Below the pieces are notes generated by a model. That model searched no databases and was not told where the DNA came from. It saw nothing but the letters and a program-made list of their open reading frames with translations. This document shows positions 1 through 64,000 of a stretch of DNA of 64,000 bases, one piece after another. The stretch is from Carpediemonas membranifera BICM. Taxonomy: Eukaryota > Protista > Fornicata. The stretch's first letter is position 1. The number at the start of each line of letters is the position of its first letter. Location of the stretch: positions 62,001-126,000 of the forward strand of contig JAHDYR010000066.1 of assembly GCA_019828565.1 (NCBI GenBank), in the 5' to 3' direction. The position numbers and the translations under genes were made by a program.

Positions 1-1
1 G

Positions 2-280
2 CTGGCCCTCCTCACGAGGCACTGTCCCGTTTCTCTGCCCAAGGCGCTGCAAACAGCCCACTACTGGCTGCTGGAGAACGAAAAGCCGCACGGCACCCTC
101 CCCGTGGTGCCCCGTGCGATGTACGGGTTCGTCCCCTTGGGCCGCGACTCCTACCCCCGCGGGCCGATCCTCAGCACGGCCACGATCAGCAGCGTTGACG
201 ACGTCGACGGGTACAGCATGGACGACTTCGACGCGGCGCCGGTGTACACTGACAGTGAGACGAGTGATAGTGAGTACTGA
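2..280 (+). CDS. 3' end of hypothetical protein (partial, runs off window start)
   Basis: Open frame from base 2 (LALLTRHCPV...TDSETSDSEY) to TGA at 278-280, with the GC3-rich codon usage of neighbouring genes. Confidence 0.6.
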   Translation: MALLTRHCPVSLPKALQTAHYWLLENEKPHGTLPVVPRAMYGFVPLGRDSYPRGPILSTATISSVDDVDGYSMDDFDAAPVYTDSETSDSEY

Positions 281-384
281 CGGTTGGATGTCGGCCATGG
301 TGGATGGGACAGACGGTGGCCTGTGCTTGTGAATAGTGCAGCGGGTTCGCCATACGGCACTTGTCGGATGACCTGCTTAACGAT

Positions 385-1479
385 TTACGTTGCGCAGTAT
401 AAACACATTGTTCGAACCTCCAGACAGGGCCTGAAAGGAACGATCAAAGTGCCAAACTGACAAACAACATCATCCGTCCGTAGACGAATGTTGGCGGTTA
501 GCCAATTGATGATGCTGGAATGATGTTGGAAGGCGCGGGATCGATGTGCGACTGAACGGAGAGCCACTGAGCTCATCTTCCGTGGCAAGAGAACGCCACA
601 GGATGTCTCTGCAGCACTCTTGTCCCGATGATCAACATTCAGAGCATCAGGAACTGTTGCGCGCCACTGAGCACCACGGCACTGTGGATTTTCGCAGAGC
701 ATCACACGATGTGGGTGAACGTGCTGGTCATCACGCGGACGAACTCGCTTGTAGGGGGCGTGGCAGTGAGGGCAGACGACGGTGGTGCGATCCTCGTTAG
801 CCATGTTAAGATCGACAATGGTATACCCCTTGAGAAGGGGAACTATCTCTCTCGCGAACTTTCGATATGGCGCGCAAGGAATGAACATACCAGCAGGCGT
901 GGTGAATCCCGAGCTCCCGTAGAAGACTTTCAGGCGAATGGGGGTGGCGATGGGATGGTGGCGACGCCAACCGAACTCCCGAGCCAACTGTTGGCCGCAG
1001 AGGGCGAAGTGCTTCTGGCGAAGGATGTGGTTCGCAAAGCGCACTCGGCGGAAAGACTTACGCATTCCAGCCTCGAAAATGTCGTTCGCGTTGTCCAGCA
1101 CAAACCTAATAGAGTTGTTGATACTCACTAGTCTTGTGCTCTTGAACGACGCGGCCGTCATATCAAAGCCGAAACTTGGCGTCTTAGTGTATCCGCACTT
1201 TGGAAGGACGCCGGAGCTGGTGGTGCCATCGGGGTGCCTGATGTAATACCCTCCGATGGACCTCGCGCCCGGGTCGAACCCCATGAGGTGGGCATCAGGA
1301 TCCGGCGCGGGCAGAGCATCGGCATTATTGGTCCCGAGTCGGGGGCGCTCTTTCTCCCGCCCTTTCGCTCGCTTTCGAACAGGCATGCTCGCATCATGTT
1401 GTGGCCGATAGTGGCCGCCTCGCTTAACCGTCACCGCCACACAGACCCCATCGGTGCTCAGGCTGAGCAGACGGCCCAT
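385..1479 (-). pseudogene. Fanzor/TnpB-like RuvC nuclease, C-terminal part (frameshifted)
   Basis: RuvC-I GFDPG, VFYG, relocated Glu in NEDRTTVVCPHC, CENPQC zinc finger and RuvC-III HRDKSA. A missing base near 606 shifts the C-terminus; the restored frame ends at TGA 470-472. Confidence 0.85.
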
Positions 1480-2013
1480 TGACCTGGGGTTGTCCCGGTA
1501 GCGTCTTTTTTGGAGGCGTGCGGGAGTGTGGGATTAATTCCCACGATGACAGAAGTTCTCGTTCAGTAGGCCCATCGTTTCACGATCACGGGCCATGAAG
1601 CCCGGCCGGACGGGGGCCATGGGCACGATCGGCACGAGGCGAGGCTGGCGGAGCGACATCGAGTACTCCCCGTTGAAGTGGCTGATGAGGCCACTCAACT
1701 TCTCCACTCCGTCTGCAATTGCCCAGACGCAAGAGAGAATGCGTGGGGCAGCCTGGGAGACTGGGAGCCCGTCGTTCTCACCCATGTGAGCCGCCCAGAA
1801 CAGCAAGGGGAGACACGCGAGGATCACAGGGTTGACCCTGCCGAGGATGGCGTGAACGCCGGCCAACTCCTGCTGGAAGAAGACGTCCACGAAGAAGACG
1901 CTTTGTGGAAGCCCTGGAGAAGACGATCTCCCTACCGACTTAAGACGTGAGTAGGAGGGAGACAGGGCAGTGTTGCGCAGTATAAACACATTGTTCGACC
2001 CTTCAATAGCACA
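389..2013 (-). mobile_element. Fanzor-carrying non-autonomous element, family A, copy 1
   Basis: Near-identical to 35080-36706. The 5' terminus (minus strand) is TGTGCTATTG at 2013; the 3' end lacks the last 3 nt. TAC flanks both sides (386-388, 2014-2016). Terminal direct repeat at 389-415 and 1972-1998. Confidence 0.9.
1534..1969 (-). pseudogene. Upstream fragment of the same Fanzor gene (5'-deleted)
   Basis: PRLVPIVPMAPVRPGFM matches PKLIPFVPMAPVKPGFM of the family B Fanzor. Same frame as 385-1479 but separated by TAA at 1534-1536. Confidence 0.8.
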
Positions 2014-2068
2014 TACGTTACCTGCTTAACCTGCGCGGACACTACCGCCTGGCAGGCCAAACACACCA

Positions 2069-2752
2069 ATGGCTGGACAAAAGCTGACAGCGGAAGCATG
2101 GGAAGAGAAATATAACCAGCTTATTGCGTACAAGGATCAGATGGGCGAGCTCAAGCGCACCAACGCGAAACTTAAGTTCGATGCCGCATCAGGCAATGCT
2201 GATCGCCTCTACAAGGAAATGAAGAGAGATATCTCGACTTTCAGGAGCAACATGACCATGTACAGGCTAACGAGCACCCAAGTTACTGGCATGACGAAGA
2301 AGCTCGAGGACGTTCGCCGCACCATCCTCCACATTACAGGCACGACGACCAAGTCCACAGGCCCAGCTCGCCAGCGGAAGTCCACATACGAAGAGACCGA
2401 GCAGTCCCGGGGGATGGACAACGCCAGCATGCTGTCGTACCAGCAGGACGAGCTCAAGGGCCTGGACACTCACCTGGATGCGTTGCACGACACCGTTAGG
2501 ACTATCAGGATGACCAGTGAGGACATCGGGGACGAGCTAGACCGGGGCGACGACATCATCGACGAGACCCAGGGGCTGATGACGAAGCAGACCAACAAGC
2601 TCGGCAAGGCGACCAAGCGCATCAAGAAGACGCGCCGTATCACCAAGGGCGGGCTGTCCCTCATCTGCCTCAACGCCTGCGTCTTCCTGCTGCTGATCAT
2701 CATTTTCCTCAGCGCGCTGTTCATCCCTTCGGGATGGCCCGTCAACCGTTGA
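2069..2752 (+). CDS. Qc-type SNARE (syntaxin-6/8-like)
   Basis: SNARE heptad motif QQDELKGLDTHLDALHDTV...IGDELD plus a C-terminal transmembrane anchor. Confidence 0.85.
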   Translation: MAGQKLTAEAWEEKYNQLIAYKDQMGELKRTNAKLKFDAASGNADRLYKEMKRDISTFRSNMTMYRLTSTQVTGMTKKLEDVRRTILHITGTTTKSTGPARQRKSTYEETEQSRGMDNASMLSYQQDELKGLDTHLDALHDTVRTIRMTSEDIGDELDRGDDIIDETQGLMTKQTNKLGKATKRIKKTRRITKGGLSLICLNACVFLLLIIIFLSALFIPSGWPVNR

Positions 2753-3006
2753 TGCTAGATGTAAAGTTTTCCTTTACAAGGCGGCGTTCCAGTGCCTGTC
2801 GGACTATGGCGCAGTGTCAAACTCATGTCAATGACTTGGCACTCTCGAGGCACACGGATTCGTTTTACCAATCTCTCTTTAAACTTGAACCCTAACATAG
2901 CAAATCCAGAAGCAAGGGAGGACAGCGTAGCCGCATCAGCGATGGCTAGTCCTCCGCTACAACGACGATACCTTATTCTGCACATTTTCCCAATTTCCGG
3001 CTCGCG

Positions 3007-4277
3007 ATGAGTGGGGATACGAACGCTCTGCTCCAACTTTGTGCGTTATCCTTCCATTCAATTACCTAGATATCCGTCTAAGCCGAAAGCTTGACGAGGA
3101 AATCAACGGGCCCTTCCCATCGTCAGAGTATGTCGCAAACTGGATGATTGACGGCGAGACGTTGCCTCCGCTCTTTCAGGCGTACAAGAAGAGGATAGAA
3201 AATAACAACCGGAAGATCCAGGCCCTTGAGAGTGACTCCAGTGAAATCGGGAAGCGCGTAATGAAGATCGCGACGCACGTAGCGCAGCTTGACGAGGGTG
3301 AGGACGAGATGGCGAAACACCTCGAGCAGTACAAGGTCGAAGTGCTTCATACCAAGAATGTGTGGACTCAACAGCGGGCAGACCAGGAGAAGGCCAACGC
3401 CGCAGTCACGCGCGAGCTCCTCAAGAAGCGTACGGCCCTGGCGCAGGTCAACCAGGAGCTCAAACGGAAGGAGGCGAAGCACAACGTCATCGAGGCGCAG
3501 GTCACGGGTGATCATGTACAGACGCTGAAGAAGACGCGGGCGACCCTCGAGCAGGCTGCCATTGAGTCGAGCAAGGAGCGCGATGAGGTTGTTCTGAAGC
3601 TTGCATCCAGTATATCTGGCCTTCTAGAGGCCAAAAAGGTGATGGACGAGCTCAATGCCCGGCGTACCGCAGCCAACGACCAGACGACCAAGATCAGGGT
3701 GAAGCTGGCCGAGAGGGAGGCCGAGATCAAGGCGGACGAGGACAAGCGCTCCGTCAACTACAGAGCGGTGCTTGCCAGCAGACTAGAGGCCGCGCGGCAC
3801 GAACTCGACGAGCTTGCCATGCGGCAGGCCGCTGACCAGGCCGCCGTCGAGAGCGGCACGTCGAGGCTGGCCTATCTGACCAAGCGGCTCGATCAGCTGC
3901 TGACGCCCGTGGTGGTGGTGCGGTATCCGGCCCAGCCCGTGCTCGCGGCCGTCGAGCCCATGCCGGTGCAGGGTGGTGTTGTGGCGGCCACAGAGCCGGT
4001 GGCTGCGGGAGCAAAGACGGCTACTGTGACCGCGACTGAGGGCCCGACGGTCGAGACCACGACAGCTGTGTCCAGCGTGCCGACGTCGTCGACGGAGACG
4101 TCGCAGACACAGCCACCCGTCCCTGCGGCCGCCCCGGTGGCCTCGGTGCCAACCACCACCACCCAGGGCAGCGTGAGCTCCGGACCCTCGTCGGTGGGGT
4201 CGCCAGAGCCAGTGGCCGAGCCCGAACCCCAGCCGCTTCAGGCCGGTGATGACAGCGATGGGTGGGGCGGCTGGTGA
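3007..4277 (+). CDS. Coiled-coil protein with low-complexity T/P/A/S C-terminus; intron 3041-3069
   Basis: ATG at 3007; a 29-nt GT..AG intron joins it in frame to ORF 3039-4277 (MSGDTNALLQLYIRLSRK). Confidence 0.7.
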
Positions 4278-4827
4278 GGTTGGTAGCTAATGTAGTAAAC
4301 GTCCAAGTGTGCCAGTGCTGGTGAAGTAGGGGTCCACAGTGGCGGGCTGTCCGACCCATGGGTATGGATGAGAGCATGGGCCAGATTGACACTGATTAAA
4401 AGACGGGTTGACACATTCAATGGTGCGTCCTAGCATTGACCGCCTGATCGCACCGATCATCATTGGCATCGGTTTAATCGCGCCAGCTAGAGTGGAAGTT
4501 GACTGTCAACCTCAGCCAGACGCATTTGAGGAATGGATGCATCACGATATTCCGACCCGGCCACGCTGTGCAGGCTCTGTCAGTGAGGCATTGTCTGTTT
4601 ACCTGGGGGCAGTTGCTATGGAAACCCCCGCCCGACGCGACTCTTGGCACCCAACCCGCGCGACAGGTCAAACTAGGTCGATAACTCAATCAAATCGAAC
4701 AGGAACATGACCCGGTCAGCTCCCTGCTGGGTTTGAGGGCTCGATGTGCTGCTTGTCGAGCAGTATTGCCGGGCCACAAACTGCCTCGATACGGCATGCG
4801 ACCAACTATTTGCTCACCATTTACGAT

Positions 4828-7800
4828 TTAGACAAGACCGTCTTCGTCGACGCCGGCCATCATGCCTCTTCCGCGGGCCTGCTTGCGAGACATCTTAGGA
4901 GTGGTCTTCTTCTCCTTAGGGATCACGGGGAACGGCTCGGCGGGCTTACTGTCCCCGGCCAGGTGCGGCAGGAGCCCAAGGCCGAGGTCCCCGTCAGTGC
5001 GGCGAGGGGCGGGACGGTTCCAGCGCCGGGGCTGGGCGGCGGCCTTGTCGGTCTTCTCCGCGCGGGGGGGCGCCACCCCCTGCTGGGCCTGGGCCGGCTT
5101 GGCCAGGGGCTCACGGGACTTGCCCTTGCCGCGACCACGGTCCCTCCGCGTGTCCCGGCCAGAGGCGGCCGTGGTGGCGGGCTCAGTGCGCTTCGAGGGC
5201 TCGATCACCCTGGGCTTGAGGTCTCTCGAGGCGCGGCCCTTGCCCGTCCAAGGGTTCGCCTCCTCTGAAACGGACTTGGCCGGGCGGTAGGTCACCTCGG
5301 GCTTGTTGGGGCGCTGGGGCGCCTGGAAGTGCTGCCGGGGAGCTCGCTGGCCCGGGGCGGTGTTGGGGGCGGTGTGTCTGTACAGCAGCTCGAGGGACAC
5401 AACGGTACCGACCGGGGCAGAGAGGCGGCCGGCCAGCGTCACGCCGGTAAGCGGCGGGACGTCCCAGATCACACCGGCAGTGCCCTTGGTATGGTCGATA
5501 AGGACGACAGTGCCGCCGACGCCGAGGCCGACGGGGCCCGACGACCCAGCGTACATGACGCGCTGGCCGACGGCAGTGACGCGCTGGTGCTCTGGGACAG
5601 CGACAGGGGGGTGGGTGACAAAGTGGTAGCTGCCGGGCATGTCGATGACGATCGGGGCGGTGGGGCCGGACAGCTTGGGGGCGCGGTAGAGGTCGAGCTG
5701 GGGGCCGGGGATGGCCTCGACGCCCTCGCCGCCGCACACGGTGTACCTCGGGGGGAAGGGGGAGTTCGACGTGCGGAGGAAGGCGTCAACGAAGTTGAGA
5801 TACTCCCAGAGGCTGGCTGCCGTGACGACGGCGGGCTCGGGCAGGGTGTCGGCCTTCAGGTCGGCCTTGGAGTAGACCGGGTCGGTGGTCTCGGAGCCAG
5901 CCTCGGTCGCGGCGGTGGAGGGGAAGCGCTTGTTGACCAGCTGGGCGGTCCTCTCGAGGTCGAAGTCCTCTGCGGCGCCGGTGATCGACGCGAAGACCTT
6001 GAACAAGAGCGGGCACCTCGCCTTGAGCTTGGCCATCTGCTCCATGAACGTCGCGCTGACCGACACGCCCTGGCTGTCATCGACGAGGCCCGGAGCGACA
6101 CTATGGTTCGACGGATTGCGGACACCGAGGCCCACGAAGACGGGCCGGCGTTTGTTCATGAACTTGGCCTGGGTGAGCAGCCGGCCGAGGGCGCCCGGGT
6201 CGAGGGACAACTGGCGTGCGGCCTGGCCGAGACGCAGCCACCGGTCGGTCTGCACGGCGAACTCCGCAGCCCCGGGAGGGGAGGACGTAACGCGGAGCCG
6301 GCCATCGGGGGTGGGCACCCCGATGTGGCCCTTCATCTCGCCCTCAGTCACGAGCACAAAGCCGACCCGCATCTCCTCAGAGGCGGACCGGAAGGAGCGG
6401 GTGGCGGCAGGGGTGAGCTTGGCCTCTGGGATGACCATCTCGGCGGGGACGGTGACAGCGGGGCCGTACAACGCGACGGCCTGCCCACGGGCGTTAGACG
6501 AGTGCTCGACGAACATGCGGACGAGTGCGAGGGCCGCAGGAACAACTCGGACGGCGAGGGTCGACAGCAGCTGCTTCTGGAGCTTGCCTGTGGCTGCAGC
6601 GCTCACCGTGAACTGGCGGGCCTCGGGGTCGGAGGGATCAGAGTGAATGATCTTGCCCGCGGGGGTCGCGAGGGCAACGAGCTTGGCGGGCCGGATCACG
6701 GGCCAGCCTGCGTACACCTGGCCAGACTGGATAGCCTGGAGGTGGGCGCCCGTCGCAGTCTCGAGTGACGTGACAAACGAGGCGTTGTGGGAGGCGTGCT
6801 GGAATACAGCGACGTTGACCGACTCCAACGAAGTCACCACACGACTGAACGGGGCGAAGATCGAGTCGATGGAGGCGGGGGCCGGGGGGACCTGTATCGG
6901 GCGGGGTGCGACGGGCCAGGCGAGTGCCTTCGTCGGGAACCCGGGCATGACCTGGACGACGGGCGCGGGCCAGGAGGTGATGGGGTGCATGTCGAAGAAG
7001 GGGTACGACGTGGGGGCGACGTGGACGAAGACGCCCGCCACTTCCCGGCGGAACACGGTGTCCTCCACCGTGTGCCCGGCCATGTCGTTAAACTGCACAT
7101 TGACTTTGGGCGGGAGTCTGAGGTACTCCAGGGGGATGAAGTGCAGCGGCTGCTGGTGCTGGCCGCTGCGGAGGAGCTGGGTGGGGCCGACGAGATTCCT
7201 GTCCAGCTCCCTGGTGTTGATTGTACTGCCGTCGACGAGCTGGGTCACGGCATCGAGCATGAGGCTCTCGTTGAGGAAGGGGACGAGGACTACGGCCTGC
7301 CACTCGTACTTGGCGAACTCCATGTCGAGGTCGACGTGCGTGTCGTCGTAGAGCGAGTATATCGGGCTGGCCTTGTCCGAGATGACGGCGTCGAAGGCCC
7401 TAGGGAGGCAGTGCGCCGAGAGCCTCGGGAGGACAGCGAGTAGCTGCTCGAAGGGCCTGTACGGCGCCGCTAGGTTGAACTCGACGCTTGCCCCGGTCAT
7501 GTAGCCGAGCGTCTGGGACAGGTCGGACGCCATGGGGCCGTAGAAGAAGGGGTAGTACCACGCCCACGAGGGGCAGCCGTCGAAGTAGTAGCCCATGACC
7601 CAGTATATAGCCTTGACGTACTCCGTGTGGAGCGAGCGGTGGAACGAGATGGTCTCCTCCTCCTCGGCGGCGTCGGATGTCGTGACCGCGGGGTGTGTGA
7701 CGGTCGTGTCGGCGGGCAGGGCGGGCCGCATGCCCTTGAACTTCGTGCCGTAGTACCATGCCTTCAACTCGGCGCTGACCCGGGCCTGGGCCTCCATGGT

Positions 7801-9144
7801 GGCGGTCTCGTCGCCCTCGAGCTGGAGAGACTGCAGCGCCGCCTCGATGTCAGCGGGGTCGTGGGACTGGGGGATCAGGTCGAGGTCCTCAGGGGCCGTA
7901 ATGGGGTCGAAGCCCTTGCTGGCGAGGTACGATTGGACCTTGGGCCGCTTCTCGAGGTACATCGGGGACTCCAGGACGGCCGCCACGCGGGCTACGAAGG
8001 TCAGGGTGCGGGGCAGGTTGAACTTGGATGGAGAGGTGCCGTCCTTCTGGTCGAAGCCCGTGAGCTCGGTCAGATACCCGCCCAGCTCGGGCAGCGTGCG
8101 GACATACTGGTCGAGGAAGACGTCCACGGCGTGCTCGTGAATGTCGAGGCCGGGCAGGTGCGGCAGGAAGTCGTTGCCGAGGAACATCGTCAGCAGCACG
8201 AAATCGGCGGCGATAGCAGCGGGGTCCCAGCGGAAGGGGACGCCCAGGGCCCGTGCCCGCTGCTCGAGGGCCTCCTTGTGCTCCAGGGTCCAGCAGTCGA
8301 GCAGGGTCCGGACGGACAGCACCTGGTGGGGGTAGGAGTCGGGCAGTTTAAGGGGGGCCGAGTCCTTGAGGACGGCCAGCTCGTGCTCCCGCTGGGACTT
8401 GCTGAAGCGGGGCTTGTCTCTCAGGATGAAGAAATCGGGCTCGTTGAGGGCCAGGGCCAGCATGATGAGGTCGGCGTCGGCACTGTACAGCATGTGGCGT
8501 TCAGACCCCTTGTAGCCGGGGTTCTGGCGCTGGATGGAGCGGATGAAGTCCATGATCTTGTGCTCGCCCTCTCCGGGGCAGTTGTACCCCGAGTAGTAGA
8601 TGTCGACGCCAGAGTAGAGAGGGTCCGACGATACCTTGGTCGCCAGATACATCTCAAGGTGCGCGTGCAGTCTCTGCATGAACGCAGTGCCGGGAGTGAT
8701 GCAGTTGCTGTCGAAGATGTGATCCTTCATGGGATCCCCGGTGCGGGTGTAGTCGGGCATCAGGTCCGCCACCTCAGCGCCGGTGAGGATGCCCTTGTTG
8801 ATCAGCGCGTCCAGGGACTTGCGAATGTCACTCGCAGCCTTGAAGCGGCGCTGGCGTTGCTGGTTGAGCTTAGCTCTGGGGGCGCTGCCGTCCACAGCGA
8901 TGAAGAACCGCTTGCGGGGCTGTACTGTCTTGAAAAAGTGGTCTATGCTTGCAAATATAGCCGAAAATACTTCGTGTTCGGACAGAGTGCATACCAAGGC
9001 GCTGCTTGGATGGGTACAGTTGTGTATGATGCCATTGAGATCAAGATACAGGTTATCCATCAAATTAGGAGAGTATTCCTCGAAATCGCTTACAATCTCA
9101 GGGTATCTGTTGCATAGCCACCTATAGAACTTTGGGACGCCCAT
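4828..9144 (-). CDS. XRN1: 5'-3' exoribonuclease 1
   Basis: MGVPKFYRWL, DNLYLDLNGIIH, DGSAPRAK, FDSNCITPGT, PGEGEHKI, GNDFLPHLP and an SH3-like C-terminal domain; 1438 aa. Confidence 0.95.
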   Translation of the reverse strand: MGVPKFYRWLCNRYPEIVSDFEEYSPNLMDNLYLDLNGIIHNCTHPSSALVCTLSEHEVFSAIFASIDHFFKTVQPRKRFFIAVDGSAPRAKLNQQRQRRFKAASDIRKSLDALINKGILTGAEVADLMPDYTRTGDPMKDHIFDSNCITPGTAFMQRLHAHLEMYLATKVSSDPLYSGVDIYYSGYNCPGEGEHKIMDFIRSIQRQNPGYKGSERHMLYSADADLIMLALALNEPDFFILRDKPRFSKSQREHELAVLKDSAPLKLPDSYPHQVLSVRTLLDCWTLEHKEALEQRARALGVPFRWDPAAIAADFVLLTMFLGNDFLPHLPGLDIHEHAVDVFLDQYVRTLPELGGYLTELTGFDQKDGTSPSKFNLPRTLTFVARVAAVLESPMYLEKRPKVQSYLASKGFDPITAPEDLDLIPQSHDPADIEAALQSLQLEGDETATMEAQARVSAELKAWYYGTKFKGMRPALPADTTVTHPAVTTSDAAEEEETISFHRSLHTEYVKAIYWVMGYYFDGCPSWAWYYPFFYGPMASDLSQTLGYMTGASVEFNLAAPYRPFEQLLAVLPRLSAHCLPRAFDAVISDKASPIYSLYDDTHVDLDMEFAKYEWQAVVLVPFLNESLMLDAVTQLVDGSTINTRELDRNLVGPTQLLRSGQHQQPLHFIPLEYLRLPPKVNVQFNDMAGHTVEDTVFRREVAGVFVHVAPTSYPFFDMHPITSWPAPVVQVMPGFPTKALAWPVAPRPIQVPPAPASIDSIFAPFSRVVTSLESVNVAVFQHASHNASFVTSLETATGAHLQAIQSGQVYAGWPVIRPAKLVALATPAGKIIHSDPSDPEARQFTVSAAATGKLQKQLLSTLAVRVVPAALALVRMFVEHSSNARGQAVALYGPAVTVPAEMVIPEAKLTPAATRSFRSASEEMRVGFVLVTEGEMKGHIGVPTPDGRLRVTSSPPGAAEFAVQTDRWLRLGQAARQLSLDPGALGRLLTQAKFMNKRRPVFVGLGVRNPSNHSVAPGLVDDSQGVSVSATFMEQMAKLKARCPLLFKVFASITGAAEDFDLERTAQLVNKRFPSTAATEAGSETTDPVYSKADLKADTLPEPAVVTAASLWEYLNFVDAFLRTSNSPFPPRYTVCGGEGVEAIPGPQLDLYRAPKLSGPTAPIVIDMPGSYHFVTHPPVAVPEHQRVTAVGQRVMYAGSSGPVGLGVGGTVVLIDHTKGTAGVIWDVPPLTGVTLAGRLSAPVGTVVSLELLYRHTAPNTAPGQRAPRQHFQAPQRPNKPEVTYRPAKSVSEEANPWTGKGRASRDLKPRVIEPSKRTEPATTAASGRDTRRDRGRGKGKSREPLAKPAQAQQGVAPPRAEKTDKAAAQPRRWNRPAPRRTDGDLGLGLLPHLAGDSKPAEPFPVIPKEKKTTPKMSRKQARGRGMMAGVDEDGLV

Positions 9145-9322
9145 ATTGACAGCAGATGTGTCGTTTGCAAAAAGAAATCTTGTCGCGCATCTTCACTTCC
9201 AAAAGGTCAGACGCGGCCGAATGTCATGTTCCTAGGATCTACTAACCCACGCTCGCGTCCTAGAAGCAGGACACCAAAACGAGCACTTTAAGGTTAAGTA
9301 ATTGCGCAGTCTGTACAACACC

Positions 9323-10609
9323 ATGCAGGCGGCGCAAGAAGTCGATCCATTCTATTCTACGCTTGAGAGATACTACAAAGAGAAGCTTCCAATTGAGAGT
9401 TTGATGAAATTCATCAAGGGGACGCTGAACGACAGTGAGCGCCGAGAACTCGCTGTCATTCTCACTACCCGTTCAGTAGACCCTGAGAAACGCAAAGAGG
9501 TATTCTCAAGACCCCATGTGTGCCGCACTGCAGAGGATCTTCGGCTTCTCTTCACCAAAGTGTGGGGCACCCATGTCTATAACGCCCCCACTAGGCTCGA
9601 GATCGGCGCTGTGTACACAAAGACGCCCACCAAGGGCGAGCTGACGAAGCTGGAGGTGGACAACAAGGACCTCATCTTCGATATCGATCTGACTGATTAT
9701 GATCGCTTCCGGCACTGTTGCCAGGGGAAGAAGATCTGCCGCAGATGTTGGGAGTACATGAAGATCGGCGCCGACATCACGAAGAAGGCTATGGAGGAGT
9801 TCTTCGACTTTAAGCACATGCTGCTCGTGTTCTCGGGGCGGCGAGGCATCCACGTGTGGGTGTCCGACTTCGAGGCCAGACTGTTCACAGCACAGGAGCG
9901 CGGGGCAGTTGTACGCCTGCTGTCGTACGAGCGGGACGGGAACAAGCCCGCCACGACCCTGCCGATCGCCATCCGGGAGTACGCCCTCAACAAGTGTCGC
10001 GCGGCCTTCGAGGAGAACGTGTTCGAAGGCCTCGGGCTCTTGCGGAAGTTTAACGGCGGCGTAGACTCCGAGGACGGCCGTACTGATGCCCGGCTTGATT
10101 GGACTTTGCGAGAGCGGGTCCTCGAGCTCGCCGGAGCCATCGCGGGCAAGGAGAACAGCGAGAGGATCACCAAGAGCCTGCCCGAGCTCCCCAAGTGCCG
10201 GGACGACAGCAGGGAGGCGGCGTTCGAGTTGGCAGCCCGACTCGGCATGCCGATCGAGACGCACCAGGGCATGAAGGGCCGTCAGCCCGACGCGCTGCTT
10301 GACTTGAAGCAGTTCGACCGGCTCTGCCTGGCCCTGTTCTTCCCTCGTCTGGACGAACAGGTGACGCGGCACCCGATGCATCTGCTGAAGGCGCCCTTCC
10401 TCGTCCACCCAGGCACCAGCAACGTGTGCACACCCATCCCTGACCTCGAGAGCTTCAAGTTGGACGAGGCGGTGAACCTGATGGACCTCGTCACGGGTGA
10501 GACAGACGGCCGCGACTCCGACACGGTGGAGTGCGCCCAGGCCAAGTTCGACGAGGCTGTGCAGTACTTCGCGGGGTATGTCGAGGAGCTCGCCCGGGCG
10601 GCAGTGTAA
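9323..10609 (+). CDS. PRIM1: DNA primase small (catalytic) subunit
   Basis: FDIDLTDY, CCQGKKICRRCW, FSGRRGIHVWV, PRLDEQVT..HLLKAPFLVHPGT. Confidence 0.95.
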   Translation: MQAAQEVDPFYSTLERYYKEKLPIESLMKFIKGTLNDSERRELAVILTTRSVDPEKRKEVFSRPHVCRTAEDLRLLFTKVWGTHVYNAPTRLEIGAVYTKTPTKGELTKLEVDNKDLIFDIDLTDYDRFRHCCQGKKICRRCWEYMKIGADITKKAMEEFFDFKHMLLVFSGRRGIHVWVSDFEARLFTAQERGAVVRLLSYERDGNKPATTLPIAIREYALNKCRAAFEENVFEGLGLLRKFNGGVDSEDGRTDARLDWTLRERVLELAGAIAGKENSERITKSLPELPKCRDDSREAAFELAARLGMPIETHQGMKGRQPDALLDLKQFDRLCLALFFPRLDEQVTRHPMHLLKAPFLVHPGTSNVCTPIPDLESFKLDEAVNLMDLVTGETDGRDSDTVECAQAKFDEAVQYFAGYVEELARAAV

Positions 10610-10710
10610 ATACGGGGGCGGGCTTGGCAGGAGTGAATATCGAATATACGACGGCATATCGTGTCGAAATATTCGAAAGCAACCAACCGACACACTGGCA
10701 TTGAAAAGAG

Positions 10711-11834
10711 ATGGTGAGCACGATTATCGTCGATTGGAGGCATGCTTTCGAGCCAGTGATACCAAACTTCCGCCTTGATCCGCTGAATCTTGTCCTGAAC
10801 AGCATATTCTACCACATCATGCTCACTTTCGTCCTATTCCAGGTCGTCGTAATCGTAGTCACATCTATACGCCGCAACAGAGGGCTTAAGCGCAACATAT
10901 TCACCCAGCGCCTCCTTGTGCATGTCATACTGGCGCTGAGCATGATCATGAGGTTGTGCTGGCTCCACTACATCTCGCTGACGCTCTTCGTTCTGCCAGT
11001 CGACCTCGCCATCGAGTTGTCGAACCTGGGCAACCGTATCAGTCTGCTGCTGATGTTCGTGGCCTTCACGTTCAACGTCGCCCTGTATGCCCGGTCAAAT
11101 ATTCGCACTCTGAACCCTACCCGTCGCCGCATCATCATCGGAATCATCATGGCCTACTGCTACGGGTCTACGATCCTGATCTTCGTGACCCAGCTCTGCA
11201 TCACGCTCTTTTATGTGCTGTCGCCCCGAATCCCGACCGATGGCGATATTCTGTCTGTCTTCCCCTGCTCACACCGTTCTCACACAGGTACGACCTCAAC
11301 CTACTAATCCTGCTGGCATACTGGCTGCTGGTCTCGATCATATTCACGTGGGCGTCGACCCTTTACTCCATCCGACTCGCCCTGGCCGTGCTGAAGTCTC
11401 AGGTGTCGGCCCGGAGGAAAGCTGCCGTTATCGTCCAGAAAGCGCTGTTCAGTTGGTCCAAGATCCTGTTATTCGACGGCTCCATGGCCCTGCGGATGTA
11501 CAGCTTCAGCTACCGGCCGCTGTTTAACTCGTACATGCCGACGTGGGTCTACCCGTTCATCTTCTACACGCTGCCTGACGCGATGCTCATCGTCGGGCTC
11601 ATGATCAACTTCAGAGACAACTCGCGGCGGGCAGGGAAGAAGAGGAGACCTGGGAGGTCAAGGGCGGCCGCACAGGAGTCGCCCCGAAAGGCACGCGACC
11701 CTAATGCAATCTGGCCGGACTACCCGGCCGAGGCTTCGGCCATCGAGGGCGAGGGAGGTGTGGCAGATGAAACCGTCACATACGACAATCCCCTCGTCAT
11801 GGCGGGGGACACGCCGGTCTTCGCCATGGCCTGA
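10711..11834 (+). CDS. Multi-pass (about 7-TM) membrane protein; intron 11253-11287
   Basis: Two hydrophobic ORFs (10711-11307 and 10956-11834) are joined in frame by a 35-nt GT..CTCACACAG intron (DGDIL/YDLNLL). Confidence 0.75.
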
Positions 11835-12365
11835 TCCATGTGCCAGGCCCTGTATTGTACCATTAAACCTGTAGTTCTACCAACACATTCCTGCTGGGGC
11901 AGCCGCAGACTTGTGTCTTAAAGTGCGGTGGCCAAGGTGGAGACACACTGCCGTTGGGGTAGAAGTAGTTCTGCCGTTGAGGTGCTTATTGTAAACATCC
12001 GTGTTGCTGGGCTTGGAGCTTCAGACTGCCTGCGGACAATACCTTTATAACCATCACCCTGACTCTTGGTCTCGTCTCGATGAATCAGCCTCGCCAAAGT
12101 CGAGCCAATCAGCAGCGCACCGGGGTCCGATACTGACGTCTCACACCTGCACACTCTCACACACTCGCACTGCATCTCGCCACTGAACACCGCGCCCGGC
12201 AATCTCTTTAAATCGAAGAGGGTTAGAAGGAGGGGTCAGTCGCCCCATTGGAGTCGTTGTAGACCCGGCAGTTACCATCAGCGAGTGCAACGGCGATGTC
12301 GACTGCCTGCGGACATCATCTGATTACCACAACAGGTTCACAGACAATATCCCAATCAGCTCCGC

Positions 12366-14300
12366 ATGACAGACACAAGCACCATACACAACGCCGAGGT
12401 ACCGTTTTTACCGGACCCCGTGGACCCTAGCGTCCACATCACCACGCTCTGGGAGAACTGGTCCTCCGCTGCCCGCCGCTACGGCGATAGGAAGTTCTGT
12501 GGCAACAGAGAGGTTCTTCCCGATGGCTCTCTCGGCGAGTACGTCTTTGAGGACATGCACGTCATCGGCAGGCAGCTTGAAAGGCTCTCCACTGTCTTCA
12601 CGAAGACATTTGGTCTCGAGCAGGGCGACCGAGTGAGCATCTTCACCCCTAACTGCAAGGAGTGGGTCCTTGCCGAGCAGGCGGCCAACCGCAACAGCAT
12701 TGTCACCGTGCCCTTCTACGATTCCCTCACTGCCAAGGAGATCAACTACATCCTCGCACATGCCGCTGTGTCGGCCGTCGTGTGCAGCGCCAAGCGGGCC
12801 CGCACCATCCTCACGGCGCTGACCATGAAGACGGGCATCCAGGAGCAGATCGTCGTCAAGAACGTCGTCGTGATCCAGCCCAAGACGGAGCTCAAGAGCG
12901 ACCTGCTGGCCGAGCTCGAGGCCCTCGGGGAGGAGCGCGGCATCCGTACGACTTTCCTCTACGACATCATCGAGACCGTTGACGACATCACCCCGCCCAA
13001 CCCGCCCCAGCCCGCGGACGTCGCCTCCATCATCTACACGTCCGGCACCACTGGCGTCCCCAAGGGCGTCGTACTGACCCACTCGAACTTCATCGCGGCG
13101 GTCTACGGCTACTACACCCACGGCATCCCCCAGCTCAACGAGAAGGCCGTCTACTTCAGCTACCTGCCCCTCGCCCACGTCCTGGAGCGGGCCATCTTCG
13201 CCGTCGGCGTCTACGTGACGGGCACGGTCTGCTTCTACAGCGGCAGCCTCGACGACATCCTCACCGACATCGGCATGGCAAAGCCCAACATCTTCGTCGG
13301 CGTGCCCCGTGTCTATACGCGAATCTTCGACGGCGTCATGAAGAAGGTCGGCGCCGAGAGCATGCTCAAGCAGTCCATCTTCAAGCTCGCCCTCAAGTAC
13401 AAGATGGCCCGTATGCGCCGCACTGGCGCCATCCTCTCCGTGTTCGACAAGATCTTCAAGGAGCTCCGCGCCGGTTTCGGCAACAACCTGCAGCTCTTTA
13501 TCTCGGGCGGCGCGCCCCTGTCCGAGAAGGTTCAGGAGTTCATGTCGGCCGCCTTCTCGGCGCACTTCATCCAGGGCTATGGCCTCACCGAGTGCGTCGC
13601 CGGCTGCTGTGTGCAGGACGTCGGCGACACGTCCGTCACCAACGTCGGCCCGGCCGTGCCTAACATGGAGCTCAAGCTGGCCCCCGTCCCCGAGATGGGC
13701 TACGAGGGCGGCGATGCCGGGGAGATCATGCTCCGTGGCCCGGCCGTCTTCGGCGAGTACTACCACAACGACGAGGAGACGAAGCGCGCCTTCGACGAGG
13801 AGGGCTGGTTCGCGACGGGCGACATTGCCCGCTTCGTGGACGGCAAGAAGGTCTCTATCGTGGACCGCAAGAAGAACATCTTCAAGCTCTCACAGGGCGA
13901 GTACGTCTCCCCCGAGAACCTCGAGGCCATCTACGGCAACGCCGCACTCGTCGACCAGATGTGGGTCCACGGGTCCTCGGATGAGAGCAAGCTCGTCGCC
14001 GTCATCTCGGTCGACCTGCCCACCGTCGTCGAGATGCTCGGCTGCACCACCGAGGAGGCTGCCAAGATCGTGGACGGCCAGGACCCCCGCCTCGTCGCCC
14101 GCCTGACCGAGGACTTCGACAAGTACCGCGCCGAGGAGAAGCTGCCCTCGTTCATGCGCATCGCGTCGTTCCATCTGACGTCCGAGATGTTCGACCCCAG
14201 CAACGAGCTGCTCACGGCCACGTTCAAGCTGCGGCGTAACAAGTTTGTGGAGTATTTTAAGGAGGAGGTGGAGGCGATGTACAAGTCCATGCGTCATTAA
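12366..14300 (+). CDS. Long-chain fatty acyl-CoA synthetase
   Basis: AMP-binding motifs IIYTSGTTGVPKG, SYLPLAH, QGYGLTE, GWFATGD and DRKKNIFKLSQGEYVSPE. Confidence 0.95.
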   Translation: MTDTSTIHNAEVPFLPDPVDPSVHITTLWENWSSAARRYGDRKFCGNREVLPDGSLGEYVFEDMHVIGRQLERLSTVFTKTFGLEQGDRVSIFTPNCKEWVLAEQAANRNSIVTVPFYDSLTAKEINYILAHAAVSAVVCSAKRARTILTALTMKTGIQEQIVVKNVVVIQPKTELKSDLLAELEALGEERGIRTTFLYDIIETVDDITPPNPPQPADVASIIYTSGTTGVPKGVVLTHSNFIAAVYGYYTHGIPQLNEKAVYFSYLPLAHVLERAIFAVGVYVTGTVCFYSGSLDDILTDIGMAKPNIFVGVPRVYTRIFDGVMKKVGAESMLKQSIFKLALKYKMARMRRTGAILSVFDKIFKELRAGFGNNLQLFISGGAPLSEKVQEFMSAAFSAHFIQGYGLTECVAGCCVQDVGDTSVTNVGPAVPNMELKLAPVPEMGYEGGDAGEIMLRGPAVFGEYYHNDEETKRAFDEEGWFATGDIARFVDGKKVSIVDRKKNIFKLSQGEYVSPENLEAIYGNAALVDQMWVHGSSDESKLVAVISVDLPTVVEMLGCTTEEAAKIVDGQDPRLVARLTEDFDKYRAEEKLPSFMRIASFHLTSEMFDPSNELLTATFKLRRNKFVEYFKEEVEAMYKSMRH

Positions 14301-14473
14301 AGAGTTTCGGTTTATTGTCGGTTGAACAGATTCCAAGGCAGGTTGGGTCAATCAAAATTGGGAAAAGACTGGCAAGCTGCGCTTTGAAACGATCCTAAGA
14401 TGTCTACACGACAGTCGCTTGTTCCAACCAACGGTCATTGACTCGAACGAGCTCCCCTGATCAGGGTCAGTGA

Positions 14474-16273
<1,800 letters not shown>

Positions 16274-16629
16274 GCTTATAAACAGGCGTTTTAGTCGGTC
16301 GGTTGATGAACTATCGCGGTTGAACAATTTGGACATCGATTGGGCTGGGCTTGCCAAAATGCGACTAGGGGAATCCAATGGCACGAAGTCCCTGACCGAA
16401 GCCTTCCCTGCCGTACACTGTGCTGCATCGACCCAGCAATCCAGACTCAAGGCTTTCAGGTCTCCTAGAAGGTACCCTCAACTCGCCTGAGCTCACCTCT
16501 GTGCTGATCCGCTATCTACTTCAACAAGACGCGAAACTTCACAGGCTACTGCTGTTTTGACGGTCTCATGGTTGGAACCCGATCAAATACAAAAATGATT
16601 GACGCCGGAAGTCTCGACGTTGAACGGGA

Positions 16630-17137
16630 ATGAAACGAACTGCTCAGGATTTTGAAGGCGGAGTCCTGTCATATGCTGAAACTAGATACTCGAACACAAA
16701 TAATGGCTATTATGGCCGTGCCATGCCGCCACAGAAGCGTCCAGCGGATGAGAGCTGTTTTCCGCCAAGAGAAACCATCCGCCAGTTTGCTAATCGCACT
16801 GCACGAAAGACAAACAGTATGCATCCATTCTCCAAGGGTATATTCTTACACAGACGTCGCACAGTCCCAGGAAGTCACCGTCTTCACAGATGAGCAGTGC
16901 TTTTCGGATCCATCCGGCCTCCTTGCCCGCTGCAACGACATCGAGGACACCGAGGTTGACAACGACATGGCTACAACTAAGGCCGATGTCCGTCGGGGCG
17001 TCGACACCGTCGAGCAGTCTCTTGCCCGTCTCCCCCGCATACTGGCGACGATACCAGCCGACTGGTGGGAGCAGCGCCGCGTACTAGAGCAGCAGTGGGC
17101 CGGCACGCACGGCCTGCCTGTCTGCCCGGTGCGCTGA
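16630..17137 (+). CDS. Hypothetical protein; intron 16817-16853
   Basis: A 37-nt GTATG..TTACACAG intron joins ORF 16630 to ORF 16652-17137 in frame; start uncertain. Confidence 0.55.
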
Positions 17138-17234
17138 GGCTGTACTCCATGCCTTTGCACTGCCAGAATATAAATACCAGGCACGAGTTACACGAGAAAC
17201 TTTACATGAAACACAAGCATACACATAACACCGC

Positions 17235-20200
17235 TCAGTCATCCCCCGCAAATTGCCGGAAAGCGCCGACCAGCACGTCTATGTTGGAGGCACGGTCCAC
17301 ATCCCGGCTGGTCGAGCCGTCCGCAAGCTTCTTCGTCTCCTTCAGCACGTCGATGATCCGCGACACGGCCCTGGACGACGCTGTCGCCTGTGGCGTGGCC
17401 GAATCGCTTGCCTCGACGCCAATCGGCTCAAGGGAGACGAGCGCTAGCCGTCCGTCGAGGAAAGAGTCTCTCGACGCCCGCACCATGTCGAACACAGTGC
17501 CGTGGGGCTTTGTCGCGTCTGTGGTGTCGAGCACGACGCCGATGGTCTGCATGCGGCGGAAGAAGTCGACCGGCTTGATGTTGATGAGGAGGGAGTGGTG
17601 TAAGAAGGCGGTGCCGGCCATAGCGAAGTCAACGCCCGCCCGGTTGGGGACGGGGCCACTGTCGCCGTGACTAACTCCACTGACTGCGCTAAACTGCGAC
17701 CACAAGTCGTGAAGGTGAGTGGGACCGAATGTCACGGCAGTTGTCCAGATCGACGGCTGCTGCTGGGGGTCGGACGGCCTGCGGACCGCGAAGTGGACTG
17801 CGACAGGGCCGGATAGGGAGGACGAATGCCCAGGCCTGTCGATGGCGGTCCGGTGGAGGTACTTGCCGAGTTTGACGGCGTACATGTGGATCGCCTCCTC
17901 TGCAGCCGGCACTGTGATAGGATAAACGACTCCGCTCGAGTCGACTGGGCTCCGCTGGACACGGTCGACGGCCGCACTGATCTCGACCACGCCCGTCGGG
18001 CTGATGTTCAGCAGCACCGTCGTGGCGACGTCGCCCGGGTCGTACGCCTCGATCGCCGTGCCGTGCTGCCGGATGAGGTCCCTGAAGCCTTCCCAGCCCT
18101 TCACACCAGGGAGTGTGGTTGCAACCGAGGCCCGCACGGCAAGTGTGTGCCGCAGCTTAACGACGGCACGATCGCCTTTCATCTTGCTGACGTCCTCGGC
18201 AGCCGGGAGCGACTGCCCGGCCTCGACGAGGTCCTCGAGCTCCTCGTTGACCTCAGCCACGGCGTCATGGATGGCCTCTGCGACCGACGTCTTGGGGATC
18301 ACGGCGACGGCCGCATGTTCCAGCCCGTGGACCCGCATTATCCAGTGGTCGACCTCCGGGAGGTGGGTGACGAGGTAGACGAGGATGCCAGCCACACGGT
18401 CGGGATCCGCGACGTCGTCGATACCTGGTGGGAACGGTACGCCCGCGTTGTGGAAGAAGGCCCGCTGGAGTTTTGGTAGTGTGGGGCAGGGGAGCATGCC
18501 GATGATGGGAGCCTGCAGCATGGCCGACAGATAGCTGGCCACTGGCGACTGCAACGCGGTGTGCGGCAGCTCTATCGAGCGGAGGCTGGGTATCTTGCCC
18601 CGTGGCCTCCACGTCGCCCTGATCCGGTCGAAGAGGGCGCCCGACGACACCGCCAGCGCTGTACTGGCGGAGATGGAGGGGCAGTAGTGCTCCATCAGGT
18701 CAAGGTTGTCGGGGGTGAGGAAGAGGACGCGGTCCATCGGGTCGGGGGTGTCGTCCTCGAGACCCAGGGCAAAACGGAGCATGCGGTTGGTATACGTATG
18801 GATGATCGAGTCGGGCTCGAGCGGGGAGAAGGTTATGTAAATGATAAATACCGCAGGGTCGACCAGCTTGAAGAGCACGGCTGGGTTGACAGCATTCTTG
18901 GCGCTCTGACCGCTGAGGAGCTCGTTCCCGACGTGCAGCACGTACTTCATGGGGGCCTCGTGCTTCAATGAGTCGTACTCCCGCGTCAGGCGGTCGCGGT
19001 ACGTCTCGGCCGCCACCCGATAATTGGCACGGGCCTCGGCGTGGATCTTGTGGTAGTGACGTCGGGCGAGGAAGCCGCGGCCGACCTTCTGGACCATCGT
19101 GTGGGCGTGGATCGTCGCCAGCTTATCCCGGAACTCCCTCCGCACCAACCACATGCGGACGAAGCTCTGAATGACCGTGGCAGCGGACGCGATGCCCTTG
19201 ACCCCCCTGAATCGGGCACCTGGCTCGGAGATCTGGTCTTTGATCTGGGCTGAGTCGTAGAAGCAGGCGCACAGGTCATCGCGGGTCAGCGTTGACAGCT
19301 GGGGGTGCGTCTGAACGATCGCGACGACCTTCTCGCCGTCCACCAGGCCGAACTGGACATCGTGGGAACTACAGAACTTCTCGAGCAGGAAGACCATCTG
19401 GCCAATGACACCGCCAAGCCCCCTGTACCGACGTACGAATGCCTCGTACTCGGGGCTTGGCCGCACCTTGCCCATGACGATCGGGAACTGGAAGCACGCG
19501 AAGTTGTCGATGACGTCGTCAAGACCACCGGCCTCGGCGTCGGATTCGGACTCCTCGGCAGGGATGTCGGGCAGCTCGGCCCCGATGACTGACCCGAGAC
19601 TGCCGGCCGGGGACCCCATGCTGGTGAAGTCGGCGTCGGCGATCGTGGACTCGTACTCTGACTCCACCTCGTCCATGCGGTCGACCGTCGCGTGTGTCAC
19701 GTGTGCATCGCTCTGCGCGGGTCGGGCCCTCGTGCCTCTGATGCCCTTGGGCAGCGTGTCCCTGAACGGCATGGCCGTGCCAACCTGGGTTATCAGGTCG
19801 AGCTTTAACCCCCCCACTCCGATGCCGCGGAGGGCGTCGTCTGCCGCCATTGCCATCGTCATCTTATGGGCGGGATCGTTCAGGGACGCCCGGCCCGTCT
19901 CGAACGGCGCCCGGGCCCCTAGCGCGGCCGTCATCGCTGGAGTGACGTCGCTGAGTCTGTGGATCTTACCACTCTCTATCAGCTTCAGCATGCCCTTCTG
20001 CAGGTCATCGCCGGTGATCCTGGGTGGCTGGTCGAGGGTCTTCTGCTTCTCCTCCTCCGGGACACGGTCATAGTGGATCTTCGGGGGCTTCATGGGCTTG
20101 AAGTCACGCGGCGTCTTCTTGTCTGCTCCCATTGTGGCCATGAGGCCCTGCTTCTTCTCGGTCCACGCCAGCGCATCCCTCATAAACTCCTCCTCCGTGG

Positions 20201-20543
20201 GTGCACCGCGTCGAAGCTGGTCGGCCACGGTGTCCTGAGACTTCAGGGTCGCTAGAAGGCCGCTTCCTGTGCGTGCAGCGGCTCCATTCATCCCAATGGG
20301 TGGGAGCCGGGTCGCCGAGGACGGCCGTGCGCCTGTTCCACGAGATGGCACCGCTCCACGGGGCTCGCTCGTTGCAATATTGAGGAGTTTCCCGCATAGG
20401 AACGCAATATCTGTCTGAGAGTGGTGCACGGTCTCTTCCCAAATGGCTGGATCGCTGGAGGCGTCAAAAACTGTTGAGAGATTCTGTAGGACCTTGACTA
20501 CATCAAGCAGGAGTTCTCCTACTGCTGCAGATTGTTGTATCAT
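17235..20543 (-). CDS. IQ-motif protein, IQCH-like
   Basis: IQ motifs AATVIQSFVRMWLVRREF and MVQKVGRGFLARRHY followed by a large ATP-grasp-like region, as in IQCH; start uncertain. Confidence 0.7.
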   Translation of the reverse strand: MIQQSAAVGELLLDVVKVLQNLSTVFDASSDPAIWEETVHHSQTDIAFLCGKLLNIATSEPRGAVPSRGTGARPSSATRLPPIGMNGAAARTGSGLLATLKSQDTVADQLRRGAPTEEEFMRDALAWTEKKQGLMATMGADKKTPRDFKPMKPPKIHYDRVPEEEKQKTLDQPPRITGDDLQKGMLKLIESGKIHRLSDVTPAMTAALGARAPFETGRASLNDPAHKMTMAMAADDALRGIGVGGLKLDLITQVGTAMPFRDTLPKGIRGTRARPAQSDAHVTHATVDRMDEVESEYESTIADADFTSMGSPAGSLGSVIGAELPDIPAEESESDAEAGGLDDVIDNFACFQFPIVMGKVRPSPEYEAFVRRYRGLGGVIGQMVFLLEKFCSSHDVQFGLVDGEKVVAIVQTHPQLSTLTRDDLCACFYDSAQIKDQISEPGARFRGVKGIASAATVIQSFVRMWLVRREFRDKLATIHAHTMVQKVGRGFLARRHYHKIHAEARANYRVAAETYRDRLTREYDSLKHEAPMKYVLHVGNELLSGQSAKNAVNPAVLFKLVDPAVFIIYITFSPLEPDSIIHTYTNRMLRFALGLEDDTPDPMDRVLFLTPDNLDLMEHYCPSISASTALAVSSGALFDRIRATWRPRGKIPSLRSIELPHTALQSPVASYLSAMLQAPIIGMLPCPTLPKLQRAFFHNAGVPFPPGIDDVADPDRVAGILVYLVTHLPEVDHWIMRVHGLEHAAVAVIPKTSVAEAIHDAVAEVNEELEDLVEAGQSLPAAEDVSKMKGDRAVVKLRHTLAVRASVATTLPGVKGWEGFRDLIRQHGTAIEAYDPGDVATTVLLNISPTGVVEISAAVDRVQRSPVDSSGVVYPITVPAAEEAIHMYAVKLGKYLHRTAIDRPGHSSSLSGPVAVHFAVRRPSDPQQQPSIWTTAVTFGPTHLHDLWSQFSAVSGVSHGDSGPVPNRAGVDFAMAGTAFLHHSLLINIKPVDFFRRMQTIGVVLDTTDATKPHGTVFDMVRASRDSFLDGRLALVSLEPIGVEASDSATPQATASSRAVSRIIDVLKETKKLADGSTSRDVDRASNIDVLVGAFRQFAGDD

Positions 20544-20710
20544 GTAACTGGGGCCTTGAGAAGCGGTATCGTCCTCAAAGGCACTTGGGTTTTCGCAGTT
20601 TATGCTCCGATTTGGCCACGTCTTTTCTAGCCATACAGACCTCACTAAGACATCTAGTCACTGCCAAACGATGCATGCACTATTTACCGACTAATATGCT
20701 CCATCCTCAC

Positions 20711-21436
20711 TCACCCGCGGACACCGCTGAACATTGGGTGGAACACGGAGAGCTTGGAGGCGTCCTCCCGCACGGGGGGACCGCCCTCGCCCTTCAACCG
20801 GTACACGAGGGTAGAGGGAGTTTCCCGCTTGGTGTGGGTGTACCGCAGCGTCCCAGCCCGGGTCTGCATGAGGCTCTCCTTCACCGTGGTCTGGATGGCC
20901 CTCGTCTCGTACGACCCCAGCGTCCGAGTCATCGCAAACTGGGTGATGATGTCTGTCTCGCTCTTGCGGTCAAGGATCTTATCAGGGTCTACACCAACAA
21001 GGGGGCCCTTCTTACGGATGAACTCGGCCAGATGCTTAATCTTCCGCTCGCAGTACGGATCAGGCGACGGGGGTCTCCGCTCCCGCTTCCGCTCATTCTG
21101 TGACTTCAGCTCCTTCTCTATGTCGTCGGGGAGCCGCTCATTCGGCGACCTGAACGAATACTGCGACATGGCCATGTCGGCCTTGGCAACCCGGGTGGAG
21201 AAGTCCTGAGACACACGAGAGGCTACAGCTGCTAGCCGCTCATTGAGGCTCGATTTCATGGCAAAATGTACCGATTTGTTTGGCTGGCGCGCGTTCTCGC
21301 TGCCTACACGAGTGGGTGTTGCATACGACATCGACGGCGTCTTCATGAGAGACATATTGAAGACGTCCGGATGCCGTTTCTGCGGAGTTCCAGTGCGTAG
21401 CGCTGATAACGATAAGGATTGGTCGAGGCCGCTCAT
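20711..21436 (-). CDS. Hypothetical protein
   Basis: Open frame from MSGLDQSLS with host-like codon usage, lying between two co-oriented genes. Confidence 0.6.
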   Translation of the reverse strand: MSGLDQSLSLSALRTGTPQKRHPDVFNMSLMKTPSMSYATPTRVGSENARQPNKSVHFAMKSSLNERLAAVASRVSQDFSTRVAKADMAMSQYSFRSPNERLPDDIEKELKSQNERKRERRPPSPDPYCERKIKHLAEFIRKKGPLVGVDPDKILDRKSETDIITQFAMTRTLGSYETRAIQTTVKESLMQTRAGTLRYTHTKRETPSTLVYRLKGEGGPPVREDASKLSVFHPMFSGVRG

Positions 21437-21638
21437 TGGTTCGGGTATTCGGGCACGCGAAATTTTGGCGAACGATCGACTCGGACGGCCAGTCGACCCG
21501 ACCCGGGAGCACGGGGGTGTGATGAACAGGCGATGGTGGTGACTGAGACGGCGTGTTGGCGGTGGTGTCCAAGTTTGCCAAACGAGCAACCAGACCTGAC
21601 TCTCGAAAGCGAGCGTTTAATGTTTCATCATGGAGTAT

Positions 21639-22517
21639 CTAGTCGGTGTTGAGGGCCATCAGCTTCTCATTGATCCGTGCCTCGAACTCTGCGAGCTTCT
21701 TATCGACTGCGTCCAGGATCTCTGCCCTCGCCCTATCCAGGTCCTCCGCCGTCAGGGGCATCGGGATCGACCGCAGCTGCAGCTCCTGCCCGTTGATCAT
21801 CAGCTTCTCCGGCATGAACGACTTGGGTTTCTCGGGTTCGGTAGGTTTCTGCGCCTGCTCCACGGGCTTTGTCACGGCGGGCTTAGGCTCCAACTTTGGC
21901 TCGGGCTTCGGTTCTTCCTTAGGCTCCTGTTTCGGCTCAGGCTTGGGTTCCGGCTTAGGTTCGGGTTTCGGCTCCGGCTTCTTTGGCTCGACCTTGGGCT
22001 CGGGCTTCTTCTCCTCTGCGGGCTTGGCTTTGTCACTGTTCTCATTGACCTGCCCCCTCGCCCTGATCTGGCTCAGGAAGTCCATGCCGCCAGCCTTCGG
22101 CTTGGGCTTCTCCTCGGCCTTTGGCTCAGGCTTGGCCGGTGTTGGGGTCGGCGCGGCCTGTGTCTGCGGGGCATTGGCCTTCACGATGCACTGATTGATC
22201 GCGGAAGCGAACTGATCGAGCGTCTTGTCGTTAGCATCCTTGGGGGTGGGGAATCTGAAGCCGAAGTTCTGATTGGCTTGCGAAAGAGTGTAAAACGTTG
22301 CTTGAACGGGGCCTGATAGCCGCGCTGCTGCTTGAATAACAGCATTAACATAGATCTTTTGATCCTTATTCATCCCTACAATCCGGCTTACGCCAGTTGC
22401 TGGGTTCTGGAGGATTTGCAACGTGCAGTAGACATTCTCGTACGGCTCCCAGGCATTCGTCTGATGGTTGTGAAAGTAGCAAACGGCGTATCCAGTAAAG
22501 AGTCTAGACTCAGCCAT
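21639..22517 (-). CDS. EVH1/WH1 protein, Ena/VASP-like
   Basis: N-terminal EVH1 fold (W-containing strand, SRIVG, TFY, NFGFRF..DA..FASAI), GGMDFLSQIRAR segment and C-terminal coil EDLDRARAEILDAVDKKLAE. Confidence 0.75.
   Translation of the reverse strand: MAESRLFTGYAVCYFHNHQTNAWEPYENVYCTLQILQNPATGVSRIVGMNKDQKIYVNAVIQAAARLSGPVQATFYTLSQANQNFGFRFPTPKDANDKTLDQFASAINQCIVKANAPQTQAAPTPTPAKPEPKAEEKPKPKAGGMDFLSQIRARGQVNENSDKAKPAEEKKPEPKVEPKKPEPKPEPKPEPKPEPKQEPKEEPKPEPKLEPKPAVTKPVEQAQKPTEPEKPKSFMPEKLMINGQELQLRSIPMPLTAEDLDRARAEILDAVDKKLAEFEARINEKLMALNTD
21885..22010 (-). repeat. Coding tandem 12-bp repeats (PEPK units)
   Basis: Translation KPEPKPEPKPEPKPEPKQEPKEEPKPEPKLEPK. Confidence 0.8.
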
Positions 22518-22571
22518 TCCCTCGGGGAGCTTGGAAAATTCGTGAGATCCTTAAACTGCACATCAACAGGT

Positions 22572-22634
22572 TGGGGTCTCGATACAACAAGAGTCCTACT
22601 TTACTGCTTGCACTGTGCACTCTATGATACTTCA
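22572..22634. mobile_element. 63-bp TG...CA mini-element (family C), TSD CAGGT
   Basis: CAGGT at 22567-22571 and 22635-22639; the last 38 bp are identical to 36767-36804. Confidence 0.75.
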
Positions 22635-22719
22635 CAGGTTGGACAGACAAATGGCAAAGGCACGTACACTGTGAGTAGCTCCATTAGCACAGTCCGGGGT
22701 CAGTTTATGACTCTCACTC

Positions 22720-24147
22720 TCAGTCAGGCCCGAGCATATGGTCAGGGATCTTCCCACCCTGGGTACGCTTGAACTCCTCGAGGTTGGCACTAGTCAGCCC
22801 GACGTCCCACTTCGACGCCTCCAGCAGCTCCCGACAGTGCACCGTCCGCATCCCCGTCGCCGTCTTCAGCTGTCGCACGATCTCCTCCATGGCCGGCTGG
22901 GGCTGGGTCACAAACGGGTTCGCCGTGCTCGGGGCGGCCTTCGCCTCGGTCATCTGCCGGGCGAGCTCCCTGGTGACCTTGGGCTGGTACTCGCCCAACC
23001 TCAGCATGTCGTTTGTCACCATGAACTGCCCGCTCGACGCCGTCTGGGCGAGCACCAGCGTCCTGCTGAACATCCGGGTCACGCCCATGGACGTCTTAGG
23101 CTGCTCCAGGTACTTGCCCTCCACCAACACTGTGACGAGGTTCGGCTTCTGCTGCGTCGGACCCCGACCACTCACCGTGCGGAGGACGACCTCGACTTGA
23201 AGCGACTCCCCGGCGAACTGGGAACGCGGTAGCTGTCCGATGAGCTCGAGCACGGGCTGTCTACCCACCCTGAGCGCCTCGTCCGGCCCCATCGCGGCGT
23301 TCGTCGTCCCGTGGTTGACCACCGGCGACTGGTAGGCCTGCCACGTCGCCCTCGCCTGGGGACTGGCATGGGAGTCCTTGGAGGCGCCCTTCATGGCGTG
23401 GCGAGACGATGCCGGGGCTGGCAGGGTGGGCATGGTCGAGAGAGAGAAGTGGACGAACTCGTGGTACATGGACGCCAGCGTGCTGTTGCGGGCATCATAT
23501 GCAGTGAGGAAGGTCCGGACAAACGCAGTGACAGACGCGTTGTTCATCCTGTTCATCGACCCCGACGCTGCCGTCGACTTGTGCTCGATCTTGTGTACCA
23601 GACCCGGCGCGAGGTTGAGCCGGCCTGGGGGTAGCGGCTGTCCCTCCACAGTCCGCACAGACGTCATCTTGTGCGACACATAGGCCATGATCTCCTCCAG
23701 AGACAGCTTGGGCTCGATGGGGTTACGCTGGATCAAGAGGTTCGTAACCTGCGGCGCCTTCGAGAGGTGCTGCAGCTCGCCAAGGGAACGGATGTCGTTG
23801 TTGTTGAGAGAGATGTTCTGAAGCATAGGGAGCTGGCACAGGTCGCGCCACGGCTCCAGCGTGCGTATGTTGTTGCCCTCAAGGCTAATCGAGACAACGT
23901 TGCGGTATTGGTCACAGATGGCGCGTGTGAGGTTCATGACAAAGGTCCTATCCGTCGGATTGCTGCCCGAAAACTTCGTACGAAGGTTGGAAAGGTCTAG
24001 AAACCCGTCAGCGTGATTAAACAGCGATGGGAGCACCTGCTGGATTATTGCGGCATTTGAACCACTTCCTTGTTGCTTCTTAGATCCATGCCCGCGATTT
24101 GGTCCGCGATTCCTGCCTCCTCGGCCACTTCCACGATTATGCGCCAT
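22720..24147 (-). CDS. NXF1: mRNA export factor NXF1/Mex67
   Basis: RG-rich N-terminus, LRRs (LDLSNL, ISLEGNNI, ISLNNNDI), NTF2-like domain (FSRTLVL..VTNDML) and TAP-C UBA (TGMRTVHCRELLEASKWD). Confidence 0.9.
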   Translation of the reverse strand: MAHNRGSGRGGRNRGPNRGHGSKKQQGSGSNAAIIQQVLPSLFNHADGFLDLSNLRTKFSGSNPTDRTFVMNLTRAICDQYRNVVSISLEGNNIRTLEPWRDLCQLPMLQNISLNNNDIRSLGELQHLSKAPQVTNLLIQRNPIEPKLSLEEIMAYVSHKMTSVRTVEGQPLPPGRLNLAPGLVHKIEHKSTAASGSMNRMNNASVTAFVRTFLTAYDARNSTLASMYHEFVHFSLSTMPTLPAPASSRHAMKGASKDSHASPQARATWQAYQSPVVNHGTTNAAMGPDEALRVGRQPVLELIGQLPRSQFAGESLQVEVVLRTVSGRGPTQQKPNLVTVLVEGKYLEQPKTSMGVTRMFSRTLVLAQTASSGQFMVTNDMLRLGEYQPKVTRELARQMTEAKAAPSTANPFVTQPQPAMEEIVRQLKTATGMRTVHCRELLEASKWDVGLTSANLEEFKRTQGGKIPDHMLGPD

Positions 24148-24372
24148 TGTTCTTGCGAGAAAAAATGACTGCGCAGTTTAGTGACCTTCGCAGGCCGTGT
24201 GAGTGATGCCTATGGCATGCTTGATGGCTGATGGCCCGATTCGTGCTTTTTAGGCGACTGCGAGACCTGACAAAAACTGATACAGCGGCGGCGGCGGTGG
24301 GAAAGAAATGATGAAATTTACACGATAAGGCTAGCATGCATATGATACAGTAACAACAGGCCGGCAGCGCCC

Positions 24373-24666
24373 TCACGCCAAGCTACCGAGCCCAGCGAGC
24401 TCCTTGTCGGATGGGAGGGTGTTCTCAGCAGACCAGAGCCTTTCCTGCTCCAGAACCTCAGGGGGAACAATGGCTTGCAGCAGAATGGAGATATCAACCT
24501 CCTTTCCGTCCTCAAGACGAATAGCAGTGGGTATTCCGGTCTTTCCGCCGTCCATGGACGAAAGAGACTCCATCTCGCGAACATTCATCCGCGGGGGCTC
24601 AGCAATACGGAATGCTACATCCTCCTCTTGAGTATCGATGCGGGGAATGAATTCGGGGGCGGCCAT
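24373..24666 (-). CDS. IFT43: Intraflagellar transport protein 43 (short form)
   Basis: IP.ID..EED...IAEPP....R...LSSMD...EVDISILL.AIVP......W pattern resembles the conserved IFT43 C-terminal domain. Confidence 0.7.
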   Translation of the reverse strand: MAAPEFIPRIDTQEEDVAFRIAEPPRMNVREMESLSSMDGGKTGIPTAIRLEDGKEVDISILLQAIVPPEVLEQERLWSAENTLPSDKELAGLGSLA

Positions 24667-25261
24667 GGTTGAACTTGGAATTTGTGGTGCAGTTTAAGAA
24701 TGAATCAGTGTGGTGTTTAGAGGTTTATGCGGAGGATTCATGTAAAGGTGACTTAAGCTGTCGACCCCCCTGGGATGAACTCCAGAGGACTGAACAGGTT
24801 CAGTCTGACGGCCCACCTGTCGTACACCAGAAGGGTAGCGGACATGAGGGCGTCGGCGATTGTTTAGACTCAACAATTTTAATCCTGCGCAGCACACTAC
24901 CTCCACTCACCCACTTCAGCCCTCGTCTGTACCATCGGGCTGTCGTGCTTTCAGTCGTCGGTCTGCACGAAAAGATGCGTCGTCTGTCGTCCATCGTCTG
25001 TGTCGAACGCTGCTGTCTTCTTTCGCGTCTGTGCTCGTCTGTTACGCGCTCATCTGTCGTCCATTGCCGGCGTCTGAAGCTCATGTCGTCGTCGTCATCT
25101 TCGTCTGTTGTGAGAGAGAGACACTAGTGGTGGAAAGCGGTTGTAGCTGGTAGTAAAGACGCTTTGTGTTTTATGATGCTGGTTTCTTGTGTTTTGAGGG
25201 ATGCTGCTAGCTGATGAACCCTGAAAAGAAATGATCGATGCAGGCAGCTCAATAGACTCCA

Positions 25262-27165
25262 ATGCCTTCCAAGATATACACGGTGAAGGCTTCCGTTAAC
25301 AAGGCCATTTGCGAGATTAACGGCGGAGGCGATAACAACGCGCCGCGGCGAGGAAATCTTGAACCCGGCATGCGTTCTTTCACGCAGGCTAAGTACACAT
25401 TCACTTGCCTGCTTGCGTACGTCGCTGCATCTGCGCACGCGTTGACCCCACCTAGGACGGTCAACCTGTTCGACCAGGAGGTCCTCAAGCAGATCGTCAG
25501 CATTGCTCAGCAAAAGGTGTCGAAGGCAAAGGCAGCGGATCGGTGCAGGTGGATTGGCGATCTGGCGATGTGGAGGGACCCTGACATAACCCCATTCGTC
25601 CAGGACTTCGTCACGGCTTATAGCTACCTTGGCTTGTGCAAGCCATTTGACACCTGGTTGGGCGAGTACTCCACAGCCACCCGGGTCTGGCTCTCGCGCG
25701 CGTCACCCGGGTACATGACCCGTCTTCGTGCTGGATTAGAACGGGTGCGTCCGCTCCTCCATGATCAGCCGGGTGTTCGACAGGATTTTCTCGACACCCT
25801 AGGCGAGCTCGACACTGAGGTTGCCGCCATAGCCGCCGATCATGACAGGTATCATCCTCAAATGCATGCATCGCCCGAGGGGCAACGGGTGGGTCGCACT
25901 GGTACCGTGGCCGAGGCCCTTGTCGGCGTGCTGGCGTGCGTCACGCGCATGAGTGCTGCAGTGACCAAGCTGGTCACACTCACTCGTGCCGTGAACCTCG
26001 AGCTCAGTCAGGCCCTGCCAGAGCCGAAGCTCATTCCGTTCGTGCCGATGGCACCGGTCAAGCCTGGGTTCATGACCATCGAGCGCGGAGTAACAGCGCT
26101 CACCCCATCGATGAAGCGGCGCCTGCGTGTGCACGTGAATTGGTCAGCAACCAAGAATTTGACCGACGACCAGGTGGCTGAATACGAGCGTGATCACGGC
26201 GACATCACCAAGCTCCGCAGAGTGCTCTCTGTGAAGACAGACGGGGACTCTGCTGCTGTGACGGTTTGGGTGGGTCGCGAGAAATACCGTGGCGGTCGGG
26301 TGGCTGACCGGCCCACGTACAAAAAGGTAGCAGCAACAAGCGGGCTCGGCTCGGTCAGGACGACGCCGAGGCTAATCCTGCCCCGGACATTCAAGCTCTC
26401 ATGGGCTTCGACCCTGGTGCTCGGTCGCTGGGCGGCTACACGATCCGCCGCCCAGACGGGCAGAGTGTATCTGGCGTACTCGCTAAGTGTGGCTACACTG
26501 CCACCCCCTCTTTCCGCGTGAATATGAGCGCAGCATCGTTCAAAACGACAAGTCTAGAGGCTCTCAAACAGTCGATTAGGTTTGTCCATGAGAACATCGT
26601 TCAGATCATCAACGAGGGGACGAGAAAGTGTTTCCGCCATGCGACTTTTGCCAATCACTGTCTGCGCCAGAAGCACTTCGCCCGGGCTGGACGTAAACTC
26701 CTGGATGATCTCGGCGGGCGCCCCCCGGAGCCCATTCACCTCGAAGTCGCGTATGGGGCTGCACTGTTTGGTTCCGCCGGTACTCCCTCCTGTGCTCCGT
26801 ACCGCCACTTTGCTCGAGCTCTTCCTGGCATCATGCTCCGGCACAACGTCGTCGTGACTGTCACGATGGTCTCGGAATTCCGCACTTCCATCGTGTGCCC
26901 ATACTGCAAAGCACACTTCAGACGTGTGGTGCACACACCCCGCACCATGCTCTGCCAGAATCCCGCGTGCGAGGGAGCTCCATGGCGCGTTGAACGGCTA
27001 CGTCGGCATCCCGAGCAGAGAGACATACTTCTCAATCTCTCTCACCGAGATAAGAGCGCCAGCGAGAACATCCTTTGGTGCACCTACGATGCAACTTCAG
27101 ATCAGATAGAGCAATCTCCTTTTCACTACGACTCCCAGAGAGGTGCTCTTCCTCACTATCATTAA
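25262..27165 (+). CDS. Fanzor (eukaryotic TnpB-like RNA-guided nuclease), about 634 aa with one -1 frameshift near 26321-26325
   Basis: SVKTDG, GFDPG (RuvC-I), VAYG, SEFRTSIVCPYC, CQNPAC and HRDKSASENI (RuvC-III). ORFs 25262-26521 and 26401-27165 join if one A is added to the A5 run. Confidence 0.85.
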
Positions 27166-27312
27166 CTTGCTAAGTTGAGCAAGCACGCGCTGCAGCGGCG
27201 CGTGATATGCTGCGCACGATTGATAGAGTATGATGAACCACACTGCGATCCTGATGCTGCTTGGATCACTGTGTGTCTTTTGGACTCAAGTATTCTTATC
27301 CTGCGCAGCACA
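27166..27312 (+). ncRNA. Candidate Fanzor omega-RNA scaffold
   Basis: Lies between the Fanzor stop and the element end, with three stems: CTTGCT/AGCAAG (27166-27183), CACGCGC/GCGCGTG (27184-27204) and CACAC..GATCC/GGATC..GTGTG (27239-27275). Confidence 0.6.
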
Positions 27313-27535
27313 ATCAGGTGGGGGCTGCTTCGGCGGCCATCTAACCAGGCAACAAGTCACCTCATGCCGCGCGGGGCGCGGTTTTGCTGATGTTTAAGTG
27401 AGCGTGTATAAATTGAGTTTAAGAATGGACGGATGTAACAACGGTATGTGGTTTATGGTTCATTACAACGGTATGTGGTACTCGCCATGCCCCGGGTCAC
27501 TCTACCCATCCTATGTTCCATTTATATTGCCGGGC

Positions 27536-28210
27536 CTAGGCCGATTTCCCCGCCTTGCCCTTTGTGTCCTCCTCGATGAGGCTACCGCACGCAGTCCCGA
27601 GCTGAACCGCGTTCATAAACTGCTTGAATGCGAAGAGGGGGACTGAGATGACCCAGACGATGCGGTAAAAGGCGTTCTCGGGGAACCAGTAGAGCATGTA
27701 GAGACCGAGCAGGAAGGCCTCGTTGCCGAAGCACAAGGTCCACAGCACGGGCCGGCTGGTGTAGTACAGCCGCATCAGCGTGTTCATGATACCCTTGGAC
27801 GTGCCGACGTCCTTGTGGGAGACCTTGCCCAGGGCGAGGCTGGTGTACATCTGGATATAGTGGCTCGAGATATCCAGGGCAACGATGAGCTGGAGCAGCA
27901 GCGTCAGGTCAGGGCACATGCGGGCGAGGACGACGCAGAGGCAGGTGGTGCTGAACCGGTCGGTGACCATGTCGAGGCAGGCCCCAAAGCGGCTGGACTG
28001 GTTGAAGAGACGGGCAGCATAGCCGTCTATGCCGTCTGCCAGGAGGGAAAGGGAGTAATACCACAGGGCAGCCACTGGGCGCGTCGGCATAAGGTAGAAT
28101 GAGATGAAAGCGGTGATGATGCGCGCATAGCCAATAAGATTGGGCCAATATAGAAGAACTGGCGTCGCACGCTTCGATTGCGGTGAATTCGACGGCTGAT
28201 CGACGACCAT
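27536..28210 (-). CDS. PIS1: Phosphatidylinositol synthase (CDP-alcohol phosphotransferase)
   Basis: PNLIGYARI, DGIDGYAARLFNQSSRFGACLDMVTDR, LDISSH and GNEAF; could also start at 28261. Confidence 0.92.
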   Translation of the reverse strand: MVVDQPSNSPQSKRATPVLLYWPNLIGYARIITAFISFYLMPTRPVAALWYYSLSLLADGIDGYAARLFNQSSRFGACLDMVTDRFSTTCLCVVLARMCPDLTLLLQLIVALDISSHYIQMYTSLALGKVSHKDVGTSKGIMNTLMRLYYTSRPVLWTLCFGNEAFLLGLYMLYWFPENAFYRIVWVISVPLFAFKQFMNAVQLGTACGSLIEEDTKGKAGKSA

Positions 28211-28657
28211 GTGATGTTCACTGCTGTGACGAATAATCTGGCGCTCCGATTTTGGGGCCACAATCTGGCTGATCCAGGCCGGATGGGGCGTTGTTGCGGG
28301 GTCAAGCGTGTGTACCGGACATCTCTTGTTCTGCTATGGCTGTGGTGCTGGGTCGTGGTCCAGACCATCGTTGACTCCTTGTTGGGAGGATGAGTGGGGT
28401 ATGCAGGTATGGCATAAGGGAGAGTACTGGGCTATATGGCGTCGCCTGCCGCCAATGACAGCAGCATCAGTTCAACCACGCCACACCTTCTGGCCAACGA
28501 ATGATGACGATTATGCTGACAGCCTGGTCGATCCTGCCACACTTCCTCTCACTGAGCGAAGCGCGATCATGCCTCACACCATCCGATCCTCACCTCAGGT
28601 CGTCCTTGGCCCTGCCTTGCCACCTTGGGCAGGATAAGGTTATCGATTTCCCGCGGG

Positions 28658-29235
28658 ATGGGGATGGAGGATAGCTACTGCGAGTACACATCCAGCGAAT
28701 TCCAAGGGAGAGATATTAACATAGACCCGAATTTGACCGTTGCAACGTTCTTCGACTTCGAGGGGGCGAAGACAAGAAATGCTGCCCTTGAGCAGGAGAA
28801 TGTGGCCCTCCAGCGCGATGTATGACCTCCAATCTGCAGCTTACATAGAAAGAATCACTGGAAGCGAAGCTAGCTGAGCACATTCATGCAGCGAGCGAGG
28901 AGATCGAGTATTTGCGCAACGAGCGGCGGAAGCTGCAGGAGCTTCTGTCCGCCCCCTGCATCCAGGAGGAGCTGCAGACCGACTCGTTCGCCCCAGAACC
29001 CCCACGAGATGTCGACTTCTCCGCCCTCCCCGGCGACCAGCTCGTTCCGGCGTCCGAGCTGACCCAGGCGATAGAGGCGAGGGACACCGCGCAAAGCAAG
29101 GCTGAGAGAGTGCTGTCCATGTACAATGATCAGACGGACATGGTGCAGGAGCTCGACAGCGTGGCCAAGGCGAGGCTGGCCGAGATTGTAGACCTCAGGC
29201 GCCAGCTCGGGCTAAGGCATCCAATGTACAGCTGA
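28658..29235 (+). CDS. Coiled-coil hypothetical protein; intron 28820-28848
   Basis: A 29-nt GTATG..TTACATAG intron joins ORF 28625-28825 in frame to ORF 28912-29235. Confidence 0.65.
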
Positions 29236-29296
29236 GGCCAGGGACGTGTATTTATATGGACTGTATGTAACACGGGGTCGACTATAAGTAAATCTC

Positions 29297-30457
29297 TCAG
29301 TTGAGGAGCGCGCTGATGTTGTCAGGGTCGATGATGATGTCCTTCCCGAGCTCCTTCTGGAGGGCATTCATGCTGCTCCACTTCTTCATGCGGCCGACCG
29401 CGACCACCGCCATGATTGTGCAGAAACCGCCGACCACCATGCAGGATATGCCGAAGATGACGGCGACCGCGGTGGCGCCCAGGGTGAGCATGACGGTGCG
29501 GAAGGTCTCGTCCGGGGCAGCGGGGTCCTCGGCGTAGATCTTGATGACCGGCACGTTCACGTCCGTGTTGAGGCTCGCCTGGGCGTAGAACTGGCCTGCC
29601 TGACCGAGGGTGATGTTAGCACAGGGGAGCTGGACGGTCTCGCCCGCGACACAGATGGATGTGGGGTAGTAGTAGCGCTGCTCCGTCCGGCACTGGTCCC
29701 GGACCGAGATGAGCACGGCGTCGTTGTCGATTAGCTGCTTGCTGGTGGAGCTGATGCATACGTGGAACATCTTGTGGGGCTGGACGGTGTATCGGTTGTT
29801 CATGTACGTCATTGGCGACAGCACACCGTCGTCCCCGGCCTGGTACAGCGCTATACGGGGGTCTGCCGGGTGCGGCACGATCGTCGTGTTGCCCGGGATG
29901 GTCAGGAAGTAGATCTCCTGGCTCCCCGACTTCCACTGGTCCATGAGGAAGTAGTCCACCGTAGTAGTGCATCCGATATCATAGGTCGCCGTCCATACGT
30001 CGCCCGTCTCGTCGTAGGACCACACCGTGTCGTCGTGCCCTATGTACGACCAGGGACCCGTGAGGGGCGGGGTGAGGTGGGCGGCCGTGTGGGTGCGGTC
30101 ATAGTGACGCAGGAAGAACACAAAGGCCGTGGGAAGCGTGTCGCCAACAGTCACACCGGTGTTGTCGCAGAAACGGGCGAAGCAATCGAGCTTGCTGGGA
30201 GCAAGCGCCTCGTATCTGCGATCGTCAGTACGCGCAGCCCCACGGGGTCTACAGGTGAATTCTTTGACGTTGACCACTGCGGTGGATGCAATATCGGGTG
30301 TTTCTATGCTTTTCAGCGTGTCTAATGGGAGTTCATCGGTCAATGGAAGCGTTCGGTTGATAGGACTGCCGAGATCAAACGGGATCATGCCACTAGCCAT
30401 AGCTGAGCTGAAGTTAACAATGTAGAGCAGGAGAATGCTAACAACTAATTTGTGCAT
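29297..30457 (-). CDS. Type I membrane protein, hypothetical
   Basis: Signal-peptide-like MHKLVVSILLLYIV, Cys-containing ectodomain and C-terminal TM segment. Confidence 0.7.
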   Translation of the reverse strand: MHKLVVSILLLYIVNFSSAMASGMIPFDLGSPINRTLPLTDELPLDTLKSIETPDIASTAVVNVKEFTCRPRGAARTDDRRYEALAPSKLDCFARFCDNTGVTVGDTLPTAFVFFLRHYDRTHTAAHLTPPLTGPWSYIGHDDTVWSYDETGDVWTATYDIGCTTTVDYFLMDQWKSGSQEIYFLTIPGNTTIVPHPADPRIALYQAGDDGVLSPMTYMNNRYTVQPHKMFHVCISSTSKQLIDNDAVLISVRDQCRTEQRYYYPTSICVAGETVQLPCANITLGQAGQFYAQASLNTDVNVPVIKIYAEDPAAPDETFRTVMLTLGATAVAVIFGISCMVVGGFCTIMAVVAVGRMKKWSSMNALQKELGKDIIIDPDNISALLN

Positions 30458-30711
30458 GTGATGGTTCGCTGCCGCTTCTGCCGCGAGGCTTTGCGTAATT
30501 CGTGTAATCCACATTCCGTCTTCCTTGGACATGACAGGACTTGTTGGACAAGCAGCAGAAGTTTATGTTGGGCAACGCCAGACTTGACAAGAGTTGGCAG
30601 GCATCGGCCTCTAGCTCAGCAGACACTTGCAACAATGCCTCGGAAAGTACATTCTGAGACAGTCGACTGGCTTCAGCGCAGGTCAGCAGACTGTTGTCAT
30701 TGGTTTAATCT

Positions 30712-32770
30712 TTATTCAAGGGTCCATGCGACGGCCGTGCGGGAGGGGAGGTACGCCGCGAAGAAGTGGGCGGGGGCCCCGTCCTCGTGCTTCTCGCAGG
30801 GGTGGGTAAAGTGGCGCGTGTCCGCGGCAACACGGCAGTACCCGCCACACTCCTCGCCGTCGGAGTGCAGGGCGACGCGGTATGTGCCCGGCTGGAAGGC
30901 AGGGATGGTGACGTCCTGATACGAGTTCGACGCGTGCAGGTTGACCGCGAAGACGACGTTGCCGCGGCACCAAGCGATGATCTTGCGCTGGTTGTCGGTG
31001 AACGACACGTATTCTCGGTCTGACAGGAAGTTGGTGCTGCTCTCGAGTCCGATCAACTCCTTCTCGAAGGCGTACAGATGCTGGTACCGCAGCAGCTTGT
31101 CGTGTGCTAGCCCCCACTGTCTGCGGCAGTACTTGTAGCTCCAGCCGTTGCCGGTGCGGGGGAAGTCGATCCACTCGGGGTGCCCGAACTCATTGCCCAT
31201 GAACGTGAGATACGCCTCGCCTCCGAGACCGACCGTCAGGAAGCGGATGAGCTTGTGGAGGGCGATGCCGCGGTCGATGATGGGCGTGCGGGGCTGCAAG
31301 ACGGACATCTTCGTGTACATCTCGGCGTCCATGAGGCGGAATGCGATGGTCTTGTCGCCCACGAGCGCCTGGTCGTGGCACTCGGCGTAGACGACGTACT
31401 TCTCCTGCCACCGCCTGTTCTGGAGGGTGTAGGCGATGCTGCCGAGGTCCCAGTCCTCGTCGCGGGTCTCCTTGAGCAGCTTGATCCACATGTCTGGGAC
31501 AGCCATCGCCATGCGGTAGTCGAAGCCGACGCCGAGGTCACACACGGGAATACACAGCAGCGGCATGCCTGAGACGTCCTCCGCGACGGTGATGGCGGCG
31601 GGGTCGTTGGTGTGGATGAGTCTGTTGGCAAGCATCAGGTATACGAGTGCGTCCGAGTCGACAGTGTCGTTGAAGTACTCATGGTAGCCGCCACTGAAGC
31701 CGACGCCGACGCCGTGGTGGTGGTAGATCATCGAAGTGATCCCGTCAAACCGGAAGCCGTCGATCATGAAGTCGTTCTGCCAGTACGACAAGTTTGAGAG
31801 CAGGAAGCGCAGGGTCTCGACGTTCTGGTAGTTGAAGAGGCGGGAGTCCCAGAGAGGGTGGTCTCCCTTGGGAGGGGCGTGGAACAAGTGGTGCGAGGAC
31901 CCATCCCACTGGTTGAGCCCGTCGAGGACGTTCTTGCTGGCGTGGGAATGGACGAGATCCATGAGGACGACGAGGCCGCGGCTGTGGGCGGCGTCGATGA
32001 GGTAGCGCAGGTCGTCGGGCGTGCCGTGGCGGGAGGCGGGGGAGAAGAATGAAGTCACCTGATAGCCGAAGGAGGCGTAGTACGAGTGCTCCGCGAGGGC
32101 CATGACCTGGACGCAGTTATAGCCCAGGTCGGCGATGTAGGGCACCACGTTGTCCGCGAACTCGCGGTAGCTACCCACGCGCTCGGCGTCGCAGGCCATG
32201 CCGATGTGGACCTCGTAAATGCGGAGGGCGCCGTCAATCTTCGGCTTGGGGTGCTGGAAGCGGAAGGGCTGTGGCGGGTTCCAGAAGATCGAGTCCATGA
32301 CAGGGCTCCCGGGGAACTGGCGGGAGGCGAACGAGTACTGTGGGAGTCTGTCGACCTCCTCGCCACTCTCGGCACGAACGGCGACCTTGACGACGGACTC
32401 GTGCGGGATGGGGCAGCTGCCGTCGGTGTTGTTGGGGATGAAGACAGTCCAAGTGCCGAACATGTCCTTGGTCCCAACGTGCTGCGTGCGGTTCCAGCTG
32501 TTGAAGTCGCCGAAGATGGCCACGGACTGGGCGCAGGGAGCCCACTCTCGGTACATGACACCGTCGGTGACAACGTGAAGGCCGTACGTCTTGTAGCTAG
32601 GTCACACAATGATAATGTCGAACATACCTGTTGGCAAAAGCCACTAGCGCGTCAACACTGTCGTCTTGGTCCAGTGTTTTCGCGGCGTAGAAGATCTTGT
32701 TCATGGTCTCCTTATAGAGGTCCATGCGACGCTCTATATGCGGGCGGTAAGGCTCTAAGTATTTGTCCAT
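30712..32770 (-). CDS. GBE1: 1,4-alpha-glucan (glycogen) branching enzyme, GH13; intron 32597-32627
   Basis: YREWAP, HSYYASFGYQVT, GFRFDGITSM, AEDVSG, YAECHDQALVGDKT and FMGNEFGHPEWIDFPR. First exon MDKYLEPY is joined by a 31-nt intron. Confidence 0.95.
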
Positions 32771-33061
32771 CGTATTTAGGTAATTCCTTGGCGGGTTTTG
32801 GCCGTGTCAGCTCAACGAAATGCAGATCTTCCAACCTGCAACATGCCCACCAAAGCTAAAACAAGAGTGAGGTCAGGTGGGATTGGGAGACTGAGAGAAG
32901 CCTGCTGCCCGCCATTTTTTTATGAATCGATCTGATTTTGGCGGCATCTGGATTTGCCGGGCAGATCCCAGACGAATCCAGATCAAAAAAAGATTTTTGC
33001 CCGCCTCCAATCGTGTAACAACACCGCCCTGATCCAGCTGCAGGTGTTTATGTCAGTTGGC

Positions 33062-33742
33062 TCACAGCTCGTCCTCGGGGGCAACGTCCAGGACCTCGAC
33101 ACACTTCGACGGCCGCACGATGGCCCCCTTCCCAGGGGCTGCCTTGAACACCTCGATCCTCCTCCCACCCGACACCGTGATGGTGCCGTCGTGCTTGCCC
33201 AACCCCTCATCGTCGTACTCGATGCCGCACCACAGTCCCGGGGGCAGCGTGCCCACGGCCCCCACAAACCGCACTGTGGCGAGCAGGGAGTGCGGCATCA
33301 CCCGGACCCTGGTGCCGACTGTCAGGGCCGTCGTGGTGTGCGATGACCTCCGTCCCGCCTCCTTGAGCGCCAGCTTCTTCCGGAACACCCGAAATGAGTC
33401 CTGCCGCTCGGCATACTTCTCCTCTGGGATCTCGTACTTGGGGACCTGGTCAAGGTCGTCCAGTCCCACCGTAACGGACGCAGGGTCTGTGTCGGTGACG
33501 TGGAGAATCCACCCGTCCTCAGCCCCGTACTCGTCGATCGTCCTATTGTCCTGATCCAGCTTGCATTCACACTTCTTTGCATTGTTCTTGAGCATTAGCT
33601 CCATGCTGGCCACCTCGGTGCCCGTGGCGAAGTGAATGCGCTGCTTGATCTTTCCGATGGTCCAATTCGACTGGATTCGTAGCTGTAGGCTCTCTGGTAT
33701 GTTGCTGTGTGATACATTAATAAGAATCACATGGTTCTGCAT
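33062..33742 (-). CDS. TBCB: Tubulin folding cofactor B
   Basis: Ubiquitin-like N-domain plus CAP-Gly (WCGIEYDDEGLGKHDG). Confidence 0.9.
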   Translation of the reverse strand: MQNHVILINVSHSNIPESLQLRIQSNWTIGKIKQRIHFATGTEVASMELMLKNNAKKCECKLDQDNRTIDEYGAEDGWILHVTDTDPASVTVGLDDLDQVPKYEIPEEKYAERQDSFRVFRKKLALKEAGRRSSHTTTALTVGTRVRVMPHSLLATVRFVGAVGTLPPGLWCGIEYDDEGLGKHDGTITVSGGRRIEVFKAAPGKGAIVRPSKCVEVLDVAPEDEL

Positions 33743-33843
33743 CCCTTCGTGCGATTTCTTGTACTGGATTTGATGACTCTGAGGATGACTCGGGCCGAAT
33801 GGGTGCAGTGCCCCGTGAGAAGATAGTAAGTCCATTTACATAG

Positions 33844-34534
33844 TTACATGCCGCCTGTACCTGGAGCAAACCGTACGGCGTGGCCATCCATGACAGGGCA
33901 CAGCTGCGCGCCATTGTTGATTATGTCAACCGGCTTCCTGTCTGGCGTCATCTCCTCGCGCACTGGGATGGCTGGGGCATGTCCAGCAGCCCCAAACGTG
34001 GGGTTGCGGCCCTTCATGGTGAGGTGAACCTTGGCGACCTTGACGAGCTCGGCAGGGTTCTCGCCCTTGTGCTTCCTCCTGAGGTGGACGTACAGGGCTG
34101 ACAGCTGGTTGGTGCGGTACGGACAGGACGCCAGGGGGCTGTGTGAGGGCGCTAGGGAGGACGAACCAGAAGAACGGCTTGTTGCCGGTGTGAATCATTG
34201 AATGTGTTTCAAGCGTCTGTCTGTTGAGGAATTTCTTGCCGCATTCCGGGCATACGAAGGGTCGTGGCCTGTCGTCCGTCATGTGGGGCCTTCCGCGAGA
34301 GCTCTTGTAGTCCTGAACCCTTGAAAGTGCATCCTTTGATAGCGTTGGAGCAGGCGGCACCGGTGTTTGCAGTAATAGGTCGCTTGGTTCTGGCACAGAC
34401 ATTTCGTTATCGTTCTCAGCCTTTAACGTGCGAATCGTGCATAAATGAAACCTGCAACGACGCGGGCCGGCCAGCGGCAGTGACGCACTTTGTTGCACGC
34501 CAGTTTCATCTCCTGGGCGCCGCTTTGATGTCAT
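33844..34534 (-). CDS. C2H2 zinc-finger protein (two fingers); intron 34139-34166
   Basis: CPECGKKF..H..IHTGNKPF. Splicing the 28-nt intron restores a second finger CPLASC...HLRRKH. Start uncertain (34534 or 34402). Confidence 0.75.
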
Positions 34535-34657
34535 GTCGGCCTCGTCGTCTAGACTCGAAACCACAGCCAAGCTTGCACTTTACATTACAGTGTTGCAGCA
34601 TCATTAGATAAAGTACACATGCAGGCCGATAAACTCTACACTAACCCTCGCCTCATC

Positions 34658-35062
34658 TCACTGGAACGGGGTGAGGTTCACCAGGGGTGTCATCGGCGAG
34701 GACGTCTGCGGTGCCGGGCGAACAGAGCTCAGTGGCGCCAGTGGGGTGTACTGAGTGACTAGCGTGCTCTCTGACGTCGCCAGGGGCTTGGTGGGTGTGA
34801 CATTCCCATCATAGAGAACCGGGGAGCGGAGGGAGCCTGAAGTGCGTCCGGAACCGAATGAGATGGATCTATAGTGAAGGTCCTCCTCCTGCTCAATCAG
34901 AAAGGCCTGCTTCTCAAGGTCTAGCTGTCGACGCTCCTCTTCAACCGCGTTTTGAAGCTTCTGGACCTCCTTGTAGAGCGAATTCATGCGTTCGATTTTC
35001 TCTTGTAATGGTACATGCTTGGATGGGGAAGCAAATCGCACGCTTCTCTCCGGAGTAGCCAT
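34658..35062 (-). CDS. Small coiled-coil hypothetical protein
   Basis: MATPERSVRF..., 134 aa; the longer ORF call extends into the inserted element. Confidence 0.6.
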   Translation of the reverse strand: MATPERSVRFASPSKHVPLQEKIERMNSLYKEVQKLQNAVEEERRQLDLEKQAFLIEQEEDLHYRSISFGSGRTSGSLRSPVLYDGNVTPTKPLATSESTLVTQYTPLAPLSSVRPAPQTSSPMTPLVNLTPFQ

Positions 35063-36170
35063 GACGTCGCGCAAACTTTTGTGTTGCGCAGTATAAACAC
35101 ATTGTTCGAACCTCCAGACAGGGCCTGAAAGGAACGATCGAAGTGCCAAACTGTACAACGTCATCCGTCCGTAGACGAATGTTGGCGGTTAGCCAATTGA
35201 TGATGCTGGAATGATGTTGGAAGGCGCGGGATCGATGTGCGACTGAACGGAGAGCCACTGAGCTCATCTTCCGTGGCAAGAGAACGCCACAGGATGTCTC
35301 TGCAGCACTCTTGTCCCGATGATCAACATTCAGAGCATCAGGAACTGTTGCGCGCCACTGAGCACCACGGCACTGTGGATTTTCGCAGAGCATCACACGA
35401 TGTGGGTGAACGTGCTGGTCATCACGCGGACGAACTCGCTTGTAGGGGGCGTGGCAGTGAGGGCAGACGACGGTGGTGCGATCCTCGTTAACCATGTTAA
35501 GATCGACAATGGTATACCTCTTGAGAAGGGGTACTATCTCTCTCGCGAACTTTCGATATGGCGCGCAAGGAATGAACATACCAGCAGGCGTGGTGAATCC
35601 CGAGCTCCCGTAGAAGACTTTCAGGCGAATGGGGGTGGCGATGGGAAGGTGGCGACGCCAACCGAACTCCCGAGCCAACTGTTGGCCGCAGAGGGCGAAG
35701 TGCTTCTGGCGAAGGATGTGGTTCGCAAAGCGCACTCGGCGGAAAGACTTACGCATTCCAGCCTCGAAAATGTCGTTCGCGTTGTCCAGCACAAACCTAA
35801 TAGAGTTGTTGATACTCACTAGTCTTGTGCTCTTGAACGACGCGGCCGTCATATCAAAGCCGAAACTTGGCGTCTTAGTGTATCCGCACTTTGGAAGGAC
35901 GCCGGAGCTGGTGGTGCCATCGGGGTGCCTGATGTAATACCCTCCGATGGACCTCGCGCCCGGGTCGAACCCCATGAGGTGGGCATCAGGATCCGGCGCG
36001 GGCAGAGCATCGGCATTATTGGTCCCGAGTCGGGGGCGCTCTTTCTCCCGCCCTTTCGCTCGCTTTCGAACAGGCATGCTCGCATCATGTTGTGGCCGAT
36101 AGTGGCCGCCTCGCTTAACCGTCACCGCCACACAGACCCCATCGGTGCTCAGGCTGAGCAGACGGCCCAT
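34941..36170 (-). pseudogene. Fanzor/TnpB-like RuvC nuclease, C-terminal part (frameshifted; as assembled it reads out of the element)
   Basis: Same motifs as 385-1479 and the same missing base near 35297; the restored stop is at 35161-35163. Confidence 0.85.
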
Positions 36171-36706
36171 TGACCTGGGGTTGTCCCGGTAGCGTCTTTT
36201 TTGGAGGCGTGCGGGAGTGTGGGATTAATTCCCACACGATGACAGAAGTTCTCGTTCAGTAGGCCCATCGTTTCACGATCACGGGCCATGAAGCCCGGCC
36301 GGACGGGGGCCATGGGCACGATCGGCACGAGGCGAGGCTGGCGGAGCGACATCGAGTACTCCCCGTTGAAGTGGCTGATGAGGCCACTCAACTTCTCCAC
36401 TCCGTCTGCAATTGCCCAGACGCAAGAGAGAATGCGTGGGGCAGCCTGGGAGACTGGGAGCCCGTCGTTCTCACCCATGTGAGCCGCCCAGAACAGCAAG
36501 GGGAGACACGCGAGGATCACAGGGTTGACCCTGCCGAGGATGGCGTGAACGCCGGCCAACTCCTGCTGGAAGAAGACGTCCACGAAGAAGACGCTTTGTG
36601 GAAGCCCTGGAGAAGACGATCTCCCTACCGACTTAAGACGTGAGTAGGAGGGATACAGGGCAGTGTTGCGCAGTATAAACACATTGTTCGACCCTTCAAT
36701 AGCACA
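35080..36706 (-). mobile_element. Fanzor-carrying non-autonomous element, family A, copy 2 (TGTG...CACA, TSD TTT)
   Basis: Near-identical to 389-2013; TTT at 35077-35079 and 36707-36709; 29-bp direct repeat 35081-35109 / 36663-36691. Confidence 0.92.
36149..36662 (-). pseudogene. Upstream fragment of the family A Fanzor
   Basis: VSQAAPRILSCV...PRLVPIVPMAPVRPGFM aligns to family B; needs a -1 shift near 36200-36230 to join the RuvC ORF. Confidence 0.8.
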
Positions 36707-36739
36707 TTTTGACCAGTCCAAACCTGCGAAATCGACCTT

Positions 36740-36804
36740 TGAAGTCTGCTATAGACGATTGAGAGTTACTTTACTGCTTGCACTGTGCACTCTATGATAC
36801 TTCA
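36740..36804. mobile_element. 65-bp TG...CA mini-element (family C), TIR TGAAGT/ACTTCA, TSD ACCTT
   Basis: ACCTT at 36735-36739 and 36805-36809; 38 bp identical to 22597-22634. Confidence 0.8.
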
Positions 36805-36998
36805 ACCTTAGGCGATACCACGAGACGATCGCAGGATACGACAGCCTCCATGTGTGTGCATGTGCGTCTATGTAGGCGCCCTCTCAATTCTGTATGCAGT
36901 ACGGCTTCCGGTGCCCGTCAGCCCCCAGGACAACCTGCGCCTTTACAGCATAGTATATGGGTATGGATATAAATATAGATATAGAGCTAGCAAGCAGA

Positions 36999-39326
36999 CT
37001 ATTGGGTCCCATCCGACTGCGGGTCGCGGGCCGGGGCCTCCAACACCGCCTGGTTGTAGCACAGGTCGACGGACATGCCGGCGTCAGCTGAGGGGAGCAG
37101 CAGGGGGTCCTCCTCCATGCCCTTGACCGCACGGCGGCACCACCAGTAGCGCCACAGCTGGAGCAGCCCGACGACGCAGCCCCAGAAGAGGAGCATGGCG
37201 AGGATCAGGGCGCATAGGGCGACGCCGACGATGGTCCACCGCAGTGTGGACACAGGGGGGGCGGTGTCGACGTTGAGGGTGGCGATGACCGTGTTGGCCA
37301 CACGGGCCTGGATCACGCCGTCAGCCTTGCCGAGATGGGAGCAAAGCTTACCGTCGGTCGTGTAGGTGTGGAGGACGAAGTTGTCTCGGTAGATCTCGAA
37401 GACGGGGTTGAGGTTCGTGTCGTTGCCGAGCAGTGGGAAGTCTAGACTGAAGCAGACCTCGCCGTTCCCCCTCGTGATCGTCGGATGCATCGTCTGGACA
37501 TCGGACACCGTCAGCGCCTGCATCGCCTCGCACACGAGTCGGCCCCCGCTGTACCTGGCCGTAACTGGCAGCCGGGGTCCAGCAGACCCCACCCTGAGCT
37601 TCGAGGGGCAGAGGGAGTTGGCGGGGGTCGACACAACGAGCGTCAGGCCGGATATGGCAGTCTCGCCGGACTTGGGGACAACGAGGGCATCGGCCACGAC
37701 GACGTCGATGCCGATGATGTCGACCGTCTTCTCGATGTTCAGGAGGTAATGCCCGGCCTCCAGGACAGCGGTAGGCAGCAGCGGCACGATGGTGTAGTTC
37801 TCGCCACTGGGGATGACCGAGCATGCCCACTTCGTCCCGTGCACGACGTCCACGAGCTCGGCGTCGCTAATGTCGACGCTGAGAACAGACCGACGTATGG
37901 ACAGCTGCTTGTGGGCGGTCAGCTCGGCCTCGGGGTCGGCCCAAGGGAGGCAGGAGGGGTGCGGCTGGTAGTCCTTGGGGGTGTCCCGAAACTGCCCACA
38001 CGCGATACAGCTGGTCTGGCCCTCTGCTGGTTGGAACCGTCCGTTGTCGCAGACCTCGCACGTGTTGCTCCCTGTCGCGTCGGTGAACGTCCCCACTGGG
38101 CAGGGGGTGCAGGTGTCGAACGAGCTCGAGTACGACCCGGGGGGGCAGCCGGCGTTCGTCAGCGTCAGCACCACGCGGTCGCCGGCGGTCGTGTTCGAAG
38201 TGGCGGCGACGATATTGCCGTGTATGGCGACGCTGGCTCCCGTGAGAGTGAATCCCCCGGCCGTCACGTCGACGGCCTGCTGCCAGGCGTCCTGCGTGTC
38301 GTTGAAGGTAAAGACCACAGCCCCACCCTGCACCGTGCCCTGGTGGTCGACGGCGAGGGGTGCTCCGGCGACGATGAGGCCGGCATATATTGCCACGGCG
38401 TACCCGAAGTTGGCGGACCCGTCTGCTCCATGGAGGGGGTTCTGGATGATCTGGTACGGTTGGGGCTCCTGGTCCTGGTCTATGCCGTACACCACGACGG
38501 CCTCGATGGCGTTGGCTCCAGAGAGGCCGGGCCCGCCGATGGCGATGAGGCCGTCGTCGGAGGCCAGCGAGTAGCCGAAGTTCGAGCAGAGCATCGCGTA
38601 TAACGTCTTCCCGGTGGCCCAGAGGGTGTCGGGCGTCTCCTGGTAGAACACGAACACTGCGCCCTGGCCGTCGTTGTGGGACGGCGCCCCGACGAAGATG
38701 TGCCGGCCGGTGATGGTGACGCTGTGGCCAAACGACGCCTCCCCGAACTGGGCGAGCTTCTGGTGCTGTGTCCAGCTGCCGTTGAACTTGAACAGATAGA
38801 CGGCCCCGGCCACCGCAGTGCCCGTCGACGTCTGCACGTTGGCCGCGCCCATGGCGAGTGTCGTGTCGTTGATCGCTAGGGATACGGGGAGGGTGGGCGT
38901 CGTCGTGAAGTGGTCGCACGGTTCCACACTCTGGAATAGGTCGAAGGCGAGGTGCTGCCGACGGAACGTGTAGACAATACCACGGCCGGCGGGCATCGTC
39001 GCCCCTACAGCCAGCCAGCCTGGCGACAGCGCAAGCAGTCCACCAAAGCAGGTGTCCAGACGGCTGAATGGCTGGCGGAGGACGTGAAGCGGCTTCCACG
39101 CCATGCCGTTGGCGGTGTAGATCTTCACAACCTGGTTAGAAACGGAATCATACCCGCCAGTTATTACTAGTACATCGTTATCGGCCACCATTGCTGCTCC
39201 AAAATTAGCTGGGGGCCCGGTGTTGACATTTTTCACTTCGGTGAGAGTGAGTTCGGCGCTGGTAAGCGAAATATGAAAAAATGTGAAACAGAGTAGTGTT
39301 AATGCAAGGCCGGTCCTCATCGCCAA
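36999..39326 (-). CDS. FG-GAP (integrin-alpha-like) beta-propeller surface protein with Cys-rich GCC2/GCC3-like repeats and TM
   Basis: Signal peptide, repeated FG.SV..VGAP motifs, CPPGSY/CPVGTF repeats and C-terminal TM; start 39320 or 39326. Confidence 0.85.
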   Translation of the reverse strand: MAMRTGLALTLLCFTFFHISLTSAELTLTEVKNVNTGPPANFGAAMVADNDVLVITGGYDSVSNQVVKIYTANGMAWKPLHVLRQPFSRLDTCFGGLLALSPGWLAVGATMPAGRGIVYTFRRQHLAFDLFQSVEPCDHFTTTPTLPVSLAINDTTLAMGAANVQTSTGTAVAGAVYLFKFNGSWTQHQKLAQFGEASFGHSVTITGRHIFVGAPSHNDGQGAVFVFYQETPDTLWATGKTLYAMLCSNFGYSLASDDGLIAIGGPGLSGANAIEAVVVYGIDQDQEPQPYQIIQNPLHGADGSANFGYAVAIYAGLIVAGAPLAVDHQGTVQGGAVVFTFNDTQDAWQQAVDVTAGGFTLTGASVAIHGNIVAATSNTTAGDRVVLTLTNAGCPPGSYSSSFDTCTPCPVGTFTDATGSNTCEVCDNGRFQPAEGQTSCIACGQFRDTPKDYQPHPSCLPWADPEAELTAHKQLSIRRSVLSVDISDAELVDVVHGTKWACSVIPSGENYTIVPLLPTAVLEAGHYLLNIEKTVDIIGIDVVVADALVVPKSGETAISGLTLVVSTPANSLCPSKLRVGSAGPRLPVTARYSGGRLVCEAMQALTVSDVQTMHPTITRGNGEVCFSLDFPLLGNDTNLNPVFEIYRDNFVLHTYTTDGKLCSHLGKADGVIQARVANTVIATLNVDTAPPVSTLRWTIVGVALCALILAMLLFWGCVVGLLQLWRYWWCRRAVKGMEEDPLLLPSADAGMSVDLCYNQAVLEAPARDPQSDGTQ

Positions 39327-39580
39327 AATTCAGATGATTTCTGTTGATGGAGGACCTCGTTCTGATGTGCACTTTATGCCCAATCACCAGAATGAGGCAC
39401 CACTCCCGTTAGAAACATCGGAATGCCTGTTCAATGCCTGTTGGGCATATATCCTCGGCACCCCGCGCTAGTGGCGACTTCATGGAGTCAGCATGGAGGG
39501 AAGATTGCATGGTACGAGAGTGAACCAACTCAAGACAGACGCTAACGAGAGCGATTTACTTCGTAGCCGCGGCCCGCCCA

Positions 39581-42397
39581 TCAGGCGAACCCGTCGAGCC
39601 CCACGGTGCGGGTCCACACGTCCCATCGCCGGCCGGTGCTCTCGACGAAACCGCGGATGAACTGGACGAAGCCTCCCGCCTGTGCCGAGAGTTCAGCGTC
39701 CATGTCGGTGGCCTGGATGAGCTGCAGGACCATCTGGATGTTGTCTGTAACATCGTACATCGAGAGCAGCGTCTTGGAATGTGCCGAGAAGACGTGCATC
39801 AGGAGACCCAGGTAATGGCGCTGGTCGCTGGCCGTCCCGTGAATCACCTCGCTCGTGATGTCCGCGAAGTTCGTGGCAAATACAGTCAGGGCGTCCTCCG
39901 TGCGGGTCGCCGTGAACGCCACCACGGCCAGCAGCGCCAGACCGGCGTTCACGAGGACGTCGGGGGTGGGATCACGCAGAATCTCCTCGATGGCGGTGAC
40001 TGCAGCGTCGGGGGCCTCGGGCGGGAGTACACCGGTGAGGTTGCGGGAGAATGCGATGAATACGAAGTATGTGACGGATACAAGCATGTCGAGGGGCATC
40101 TCGTAGGAGTCCTTGAGCCCCTGCACCACCGTCGAGACGAAGGCTGGGGTCTTACCGCTGGCGAAGGCGGACCGGGCGGTGGTCTCAGCGTGGGCCGGGC
40201 AGAACTCAAAGACGGCCGACAGCACCATGAGGGCATCGGCCTGGAGCACGGAGTAGCCGCTGAGGCAGAGCGTGTCCACCAGCCCGACGACGGCATCGAT
40301 GTCCGCCATGTCGGGCAGCCCGGCGCCTGCTGCCTCGATGGCTGACGTGAGCGAGTTCACGGCGTCCCGGATGACGCTGACATTCGTCGGGACACCGTCG
40401 GGGGTCAGGTTCTTGCCCACAATCTGCATGCAGACGCCGAAGAGGCCGGGGAGACTGCTCGCTATGCCAGGGACGGCGGCGATGAGGGCCGGGGCGCTGA
40501 CGGCCATGGTCTCGACGAGGGGGATGATTTCTGTGCCGTCCTCGGACACGGTCTCTGAGATACGGCGGCCGATGGCTGCAAAGACCGCGCTCACGCCGTC
40601 CTTGGCCTCCTGCGTTGTGATACGACGCCCGGTGGCCTCGAACACGTTGGACATGGCGTCCGACAGGGGCGGCAGGGCGTAGTTGCCCCAGTGCTGCAGC
40701 CCGTGCGCGAACAGGGCGCACAGCTGGGGCACGTACGGGGTCATGAGCTCCTTGGCGGTGTCTGTGACGACGGAGATCAGCGACACCGCACCCCGCTGGG
40801 CCTTGGCGTACTTGCTGGCCATGGCCATCGTCGTGGCCGTCTCTATGATCGTGTTGACGAATGCCGCGTCCCGGTGGCGGCCGGTCGAGATGGCTCCGAG
40901 CGTCCAGCAGGCGACACTCTGGACATGCGGGTGGTGCTCTGTGCCGCCGATCATGGCCGTCAGCGCCGCAAACAGACCGTCGAGCTCGTCCGCGGGGAGG
41001 CCCCTGGCCATCCTGTTGTCGATGGACCGGAAGAAGAGGCCCATGAGCAGGATACCGCCCTCGTGGACCGCCCAGAGCTCGTCCTGGTCGACGTCGGCCA
41101 GCAGACTGGGCGGGGTAATGCCGTCCAGGTGGACCCCGTTACTCCACGTCGCCCGCATGAACCGCTTGGCGATGTCATAAACTGCCCCCCCGAGTTCAGA
41201 CGGCCAGGCCCTGACCAGCCCCTCGAGGGCCTCTGCCGCGGTCTTACGGAGGATCACAGCGGCGTCTTCGGTCTCCTCTGAGACATAGACGACGCCGACC
41301 TTGCCCACAGACTGCTGTTCACGGGCCAGGACCATTTGGATGTCCGCCCGGTCGTCCGCGCTGTACACGACGGCCCCGCACAGGTTGAACGCCGCCCCCT
41401 GGACCGCCTCGAGCACGTTGCCCCTGCCCGGGTCGGCCATGGCGTTGGTCACGGTGATGTTCTTGTCGAGGGTCAGGCCGTCCAGGAATGTGCACGCCGC
41501 ACGCCGTGTGCCCTCGCTGAAGTCCGTGTGGGCGATCACGGCGGACATGGCGTGGACGAGAGAGGGCAGGGCGTTGGGGGTGTCGGGGCGGGCGAGGGGG
41601 AAGAGGAGCGAGGCCTTGTGGTCCGCAAACATCGTCAGCAGATCCGCTACTGCCCTAACAAGCTCCTCTGAGAGGTTTAGGATGTTCTGGACGAGGCTGA
41701 GCACACGGGCGAGCAGGTCCGGCAGGTTGATGCGGGGGTGGGAGCTGAGCGACCCCCAGAGTTCGGAGATGGCGCGCAGAGTCACTGTGAGGCAGGCCAT
41801 GCTGAAGTCGCTGTTCCCAGGGGCCGGTGGGCCGACGAGGGAGACCATGTCCGAGATGAGGTCCGAGAAGGACGCTGAGTCCGACGGAGACTCGCCGTTG
41901 CCGGGCAGCTTCCACGGGTCGTCCTCTGCGATGTACAGCACGGTTTCCAGGGCGCCGATGACGTGGTAGCCCTCCGAGCCGATCATCTGTCGGATGGTGG
42001 GGATGAGGGAGCCCCACGTGTCGATGGTCGGGAGCTCCCGGACAAGACGGGAGACGATAGAGCAGGCCACATGGCGTATGCTGTTGTCGCTGTCGCCGAT
42101 CAGCGGCAGAGTCTGCTCCCCTATTCTCACGGCTGTCTGGGGGGCCTTTTCTACAATCTGTGAGAAGTTGTTCTTCAAGAGAATACCCGCCATCTGACGC
42201 GTAGGTCTATCAAGAGATTCCTCACATAGGATAGACAGCAAACAATCGGGTAGATTTGGCACCTGCACGATGTGATCGTGGAACTGGCTATATACCCCGC
42301 GTTGGACGCTGGGATCCGGCGACTGTGCCTATGTAAGTACATAGTACTGTGTACAAACGTTCTTAATGAGCTCAAGTACCTGGTTTCTGAGTTCCAT
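39581..42397 (-). CDS. Importin-beta family protein, transportin-like; intron 42329-42358
   Basis: After removal of a 30-nt stop-containing intron: MELRNQVLELIKN/AQSPDPSVQR; IBN_N motif RQMAGILLKNN; HEAT repeats; LRKTAAEALE. Confidence 0.85.
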
Positions 42398-42510
42398 CGC
42401 TATTCTCGCAACTCAGACTCCCGTAAATCTGCTCAAGTCACCATAAATCACTGGAAACGCCGAGCGATGGTTTATTCTCAACAAGGGACAGCAATAAGCC
42501 CTTACTCGCT

Positions 42511-43358
42511 TCACTTACGCCCGGCCCGCTTGGATTGGCGGTGGAGTCCAATGAACGAGAAGCGGACGCCAGCCTCGTCCCCCGGCCCGTAGTACCGCTC
42601 GTACAGCACCGTGTCTCGCTTATTCTTGCCCTTGGCTTGGCTGCGGATCTGCCTCATTCTCCGGAGGAACGTGTCATCCGATGCGGCCCGCTCGCTGCCC
42701 CTGCTCGAGAGGCCCATGAAGCGGGCGTACTCGGTATCGTCGGCCATGAGCACATACTTGTCGTCTCCATCCTTCTGCAGGAACGCCTCTGGGATGCCAG
42801 TCGGCTTAGCTGTTGGGCCCGCTGGGGCCTCAACCTCGGCCCGCTGCCCAGTGGCGACGTCCAGGTTGATGGCGGAGTTGGTGCAGTGCAGGGCGGTGTG
42901 TCCGTACTGGTGGCACTTCTTACACCGGACCCGCTGGGTCTGGGTCGTGGTGAGCACCCGGCCGTGCGACGTGTCCTTCACTCCCCACTGCTCCTTCTCG
43001 GTCAGCGCGAGCTCGGTAAGGGCGTCCTCATTGTCCATGTCGACGGTGACGTTCGTGATGGTCGGCTCCGTCGCCTCTTCGATGGGAATGATCTGCTCGC
43101 TGGCTGCAACGACCTTCACGATGAGGTGTGTGTGATCATAGATGTTATCATCGTTTGTAAACTCTGAATAAGTGTTGGGAAATGGAACAAACGCTTCGCT
43201 TCGCCCTCTGTGGCCTCAGTCAGAGCAAGATCGTATTTTCCTTGTCCTACATCACGTTTGGCAATAATCTTCTTCAGATCAAACGCATTAATGTACACAC
43301 TCTGCAGGTCAATCGTCTTCTCATCCACCCCAGTCTTGAAACGATAGTAGATGGGCAT
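42511..43358 (-). CDS. DWNN-domain plus CCHC zinc-knuckle protein (RBBP6/Mpe1-like); intron 43164-43192
   Basis: MPIYYRFK...DLKKII DWNN signature; a 29-nt intron joins it to the CKKCHQYGHTALHC exon. Confidence 0.85.
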
Positions 43359-43769
43359 GGGACACGAGTCACTAACCTTAAAGTGCCCGAACCTGCTACA
43401 GGCGCTTTGACGTTCATGTCTATCAGAGAGGACACTGGATAGTCCCAGGGTATCTCATTTCGTCCCTTGATTAATTGTTTTTTCTCTGGCATTTCCCTTG
43501 TTTCGATTTGCTCTCACCGCCGCGCCCTCAGCGGTCGCCGCACCCAGCTATGCAAAGCATCGGAGTCCACCATCGACATTGTACACAGTAGCAGACAATT
43601 GGACCCAGCGCCATCCGGAGTCGAATGCAGTCTCACCGGACCACGGGTTGCCACAAATCGGACTCCGCCAGATTCCGCCAAATCTTGGCTGTGAGAGCAT
43701 ATTAAGACATATCATGCCGCTACGATGCTACTGCCATAGGGCTATCAGGGAATTTATAGGGTGCTTGTC

Positions 43770-44168
43770 TTAGAACGTGAACATCTCAGCAGGCTTGCTG
43801 ACGCGGCCGGAGCGGGTCTTGACAACAGGAGCCTTCTTCTTGTTGGACCGCTTGACGGCCTTCTTGGTGGTGGCCTTCTTGGCGGGCTTGGTGGGCTTGG
43901 CGTCGCGCTCCTTACGGTATTCGCGGCCCTCGACTGTGATGGCGTATCTCTGAGCCGTCTCCTTCTCCAGGAGCTCCTCCTCAACGAGGTCAGCAAGAGC
44001 CTTCTTGAATACGTGCAGAACGCGCTTGAATTGGTCGGCGTCGTCGCCGCGGGCTTCCATCACGTGGTTCTTGATGGCTGGGAGAGTGACAGCCTTGCCG
44101 AAGAATGTTTGGGCAACAACAGCGTCAATAACTTGGTCTTTCATGGAAGGTCCGCTCTTGGATGGCAT
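43770..44168 (-). CDS. Linker histone H1-like protein
   Basis: PSMKDQVIDAV..VTLPAIKNHV..FKKALADLVEEELL winged helix plus a K/A/P-rich tail. Confidence 0.7.
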   Translation of the reverse strand: MPSKSGPSMKDQVIDAVVAQTFFGKAVTLPAIKNHVMEARGDDADQFKRVLHVFKKALADLVEEELLEKETAQRYAITVEGREYRKERDAKPTKPAKKATTKKAVKRSNKKKAPVVKTRSGRVSKPAEMFTF

Positions 44169-44618
44169 TTTGGTTGATTCAGTCTTTTCTGCGCCAAAGT
44201 TGAAAGTGCAGAATAATGCCCTTGCCAACGTTAAACCCCATCATCTCTTCGCGACACCTGATGCGAACCCAAGCTTCGCTTGGGGTTGCCGCGAGCTGGA
44301 GGGCCATGAAAACAAAGTCTGGAATTTAATTTCAACAAACGTCCATTGGACAGGGTGGCCGCGGTCCTGTACGGGTGGCCCTCCATCTGTGTCACACGGG
44401 GCAATCACGAGTTGTAGCCATTTCGCCGACGTCACTGGCTGCTCCGACACAGAATGATGTGCACTCGAACAAACCTGGACTGGCAGGGCCGCTATATTGC
44501 CTAATGTAGACGTGTAAATTGTGCACTCGGACACGTGTTTCTGAAAGTCCCGTCCAGTGTCTAATTCGGCGTTATTGTGCGCCAAATGATAAAGAGTGCA
44601 GTTTAGCGCAGAGCATCC

Positions 44619-44664
44619 TGTGCTATTGAAGGGCCGAACAATGTGTTATATACTGCGCAACACA
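44619..44664 (+). mobile_element. 46-bp solo terminal unit of family A (TGTG...CACA, TSD TCC)
   Basis: Matches the reverse complement of 36663-36706 with 1 substitution and 1 inserted base; TCC at 44616-44618 and 44665-44667. Confidence 0.9.
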
Positions 44665-45347
44665 TCCATCTGCGGCTCTGACTCACTCAGACGTCTGCCC
44701 TGTACCACTGCGTTTTGTGGGTGAGTCAACCTCAACATCCTTGGATGCACACTGGGTCGACTCGGGTCGACTCGGCAGAGGATGTTCTGCGGAACCCATC
44801 AGTCAGTGTCGCGAATCCCGTGATTCACCCAGCGTGCACTTGCCTGTTCAATATGATGCACTCTAAGTGACCATGCTTGACTCGGGTTTCCAGTGGCTCT
44901 ACCATCAATCGGGAGCAGAGTCGTGCCCTGACCAATACCCAGTCAGAATGAATTCGTTTGGTAGCGTCAGCATGGCACCTACAACATACGGAACCGGAGC
45001 TCGTCGCCCTGTCATCACGGATGCGACAAGCGGTTCATTCGACCAGGCATCAGCCGGTCGCCCAAACTATCCATACCTGCCATTCAGCACGTGTTCGTTC
45101 CTGGCCCCATTCACGACCGGCGGAGCCTGGACACAGTCATATACCGTCATCGACTATGATTCACCGTGTCGCGTGAGTCACGATGACCTGATAGACCAAT
45201 GTGACAGGCAGGGAATAGCATGCCGGGGTTCACCAACGCTCGAGAGATGGCGAGGTATGACATAATTCGTATTTATGGGTTATGTATACATAACTCAGAC
45301 CAACGGCGGGACTCACTTATCAAACAAGAGAGACAGCCTTGAACCAC

Positions 45348-46967
45348 TCACCCGAGCTTACCCCTGACCGGCGCCGCCTTTCTCCGGACGGCCGCCTTGC
45401 TGAGAATGCCCTTAATCTGCACAATGAACGGTACGACGCCCCACTCCCGCCTGCTGCGGACGGCCTTGGCATCCCGCTCGTCTTTGGGCCCGCTGAACCA
45501 CAGACTCTGGGGCCTCCCCCCCTCAGGGTGCCTGTCCTCGACGAACGCCTCCGACGTGACCATCTCTCGGCTCTGGTCGACCCCTCCCGCCCGCCACGTC
45601 TCGATGCACCGCTCCTCGAGCCCGGGCATGCGGAGAACGAGGTCGGGGTCCTCCATGCAGGACTGGATGTCCCGTAGGGCCTGCAGCTGGGCCTTCCCGA
45701 TGGCGTCGTTGGTGTCCCTGAGGTACTTGAGGAAGTCGCCGTCCTTCTTGATCACTTCGGGGTCCACGAGAGAGGCGACGTCCTCGAACTCCGCGATATG
45801 GGACGTGGGCACCCGCACCTCGCCCTGGGCGTCCGCGGCCTTCCACAGATGCTCCATGATCGCCTCCCTCGCCGGGTATTGGACTCTGTTCTGGCAGACA
45901 ACGTACCGCTCGCTGTTGGCGGGGCGGGACGAGTACGGCTTGATGATGGTGAACGTCTCGAACTGGGTGTACAGGATGTAAAGGACAGAGACGGTGAAGG
46001 GGCTGAAGCTGTCGAAGATCTTCAGGACGAAGTGGCCGCCCTTTCGCACGATAGTCAGCGCCACTATCGCCTGGCAGAGAACCAGCCGCTTGCTCTCGAT
46101 CTCCTGCATGTTGTAGTTGTGCGAGACGTCGTCGCCACCGTCGCACGTCAGCATGTCCACCGACCGGACGCCCTTCAGCTCCTCGTACGCTGCCCCAAGG
46201 CTGTAGATTGACGAGTGGAGCTTCATCACGTTCTCCCGGACGAAGACGGAGCCATCCGAGAATCGATCCGGGCCGTAGATGCGGAGGAACCGGTTCTCGG
46301 GCCGGTTGTGGTGCAGCGTGTACGTCCTCACGTGGAAGTTCTTCAAGTTAAAGTCGTGCTTGCCCTTCAGAGTCATCCCGAACTGCAGCAACCGTTCAGG
46401 GCCCATGCGCCAGAACATGTACTCCGTGAAACCGCCCGGGCCGGCGCACACGTCCGCGCAGACCAGTTGGCCGGCCCCGGCATCCTTCCGGAGGGACGAC
46501 GTGAGTTTGAAGAGGTGGTCTATGTTCATGAGCTTAACTGCGGCCCTATTGATGAAGATGTCCTTCTTGCAGTTCTCGTAGGGGTTGGCCCTGTCGCGAG
46601 CCTGGTAAAACTCCTCGAGGTTCTTGTCGTCAAAGTACGACTTCTGCTTCATGATCTCAATGAGAAGCTGTGGATCCATCACAGGAGTCCCGAAGGCCTC
46701 CGTCCACCAGCTGCTGTCGCTGAACTTGATCGTGTGCAGCTCAAGTTGAAGGGCCTTGATTACACCCTCACGGAGCTTGTCACCATTGCGTTTCACTCCC
46801 TTATCGCATTGAATGCTGTCAAACTTTTGCTCCGAGGGCCATTCAGCGGGCCAGTTGGACCGATCGTGCGATTTGTACGCAACGACGCCGTTACGGCCAG
46901 AACTAGCACCGTAGCCGGCAAGGATATTCGGGTTGGTGTCCTCTTCTTCCTCACCGAACGCAGACAT
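45348..46967 (-). CDS. CMTR1: Cap1 2'-O-ribose methyltransferase (FtsJ-like)
   Basis: RDRANPYE, FINRAAVKLMNID, DVCAGPGGFTEY, CDGG, GGHFVLKIFD and KPYSSRPANSERYVVC. Confidence 0.92.
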   Translation of the reverse strand: MSAFGEEEEDTNPNILAGYGASSGRNGVVAYKSHDRSNWPAEWPSEQKFDSIQCDKGVKRNGDKLREGVIKALQLELHTIKFSDSSWWTEAFGTPVMDPQLLIEIMKQKSYFDDKNLEEFYQARDRANPYENCKKDIFINRAAVKLMNIDHLFKLTSSLRKDAGAGQLVCADVCAGPGGFTEYMFWRMGPERLLQFGMTLKGKHDFNLKNFHVRTYTLHHNRPENRFLRIYGPDRFSDGSVFVRENVMKLHSSIYSLGAAYEELKGVRSVDMLTCDGGDDVSHNYNMQEIESKRLVLCQAIVALTIVRKGGHFVLKIFDSFSPFTVSVLYILYTQFETFTIIKPYSSRPANSERYVVCQNRVQYPAREAIMEHLWKAADAQGEVRVPTSHIAEFEDVASLVDPEVIKKDGDFLKYLRDTNDAIGKAQLQALRDIQSCMEDPDLVLRMPGLEERCIETWRAGGVDQSREMVTSEAFVEDRHPEGGRPQSLWFSGPKDERDAKAVRSRREWGVVPFIVQIKGILSKAAVRRKAAPVRGKLG

Positions 46968-47050
46968 CTCTTCGAGAAAAAGTGAAACCCGTCGTCCCTA
47001 AACTGCACATCGACTCAACTGTGTCGCGCCTGGCATAAAAGGCTCTTTAC

Positions 47051-48106
47051 TCAGGAGCAGTACTTGCGGCGCATCTCCTTCATGCGGCTCTCGAGCTGGG
47101 GGTCGAGCTTGAAGAGCAGCCCGTTGTTCTGGAGCACCAGTCGCACGGCGGTGTCCTCCATCCGCTCGATGACCTCGCCGAACTCAGCCGTTATCGCCAT
47201 CAGCTCCTTCTGTTGCCGGTACAGCTTTTCATGGTCGAAAGTGTCCTCTACGCGCTTTGTCACGTCGGCCATGGCCACCGTCGTGTCGGTCCGGAGGCCG
47301 GCCCAGTCGTCCGTGCCGAGGGCCGGGGCAGCAGGCTCAGCGGGCTCCTCCGGCTGGGGCTCTGGCTCTGGCTCGGCCTGGGGTGCAGGTGCAGGTGCTT
47401 GCCTCGGCTGGGGGGTCGTCTTGGGGGCACTGTTTGGCGTGTTCTCGTTGCCCGGCGCGCGTGGCCGCTGGAACTTAAGGGCGAAGTTGTTTGTGGGCAT
47501 GCTGACCTTGAGCTGCGGCTTAGGCATGGCGATTGAGGCCTGCTTGGGAGTGGGTGGGACGGGCTTGGCCAGGGTCAGGGGTCTCAGGTCCACGGGCTTT
47601 GTCTTGGGCGCGTTAAACTGCGGCATCTTGAGCTGGCGTGGTGCAAACTTTGGGGTGGGGTTTAGCTGCAGCTTGGGTGCATCAAGGGAGACTTGTGGCG
47701 CCGAGACTTTGGGGGGAGCCATCGCGGGCATCTCACCCTCCCGGACCGGGGTGGGTTCGGGGTCCATGATAGTGTCTGTGTCCTCCTCTACAGGCTCGTG
47801 ATCAAGCGGGAAAAGGCGGGGCTGTGGCGTGGGGGCGTGTGTTGGCGGGCGTGTCGAGGGAGGTGGCATGATCGGCATATCTTTCACTGGTGACGGCGCT
47901 GCTCCAAAATTATTGCCAGATAACTTGAAGAAAGGGTTGTCGTCTTCATCGTCTGAAGACTGAGCGTCTGCTGCGGTAAGAATCGATTGAGGAACAAACA
48001 GAGATTGAAATTGAAGGTGAAACCGCCACCTTCCTCCTCGTTTTGATTGTTCCCAGAGAAGTCAAAGGGCTGCGTAAGCTTATCAGTGGTTAAGGTGCCG
48101 TACCAT
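47051..48106 (-). CDS. Proline-rich hypothetical protein; introns 47971-47999 and 48070-48103
   Basis: Splicing gives M/PFDFSGNNQNEEEGGGFTFNFNL/SDAQSSDDED... in frame with ORF 47051-47887. Confidence 0.65.
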
Positions 48107-48206
48107 TGCCAATCGCTCTCCGCTCTTATCCGGCGTGCGATAAACTGCACCGACTGTGTTCGATTGATACCGGCCAGCTATTTACCTATTTGTAGCATAT
48201 CCAGGG

Positions 48207-49236
48207 TCATCTCCGGTCCCTATCAAACTCCCGCAGCTGGCGTACGACCTTGTCGATCTTTCGCATGTTCTTGCTCGTCGCACTCTCCTTCACCCTGCTG
48301 GCAGCCCCGCCATCCACCCGAAGTACGGTGGTTACACGGGAGCGCGCCTCATCGCGCTGTCGCTTGTACCTACTCGCACTTCTGCGGGCCTTTGCGGCCT
48401 CGCTCTCGAGCTCAGCTACGCGATTCTCGAGCGTCGCAGCCCGGTCGCGCCACGAACCCTGGTCGCCGTGAGCATTTGCCAGCAGCACTCGCATACTCTC
48501 AAGCTCCGTCTCCGCTGCACCCGCCCGCCGTTCGGCCGCGTCCCTCGCCTTCCGCTGGTCCCACAGCGCCTGCTCTGCCCGATCAAGGCCTGCCCGTAGC
48601 GTCTGCTCAGATGCCGCCAGATGCCGCTTCTCGGCCCTCAGCTCATCAACATCGGCCTGCAAGGCGGCTATGTCCCGCCGAAGCCTCTCCTCGACGGCCC
48701 CAGCCTCGGGGTCCCATGGCGGGGGCTGCTCAGCGCTCCTCTGCCACTCCAGGAGTTCCTTCACCCTGCTTTCGAGAGCTTGGTTGAGCTTGGCGGTGTG
48801 CTCGGCCTCGATGACGGCGCGGTGCTTGGCCTTCTCGATCTCATGAAGCTGGGCGTCGTGGTCAGACAGGATCCGCCTGGTCTGAAGCAGCTCATTGTTG
48901 CTCTCCTTGTTCTTGCTACGGGTCTTGTCTAGTTTCCTCTCGAGAGCCTCGAGTTGGCGCTTGAGCTCAGTATTCTCGCTCTTGATCGAGTCCATGTTGG
49001 CGGTGGCAGCCATAGCGTCATTCACTCGCGCCTCTAAGTATTCTATACGATCATCACGTTCATCTGTGTTAGAACGCGGTTCATACAAGGGATAACAAAC
49101 GCAATAGCTCTAAATTGCGCTCAAATCCTTGTTTGAGACGCTGCAGACCGCCACGAAGGGTCTCATTCTCCTGCAAAACGACGCTTGCTGGATCATCCGC
49201 ATCAAGGTGATCCCCATATGACGCAGTAGCCAGCAT
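48207..49236 (-). CDS. Coiled-coil protein; intron 49064-49100
   Basis: A 37-nt GTTTGT..CTAACACAG intron joins ORF 49081-49401 to 48207-49088 (LELL/HERDDRIEYLE); start uncertain. Confidence 0.7.
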
Positions 49237-49636
49237 TCGTGGGGAAATTCGTCGCTTCGCTGATCTCGTCATCCGCGATGTCATGGATAGCATGTGCCAA
49301 GTGAGATGGGCTGGGCAGCAGTACACGTGGAGCAGCTGCCCGAGTTCAGCTGTCCAGTCGTCCGGGTGTTGAACCGTGTATTCCGGCAAGGTCCATGTCA
49401 TTCATAAACTGACACGCGCTACGTTGGGCAATGTACGGTGTTTCATGAGACAAGACTAACAACAGCGCTAGCCGCAGACATCGCTCGAGTGCCTCGGGAG
49501 GCGTCCGGTTCGCATGTGCCAAAACTGACAGATCGAAGAAAGTAGGGTTGGGCGGGGCAGTATTGGTCACAGCACGCTCTCCCGGGGTCTGGATCCGCAA
49601 GGTTCCCCGGGAGTCTGCGGGTTGTGAAGCATCACT

Positions 49637-51124
49637 ATGATGAGCACCCGACCAGACGATGAAACGAAAAGCTGCCTGCGCCTGGATTGTTTTCTATGCG
49701 TAGATCAGAAGAAAGTAGCAGGAACCCTCACTCTTTTGCCCTATGTGATGAACTTCGCTCCCAGCGAGATTGACGACTGCATTCAGGACGACGAGGATGA
49801 CAAGCGAGGAGCTAGCCATCTTCAGTACGCTATTACAATACAACCCGGTGCTGTGCGGCATTCAGCGCTCTCAAGCCATCTTCCCACTTCTACAAGCATC
49901 CGACGCCAATCCACAGCCCGCACGCCAAGCGGAGACGGCTCGCCTGCCTCAAGCTCAAGGTCTGAGGCCGGCGCCTTCAAGCGGACGATGTCCACACGGG
50001 TCCGCACCCGGTCGGCGTCCGACCCCGCCATGCCGCGGTGCTTCCTCCTCATCAGCTACAAGCAGGCCAGCCGCGACGAGCCCGGGCGCAGACGATGGTC
50101 CAGCGCGTTTTTTATGGCCGAGCCAACCCATCTGCTGTCGTTCTACACCGCGATGATGGCAGCCTCCGTGTCGTCCAAGCGCTTTTCCCAGCAGCTGGCC
50201 CGGCCGCACGACTACGGCCGCCGTACACAGCAGGCCGGCCAGTCGCCCAGGCCATTGTCTTCACGGCAGGCTAAGCTGGACGCAATGGGATGTGCCACCC
50301 CGCCGTCGCACGACAGCAGCCTCCTCTCCCTCATCGCGCAGGTTAACGCTGCCGACGACTCCGACCCCGTCGACCTTGCCCAAGTACGGCTACGGTACCA
50401 GCTCCCCCTCGACTCCCCCGGCTCGGCCCGGTCCTTTGAGTATCTCTCGGACGTGTCCGTCGACTCCTACCCGTCGTCCGACGAGGCCGACATCGGCGTC
50501 AGAGTCCGTCCATCCGCATACGTCACTACAGAGCCCAGGACAGCTACTGGGGCTGCTCCAGCCCGGACCATCGTGCCCGAGGAGCCGTCGCCCTCGGAGA
50601 TCCTGCCCTCCACCCACTTCCAGCGCGTCCTCGACCGTGCCCCGCGGGTCCACGCCATCACTGCGCCCGTCCTGCTGTACTCGGACAACGTCCACGGCCG
50701 CTCCTTGCAGACGTTGTACAGGCACTGCCTCCATGCGGCCGCCTCGATCCTCATCGTAGAGACAAAGGCCGGGAGCGTCATGGGCGCCTTCACCACAGCC
50801 CAGTGGGCGCCGAGGACACACAGGACGTTCTTCGGGACGGGCGAGAGCTTCGTGTTCAAGTCCGAGGCCGGCAGACTGACCCTCTTCCCCTGGTCGGGCT
50901 CCAACAACTCCTTCCAGCTGTGCCTCCACGACTGTCTGGCCGTCGGTGGTGGTGGACCCGGCGTGGGCGCGGCGATATTCCTCACTGACAACCTCGAGGA
51001 CGGCGAGTCGACCCTCTGCCCGACGTTTGGATCGCCCAGTTTGTGTAATCAATTGATTGGCCGGGATGAGGACAGGACGCGGTTCCAGGTGGCCAAGGTT
51101 GAGGTCTGGGGTTTTGGGGTGTAG
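49637..51124 (+). CDS. TLDc-domain protein (OXR1-like)
   Basis: LLYS...HGRSLQTLY, GAF, FFGTGESFVF, WSGSN, LAVGGGG, TFGSPSL and VEVWGF. Confidence 0.9.
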   Translation: MMSTRPDDETKSCLRLDCFLCVDQKKVAGTLTLLPYVMNFAPSEIDDCIQDDEDDKRGASHLQYAITIQPGAVRHSALSSHLPTSTSIRRQSTARTPSGDGSPASSSRSEAGAFKRTMSTRVRTRSASDPAMPRCFLLISYKQASRDEPGRRRWSSAFFMAEPTHLLSFYTAMMAASVSSKRFSQQLARPHDYGRRTQQAGQSPRPLSSRQAKLDAMGCATPPSHDSSLLSLIAQVNAADDSDPVDLAQVRLRYQLPLDSPGSARSFEYLSDVSVDSYPSSDEADIGVRVRPSAYVTTEPRTATGAAPARTIVPEEPSPSEILPSTHFQRVLDRAPRVHAITAPVLLYSDNVHGRSLQTLYRHCLHAAASILIVETKAGSVMGAFTTAQWAPRTHRTFFGTGESFVFKSEAGRLTLFPWSGSNNSFQLCLHDCLAVGGGGPGVGAAIFLTDNLEDGESTLCPTFGSPSLCNQLIGRDEDRTRFQVAKVEVWGFGV

Positions 51125-51177
51125 ACCGTTTCTTTCTTTAATTCCGGCCTGATCAGGTCGGGAGTTATAAAACTGAT

Positions 51178-51795
51178 TTACAGGCTCGACGACGACTTAA
51201 TCCGGTTGAACATCGCGTTAAACCGACTCAGGAGAGTATCAGCATAGACCCCGAGGCAGACGCCGAAGAACCAGACGTACATCTTCCAGTTCGTAGAGAC
51301 CAGGTTGACGATGCCGGGGCCGGGGCAGATGCCGCCAATGCCCCAGCCGATGCCGAAGATGATGGGGCCAATGACGAGGTTCCATGCGAGGTTCTTGTTC
51401 GTGGGCAGGCCGAACTTCTCCGCGAGGACGGGCTTCTTGATGAGACGGAGGATGCCCTGGAACGCGATCGTCGTGAAGATCAGACCGCCACCCATGACGA
51501 ATCCAAGGGACGGGTCCCACTTGCGCAAGTCGGAGATGGCTAGGAAGCGGAGAACCTTGTTGGGGTTGGTCATGTTGGCCAGCGCAAGGCCAAACGCGAA
51601 GAGGGCCCCTGAGATAAAGGTAACTGAGAAGTACATGACCTTGCGGGCGATGCAGGTTGGATCCCTGACGCAAAGCGTCTCTTTGGTAAGAGTGGTGACT
51701 TCCGCGTCACCAGACTCCATCGTCTCGGCCTCAGATGAAGAGCTGTTGCTGTCTTTAAGGTCAATTGAGCTACTCGCGTTGTATACTTCCGCCAT
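51178..51795 (-). CDS. YeeE/YedE family sulfur-compound transporter subunit
   Basis: FAFGLALANMTNPNKVLRFL, WDPSLGFVMGG and FGIGWGIGGICPGP. Confidence 0.9.
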   Translation of the reverse strand: MAEVYNASSSIDLKDSNSSSSEAETMESGDAEVTTLTKETLCVRDPTCIARKVMYFSVTFISGALFAFGLALANMTNPNKVLRFLAISDLRKWDPSLGFVMGGGLIFTTIAFQGILRLIKKPVLAEKFGLPTNKNLAWNLVIGPIIFGIGWGIGGICPGPGIVNLVSTNWKMYVWFFGVCLGVYADTLLSRFNAMFNRIKSSSSL

Positions 51796-52010
51796 TGGTC
51801 TCTCGAATCCTTTCGGAATTCGAATCGCTTCCGCCTGCCTCGAGGCTTACCTGAGTCGACACCAGATTTCGAGCCAAAAAGACAGGAGTGGTTGTTTAGA
51901 AGGTAGCTGAGACATCCAGAGTAGTTTCCTGCCAATATCTTGCACCTGTCAAAAAAAGACGTGAACGAAAGATTAGAACTGGTCTGAACAGGCATCAGAA
52001 AGCAGTCTAA

Positions 52011-52484
52011 TCAGTTTCTAAGCGTAGCCACCAGCCTGCGTGGCTCCAGAAGCAGCTCAAAGGCGCGCAGAATGTCTCCAATCACGACATCCGCTGAGGC
52101 CAAGGTCCTTGCGGACGCACCCTCTTGCTGCATGACAGCGATCCCGACAGCCGCCTCCTGCAGCATCAGGGCGTCATTACGGCCGTTTCCGATGGCTGCG
52201 ACAGTCTCAGCGCCCAAGGAGCGCACAAACTGGGCCTTGCTCTCATCAGCAGGCGCATCGGACGAGATGACGGCTAGCTGGCAACGGGTTCCACCTATTT
52301 GCTGAGCTACACTGCAAAAAGTGTCCGCAGTCACCACATGAACCAGCACATGGTCACTAAGCTTCTTAAGCGCCGCTTTCACGCCAGGAAGGAGCTTTCC
52401 ATCCATTGCAAGCGTGCCATTGAAGTCTAGAACGAGGTTTTGCAACATGAAGTCGCCAAAGCCTGGTATGTTCAGCAGGATCAT
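52011..52484 (-). CDS. Soluble P-type ATPase-like HAD hydrolase
   Basis: LVLDFNGTLAMDG, VTADTF, AIGNGRNDALML, EGAS and C-terminal RLVATLR, typical of the prokaryotic family. Confidence 0.9.
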   Translation of the reverse strand: MILLNIPGFGDFMLQNLVLDFNGTLAMDGKLLPGVKAALKKLSDHVLVHVVTADTFCSVAQQIGGTRCQLAVISSDAPADESKAQFVRSLGAETVAAIGNGRNDALMLQEAAVGIAVMQQEGASARTLASADVVIGDILRAFELLLEPRRLVATLRN

Positions 52485-52554
52485 GAGGAAAGGGTTGTCT
52501 GGTCAAGGTCTGGTCAAAAGTCGTCGAGCAACAATACAGCACAGGCTGTAGGGC

Positions 52555-54018
52555 TCAAGCAGTCTCGTTTAACTCGTCTGGAGGCGGCATTGAGTGCACG
52601 ATAGGGTAAAACTTGCCTTCCACCTTCCCCGATCTCCTCCGACGCCACACGGTGACGAGACTGGCCGCAGGGACAGCAGCAACGACCACACACCCCACTA
52701 CACACACGCCGGCACAGCACAGGCAGAGGAGGACGAGGACAACGATGCCCAGCGCCAGGGCGAGGAGGGAGGGCAGCATGTCGGCGAAACCCGGGACCCG
52801 GAAGAAGTAGACGGCACCGGCGTTGAAGTTGCCGTCGATGTCCTCGTCGACCGCACCAGAGATGACAGTAGTACCACTAATGGCGACGTTCTTGCCGATC
52901 ATATCGCTGTCCGTGGCGTCACTCGCCACCATCTGCCGCGTCTGGGACCACGACGGCCCATCGCCCTGCTCGAACAGGTACACCCGCCCGACATCCACAC
53001 CGTTGTGCAACAGGCTCCTGGCGTTGCTGTACGGCGCCCCCACCGCCATGAGCCCTCCGTCCATGGCGACGCTCCACCCGAACATCTGGTCGTCCCAGTC
53101 AGCCCGACTGTCGTAGTCCGCAGTGAGCTTGGCGGCCTGAGCCCATGTGGTGCCGGTGCGGGTGTATATATAGACCGCCCCGACGTCCATGTCATGCCCG
53201 GGGCAGCCGACGGCCACGAACGAGGCGTCCTCGCTGAGTGCCACATCGCTACCAAAGTAGGAGAACGGGTCTGCATCAGAGGGAGCTAATTTGGCCTCCT
53301 CATCCCAGGTGATCCCGTCAGCCGAGGAAAACATGTACACACCCGCGAACACGGTCTCATCGTCCCTGCTGGCGGCCACGGCCATGCGGGCGCCGGCCAT
53401 AGCCAGCCGGTGGCCGAAGTACGCGTTGTTGGAGGGGTCTGAGGCGGTGAGTTTCTGTGTCGCCGTCCACGTCGCGCTCGTCAGCAGGAATACGACGACG
53501 GCCCCACCCTCGTTGGCCGCAGCGTCGCTCTTGGGCGCCCCGACAGCGATTGTCGTGCCAGATATGGCCACGGATGATCCAAACAGGTCATACTGAGACC
53601 CCGCGGAGTCGACCAGCTTCTGCATCAGGGACCACACCGTGTCGTCCAGCTGGAAGACGTAGGCTGCTCCCTTGTCGTCGGCATTGCTCGCACCCACGAC
53701 CATGTAGTCCCCGTGCAGCGCTACGGCAGACCCGAGCGTGCAGTCGCCGGCGCCGGCGTCGGACACGGTCAGGGTCTGGTGGAGGCGCCATACGTCGTGG
53801 GGCTTGCGATATACGTAGACGCGCCCATCCAAATCGTTTTCGTAATACGCGCCAACGACAGCATAAGAACCGTTGATGGCGACAGAGTTGCCCATGAAGC
53901 CATAGGCGCGAGGTTCACCAGAAAACTTGTCGAATTCGAGAATAACGCCGAGAATAAGAGATGCAACAAGCACAACCGCCTGCCATACACACAGTGGGAT
54001 AAATGAAGCAATTCTCAT
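52555..54018 (-). CDS. FG-GAP repeat beta-propeller membrane protein
   Basis: About seven FG.SVAI....VGA repeats, N-terminal signal and C-terminal TM; start taken at MRIASF. Confidence 0.88.
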   Translation of the reverse strand: MRIASFIPLCVWQAVVLVASLILGVILEFDKFSGEPRAYGFMGNSVAINGSYAVVGAYYENDLDGRVYVYRKPHDVWRLHQTLTVSDAGAGDCTLGSAVALHGDYMVVGASNADDKGAAYVFQLDDTVWSLMQKLVDSAGSQYDLFGSSVAISGTTIAVGAPKSDAAANEGGAVVVFLLTSATWTATQKLTASDPSNNAYFGHRLAMAGARMAVAASRDDETVFAGVYMFSSADGITWDEEAKLAPSDADPFSYFGSDVALSEDASFVAVGCPGHDMDVGAVYIYTRTGTTWAQAAKLTADYDSRADWDDQMFGWSVAMDGGLMAVGAPYSNARSLLHNGVDVGRVYLFEQGDGPSWSQTRQMVASDATDSDMIGKNVAISGTTVISGAVDEDIDGNFNAGAVYFFRVPGFADMLPSLLALALGIVVLVLLCLCCAGVCVVGCVVVAAVPAASLVTVWRRRRSGKVEGKFYPIVHSMPPPDELNETA

Positions 54019-54296
54019 GCCGTTCTGTTTTGAAAAGTGAACGGCGTGTGAGAGTGCTGAATTGATGAGGCAATGATGCGGTTGATGCCGGACAGACACG
54101 CGCCTCTGCAGGCGAGGGTCGACCAGATACGCCCTGTCGTGTCGTTCGTTGGAAACATGAGGTCGGCATCTTGGAGTTGTGGCGACTCACAGACCCACCT
54201 CCAACAAGCACTGTAAGTCAATGGTGTGCAACGGAAGCGAGACGACCCTAGCCCCCAGCACCCTCACTATCCGCAAGTGTCGTTTAATCAAATCAG

Positions 54297-56396
54297 CTAA
54301 ACCGCGTGCATCCGGAGATGTTTGCAGTCCCGGGGCATCTCATCGACAGGCAGGGGCGTCGTGTGACCATCACCGGACACGAACAGCCCGTCCGTGGTGA
54401 CGAAGACCACCGCCGTCATGGACGCCCGCACCTCGATGACCTTCCCGGGGATGTCGACAGACGCCCAGTCGGCGATATGTGCTACCTTGGACCCCACGCC
54501 GAGATACCCGCCGGGGTTAGCGCCCCGGCCGTACCAGATGCCGTTGGACTCGACGAGCAGTGACACCGTGGGCAGCAGGACAACGGTGTCCAGGCGGGTC
54601 GGGGTATCCGGGATGCACTGCACGGCGTCCTCGGACGGGCCCGTCTCCAGGTCGGCGGAGGACGACGTCAGGGGCTTGACGAAGCACAGGTCGCCAGCGG
54701 CACTGACGAGCAGGACGGCGGAGTCCGACTGGATGACACGACGGTACCCGGTGGCGACAATGTGGGGCGAGACAAAGACGTCTTCACCACACCGGCCGGT
54801 CCACAGGAGATCCCCGGATCCGGTCAGGATCAGGGTCCATGACGGTCCACACGCGACATGGGCGACCGGGATCTGTCTGGACCCCGGGAGCTGGGCCCGG
54901 GTCCACTCAGTCACCACGGGGTCGTCGTCACTCAGAATATCGGCAGAGACAGGGCCGATGCCGAGGATGCCGCTGGTGCTGGCTCCGACGGCGTACAGCT
55001 CGGGTCCGACCCGGGCGAAGGTCGACTGCCCGTCAGACCAGATCATATCGATGTCCAGCCCGTCGTCCGGGAGAACCGTCCAGTCGGTCACGGGCCGCGT
55101 GTGACCCAGACCGAGGGCCCCGGTGGCGTTGGATCCAATGGCGGCCCAGCGGTGGCGGGTGGCCTGCCGCACGAAGATCGAGGAGGGGGTGGCGACTATC
55201 CGGTCGACCTGCCCGTCTAATGGCACCCGGCTGAGCCGCTTGAGCCCTAGGGAGGCGGCCAGGGCCTGGTCCCGGACCCACAGCCACGCCGCGTCGTCCG
55301 TGTGTGCGACGAGCGCCTCGTGGTCGCCGATGAATGAGCGGGCGGTGAGGGGCAGGGCCTGCACGCTCGCCCCGTCCCGGACGGTGAGCTTGTCCCTGAC
55401 AAGTGTCACCGTACCAGGTTGGGTCTCGTGGGGCGCGGCGGCGTCAACAGCGTCGCTCTGGTAGGCTAGGGCGACGTTGTTGGCGTCTGAGAGGAACCCT
55501 GGGCCCCGTGTGACGTGGGGTGACCCTGACGCGGGCAGGAGGTCGAGGGCGTGCATGCCTGAGACCAGCGGGGTCGTGTCGGCCTCGAGGTCGAGGGCAG
55601 CGCGGTGCTCCCGCTCCATCCCGATTCGCTTCATGTTCTTGCGGTAGAGCACGAATCGCTGGAACACAAAGGTGGTGTCGAACATGAGAGATATGCAGAA
55701 GAGGAACTTTGGCAGGTTCTCGAGGATGTTGAAGTGCTGGTGCGAGAGGTCGACGATGAGCTGGGCGAGGTACATCGTGGACGCTGTGATGTCGAGTATG
55801 GAGCTCATGATGGCCCAGCCCTCGGTGGACCTACGCTTGATGTTCATGACGAGCTGCGGTAGGTACATGATCACTGACGCCGCGTTCTTGATGAGGCCGA
55901 GGGATGCGAGGATGTAGTAGGGCGAGATGATGTCGAACACGGCGAGAGCGACAGGCACCGTGAAGATGGCGACAGAGAGCAGGAGGAAGACAGCCGTGTA
56001 CCACCCGGGGCGCTGGTGGCCGGCTGGGAAGATAACGTACTGTATCATGAGGACGCCGCAGCACATGAAGGCGTGGGCTGAGAAGAGCACGTCGGACACA
56101 TGGACGGGGATATCGGAGATCGAGCTGACGTCACCATGGAGGGAGATGTAGACGTCCTGAACGGGCCGAACGAAGCGCAGGCATATGTTATAGATCGTGT
56201 AGCAGAAGAACCCAGCGAGATTGATCAGCCCGAAGTCTAGCGAGTAGCCCACCATACTCCTGTTGTAGAAGTTCTTCACAATCTGCGGCCAGAAGGAGGC
56301 GGACCAGATAAAGAAACTAGCCCATCCTAGAACGAATGAGATCGCCTTAAGAAGGAAATCAAAGGTGAGATAGCCCGAAATCGAGCCGATGCTCAT
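54297..56396 (-). CDS. Cystinosin-like PQ-loop transporter fused to an RCC1/BLIP-II-like domain
   Basis: GWASFFIWSASFWPQ and YLPQ..N..RRSTEGW in the N-half; GSNATGALGLG and GANPGGYLGVG repeats in the C-half. Confidence 0.8.
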   Translation of the reverse strand: MSIGSISGYLTFDFLLKAISFVLGWASFFIWSASFWPQIVKNFYNRSMVGYSLDFGLINLAGFFCYTIYNICLRFVRPVQDVYISLHGDVSSISDIPVHVSDVLFSAHAFMCCGVLMIQYVIFPAGHQRPGWYTAVFLLLSVAIFTVPVALAVFDIISPYYILASLGLIKNAASVIMYLPQLVMNIKRRSTEGWAIMSSILDITASTMYLAQLIVDLSHQHFNILENLPKFLFCISLMFDTTFVFQRFVLYRKNMKRIGMEREHRAALDLEADTTPLVSGMHALDLLPASGSPHVTRGPGFLSDANNVALAYQSDAVDAAAPHETQPGTVTLVRDKLTVRDGASVQALPLTARSFIGDHEALVAHTDDAAWLWVRDQALAASLGLKRLSRVPLDGQVDRIVATPSSIFVRQATRHRWAAIGSNATGALGLGHTRPVTDWTVLPDDGLDIDMIWSDGQSTFARVGPELYAVGASTSGILGIGPVSADILSDDDPVVTEWTRAQLPGSRQIPVAHVACGPSWTLILTGSGDLLWTGRCGEDVFVSPHIVATGYRRVIQSDSAVLLVSAAGDLCFVKPLTSSSADLETGPSEDAVQCIPDTPTRLDTVVLLPTVSLLVESNGIWYGRGANPGGYLGVGSKVAHIADWASVDIPGKVIEVRASMTAVVFVTTDGLFVSGDGHTTPLPVDEMPRDCKHLRMHAV

Positions 56397-56568
56397 TTGC
56401 CGCGCCCTTAAGCTGCACTGTTGTTGGAAGCAGCCGAGAGCGGACCCCGGGGGACCCACGCTACCACCACGGACCATGCAAGGCACAGTCAATCATTGCT
56501 GGGAAGTCGACTCTAATCGAGTTACAATTGCAGCCGCACCTTCATGACATGCCAATCAACAAGTTGAA

Positions 56569-57276
56569 ATGCGGATCGAACGTTACACGCTTGCAATGGC
56601 TGCTATTATTGCAGTTTGCTACTGCATATGCCCAATTGATGACAGCATCTCTCTTATGGCCATCTACGACAACTGCAACGGCGACATGTGGATCGAACCA
56701 ACCAACTGGGGTTCGGATGCGAATAAGTGTGACTGGAAGGGCGTTACCTGCAACTCCGAGGAGCATGTTGTTGGACTGGACCTGTCCTTCATGAACGTCG
56801 GTCCGACCTGGCCAACCGACCTCGAATGCCTCCCCCTCCTCCGCTCTCTCAACCTTAGCAACAACCCCATCTTCAGCTCGGTCCCGGACATGCTGGGGAA
56901 CCTCTCTGGGCTGAAGACCCTTGACCTCAGTCACATGGGCCTCGTCGGCGAGGTTCCCGCCTCCCTGTGCTCGGCAGAGTTCCTGCGCGAGATCGACCTC
57001 TCGGGGAACTACCTGACCAGCGTCCCCTCATGTCTTCTTTCCATGCCGTTCCTGCAGACCCTGGACCTATCCTGCAACATGCTGGCCGAGGACTACTCCG
57101 GCATGCTTGGGCTCGAGCAGGGTGTCGCCTGCATCATTGGCGGGTTCGCCACTAGCTATAACATATCCTGCAACCCGGCCAAGTCCGGTGCCGAGACCTG
57201 CGAGTGTGGTAGGATTCCTCAGGGGGTCTGCCCCAGCGAGGTTGAGACTGAATGCGGCGTGGGTCTGCTGGAATAG
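56569..57276 (+). CDS. Secreted leucine-rich repeat protein (plant-type LRRNT cap)
   Basis: Signal peptide, CDWKGVTC cap and LxxLxLSxN repeats; start may be 56596. Confidence 0.85.
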   Translation: MRIERYTLAMAAIIAVCYCICPIDDSISLMAIYDNCNGDMWIEPTNWGSDANKCDWKGVTCNSEEHVVGLDLSFMNVGPTWPTDLECLPLLRSLNLSNNPIFSSVPDMLGNLSGLKTLDLSHMGLVGEVPASLCSAEFLREIDLSGNYLTSVPSCLLSMPFLQTLDLSCNMLAEDYSGMLGLEQGVACIIGGFATSYNISCNPAKSGAETCECGRIPQGVCPSEVETECGVGLLE

Positions 57277-57631
57277 CGGGGGAGTGGATCGTGGAATAAA
57301 ATCAAATATCGTGCTCCCGATCAGCGGGTAAGGGAAAAATGTCACTGTGAATTGATTGATTCAGCAAGGTGTACACGTTTTAGTCTCTCTGGTCGATTCG
57401 TTATCACGCTAATGTTGGCAGTAGCGGCGAGCTGGATGCATTCGAATGTGTCGAGGAAAATGTTGAATCTGATTGATCTCCTCTTGAATGTTCGGTGGTG
57501 GTTTTAAGCATCCAACAAAAACTAGGCAAGGTCACGTGGCTTGGACTGAGAATGTGATTCCCGCGGCCAACATGGGCAACTGTACATTTCGTGGACTCGG
57601 GGCGACTGTAGCACAAACACCACAGGGCTGA

Positions 57632-59239
57632 ATGCAAGGCAATCCGCAGTATCCCGATCATTTAATGACGGAAGCGATGGCCTATATGCAAGAGCGGCCA
57701 AGTGACCCCCCAATGAACGCGATTCCACGCCCTCTCTCTGCACCAGGGCCTTCTCTTTCTAACGACGATCTGCTGCACTTCGCCTCCTTTGATGCAGATG
57801 ATATTCCGGAAGACCTCCGCACCCATGAGCTGTATGACCAGTTCTACCGCGAGCAGGTGGACCGGTACCCCGATTTGCCCCCTCCACTCTGTTCGGGAAC
57901 GGACAGCCCGATGCTCAACCTTGACGCCCTCGGACGGATCGAATCGCCCCGAGACCTTGCGCTTCCGATGTTTACCAACGAGTACAAGGACGAGATGCTC
58001 TCGCTCCCCATGGGCAGCCTCCCCGGCTCCCTCGGCGTCTTCACCGCGCCCCCCTCTCAGCTCGGCCGCGTCAACAACACCATGCGCCCACAGTTCGACA
58101 AGCCCGCCAAGTCCGAGGAGCTTTCTGTGGTCAGGATCGTCGGCCAGGTCTCCTCGATCGCCCGGGATCAGGCCGGGTGCCGCGAGCTGCAGGACAAGCT
58201 CAAGGCGTACGCCGACAGTAGCCGCAGGGTTGGCGGCGACTACTTCCAGATCATCTACAACGAGGCCCGCGAGGTGCTCACCTCGCTGATGGTCGACCCG
58301 TTCGGCAACTACTTGTGCCAGAAGCTCTTTGAGGTCTGCACGGCCGCCCAGCGCCAGGTACTCCTCGACGAGATCCACCAGGAGCTCCACACGATCTCCC
58401 TCAACATGCACGGCACGAGATCCGTCCAGAAGCTCATCGAGGCGGCGGAAACGGACCTGGAGCGGCAAACTATCATCGAGGGATTGCGCCCGAGCTTCGT
58501 TACGCTCATCAAGGATCTCAACGGCAACCACTGCATCCAGAAGTGTCTCACCTGCTTCCCCCCGGATAAGAACCAGCTCATCTTCGACGCCGCCGCCAAG
58601 GCCTGCGTTGAGATCGCCGTCCACCAGCATGGCTGTTGCGTCTACCAGCGATGCATCGACGCGGCTACCCCCCAGCAGCGGGCCCGGCTTGTCGACGAGG
58701 TCATCCGTAACTCGGTCCAGCTCATCCAGGACAGCTACGGCAACTACGTCTCCCAGTACGTCATCCAGCTCGACCACCGCGCCGCGGACGACATTGTCGA
58801 CAGCATCCTCCACTCGACGTCTGCGGCGGGGTCGGCCCGGGACGAGATCTCCAGGGAGGCCAGCCAGCTCGTCATGCAGCTGGCGACGCAGAAGTTCAGC
58901 TCCAACGTGCTCGAGAAATGCCTCGAAATGTCCACTGCCGGCTCGCGGTCCCATCTGGTCGACGCGATCATCGGGGACCCTGGCTTCATCGTGCTCCTGT
59001 CTGATCCCTATGGGAACTACGTAATCCAGAAGGCCATGCCCTTCTGTAACAAGCGCCAGTTCAAGGTCATCTGCGACGCCGTCGAGCGCGAACTGCCGAC
59101 CCTCCGCGCCTCTCCGTTCGCCAAACGAATCATCGCCAAGTGTGGAGTGGGCGGTGGGGCGGGCATGAAGTCCCCCGAGCGGACCCCTGTCCGGTCCCCC
59201 GGCCAGCGCGGCAGACGCGGTCGCCGTGGACGCCGTTAG
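57632..59239 (+). CDS. Pumilio/PUF RNA-binding protein
   Basis: Eight PUF repeats (DQAGCRELQ, DPFGNYLCQK, NMHGTRSVQK, DLNGNHCIQK, HQHGCCVYQR, DSYGNYVSQ, QKFSSNVLEK, DPYGNYVIQK). Confidence 0.93.
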   Translation: MQGNPQYPDHLMTEAMAYMQERPSDPPMNAIPRPLSAPGPSLSNDDLLHFASFDADDIPEDLRTHELYDQFYREQVDRYPDLPPPLCSGTDSPMLNLDALGRIESPRDLALPMFTNEYKDEMLSLPMGSLPGSLGVFTAPPSQLGRVNNTMRPQFDKPAKSEELSVVRIVGQVSSIARDQAGCRELQDKLKAYADSSRRVGGDYFQIIYNEAREVLTSLMVDPFGNYLCQKLFEVCTAAQRQVLLDEIHQELHTISLNMHGTRSVQKLIEAAETDLERQTIIEGLRPSFVTLIKDLNGNHCIQKCLTCFPPDKNQLIFDAAAKACVEIAVHQHGCCVYQRCIDAATPQQRARLVDEVIRNSVQLIQDSYGNYVSQYVIQLDHRAADDIVDSILHSTSAAGSARDEISREASQLVMQLATQKFSSNVLEKCLEMSTAGSRSHLVDAIIGDPGFIVLLSDPYGNYVIQKAMPFCNKRQFKVICDAVERELPTLRASPFAKRIIAKCGVGGGAGMKSPERTPVRSPGQRGRRGRRGRR

Positions 59240-60413
59240 CCACCCGAACGGCGGGATATGTTGTTGTATCGTAAAGAAATATGAAATATTGAAAGCGGGG
59301 CACTGAGAGTGCGATCCATCGTTGTATGGTGGACACGGTGCACTATGGTGGTGTTGGGAGTGCTTTGGCCGCGAGCAGGTTTGCCCAGTGATCAAAGATC
59401 GCGACAGCGAGATCTGGCGATGTCCGCGACTGCTGGCCCAGATGAGATTTGGAGGTTACTTGTACTGTTCTTCTTCGTCTGCATGGTGGTTATTACGGCG
59501 TGCTGTCCGTGCATTTGCTTCGTATCATTCGTTTGCTTCAGACTTGTGTGGAGGGTTGGTTTGAGGCCTTCAGATGATTTTAACTACCATGTTATGATCT
59601 AGCCGTTCGGCTTATTGCTTCTGCTGAGCGTTAGTTTCTCCTAGACCGAATAAACCTTGTGTTATGTTACGTTCGCTCTTCCATCGCTTTCCCAGCCAGA
59701 TTTGAGCACCCAGAAGGCCAAAACGACGCAATCTCGGCCAGTCAGGTCCAATGCTTGCCACTGTGTCGTTTTCACCACCCGCACGTGTCGACCATCGGAT
59801 TGCCTCGGGCTGACAAATCAATACCCCGGGTGTTAAAACACGACGCGCTGTGTGCGTATACGTGCCTCTTTCACCCACTAGTACGTCTGTGAAGACGTCC
59901 GCTCTGTCTTCTGCTGGTTGTCGAGTCTGCTGGCCGTCTCAATCCCCAGGCATCGACTCAGAAAATACAAACATAAATCGGCCCCACAGCCCTCAATGGA
60001 CCGTAGAGCGTTGGCACAGCATCGATTTCTTTTTCCTCGCCTGTGTATCTGAAAAATCAGAAAGATTAGATTTTCGTTACGGAATCCAGAGATCAGGTGA
60101 TTTCTCCGTTAGCATACCCGACTCACAAAAATTTCCTCGGCCCCGCGCAAGACTATCAGCTCAGTCAGCAGGCCTGTACTACAAAGTCGACACATGTGTG
60201 TCGTTGAGTCGAGTCTCAAATCCGCCGTATCGATCGTGATGGCGTCATATGCATGTGCAGGGAAAAAACACAGGTCATAATTGGGTCAACAGCCCGAGTA
60301 GGCACTGTGCTGGCCGATGGAGGCATTTGCCCCGGCGTATCACCGTGCAGGTTCGTGTTTTCAAACTTTGACCGGCGACGACTCTCCCCGGGTTTCTTTA
60401 GAACTAAGCCGTT

Positions 60414-63400
60414 ATGGCCCCGCACCACGTGCTGCCTCGTCAGGCAATTAATTATTGGTTTGTGCTCTAGAATACTGTTCTCTAACACAGGGATGGCAAT
60501 AGAGCCACCGCTCACATCGCTCACGCGTTCACTGAACAATGCTTCCTCTATCCCATCACTCCTTCCACCCCTATGGGTGAAACCCTCGATAAGCTTGTTG
60601 CTAACGGCTACCCTAACTGCATGGGTGATCAGGTCGAAAGCCACCAGATGCAGAGCGAGCTCGGCGTCGCCGGCGCTGTTCACGGTTCTTTGACCAGCGG
60701 TGCCCTCACCACCACCTTCACCTGCAGCCAGGGTCTGATGCTCATGCTGCCCACTCTCCACCGTATCGCCGGCGATGGCCTTCCCGGCGTCATCCACGTT
60801 GCCACCCGCGCTGTTGGCACCCACACTTCCAAGTTTGTCCCCCCATGCGCCCTTACCATAGCATTCACTGCGACCACTCCGACGTTATGGCTTGCCGTAA
60901 CACCGGCGTCTGCATGCTGTCCTCCAACGACCCCCAGTCCGCCCACGATATGGCCGCCATCACTCACCTCGCCGCCATCCGCGCCAAGCTGCCCTTCATC
61001 CACTTCTTCGACGGCAACCGTACTTCCCACGAGCAGCAGCTCGTCAAGGCGATCAACTACGATCTGCTCGAGTCCATGATCGACCCCGACGCCCTCGCCG
61101 AGTTCCGTGCCAACAACCTGCACCCCCACCGCCCCATGATGCGCGGTACCATCGGCAACAATGAGACCTACTGGCTCGGCTATGAGCGCAACAACAAGGC
61201 CTACGAGTTGACCCCCGCCATCGTCCAGGAGACGATGGATCTCTTCAAGGAGGTCACCGGCCGCGAGTACCGTCTCTTCGATTACTACGGCCACGACGAC
61301 GCCGAGGAGGTCATCGCTGTGATGGGCTCCGCAGTCGGCACCGTCAAGGAGGTCGTGGACTATCTCAACTCCCAGGGCAAGAAGGTCGGCGTCGTCGCCA
61401 CCCACCTCTACCGCCCCTTCTCCCTCGAGGCCTGCGTGGACGCCATTCCCAAGTCCTGCACCCGCCTCACCGTCCTCGACCGCGTCAAGGAGCGCGGCTC
61501 GATGCAGCCGCTCTACTTCGACCACCTCGAGGCCGTCAAGTCCTCGGGCCGCCCCATCAACGTCATCGGCGGCATCTACGGCATCGGTGGCCAGGACTTC
61601 ACGCCCCAGATGTGCATGGAGGTCTTCTCGAACATGGCCCGCCCCAAACCCCGTCACAACTACACCATCGGTGTCGACGACGACGTCACCTTCCAGTCGA
61701 TGCCCTACAACCACCAACCCATGGTCAACACCAGCAAGCCCGGCACCATCCAGTGCATCTTCTACGGCAGAGGCTCCGACGGCACCAAGACGGCCACCCA
61801 GACCGGTGCCCGTCTCATTGCCACCCAGACCGACCTCGAGGCCCAGGCCTTCTTCACCAACGACGCCAAGGTTCGTACCCCATCATCCAGTTACACAGAA
61901 GTCCGGCGGCATGACCGTCTCACACCTCCGATTCTCCCCCGACAAGATCGACTCGGCCTACCGCATCACCCAGGCGGACTACATCGGCATCCACCAGCCC
62001 GAATACGCCCGCACCGTCGACTGCGGCGACCGTCTCCGCGTCGGCGGCAAGGTGCTCGTCAACTACTACGACAATGACATCCTCGTCGACCAGCTCCCCG
62101 CCAAGTTCAAGCGCGAGCTGGCCGAGCGTGACGGCAAGCTTTTCATGGTCAACGCCCCCGCCATCAACCGCTCCGTCAAGCTCTCCCCCGAGAAGATCTC
62201 GACTGCTCTCATGGCCGCCTTCTTCCGCGTCCAGGAGCTGCCCCAGCTCTCCGTCGACGACTCGATGCGCCTCTACATGAACGAGGTCAAGAACACCTTC
62301 AAGAACGACCTCAAGAAGCTGACCCCCAACCTCAAGGTCATCGAGATGCTCCAGGAGAACCCCGATCTCATCCAGGAGGTCACATATGACAAGGAGGCCT
62401 GGCTCAATGCCACGGACGCCACCGAGGAGATCGCGATCGGCGACGTCATGGAGCGCTACAACAACCTGCCCCGCTCCCAGTGGAACACCGTCTGGCAGGG
62501 CACCGTCGGCAAGGCCTTCAAGGCCACCCGCGCCCCTGACCTCAAGGTCTCCCAGATGCTCCCCTTCGGCATGACCCCTGTCGGCACGTCCCAGCTCAAC
62601 CAGGACGGTGTAGCCCAGCAGGTGCCCGACTGGTCTGCCGAGAACTGCATCGAGTGCCTCCGCTGCGTCGTCTCGTGCCCCCACTCGGCCATCCGACCCG
62701 TCATCTTCCGTGAGGGCGATGCCCGCGTCGATGCCCACAACGCCAACCTCCCCGAGGGCGCCAAGCCCTTCCAGTCGATCCCCTTCATCAAAAAGTACGC
62801 CAAGAAGCTCGAGCTCCAGGACCACCAGTTCCGCATCCAGGTCGCCCCCAACGGCTGCGTCGGCTGCGGTGTGTGCCAGCAGGAGTGCCCTGCCGACGCC
62901 ATCTCGATGCCCCTCGACCGCACCCAGATCGAGGCCTCCATGCACGAGCAGGCCAACTGGGATCTGGCCATGGAGCTCGGCGTGCCCGACTTCCCGGCCC
63001 CTGCCCCCGCTTCTGAGACCAAGCAGATCGACCTCGTCAAGACCGCTGTCAAGAAGCCCCTCTACGAGTTCTCCGGTGGTACGTACCAACCCCCTTTACT
63101 GTTACACAGCTTGCGCCGGCTGCGGCGAGACCCCCTACATCAAGCTCCTCACCCAAGTCCTTGGCGAGCGCCTCCTCATTGCTGGCGCCACAGGTTGCTC
63201 TTCTGTCATTACAGCCTCCTACCCCTTCTCGGCCCTCACCACCGACGGCGAGGGCCGCGGCCCCGCCTGGTCCCGCTCGCTGTTCGAGAACAACGCCGAG
63301 CACGGCCTGGGCATGGCGTACACCGTGTCGTACCGCCGTAACCAGATCGCCCGCATGATGACGTCGATGCTGACCGACTCCCGCTCCCTCCTCAACGACA

Positions 63401-64000
63401 AGCTCGCTGAGGCCTTTGAGCAGTGGCTGGCCGGCAAGGAGGACCCCGAGGAGTCCGCCCGCCTGTGCCCCATCATCAAGGAGATGTGCCAGAGGAACCT
63501 GACGTCCGACACGACGATGTCGTCCCGCCACTATTCCACGGCCTACCGCTACCTGCAGCACATCCTCCGCTTCGCCGACTTCCTGCCCAAGATCTCCGTC
63601 TGGACCATCGGCGGTGACGGCTGGGCCTACGACATCGGCTACGCTGGTATCGATCACGTGCTCTGCAACACCGAGCCCGTCAAGATCCTCGTCCTCGACA
63701 ACGAGCAGTACTCCAACACTGGCGGCCAGCTGTCCCACGCCGCGCCCCCCGGTGTCGTCGGCTCCCTCACTGCCGCCGGCAAGGACAACCACAAGAAGGA
63801 CCTCGGTCTCATCGCCATGTCCCACCGCAACGCCTACGTCGCCTCCATCGCCATGGGCGCCGACCCCGTCCACGCCCTCCGCTGCATCAAGGAGGCCGAG
63901 GCCTTCGACGGTCCCGCCATCATCCTGGCTCTGGCGTCATGCAAGGACTGGCGCATCCAGCACGGCCTGTCCCGCTCCCAGAAGGCGCAGAAGGACGCCG
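60414..64000 (+). CDS. PFOR: Pyruvate:ferredoxin oxidoreductase (partial at 3' end); introns 60458-60490, 60833-60861, 61871-61898, 63079-63109
   Basis: Spliced product has DGN..YPITPS, MQSELG, HFFDG.RTSHE, KKSGG, two 4Fe-4S motifs, FSGACAGCGETPY and the TPP motif GGDGWAYDIG. Confidence 0.95.

Follow-up and report, generated by a model that had tools for sequence, protein, structure and literature searches.

Fanzors are compact eukaryotic RNA-guided nucleases whose role in transposon life cycles is still argued. A DPG motif and a Glu placed six residues before the zinc finger are described as common to all Fanzors and pro-Fanzors (PMC10711439), and the Fanzor fingerprint is presented as covering every Fanzor (PMC10530073). 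The RNAs of Fanzor1 are described with three stems (PMC10711439), and at the level of the element the 5' TSD is usually expected to form part of the TAM (PMC13565253). Spu-1 is reported to have inverted repeats of 30 nt, with a CA that is constant upstream (PMC10432273). The element described here resembles the Fanzor1 OMEGA systems (SpuFz1/Spu-1, PpFz1, GtFz1, SfAV Fanzor1) in its rearranged RuvC, its TDG and CxNPxC motifs and its size of ~630 aa, as well as in a predicted three-stem RNA reaching the right end and in being a non-autonomous multi-copy element with gene-less derivatives. Unlike Spu-1, it lacks TIRs, repeats its right end in direct orientation, and shows duplications that vary and a target motif 12-13 bp from its end.

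Several eukaryotic elements share part of this layout. CMe-1A/TE-N2_CMe of Cyanidioschyzon merolae is likewise a TIR-less Fanzor1 element whose 5' part is a complete separate element, but this 5' unit is 635 bp long and its TSD was undeterminable (PMC3627910). Neither a right-end repeat nor a target motif is described for CMe-1A in the relevant section of that paper. KolobokP is also a composite-like eukaryotic DNA transposon with terminal direct repeats, TSD-flanked solos and a nuclease cargo; it differs by having at either end a complete repeat of 450-660 bp with TIRs of its own, by RR...YY termini, by its own transposase and His-Me nuclease, and by the lack of a strong target preference (PMC9587614). 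A solo repeat with TSD (44619-44662) and a nuclease cargo were found here by analogy, the nuclease being a Fanzor and not His-Me. LTR/TRIM elements such as Tf1, with its Sap1 sites, share the TG...CA ends, the solos, the insertion at sites of promoter-bound proteins and the presence of target sites in the repeats of the element itself (PMC7175516). Both the 4-6-bp TSD and the solo repeats of the LTR/TRIM type were found in the present family; unlike in LTR elements, the repeats are partial (last 34 bp only) and non-identical, and no primer-binding site was seen. TDD-4/5 make 5-bp TSDs, and integrase transposons of the Ginger/Tdd and IS3/IS481 types are described with 40-300-bp TIRs (PMC2836005); the TG...CA ends are shared with them, TIRs of 40 bp or longer are not. 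The element is not a canonical LTR element, a Ginger or a KolobokP, as it lacks defining features of each.

The nearest sequence relatives found belong to the clade of P0054 (L003/L004), which displays the Fanzor1 motifs and 28% identity over the RuvC region. In two metagenome contigs (L003:1524-4761, L004:3671-6912) these relatives lie in a 3.2-kb TIR element which encodes an IS4/5-type DDE transposase and a 706-aa Fanzor1 and which is inserted at two different sites. A layout shared with the nearest outgroup was rejected, since the outgroup resides in a classical TIR element with such a transposase.

The nuclease of this locus belongs to a known class, and the element that hosts it is of an undescribed kind. 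The first-pass annotation had not recognised the layout among Fanzor hosts. This holds insofar as no matching description was found, although CMe-1A/TE-N2_CMe and KolobokP are partial precedents. No description of the family or its layout was found in the openly accessible literature, and no literature linking Carpediemonas with Fanzor was found. The layout is not described in the titles and abstracts listed for Fanzor, LTR and target site duplication, and Carpediemonas is absent from the two supplementary files of PMC10530073 and from the searchable files among the nine of PMC10432273. Among literature-described Fanzor hosts, nothing matched the combination of integrase-style ends, no TIRs, repeated right end, solos and promoter-motif targeting. 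A fragment of the sister family described below (KAG9392881.1) appears without comment as a Fanzor HMM match in Table S2 of PMC10711439.

Boundaries and layout of the family A element

The window, i.e. the whole stretch of 64,000 nucleotides that was analysed, contains one family A element between the IFT43 and the phosphatidylinositol synthase genes, one on each side (Table 1). An element bounded by TGTG and CACA within an ATCAG duplication, with a direct recurrence of its last 34 bp and without transposase, had been claimed previously. The bounds and both copies of the duplication were seen, the two repeats are identical at 29 of 34 positions (at most 22 in 200 dinucleotide shuffles), and no transposase gene was detected inside the element. 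The duplication is weak evidence when taken alone, as a duplicated 5-mer combined with 4-bp inverted ends occurred in 2 of 452 5-mer pairs of the scanned flanks. The first-pass annotation had made the sharing of both boundaries by other genomic copies a condition of its reading. The left boundary is common to a second copy, since a contig of run X3 switches to another flank exactly at 24709; a second locus for the right boundary of family A was not found among the run-contig loose ends listed. The right boundary is therefore defined by the duplication, the 34-bp repeat and family B.

Table 1. Positions of the elements, genes and predicted features in the window
Feature	Positions	Strand	Remarks
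Family B copy 1, broken Fanzor	391..2013	-	duplication ACGTA; last 3 bp of the end missing; motif 2027-2036
Target-site motif GTGCAGTTTA	24687..24696	+	7 bp before left duplication
Left target-site duplication ATCAG	24704..24708	+	flanks TGTG
Family A Fanzor element, TGTG...CACA	24709-27312	+	5-bp duplication ATCAG
Left unit TGTG...CACA, 188 bp	24709..24896	+	complete mini-element with both ends; motif-like copies at +2 and +21
Inner copy of right end, 34-bp direct repeat	24863..24896	+	29/34
Pyrimidine-rich tract 3' of left unit	24897..24926	+	minus strand 23/30 purines; also in family B
Fanzor gene, 5' part: helical N-terminal region, TDG motif	25265..26325	+	ends at 1-nt deletion
Fanzor gene, 3' part	26326..27165	+	RuvC-I DPG, RuvC-II Gly, shifted Glu, CxxC/CxNPxC zinc finger, RuvC-III RD
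Predicted omega-RNA scaffold	27166..27312	+	two short hairpins and a long stem closing at the element end
Right end, outer repeat copy	27279..27312	+	3' strand of long stem; motif on minus strand
Right target-site duplication ATCAG	27313..27317	+	flanks CACA
Predicted guide region, flank read-through	27318..27332	+	by analogy with other Fanzor1 elements (PMC10711439)
Family B copy 2, broken Fanzor	35082..36706	-	duplication CAAAA; motif 36720-36729
Family B solo left unit, 44 bp, TGTG...AACA	44619..44662	+	duplication CATCC; motif 44596-44605

No real terminal inverted repeats were found in families A and B, the best end-to-end match being 10 bp long and offset. In the left unit, an outer stretch of 154 bp in A and ~9 bp in B has no counterpart at the right end, so the layout is one-sided and not LTR-like. 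Of the mini-LTR-like layout proposed earlier, the unusual arrangement of repeats was borne out by a sister family and a solo unit, and the likeness to an LTR was not. The idea that the left unit is a degenerate full copy of the right end was also considered and rejected: in family A the outer part matches the right end at 40 of 154 positions, which is the chance level. The repeats are fixed in sequence in both families, the left type differing from the right type in a constant order. Within family A, 5 of the 34 positions distinguish the two repeats, and each of the two types was seen again in a further copy (P0044, P0049). The left unit of family A was found in P0044 as well.

Some variation was observed around these features. 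About 30 extra bp precede the left repeat in other family A copies (P0039, P0044 and runs X1-X3, at 24857-25002), and one family A variant has a family-B-like segment of the right end in place of the repeat. The sequence AGTTTAAGAATG occurs on either side of the element (24691-24702 and 27417-27428). The C-terminus of P0049 resembles the translation of 27320-27425, which makes the right flank a candidate small repeat in its own right.

Sister family B and solo units

Two further Fanzor copies in the window define family B. They are 99% identical to each other, and their protein is ~50% identical to that of family A. Both start with TGTG and end with CA, and both repeat the right end just inside the left end, where the repeat closes a 43-bp left unit. 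With the family A element and a solo left unit of family B, the window holds four insertions, each with its own 5-bp duplication. The solo carries left-type bases, and no tandem multimers were seen in the window. The left boundary of family B was recovered at three more loci in the run contigs. A second probable solo was detected on one contig; its flanks share at least 4 of 5 bases, the right flank being a consensus of two records. Sister family B shows that the layout is a rule. The insertion of family B copy 2 is located ~20 bp before the ATG of a probable host ORF. An 11-bp sequence, GTTAAGCAGGT, is present in both flanks of family B copy 1 (370-381 and 2020-2030, minus strand), outside the 5-bp duplication.

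The Fanzor gene and its copies

The ORFs 25256-26521 and 26308-27165 were found to be one gene, carrying the motifs that had been named for a pair of ORFs of ~634 aa. The gene is broken by a 1-nt deletion after 26325. An extra G at this position was identified in contigs of three of the four runs, X1 (3), X2 (3) and X6 (1), and the database copies run through it without a break of the frame. Read through 26325 and starting from the ATG at 25265, the frame-restored protein counts ~633 aa; the upstream in-frame ATG of P0013 is followed by a stop in the window copy. A programmed -1 frameshift or an intron at 26325 was rejected because other copies have the extra base. The closest proteins are 88-95% identical in the C-terminal part and carry the name Carpediemonas membranifera, in line with the metamonad origin assigned at first.

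A profile search of 1.8 billion representatives gave 31 matches. Of 19 among these, 18 are pieces of three related subfamilies and P0054 is the outsider. The closest proteins form clusters of 22, 5 and 1 members. Full-length open copies are P0013 and P0009, the former (642 aa) being an intact copy that is also named Carpediemonas membranifera. Internal deletions and chimeras are common: a form lacking 25046-26818 was present in all four runs compared as well as in P0044, and the chimera P0002 has the N-terminus of one subfamily followed by a C-terminus from a second one. All three Fanzor genes of the 64-kb window are broken, as are, or partial, most of the database copies listed. Among the coding differences listed between the window copy and other copies, 23 of 32 alter the amino acid, so that there is no sign of recent purifying selection on the window copy. 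The sequencing runs, none of which is recorded as RNA, were compared as assembled contigs. Their depth on the element is far above that on the flanks; summed contig depth is unfit for estimating copy number or expression and was left unused.

Further observations concern individual copies. A third Fanzor subfamily of the same organism (P0040, P0050, P0053 and the N-terminus of P0002) has kept the catalytic Glu. The family A copy P0001 is labelled 'cytosine deaminase' in NCBI/UniRef, an apparent misannotation. Run X6, labelled organism B, contains pieces of the element at 95-99% identity without the flanking genes, reflecting either cross-contamination or a second host.

Identity of the protein

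In P0013, D392 belongs to the DPG motif, which is also present in the window ORF, and G507 occupies the RuvC-II site. E547 follows 152 aa after DPG, six residues before the CxxC zinc finger, whose cysteines (C554/C557 and C573, the second pair being CxNPxC) are followed by D605 of RuvC-III. E547 and G507 are near-invariant in alignment A3. The three acidic residues, G507 and the cysteines of the zinc finger have counterparts in a metagenomic Fanzor1 clade (P0054 and its relatives), which aligns at an hhalign probability of 97.8 and links to the solved Fanzor1s. The best three solved matches of the A3 profile, in which the outgroup dominates, were all Fanzor1s, and TDG and CxNPxC are common to the family and SpuFz1/PpFz1.

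In the Atlas, P0013 obtained a feature score of 0.98 and TM values of 0.59-0.64 to clusters of 600-820 aa, mostly giant-virus proteins and mostly with TNB/DUF8286 domains. Pfam gave only sub-threshold TNB matches for the family (E 0.016-0.33), the family-only profile retrieved no relevant PDB sequence match, and metagenome and viral contigs searched with the family alignment yielded no relatives. No longer fusion protein was found, which is weak evidence. The fold prediction proposed as a check gave a divided answer: a first AlphaFold model (pLDDT 38) had no Foldseek match at E<=0.001, whereas a second one of low confidence (pLDDT 44), built with the Fanzor1 clade in the alignment, retrieved SpuFz first (E 5e-4), followed by Cas12f, Fanzor2 and TnpB. 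By VIA, this low-confidence model gave Z 10.4 and rmsd 6.1 over 192 aligned residues.

The identification of the protein as a Fanzor is secure: the DPG, G507, E547, the zinc finger and D605 are all in place and a RuvC fold was matched by both the Atlas and Foldseek. The first-pass annotation had read the same motifs as a signature of Fanzor1, which has to be corrected, as they are shared by all Fanzors and pro-Fanzors. The TDG and zinc-finger motifs and the size of the protein nevertheless make it likely, at the level of sequence, that it is a Fanzor1.

Target motif and insertion preference

The most informative feature of the family, absent from the first-pass annotation, is a target motif at a fixed distance. 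GCAG(G/T)TT(A/T) precedes the left end in all four window insertions and is mirrored on the right in none. The gap between motif and duplication is 7 bp in A and 8 bp in B, which places the motif 12-13 bp from the end of the element. As the consensus GYGCAGKWTW was derived from only these four sites, it was tested on four outside junctions with readable flanks (1 A, 3 B), judged by eye. The A junction was an exact match with a gap of 7. Among the B junctions, one was exact (with A at position seven) and one matched at 8 of 10 positions, both with a gap of 8, and one was a miss. Two exact matches out of four correspond to p about 2e-6 for a consensus widened to A/T at position seven, a widening prompted by the ends of the element. 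On the minus strand, each of the two repeats carries the exact motif, in family A as well as in family B.

On the reverse strand, the motif before the family A element is located ~20 nt upstream of the IFT43 start codon. It was found at most 80 nt upstream of 7 of 30 gene starts, which are first-ATG guesses; excluding the two insertion-adjacent genes, 5 of 28 were counted against 4.8% expected (p 0.01). Two other intergenic sequences were observed. A 45-bp repeat, 96% identical between 22590-22634 and 36762-36804, has each of its copies ~30 bp from a GYGCAGKWTW-type motif. The sequence TAAACTGC(A/G)C precedes several host genes by 30-60 nt, in one orientation or the other (22552-22561, 24171-24180, 46999-47008), and is a candidate promoter element of the lineage.

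The last five flank bases were different at all seven readable junctions. As the duplications vary between sites, the guide is not adjoined by the constant TAM on which Fanzor homing usually depends. Under the homing model the 5' duplication should be part of such a TAM, and a family in which it varies therefore offers a direct test of how Fanzors find their targets. The TAM may be relaxed or displaced, which would be useful for editing. A pairing of the RNA end with the target motif was rejected, being by eye not family-specific.

Predicted omega-RNA

The hairpin-rich tail of 147 nt noticed earlier in family A is predicted to fold at z -3.2. In family B an equal three-stem fold is predicted from a different sequence (z -2.8). 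No Rfam family matched the tail. The frameshifted window copy produces no full protein and could still supply RNA.

Proposed mechanism and alternative explanations

Taken together, the family is probably a transposase-less DNA transposon that carries a Fanzor and a predicted omega-RNA and is moved in trans by an integrase which places it near the motif, intact copies being predicted to cut the vacated sites. An integrase-type DDE enzyme acting in trans is suggested by the TG...CA ends, by the 5-bp duplication and by the absence of a transposase gene (PMC2836005). Such a retroviral-type enzyme would insert the element at a fixed distance from GYGCAGKWTW, and the oriented, fixed-distance insertion suggests that the motif is bound either by the enzyme itself or by a promoter factor of the host, at the target and possibly also in the ends of the element; Tf1 and Sap1 offer a precedent (PMC7175516). 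The left unit would be the deleted remnant of a host transposon which has taken up the Fanzor as cargo beyond its right end, with a second right end closing the cargo. Solos would arise if either right end is usable or if the repeats recombine. RNA read through the right end would combine the scaffold with a guide derived from the flank, and, going by other Fanzor1s, cleavage of vacated sites by intact copies would lead to a repair that restores the element. The five variable bases beside the guide may then reflect a very relaxed TAM, a TAM displaced to the motif, or another role of the Fanzor. The absence of real TIRs, unusual for DDE DNA transposons, counts against this explanation, as do the lack of a constant TAM position, the three broken Fanzor genes of the window and the one outside junction at which the motif is missing. 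No transposase, integrase or RT was found among the 50 of 79 long window ORFs that were scanned.

Movement through RNA would turn the family into an LTR-derived, TRIM-like non-autonomous retroelement, placed by a promoter-tethered retrotransposon integrase and carrying the Fanzor as a passenger. This is an unlikely alternative. It would account for the TG...CA ends, the 5-bp duplications (Tf1 also makes a 5-bp TSD), the lack of TIRs, the solo units and the frequency of chimeric and deleted copies. A minus-strand purine tract just before the inner TG in both families (23-24 of 30, reached by ~1% of windows) fits as well. However, the outer part of the left unit is missing at the right end, and 5 positions distinguish the family A repeats, each type being found again in a further copy; as reverse transcription would equalise the repeats, this argues against LTR-style recopying. 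Neither was a primer site of the TGG type, the start by which primer-binding sites are recognised, seen after the left unit; no tRNA genes were found in the window. Targeting of promoter motifs is known for Tf1 (PMC7175516), and a 2026 review reports no evidence for a retroelement carrying a Fanzor (PMC13565253). If the family did move through RNA, it would be the first.

It is rather improbable that only the left unit transposes and that the Fanzor cassette moves as a circle which enters and leaves solos by recombination at the 34-bp repeat, an exchange promoted by Fanzor cutting. Solos do share the duplication and the spacing to the motif with full copies, and KolobokP, which would be the model, has solos, multimers and a homing nuclease (PMC9587614). 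Exchange of this kind is hard to reconcile with left and right repeats that are fixed, different and constant in order in both families, with the left-type bases of the window solo, and with the lack of tandem multimers in the window.

The Fanzor ribonucleoprotein could also select the insertion site, as Cas12k does in CAST elements. A eukaryotic CAST-like system, in which, beyond homing into empty sites, it helps an integrase-type enzyme to place TG...CA elements in one orientation at a family-specific distance from a promoter motif, is very improbable. It would account for insertions that are oriented and keep a fixed distance, for their TG...CA ends and 5-bp duplications, for a spacing that differs between the two Fanzor families (7 vs 8 bp), and for the want of a constant TAM that homing could use. 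On the other hand, the catalytic residues are intact, unlike those of Cas12k, the target motifs match the end of their own family no better than that of the other (by eye), and the spacing may simply follow the end of the element, tethering by a promoter factor being simpler.

Finally, a Fanzor that is now an inert passenger of a family spreading only via its ends has very little probability, for the three broken window genes, the mostly broken or partial database copies listed, the 25046-26818 deletion derivative in all four runs compared and the neutral look of the variants are set against the full-length open copies P0013 and P0009, catalytic motifs kept across families ~45-50% identical and a predicted RNA fold kept across two families.

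The likely host lacks NHEJ, ORC and Cdc6, and its replication has been proposed to start from breaks (PMC8516963). It can be speculated that a multi-copy programmable nuclease is a possible source of breaks in such a host. On one contig of run X1, with a loose end before 24863, more than 255 nt of unrelated sequence lie upstream of a left-type repeat; this contig is a candidate for an autonomous partner or for another family.

Follow-up and report, generated by a model that had tools for sequence, protein, structure and literature searches.

Solo 43-bp units in Carpediemonas membranifera: probable remnants of Fanzor-like carriers with Ty3/gypsy-type ends

Introduction

What is the short unit that stands between two copies of TCC at positions 44616-44667 of the window, and how did it come to stand alone? 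The window is the whole 64 000-nucleotide stretch of the Carpediemonas membranifera BICM contig analysed here. The 46 letters between the TCC triplets were read directly in the window and are present as the first-pass annotation wrote them. They had been taken for a solo-LTR analogue of a Fanzor element, with a CACA 3' terminus and a 3-bp target-site duplication, left by recombination between two 29-bp direct repeats. A very small MITE moving by itself had been considered as an alternative. Solo LTRs with 5-bp duplications are well known, for example in Helenus (PMC10886601).

Results

Census and boundaries of the solo units

The 5' unit was searched in the 24.2-Mb genome with at most two mismatches. 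It occurred 124 times and its reversed control 0 times, so the unit is a member of a real repeat family and not a chance match. A unit was scored as solo when it was directly followed by unrelated DNA and not by the internal sequence CTGCCCTGT. About 105 of the 124 units were classified; 27 were solos (about 25%), and the solo count is therefore at least 27. All 27 end in ...GCGCAACA. The 5-mers that follow them vary (GGTGA, TGAGT, ACAAT, CCCCT, GACTC, GCGCA and others), each copying the five bases before TGTGCT. These 5-bp duplications are perfect in 19 solos, match at 4/5 bases in three and at three or fewer bases in five; an identical 5-mer on both sides is expected by chance at 1 in 1024 per locus. 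Longer elements have perfect 5-bp duplications in 11/16 cases, at exactly the same TGTGCT...GCGCAACA limits, and small terminal deletions account for most of the others. The bases that come next to the 3' ends of longer copies are variable.

These genome-wide junctions of solos and longer elements place the window solo at 44619-44662 (+ strand), with TGTGCT as its first bases and GCGCAACA as its last. It is 44 bp long, i.e. the canonical 43 bp plus one private A, and lies between two copies of CATCC (44614-44618 and 44663-44667). The CA that follows position 44662 belongs to the duplication. The CACA terminus and the 3-bp duplication are an artefact, since CATCC at this locus and CAAAA at one of the longer elements (element 2) have CA as their first bases by coincidence; no more than 5/27 solos agree with that parse, which was rejected. 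The solos carry no inverted repeats beyond TG/CA, or TGTG/CACA at most when bases are borrowed from the duplication, and the unit therefore lacks the terminal inverted repeats of a MITE or cut-and-paste transposon. It does show the TG...CA ends of a solo LTR and the same duplication length as the full copies, and corresponds to one terminal repeat of a longer element in the same genome. Read on the minus strand, it has the form of a TG...CA micro-LTR with TATA(T)AAC.

Three loci show other arrangements. At C26:655.8 kb (L074), the unit, a duplicated 5-mer and the 3' region of another copy come one after the other. At both L057 and L058 (C7:222032 and C7:288313), the same inverted partial unit stands before the solo.

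Longer elements and their terminal repeats

Two longer family-A elements lie in the window, both on the minus strand. Element 1 occupies 389-2013, with the duplication ACGTA at 2014-2018; its 3' junction is 3 nt short (AAC slippage), leaving GTA. Both flanks of element 1 (window 383-389 and 2014-2040) contain the 11-nt word ACCTGCTTAAC. Element 2 (35082-36706, 1625 bp) contains a decayed Fanzor-like ORF and is bordered by CAAAA at 36707-36711 and 35077-35081. The ends of a family-B Fanzor-like element on the plus strand (24709-27312) are again TG...CA, and its 5-bp duplication is ATCAG (24704-24708 and 27313-27317). The 3' end of the family-B element, ...CTTATCCTGCGCAGCACA, is found again, as a separate LTR-like repeat, in many flanks (L002, L005, L016, L022, L059 and L070).

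As first described, the window unit consists of the family-A 5' terminus and a single direct repeat: compared with the longer copies at 1972-2013 and 36665-36706, it differs by one substitution and the inserted A. Its first 21 nt also form, with one mismatch each, the 5' ends of the two 1.6-kb minus-strand elements (1993-2013 and 36686-36706). The segment 44619-44633 (+) corresponds, in Fanzor orientation, to the part restricted to the 5' end of longer elements, and its sequence, reverse-complemented, is that of the final bases of a Ty3/gypsy LTR. The segment 44634-44662 (+) is common with the 3' terminal direct repeat and contains the extra A. The window contains four copies of the direct repeat, one close to each end of elements 1 and 2. 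Its perfect core in the longer copies measures 28 nt instead of the 29 bp proposed, and 33/35 positions match if it is extended.

The two terminal repeats of the longer copies are systematically unequal. In every copy examined, the repeat at the other end is without its last 14 nt or has them replaced. The longer elements thus lack the two identical LTRs that a canonical cycle regenerates each time. Canonical LTR replication of the carrier was rejected in either orientation, since both repeats would become identical. A purine-rich tract lies directly before the complete unit in the longer copies, in a PPT-like position; neither a tRNA-type nor a gypsy-like PBS was seen in them. Identical internal deletions were found at different loci with different duplications (L032 and L041; L035 and L037), which indicates that only the ends are needed in cis. 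The 1.6-kb reference element is itself a deletion derivative. Among the two-repeat derivatives that can be aligned with the interior of longer copies, the shortest measures 282 bp. An odd 79-bp mini-form made of the unit and a partial second repeat (L013, C7:146037) is not clearly such a derivative.

The ORF of the longer copies

The ORF of the longer copies is antisense to the LTR orientation. Both family-A copies in the window are frameshifted, and their ORF is 50% identical to that of family B. It contains the motifs GFDPGA, NEDRTT-CPHC...C..C and HRDKSAA, of the general form E-x-x-T-T/S-x-x-C-P-x-C and RDKSA. Sequence searches of Pfam, NCBIfam and PDB returned nothing significant. A profile built from the two families recovered, beyond fragments from the same genome, two distant proteins, both scoring above the cut-off of PF07282 (Cas12f1-like TNB). 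The structure model had a low pLDDT (55); its top folds include Cas12f, CasX, Cas12g and Fanzor, with E-values of only 1e-3 to 1e-2. The ORF is likely a decayed Fanzor/TnpB-like gene.

The resident Ty3/gypsy element

Pairs of 5' termini located 4553 bp apart define a 4645-bp element. It encodes a gag with CCHC knuckles, RT, RNase H, an integrase (H2C2 + rve) and a chromodomain, and from this domain set it is a Ty3/gypsy chromovirus-like retrotransposon. This presumed helper has the gag, RT, RNase H and integrase order, the LTRs and the 5-bp duplication of Ty3/gypsy elements. Its LTRs are 92 bp long with TG...CA ends, and the 5-bp duplications were perfect in 8/8 insertions examined, one adjacent pair sharing a duplication. 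Aligned with the family-A unit in reverse complement, the last 33 nt of this LTR match it except for one substitution and a 2-nt gap, and the outer ends are also alike (TGATGC versus TGTTGC). This homology with the end of a genuine Ty3/gypsy LTR makes the analogy with solo LTRs closer than was first supposed. At G000:C26:695170-695620 (L075), the 92-bp gypsy LTR itself stands alone between two copies of AGAAT, so LTR-by-LTR collapse does occur in the Carpediemonas genome.

The target site

Solos and longer copies share the same target site and the same orientation. The layout at insertions is a GCAGTTTAAGG-like motif, 5 nt, the 5-bp duplication and then the element. Counted from the TGTGCT end, the motif begins at exactly -21: a GCA-N-N-T-T word has this position in 16/22 flanks of solos and in 20/26 flanks of longer elements. 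At the window solo, the motif reads GCAGTTTAGCG (44601-44611, +; start given as 21 nt before the element). The family-B element has the same layout, just downstream of the motif GCAGTTTAAGA. Gypsy copies adjoin the same GCAGTTTAAGG motif in both orientations, at a distance of 5 nt when they lie downstream of it and of 3 nt when they lie upstream. Some promoter sites were struck repeatedly: a gypsy copy lies 2 nt from a family-A solo at G000:C13:393.6 kb (L005/L046), a gypsy copy abuts a family-A 5' end at C11:577.5 kb (L045), and a single 5-bp duplication separates two gypsy copies at C1:1518.4 kb (L043/L044).

In the window, GCAGTTTAAGG-like motifs were observed six times for 0.47 expected; their positions include 8343, 9283, 22549 (-), 34421 (-), 41185 (-) and 7096 (-). 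From these motifs it is 13-42 nt downstream to the start codon of a long ORF, as for a core promoter or initiator element. The motif is therefore a candidate for such an element in the protist, and for the landing mark that gypsy and Fanzor carriers share. To our knowledge, the motif, its spacing (5 nt plus the 5-bp duplication) and a tethering factor have not been described for Carpediemonas. Ty3 integrates at Pol III start sites and Tf1 at Pol II promoters. Insertion in Carpediemonas is similar in that its distance from a short promoter-like motif is constant and the same site is struck repeatedly.

Ancestry of the solos

The family variants among the solos are A (11), C (10) and G (5). Rarer GGGCC, GGATC and TTTACAC subvariants were also found in solos, and each of them is present in longer copies. 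The T>C change of the window solo, which had been put forward with the extra A as diagnostic of a solo clade, is shared with a longer copy at C4:448660 and with a single solo of the C variant. At this diagnostic site the window solo is closest to L002, a longer copy; the extra A is found in the window solo alone. Solos do not form a clade of their own, since every subfamily variant of the longer copies is found among them, T>C is shared and the A is private. Different subfamilies produced them over and over. They do not represent a lineage that propagates itself, which argues against the tiny MITE.

Discussion

Origin of the window unit

The window unit is probably a remnant: the repeats of a carrier inserted by an integrase would have recombined in place, with deletion of the interior. 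The carrier would be a non-autonomous element in which a Fanzor/TnpB-like gene lies backwards between miniature LTR-derived ends. A retroviral-type (Ty3/gypsy) integrase would have inserted it 5 nt downstream of the GCAGTTTAAGG motif and duplicated CATCC. The shared end, the duplication length and the target site point to the gypsy enzyme. The two direct repeats (28 nt perfect, 33/35 extended) would later have recombined with each other in place, with loss of the 1.6-2.6-kb interior, by unequal exchange, single-strand annealing or microhomology-mediated joining after a break. The product would be one 43-bp hybrid unit within the original duplication, and the window copy would then have gained one A. 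A solo that keeps the original duplication is exactly the product expected if a longer copy recombines between its two repeats. We infer the collapse in place, as we do the way in which the carrier's DNA copy is produced. The solo-LTR analogue with its own duplication proposed at first therefore stands for the recombination-type structure and the presence of a target duplication, but not for the termini or the duplication length.

Repeats as short as 28-35 bp would hardly be expected to give so high a share of solos (about 25%), which counts against collapse in place. Carpediemonas membranifera is without Ku70/80 and DNA-PKcs, has a full alternative end-joining set and has kept single-strand annealing (PMC8516963). 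With this repair set-up, single-strand annealing or alternative end joining is a plausible route and repeat-mediated collapse a natural outcome of breaks, and it may account for a solo share of about one quarter despite the short repeats. The flanks of the window solo are unique in the genome, which contains no paralogous empty site, and scans of metagenomes gave 0 matches to the unit and 0 to the predicted empty site.

Collapse in place and direct insertion of a 43-bp unit predict an identical final sequence. The latter, in which the unit would be mobile on its own as a minimal element carrying both integrase-recognised ends, seems unlikely to us. It would agree with the precise and identical ends of the solos, with duplications that are mostly perfect at the canonical promoter-proximal site, with the sufficiency of the ends in cis and with the high solo share. 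However, the mixed ancestry of the solos mirrors the subfamilies of the longer copies, without a solo-specific lineage and with an extra A that is private, and derivatives with two repeats go down to 282 bp when only those alignable to the internal sequence are considered. Concerted insertion of the two ends of one 43-mer is also sterically unlikely on general grounds: such a duplex is short and stiff, far below the persistence length of DNA, and known intasomes hold two diverging ends of about 17-20 bp.

It is quite doubtful that the solos were left as solo LTRs by a different, autonomous retrotransposon, bounded by a pair of 43-bp LTRs and now lost or unsampled, instead of by the Fanzor carriers. 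The unit does resemble a complete micro-LTR (TG...CA, a TATA-like box and an adjoining PPT-like tract), the Fanzor carriers have just one complete unit, and the C-variant solos (10) almost equal the C-variant longer copies in number. Yet among the approximately 105 classified units no pair of complete units surrounds a coding retroelement, the sole 4.55-kb pairs being those of the gypsy element with 92-bp LTRs, and the solo subvariants are common to the Fanzor carriers.

More speculatively, and against the odds in our opinion, the solos would not reflect passive decay: they could be the scars of frequent break-induced collapse in a protist that lacks classical end joining, perhaps through cutting within or close to the terminal repeats by the carrier's own Fanzor, or else 43-bp units inserted directly. 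If direct insertion were true, the 43-bp unit would be the smallest known substrate of a retroviral-type integrase. A 46-bp cut-and-paste DNA transposon with TGTG...CACA inverted ends and a 3-bp duplication, which the TCC/TCC flanks of the window unit and the AAA/AAA flanks of element 2 would suit, is hardly credible given its fit to so few solos, the repetition of the 5' flank by the 3' 5-mers and the lack of inverted repeats beyond TG/CA.

Comparison with known elements

Read as a probable remnant of a collapsed carrier, the window unit resembles solo LTRs in its single terminal repeat, its TG...CA ends and a 5-bp duplication as in full copies. About one-fifth of the Carpediemonas solos are without matching flanks, as exchange between elements would give. 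The differences are the size of the unit (only 43 bp), the unequal repeats of its parent, which make the solo a hybrid, and the presence in this parent of a Fanzor-like nuclease gene in place of gag-pol. Like TRIM, LARD and SMART elements, which are mobilised in trans, the carrier is small and without RT or integrase coding; its ends are similar to those of a resident autonomous Ty3/gypsy partner, and its duplication has the same length. In contrast to them, it has no recognisable PBS, and its repeats are systematically non-identical, a difference that canonical reverse transcription would erase. Ginger DNA transposons have an integrase-like transposase, TGT...ACA ends and short duplications. 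DNA-level movement with TG...CA-type ends, as in Ginger, would explain the unequal repeats, but the family-A elements are without terminal inverted repeats. The shortest whole non-autonomous LTR element reported is SMART, at 292 bp (PMC10886601).

The published carriers of Fanzor1 in eukaryotes are DNA transposons (Bao and Jurka, 2013; PMC3627910). Both they and the Carpediemonas carriers are multi-copy non-autonomous elements with a TnpB/Fanzor-like ORF and without a transposase of their own, whereas the shell is LTR-derived in Carpediemonas. A 2026 review reports no documented association of Fanzor with a retroelement. The genome-wide census of solos, the correction of the duplication from 3 to 5 bp and the evidence of mixed ancestry are new here. 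Set against textbook solo LTRs, the unit has a length of 43 bp and its probable parent is a Fanzor-carrying, LTR-derived shell.

Significance

The corrected termini and duplication length matter for the definition of an omega-RNA guide or a TAM at the element edge. Repeats of about 30 bp would often collapse in a genome without Ku-dependent end joining. The window solo and its 26 siblings provide independent junction evidence for an integrase-type insertion of the Fanzor carriers of Carpediemonas, to which the TG...CA ends, the 5-bp duplications and the promoter-proximal targeting, all common with the resident Ty3/gypsy element, point.
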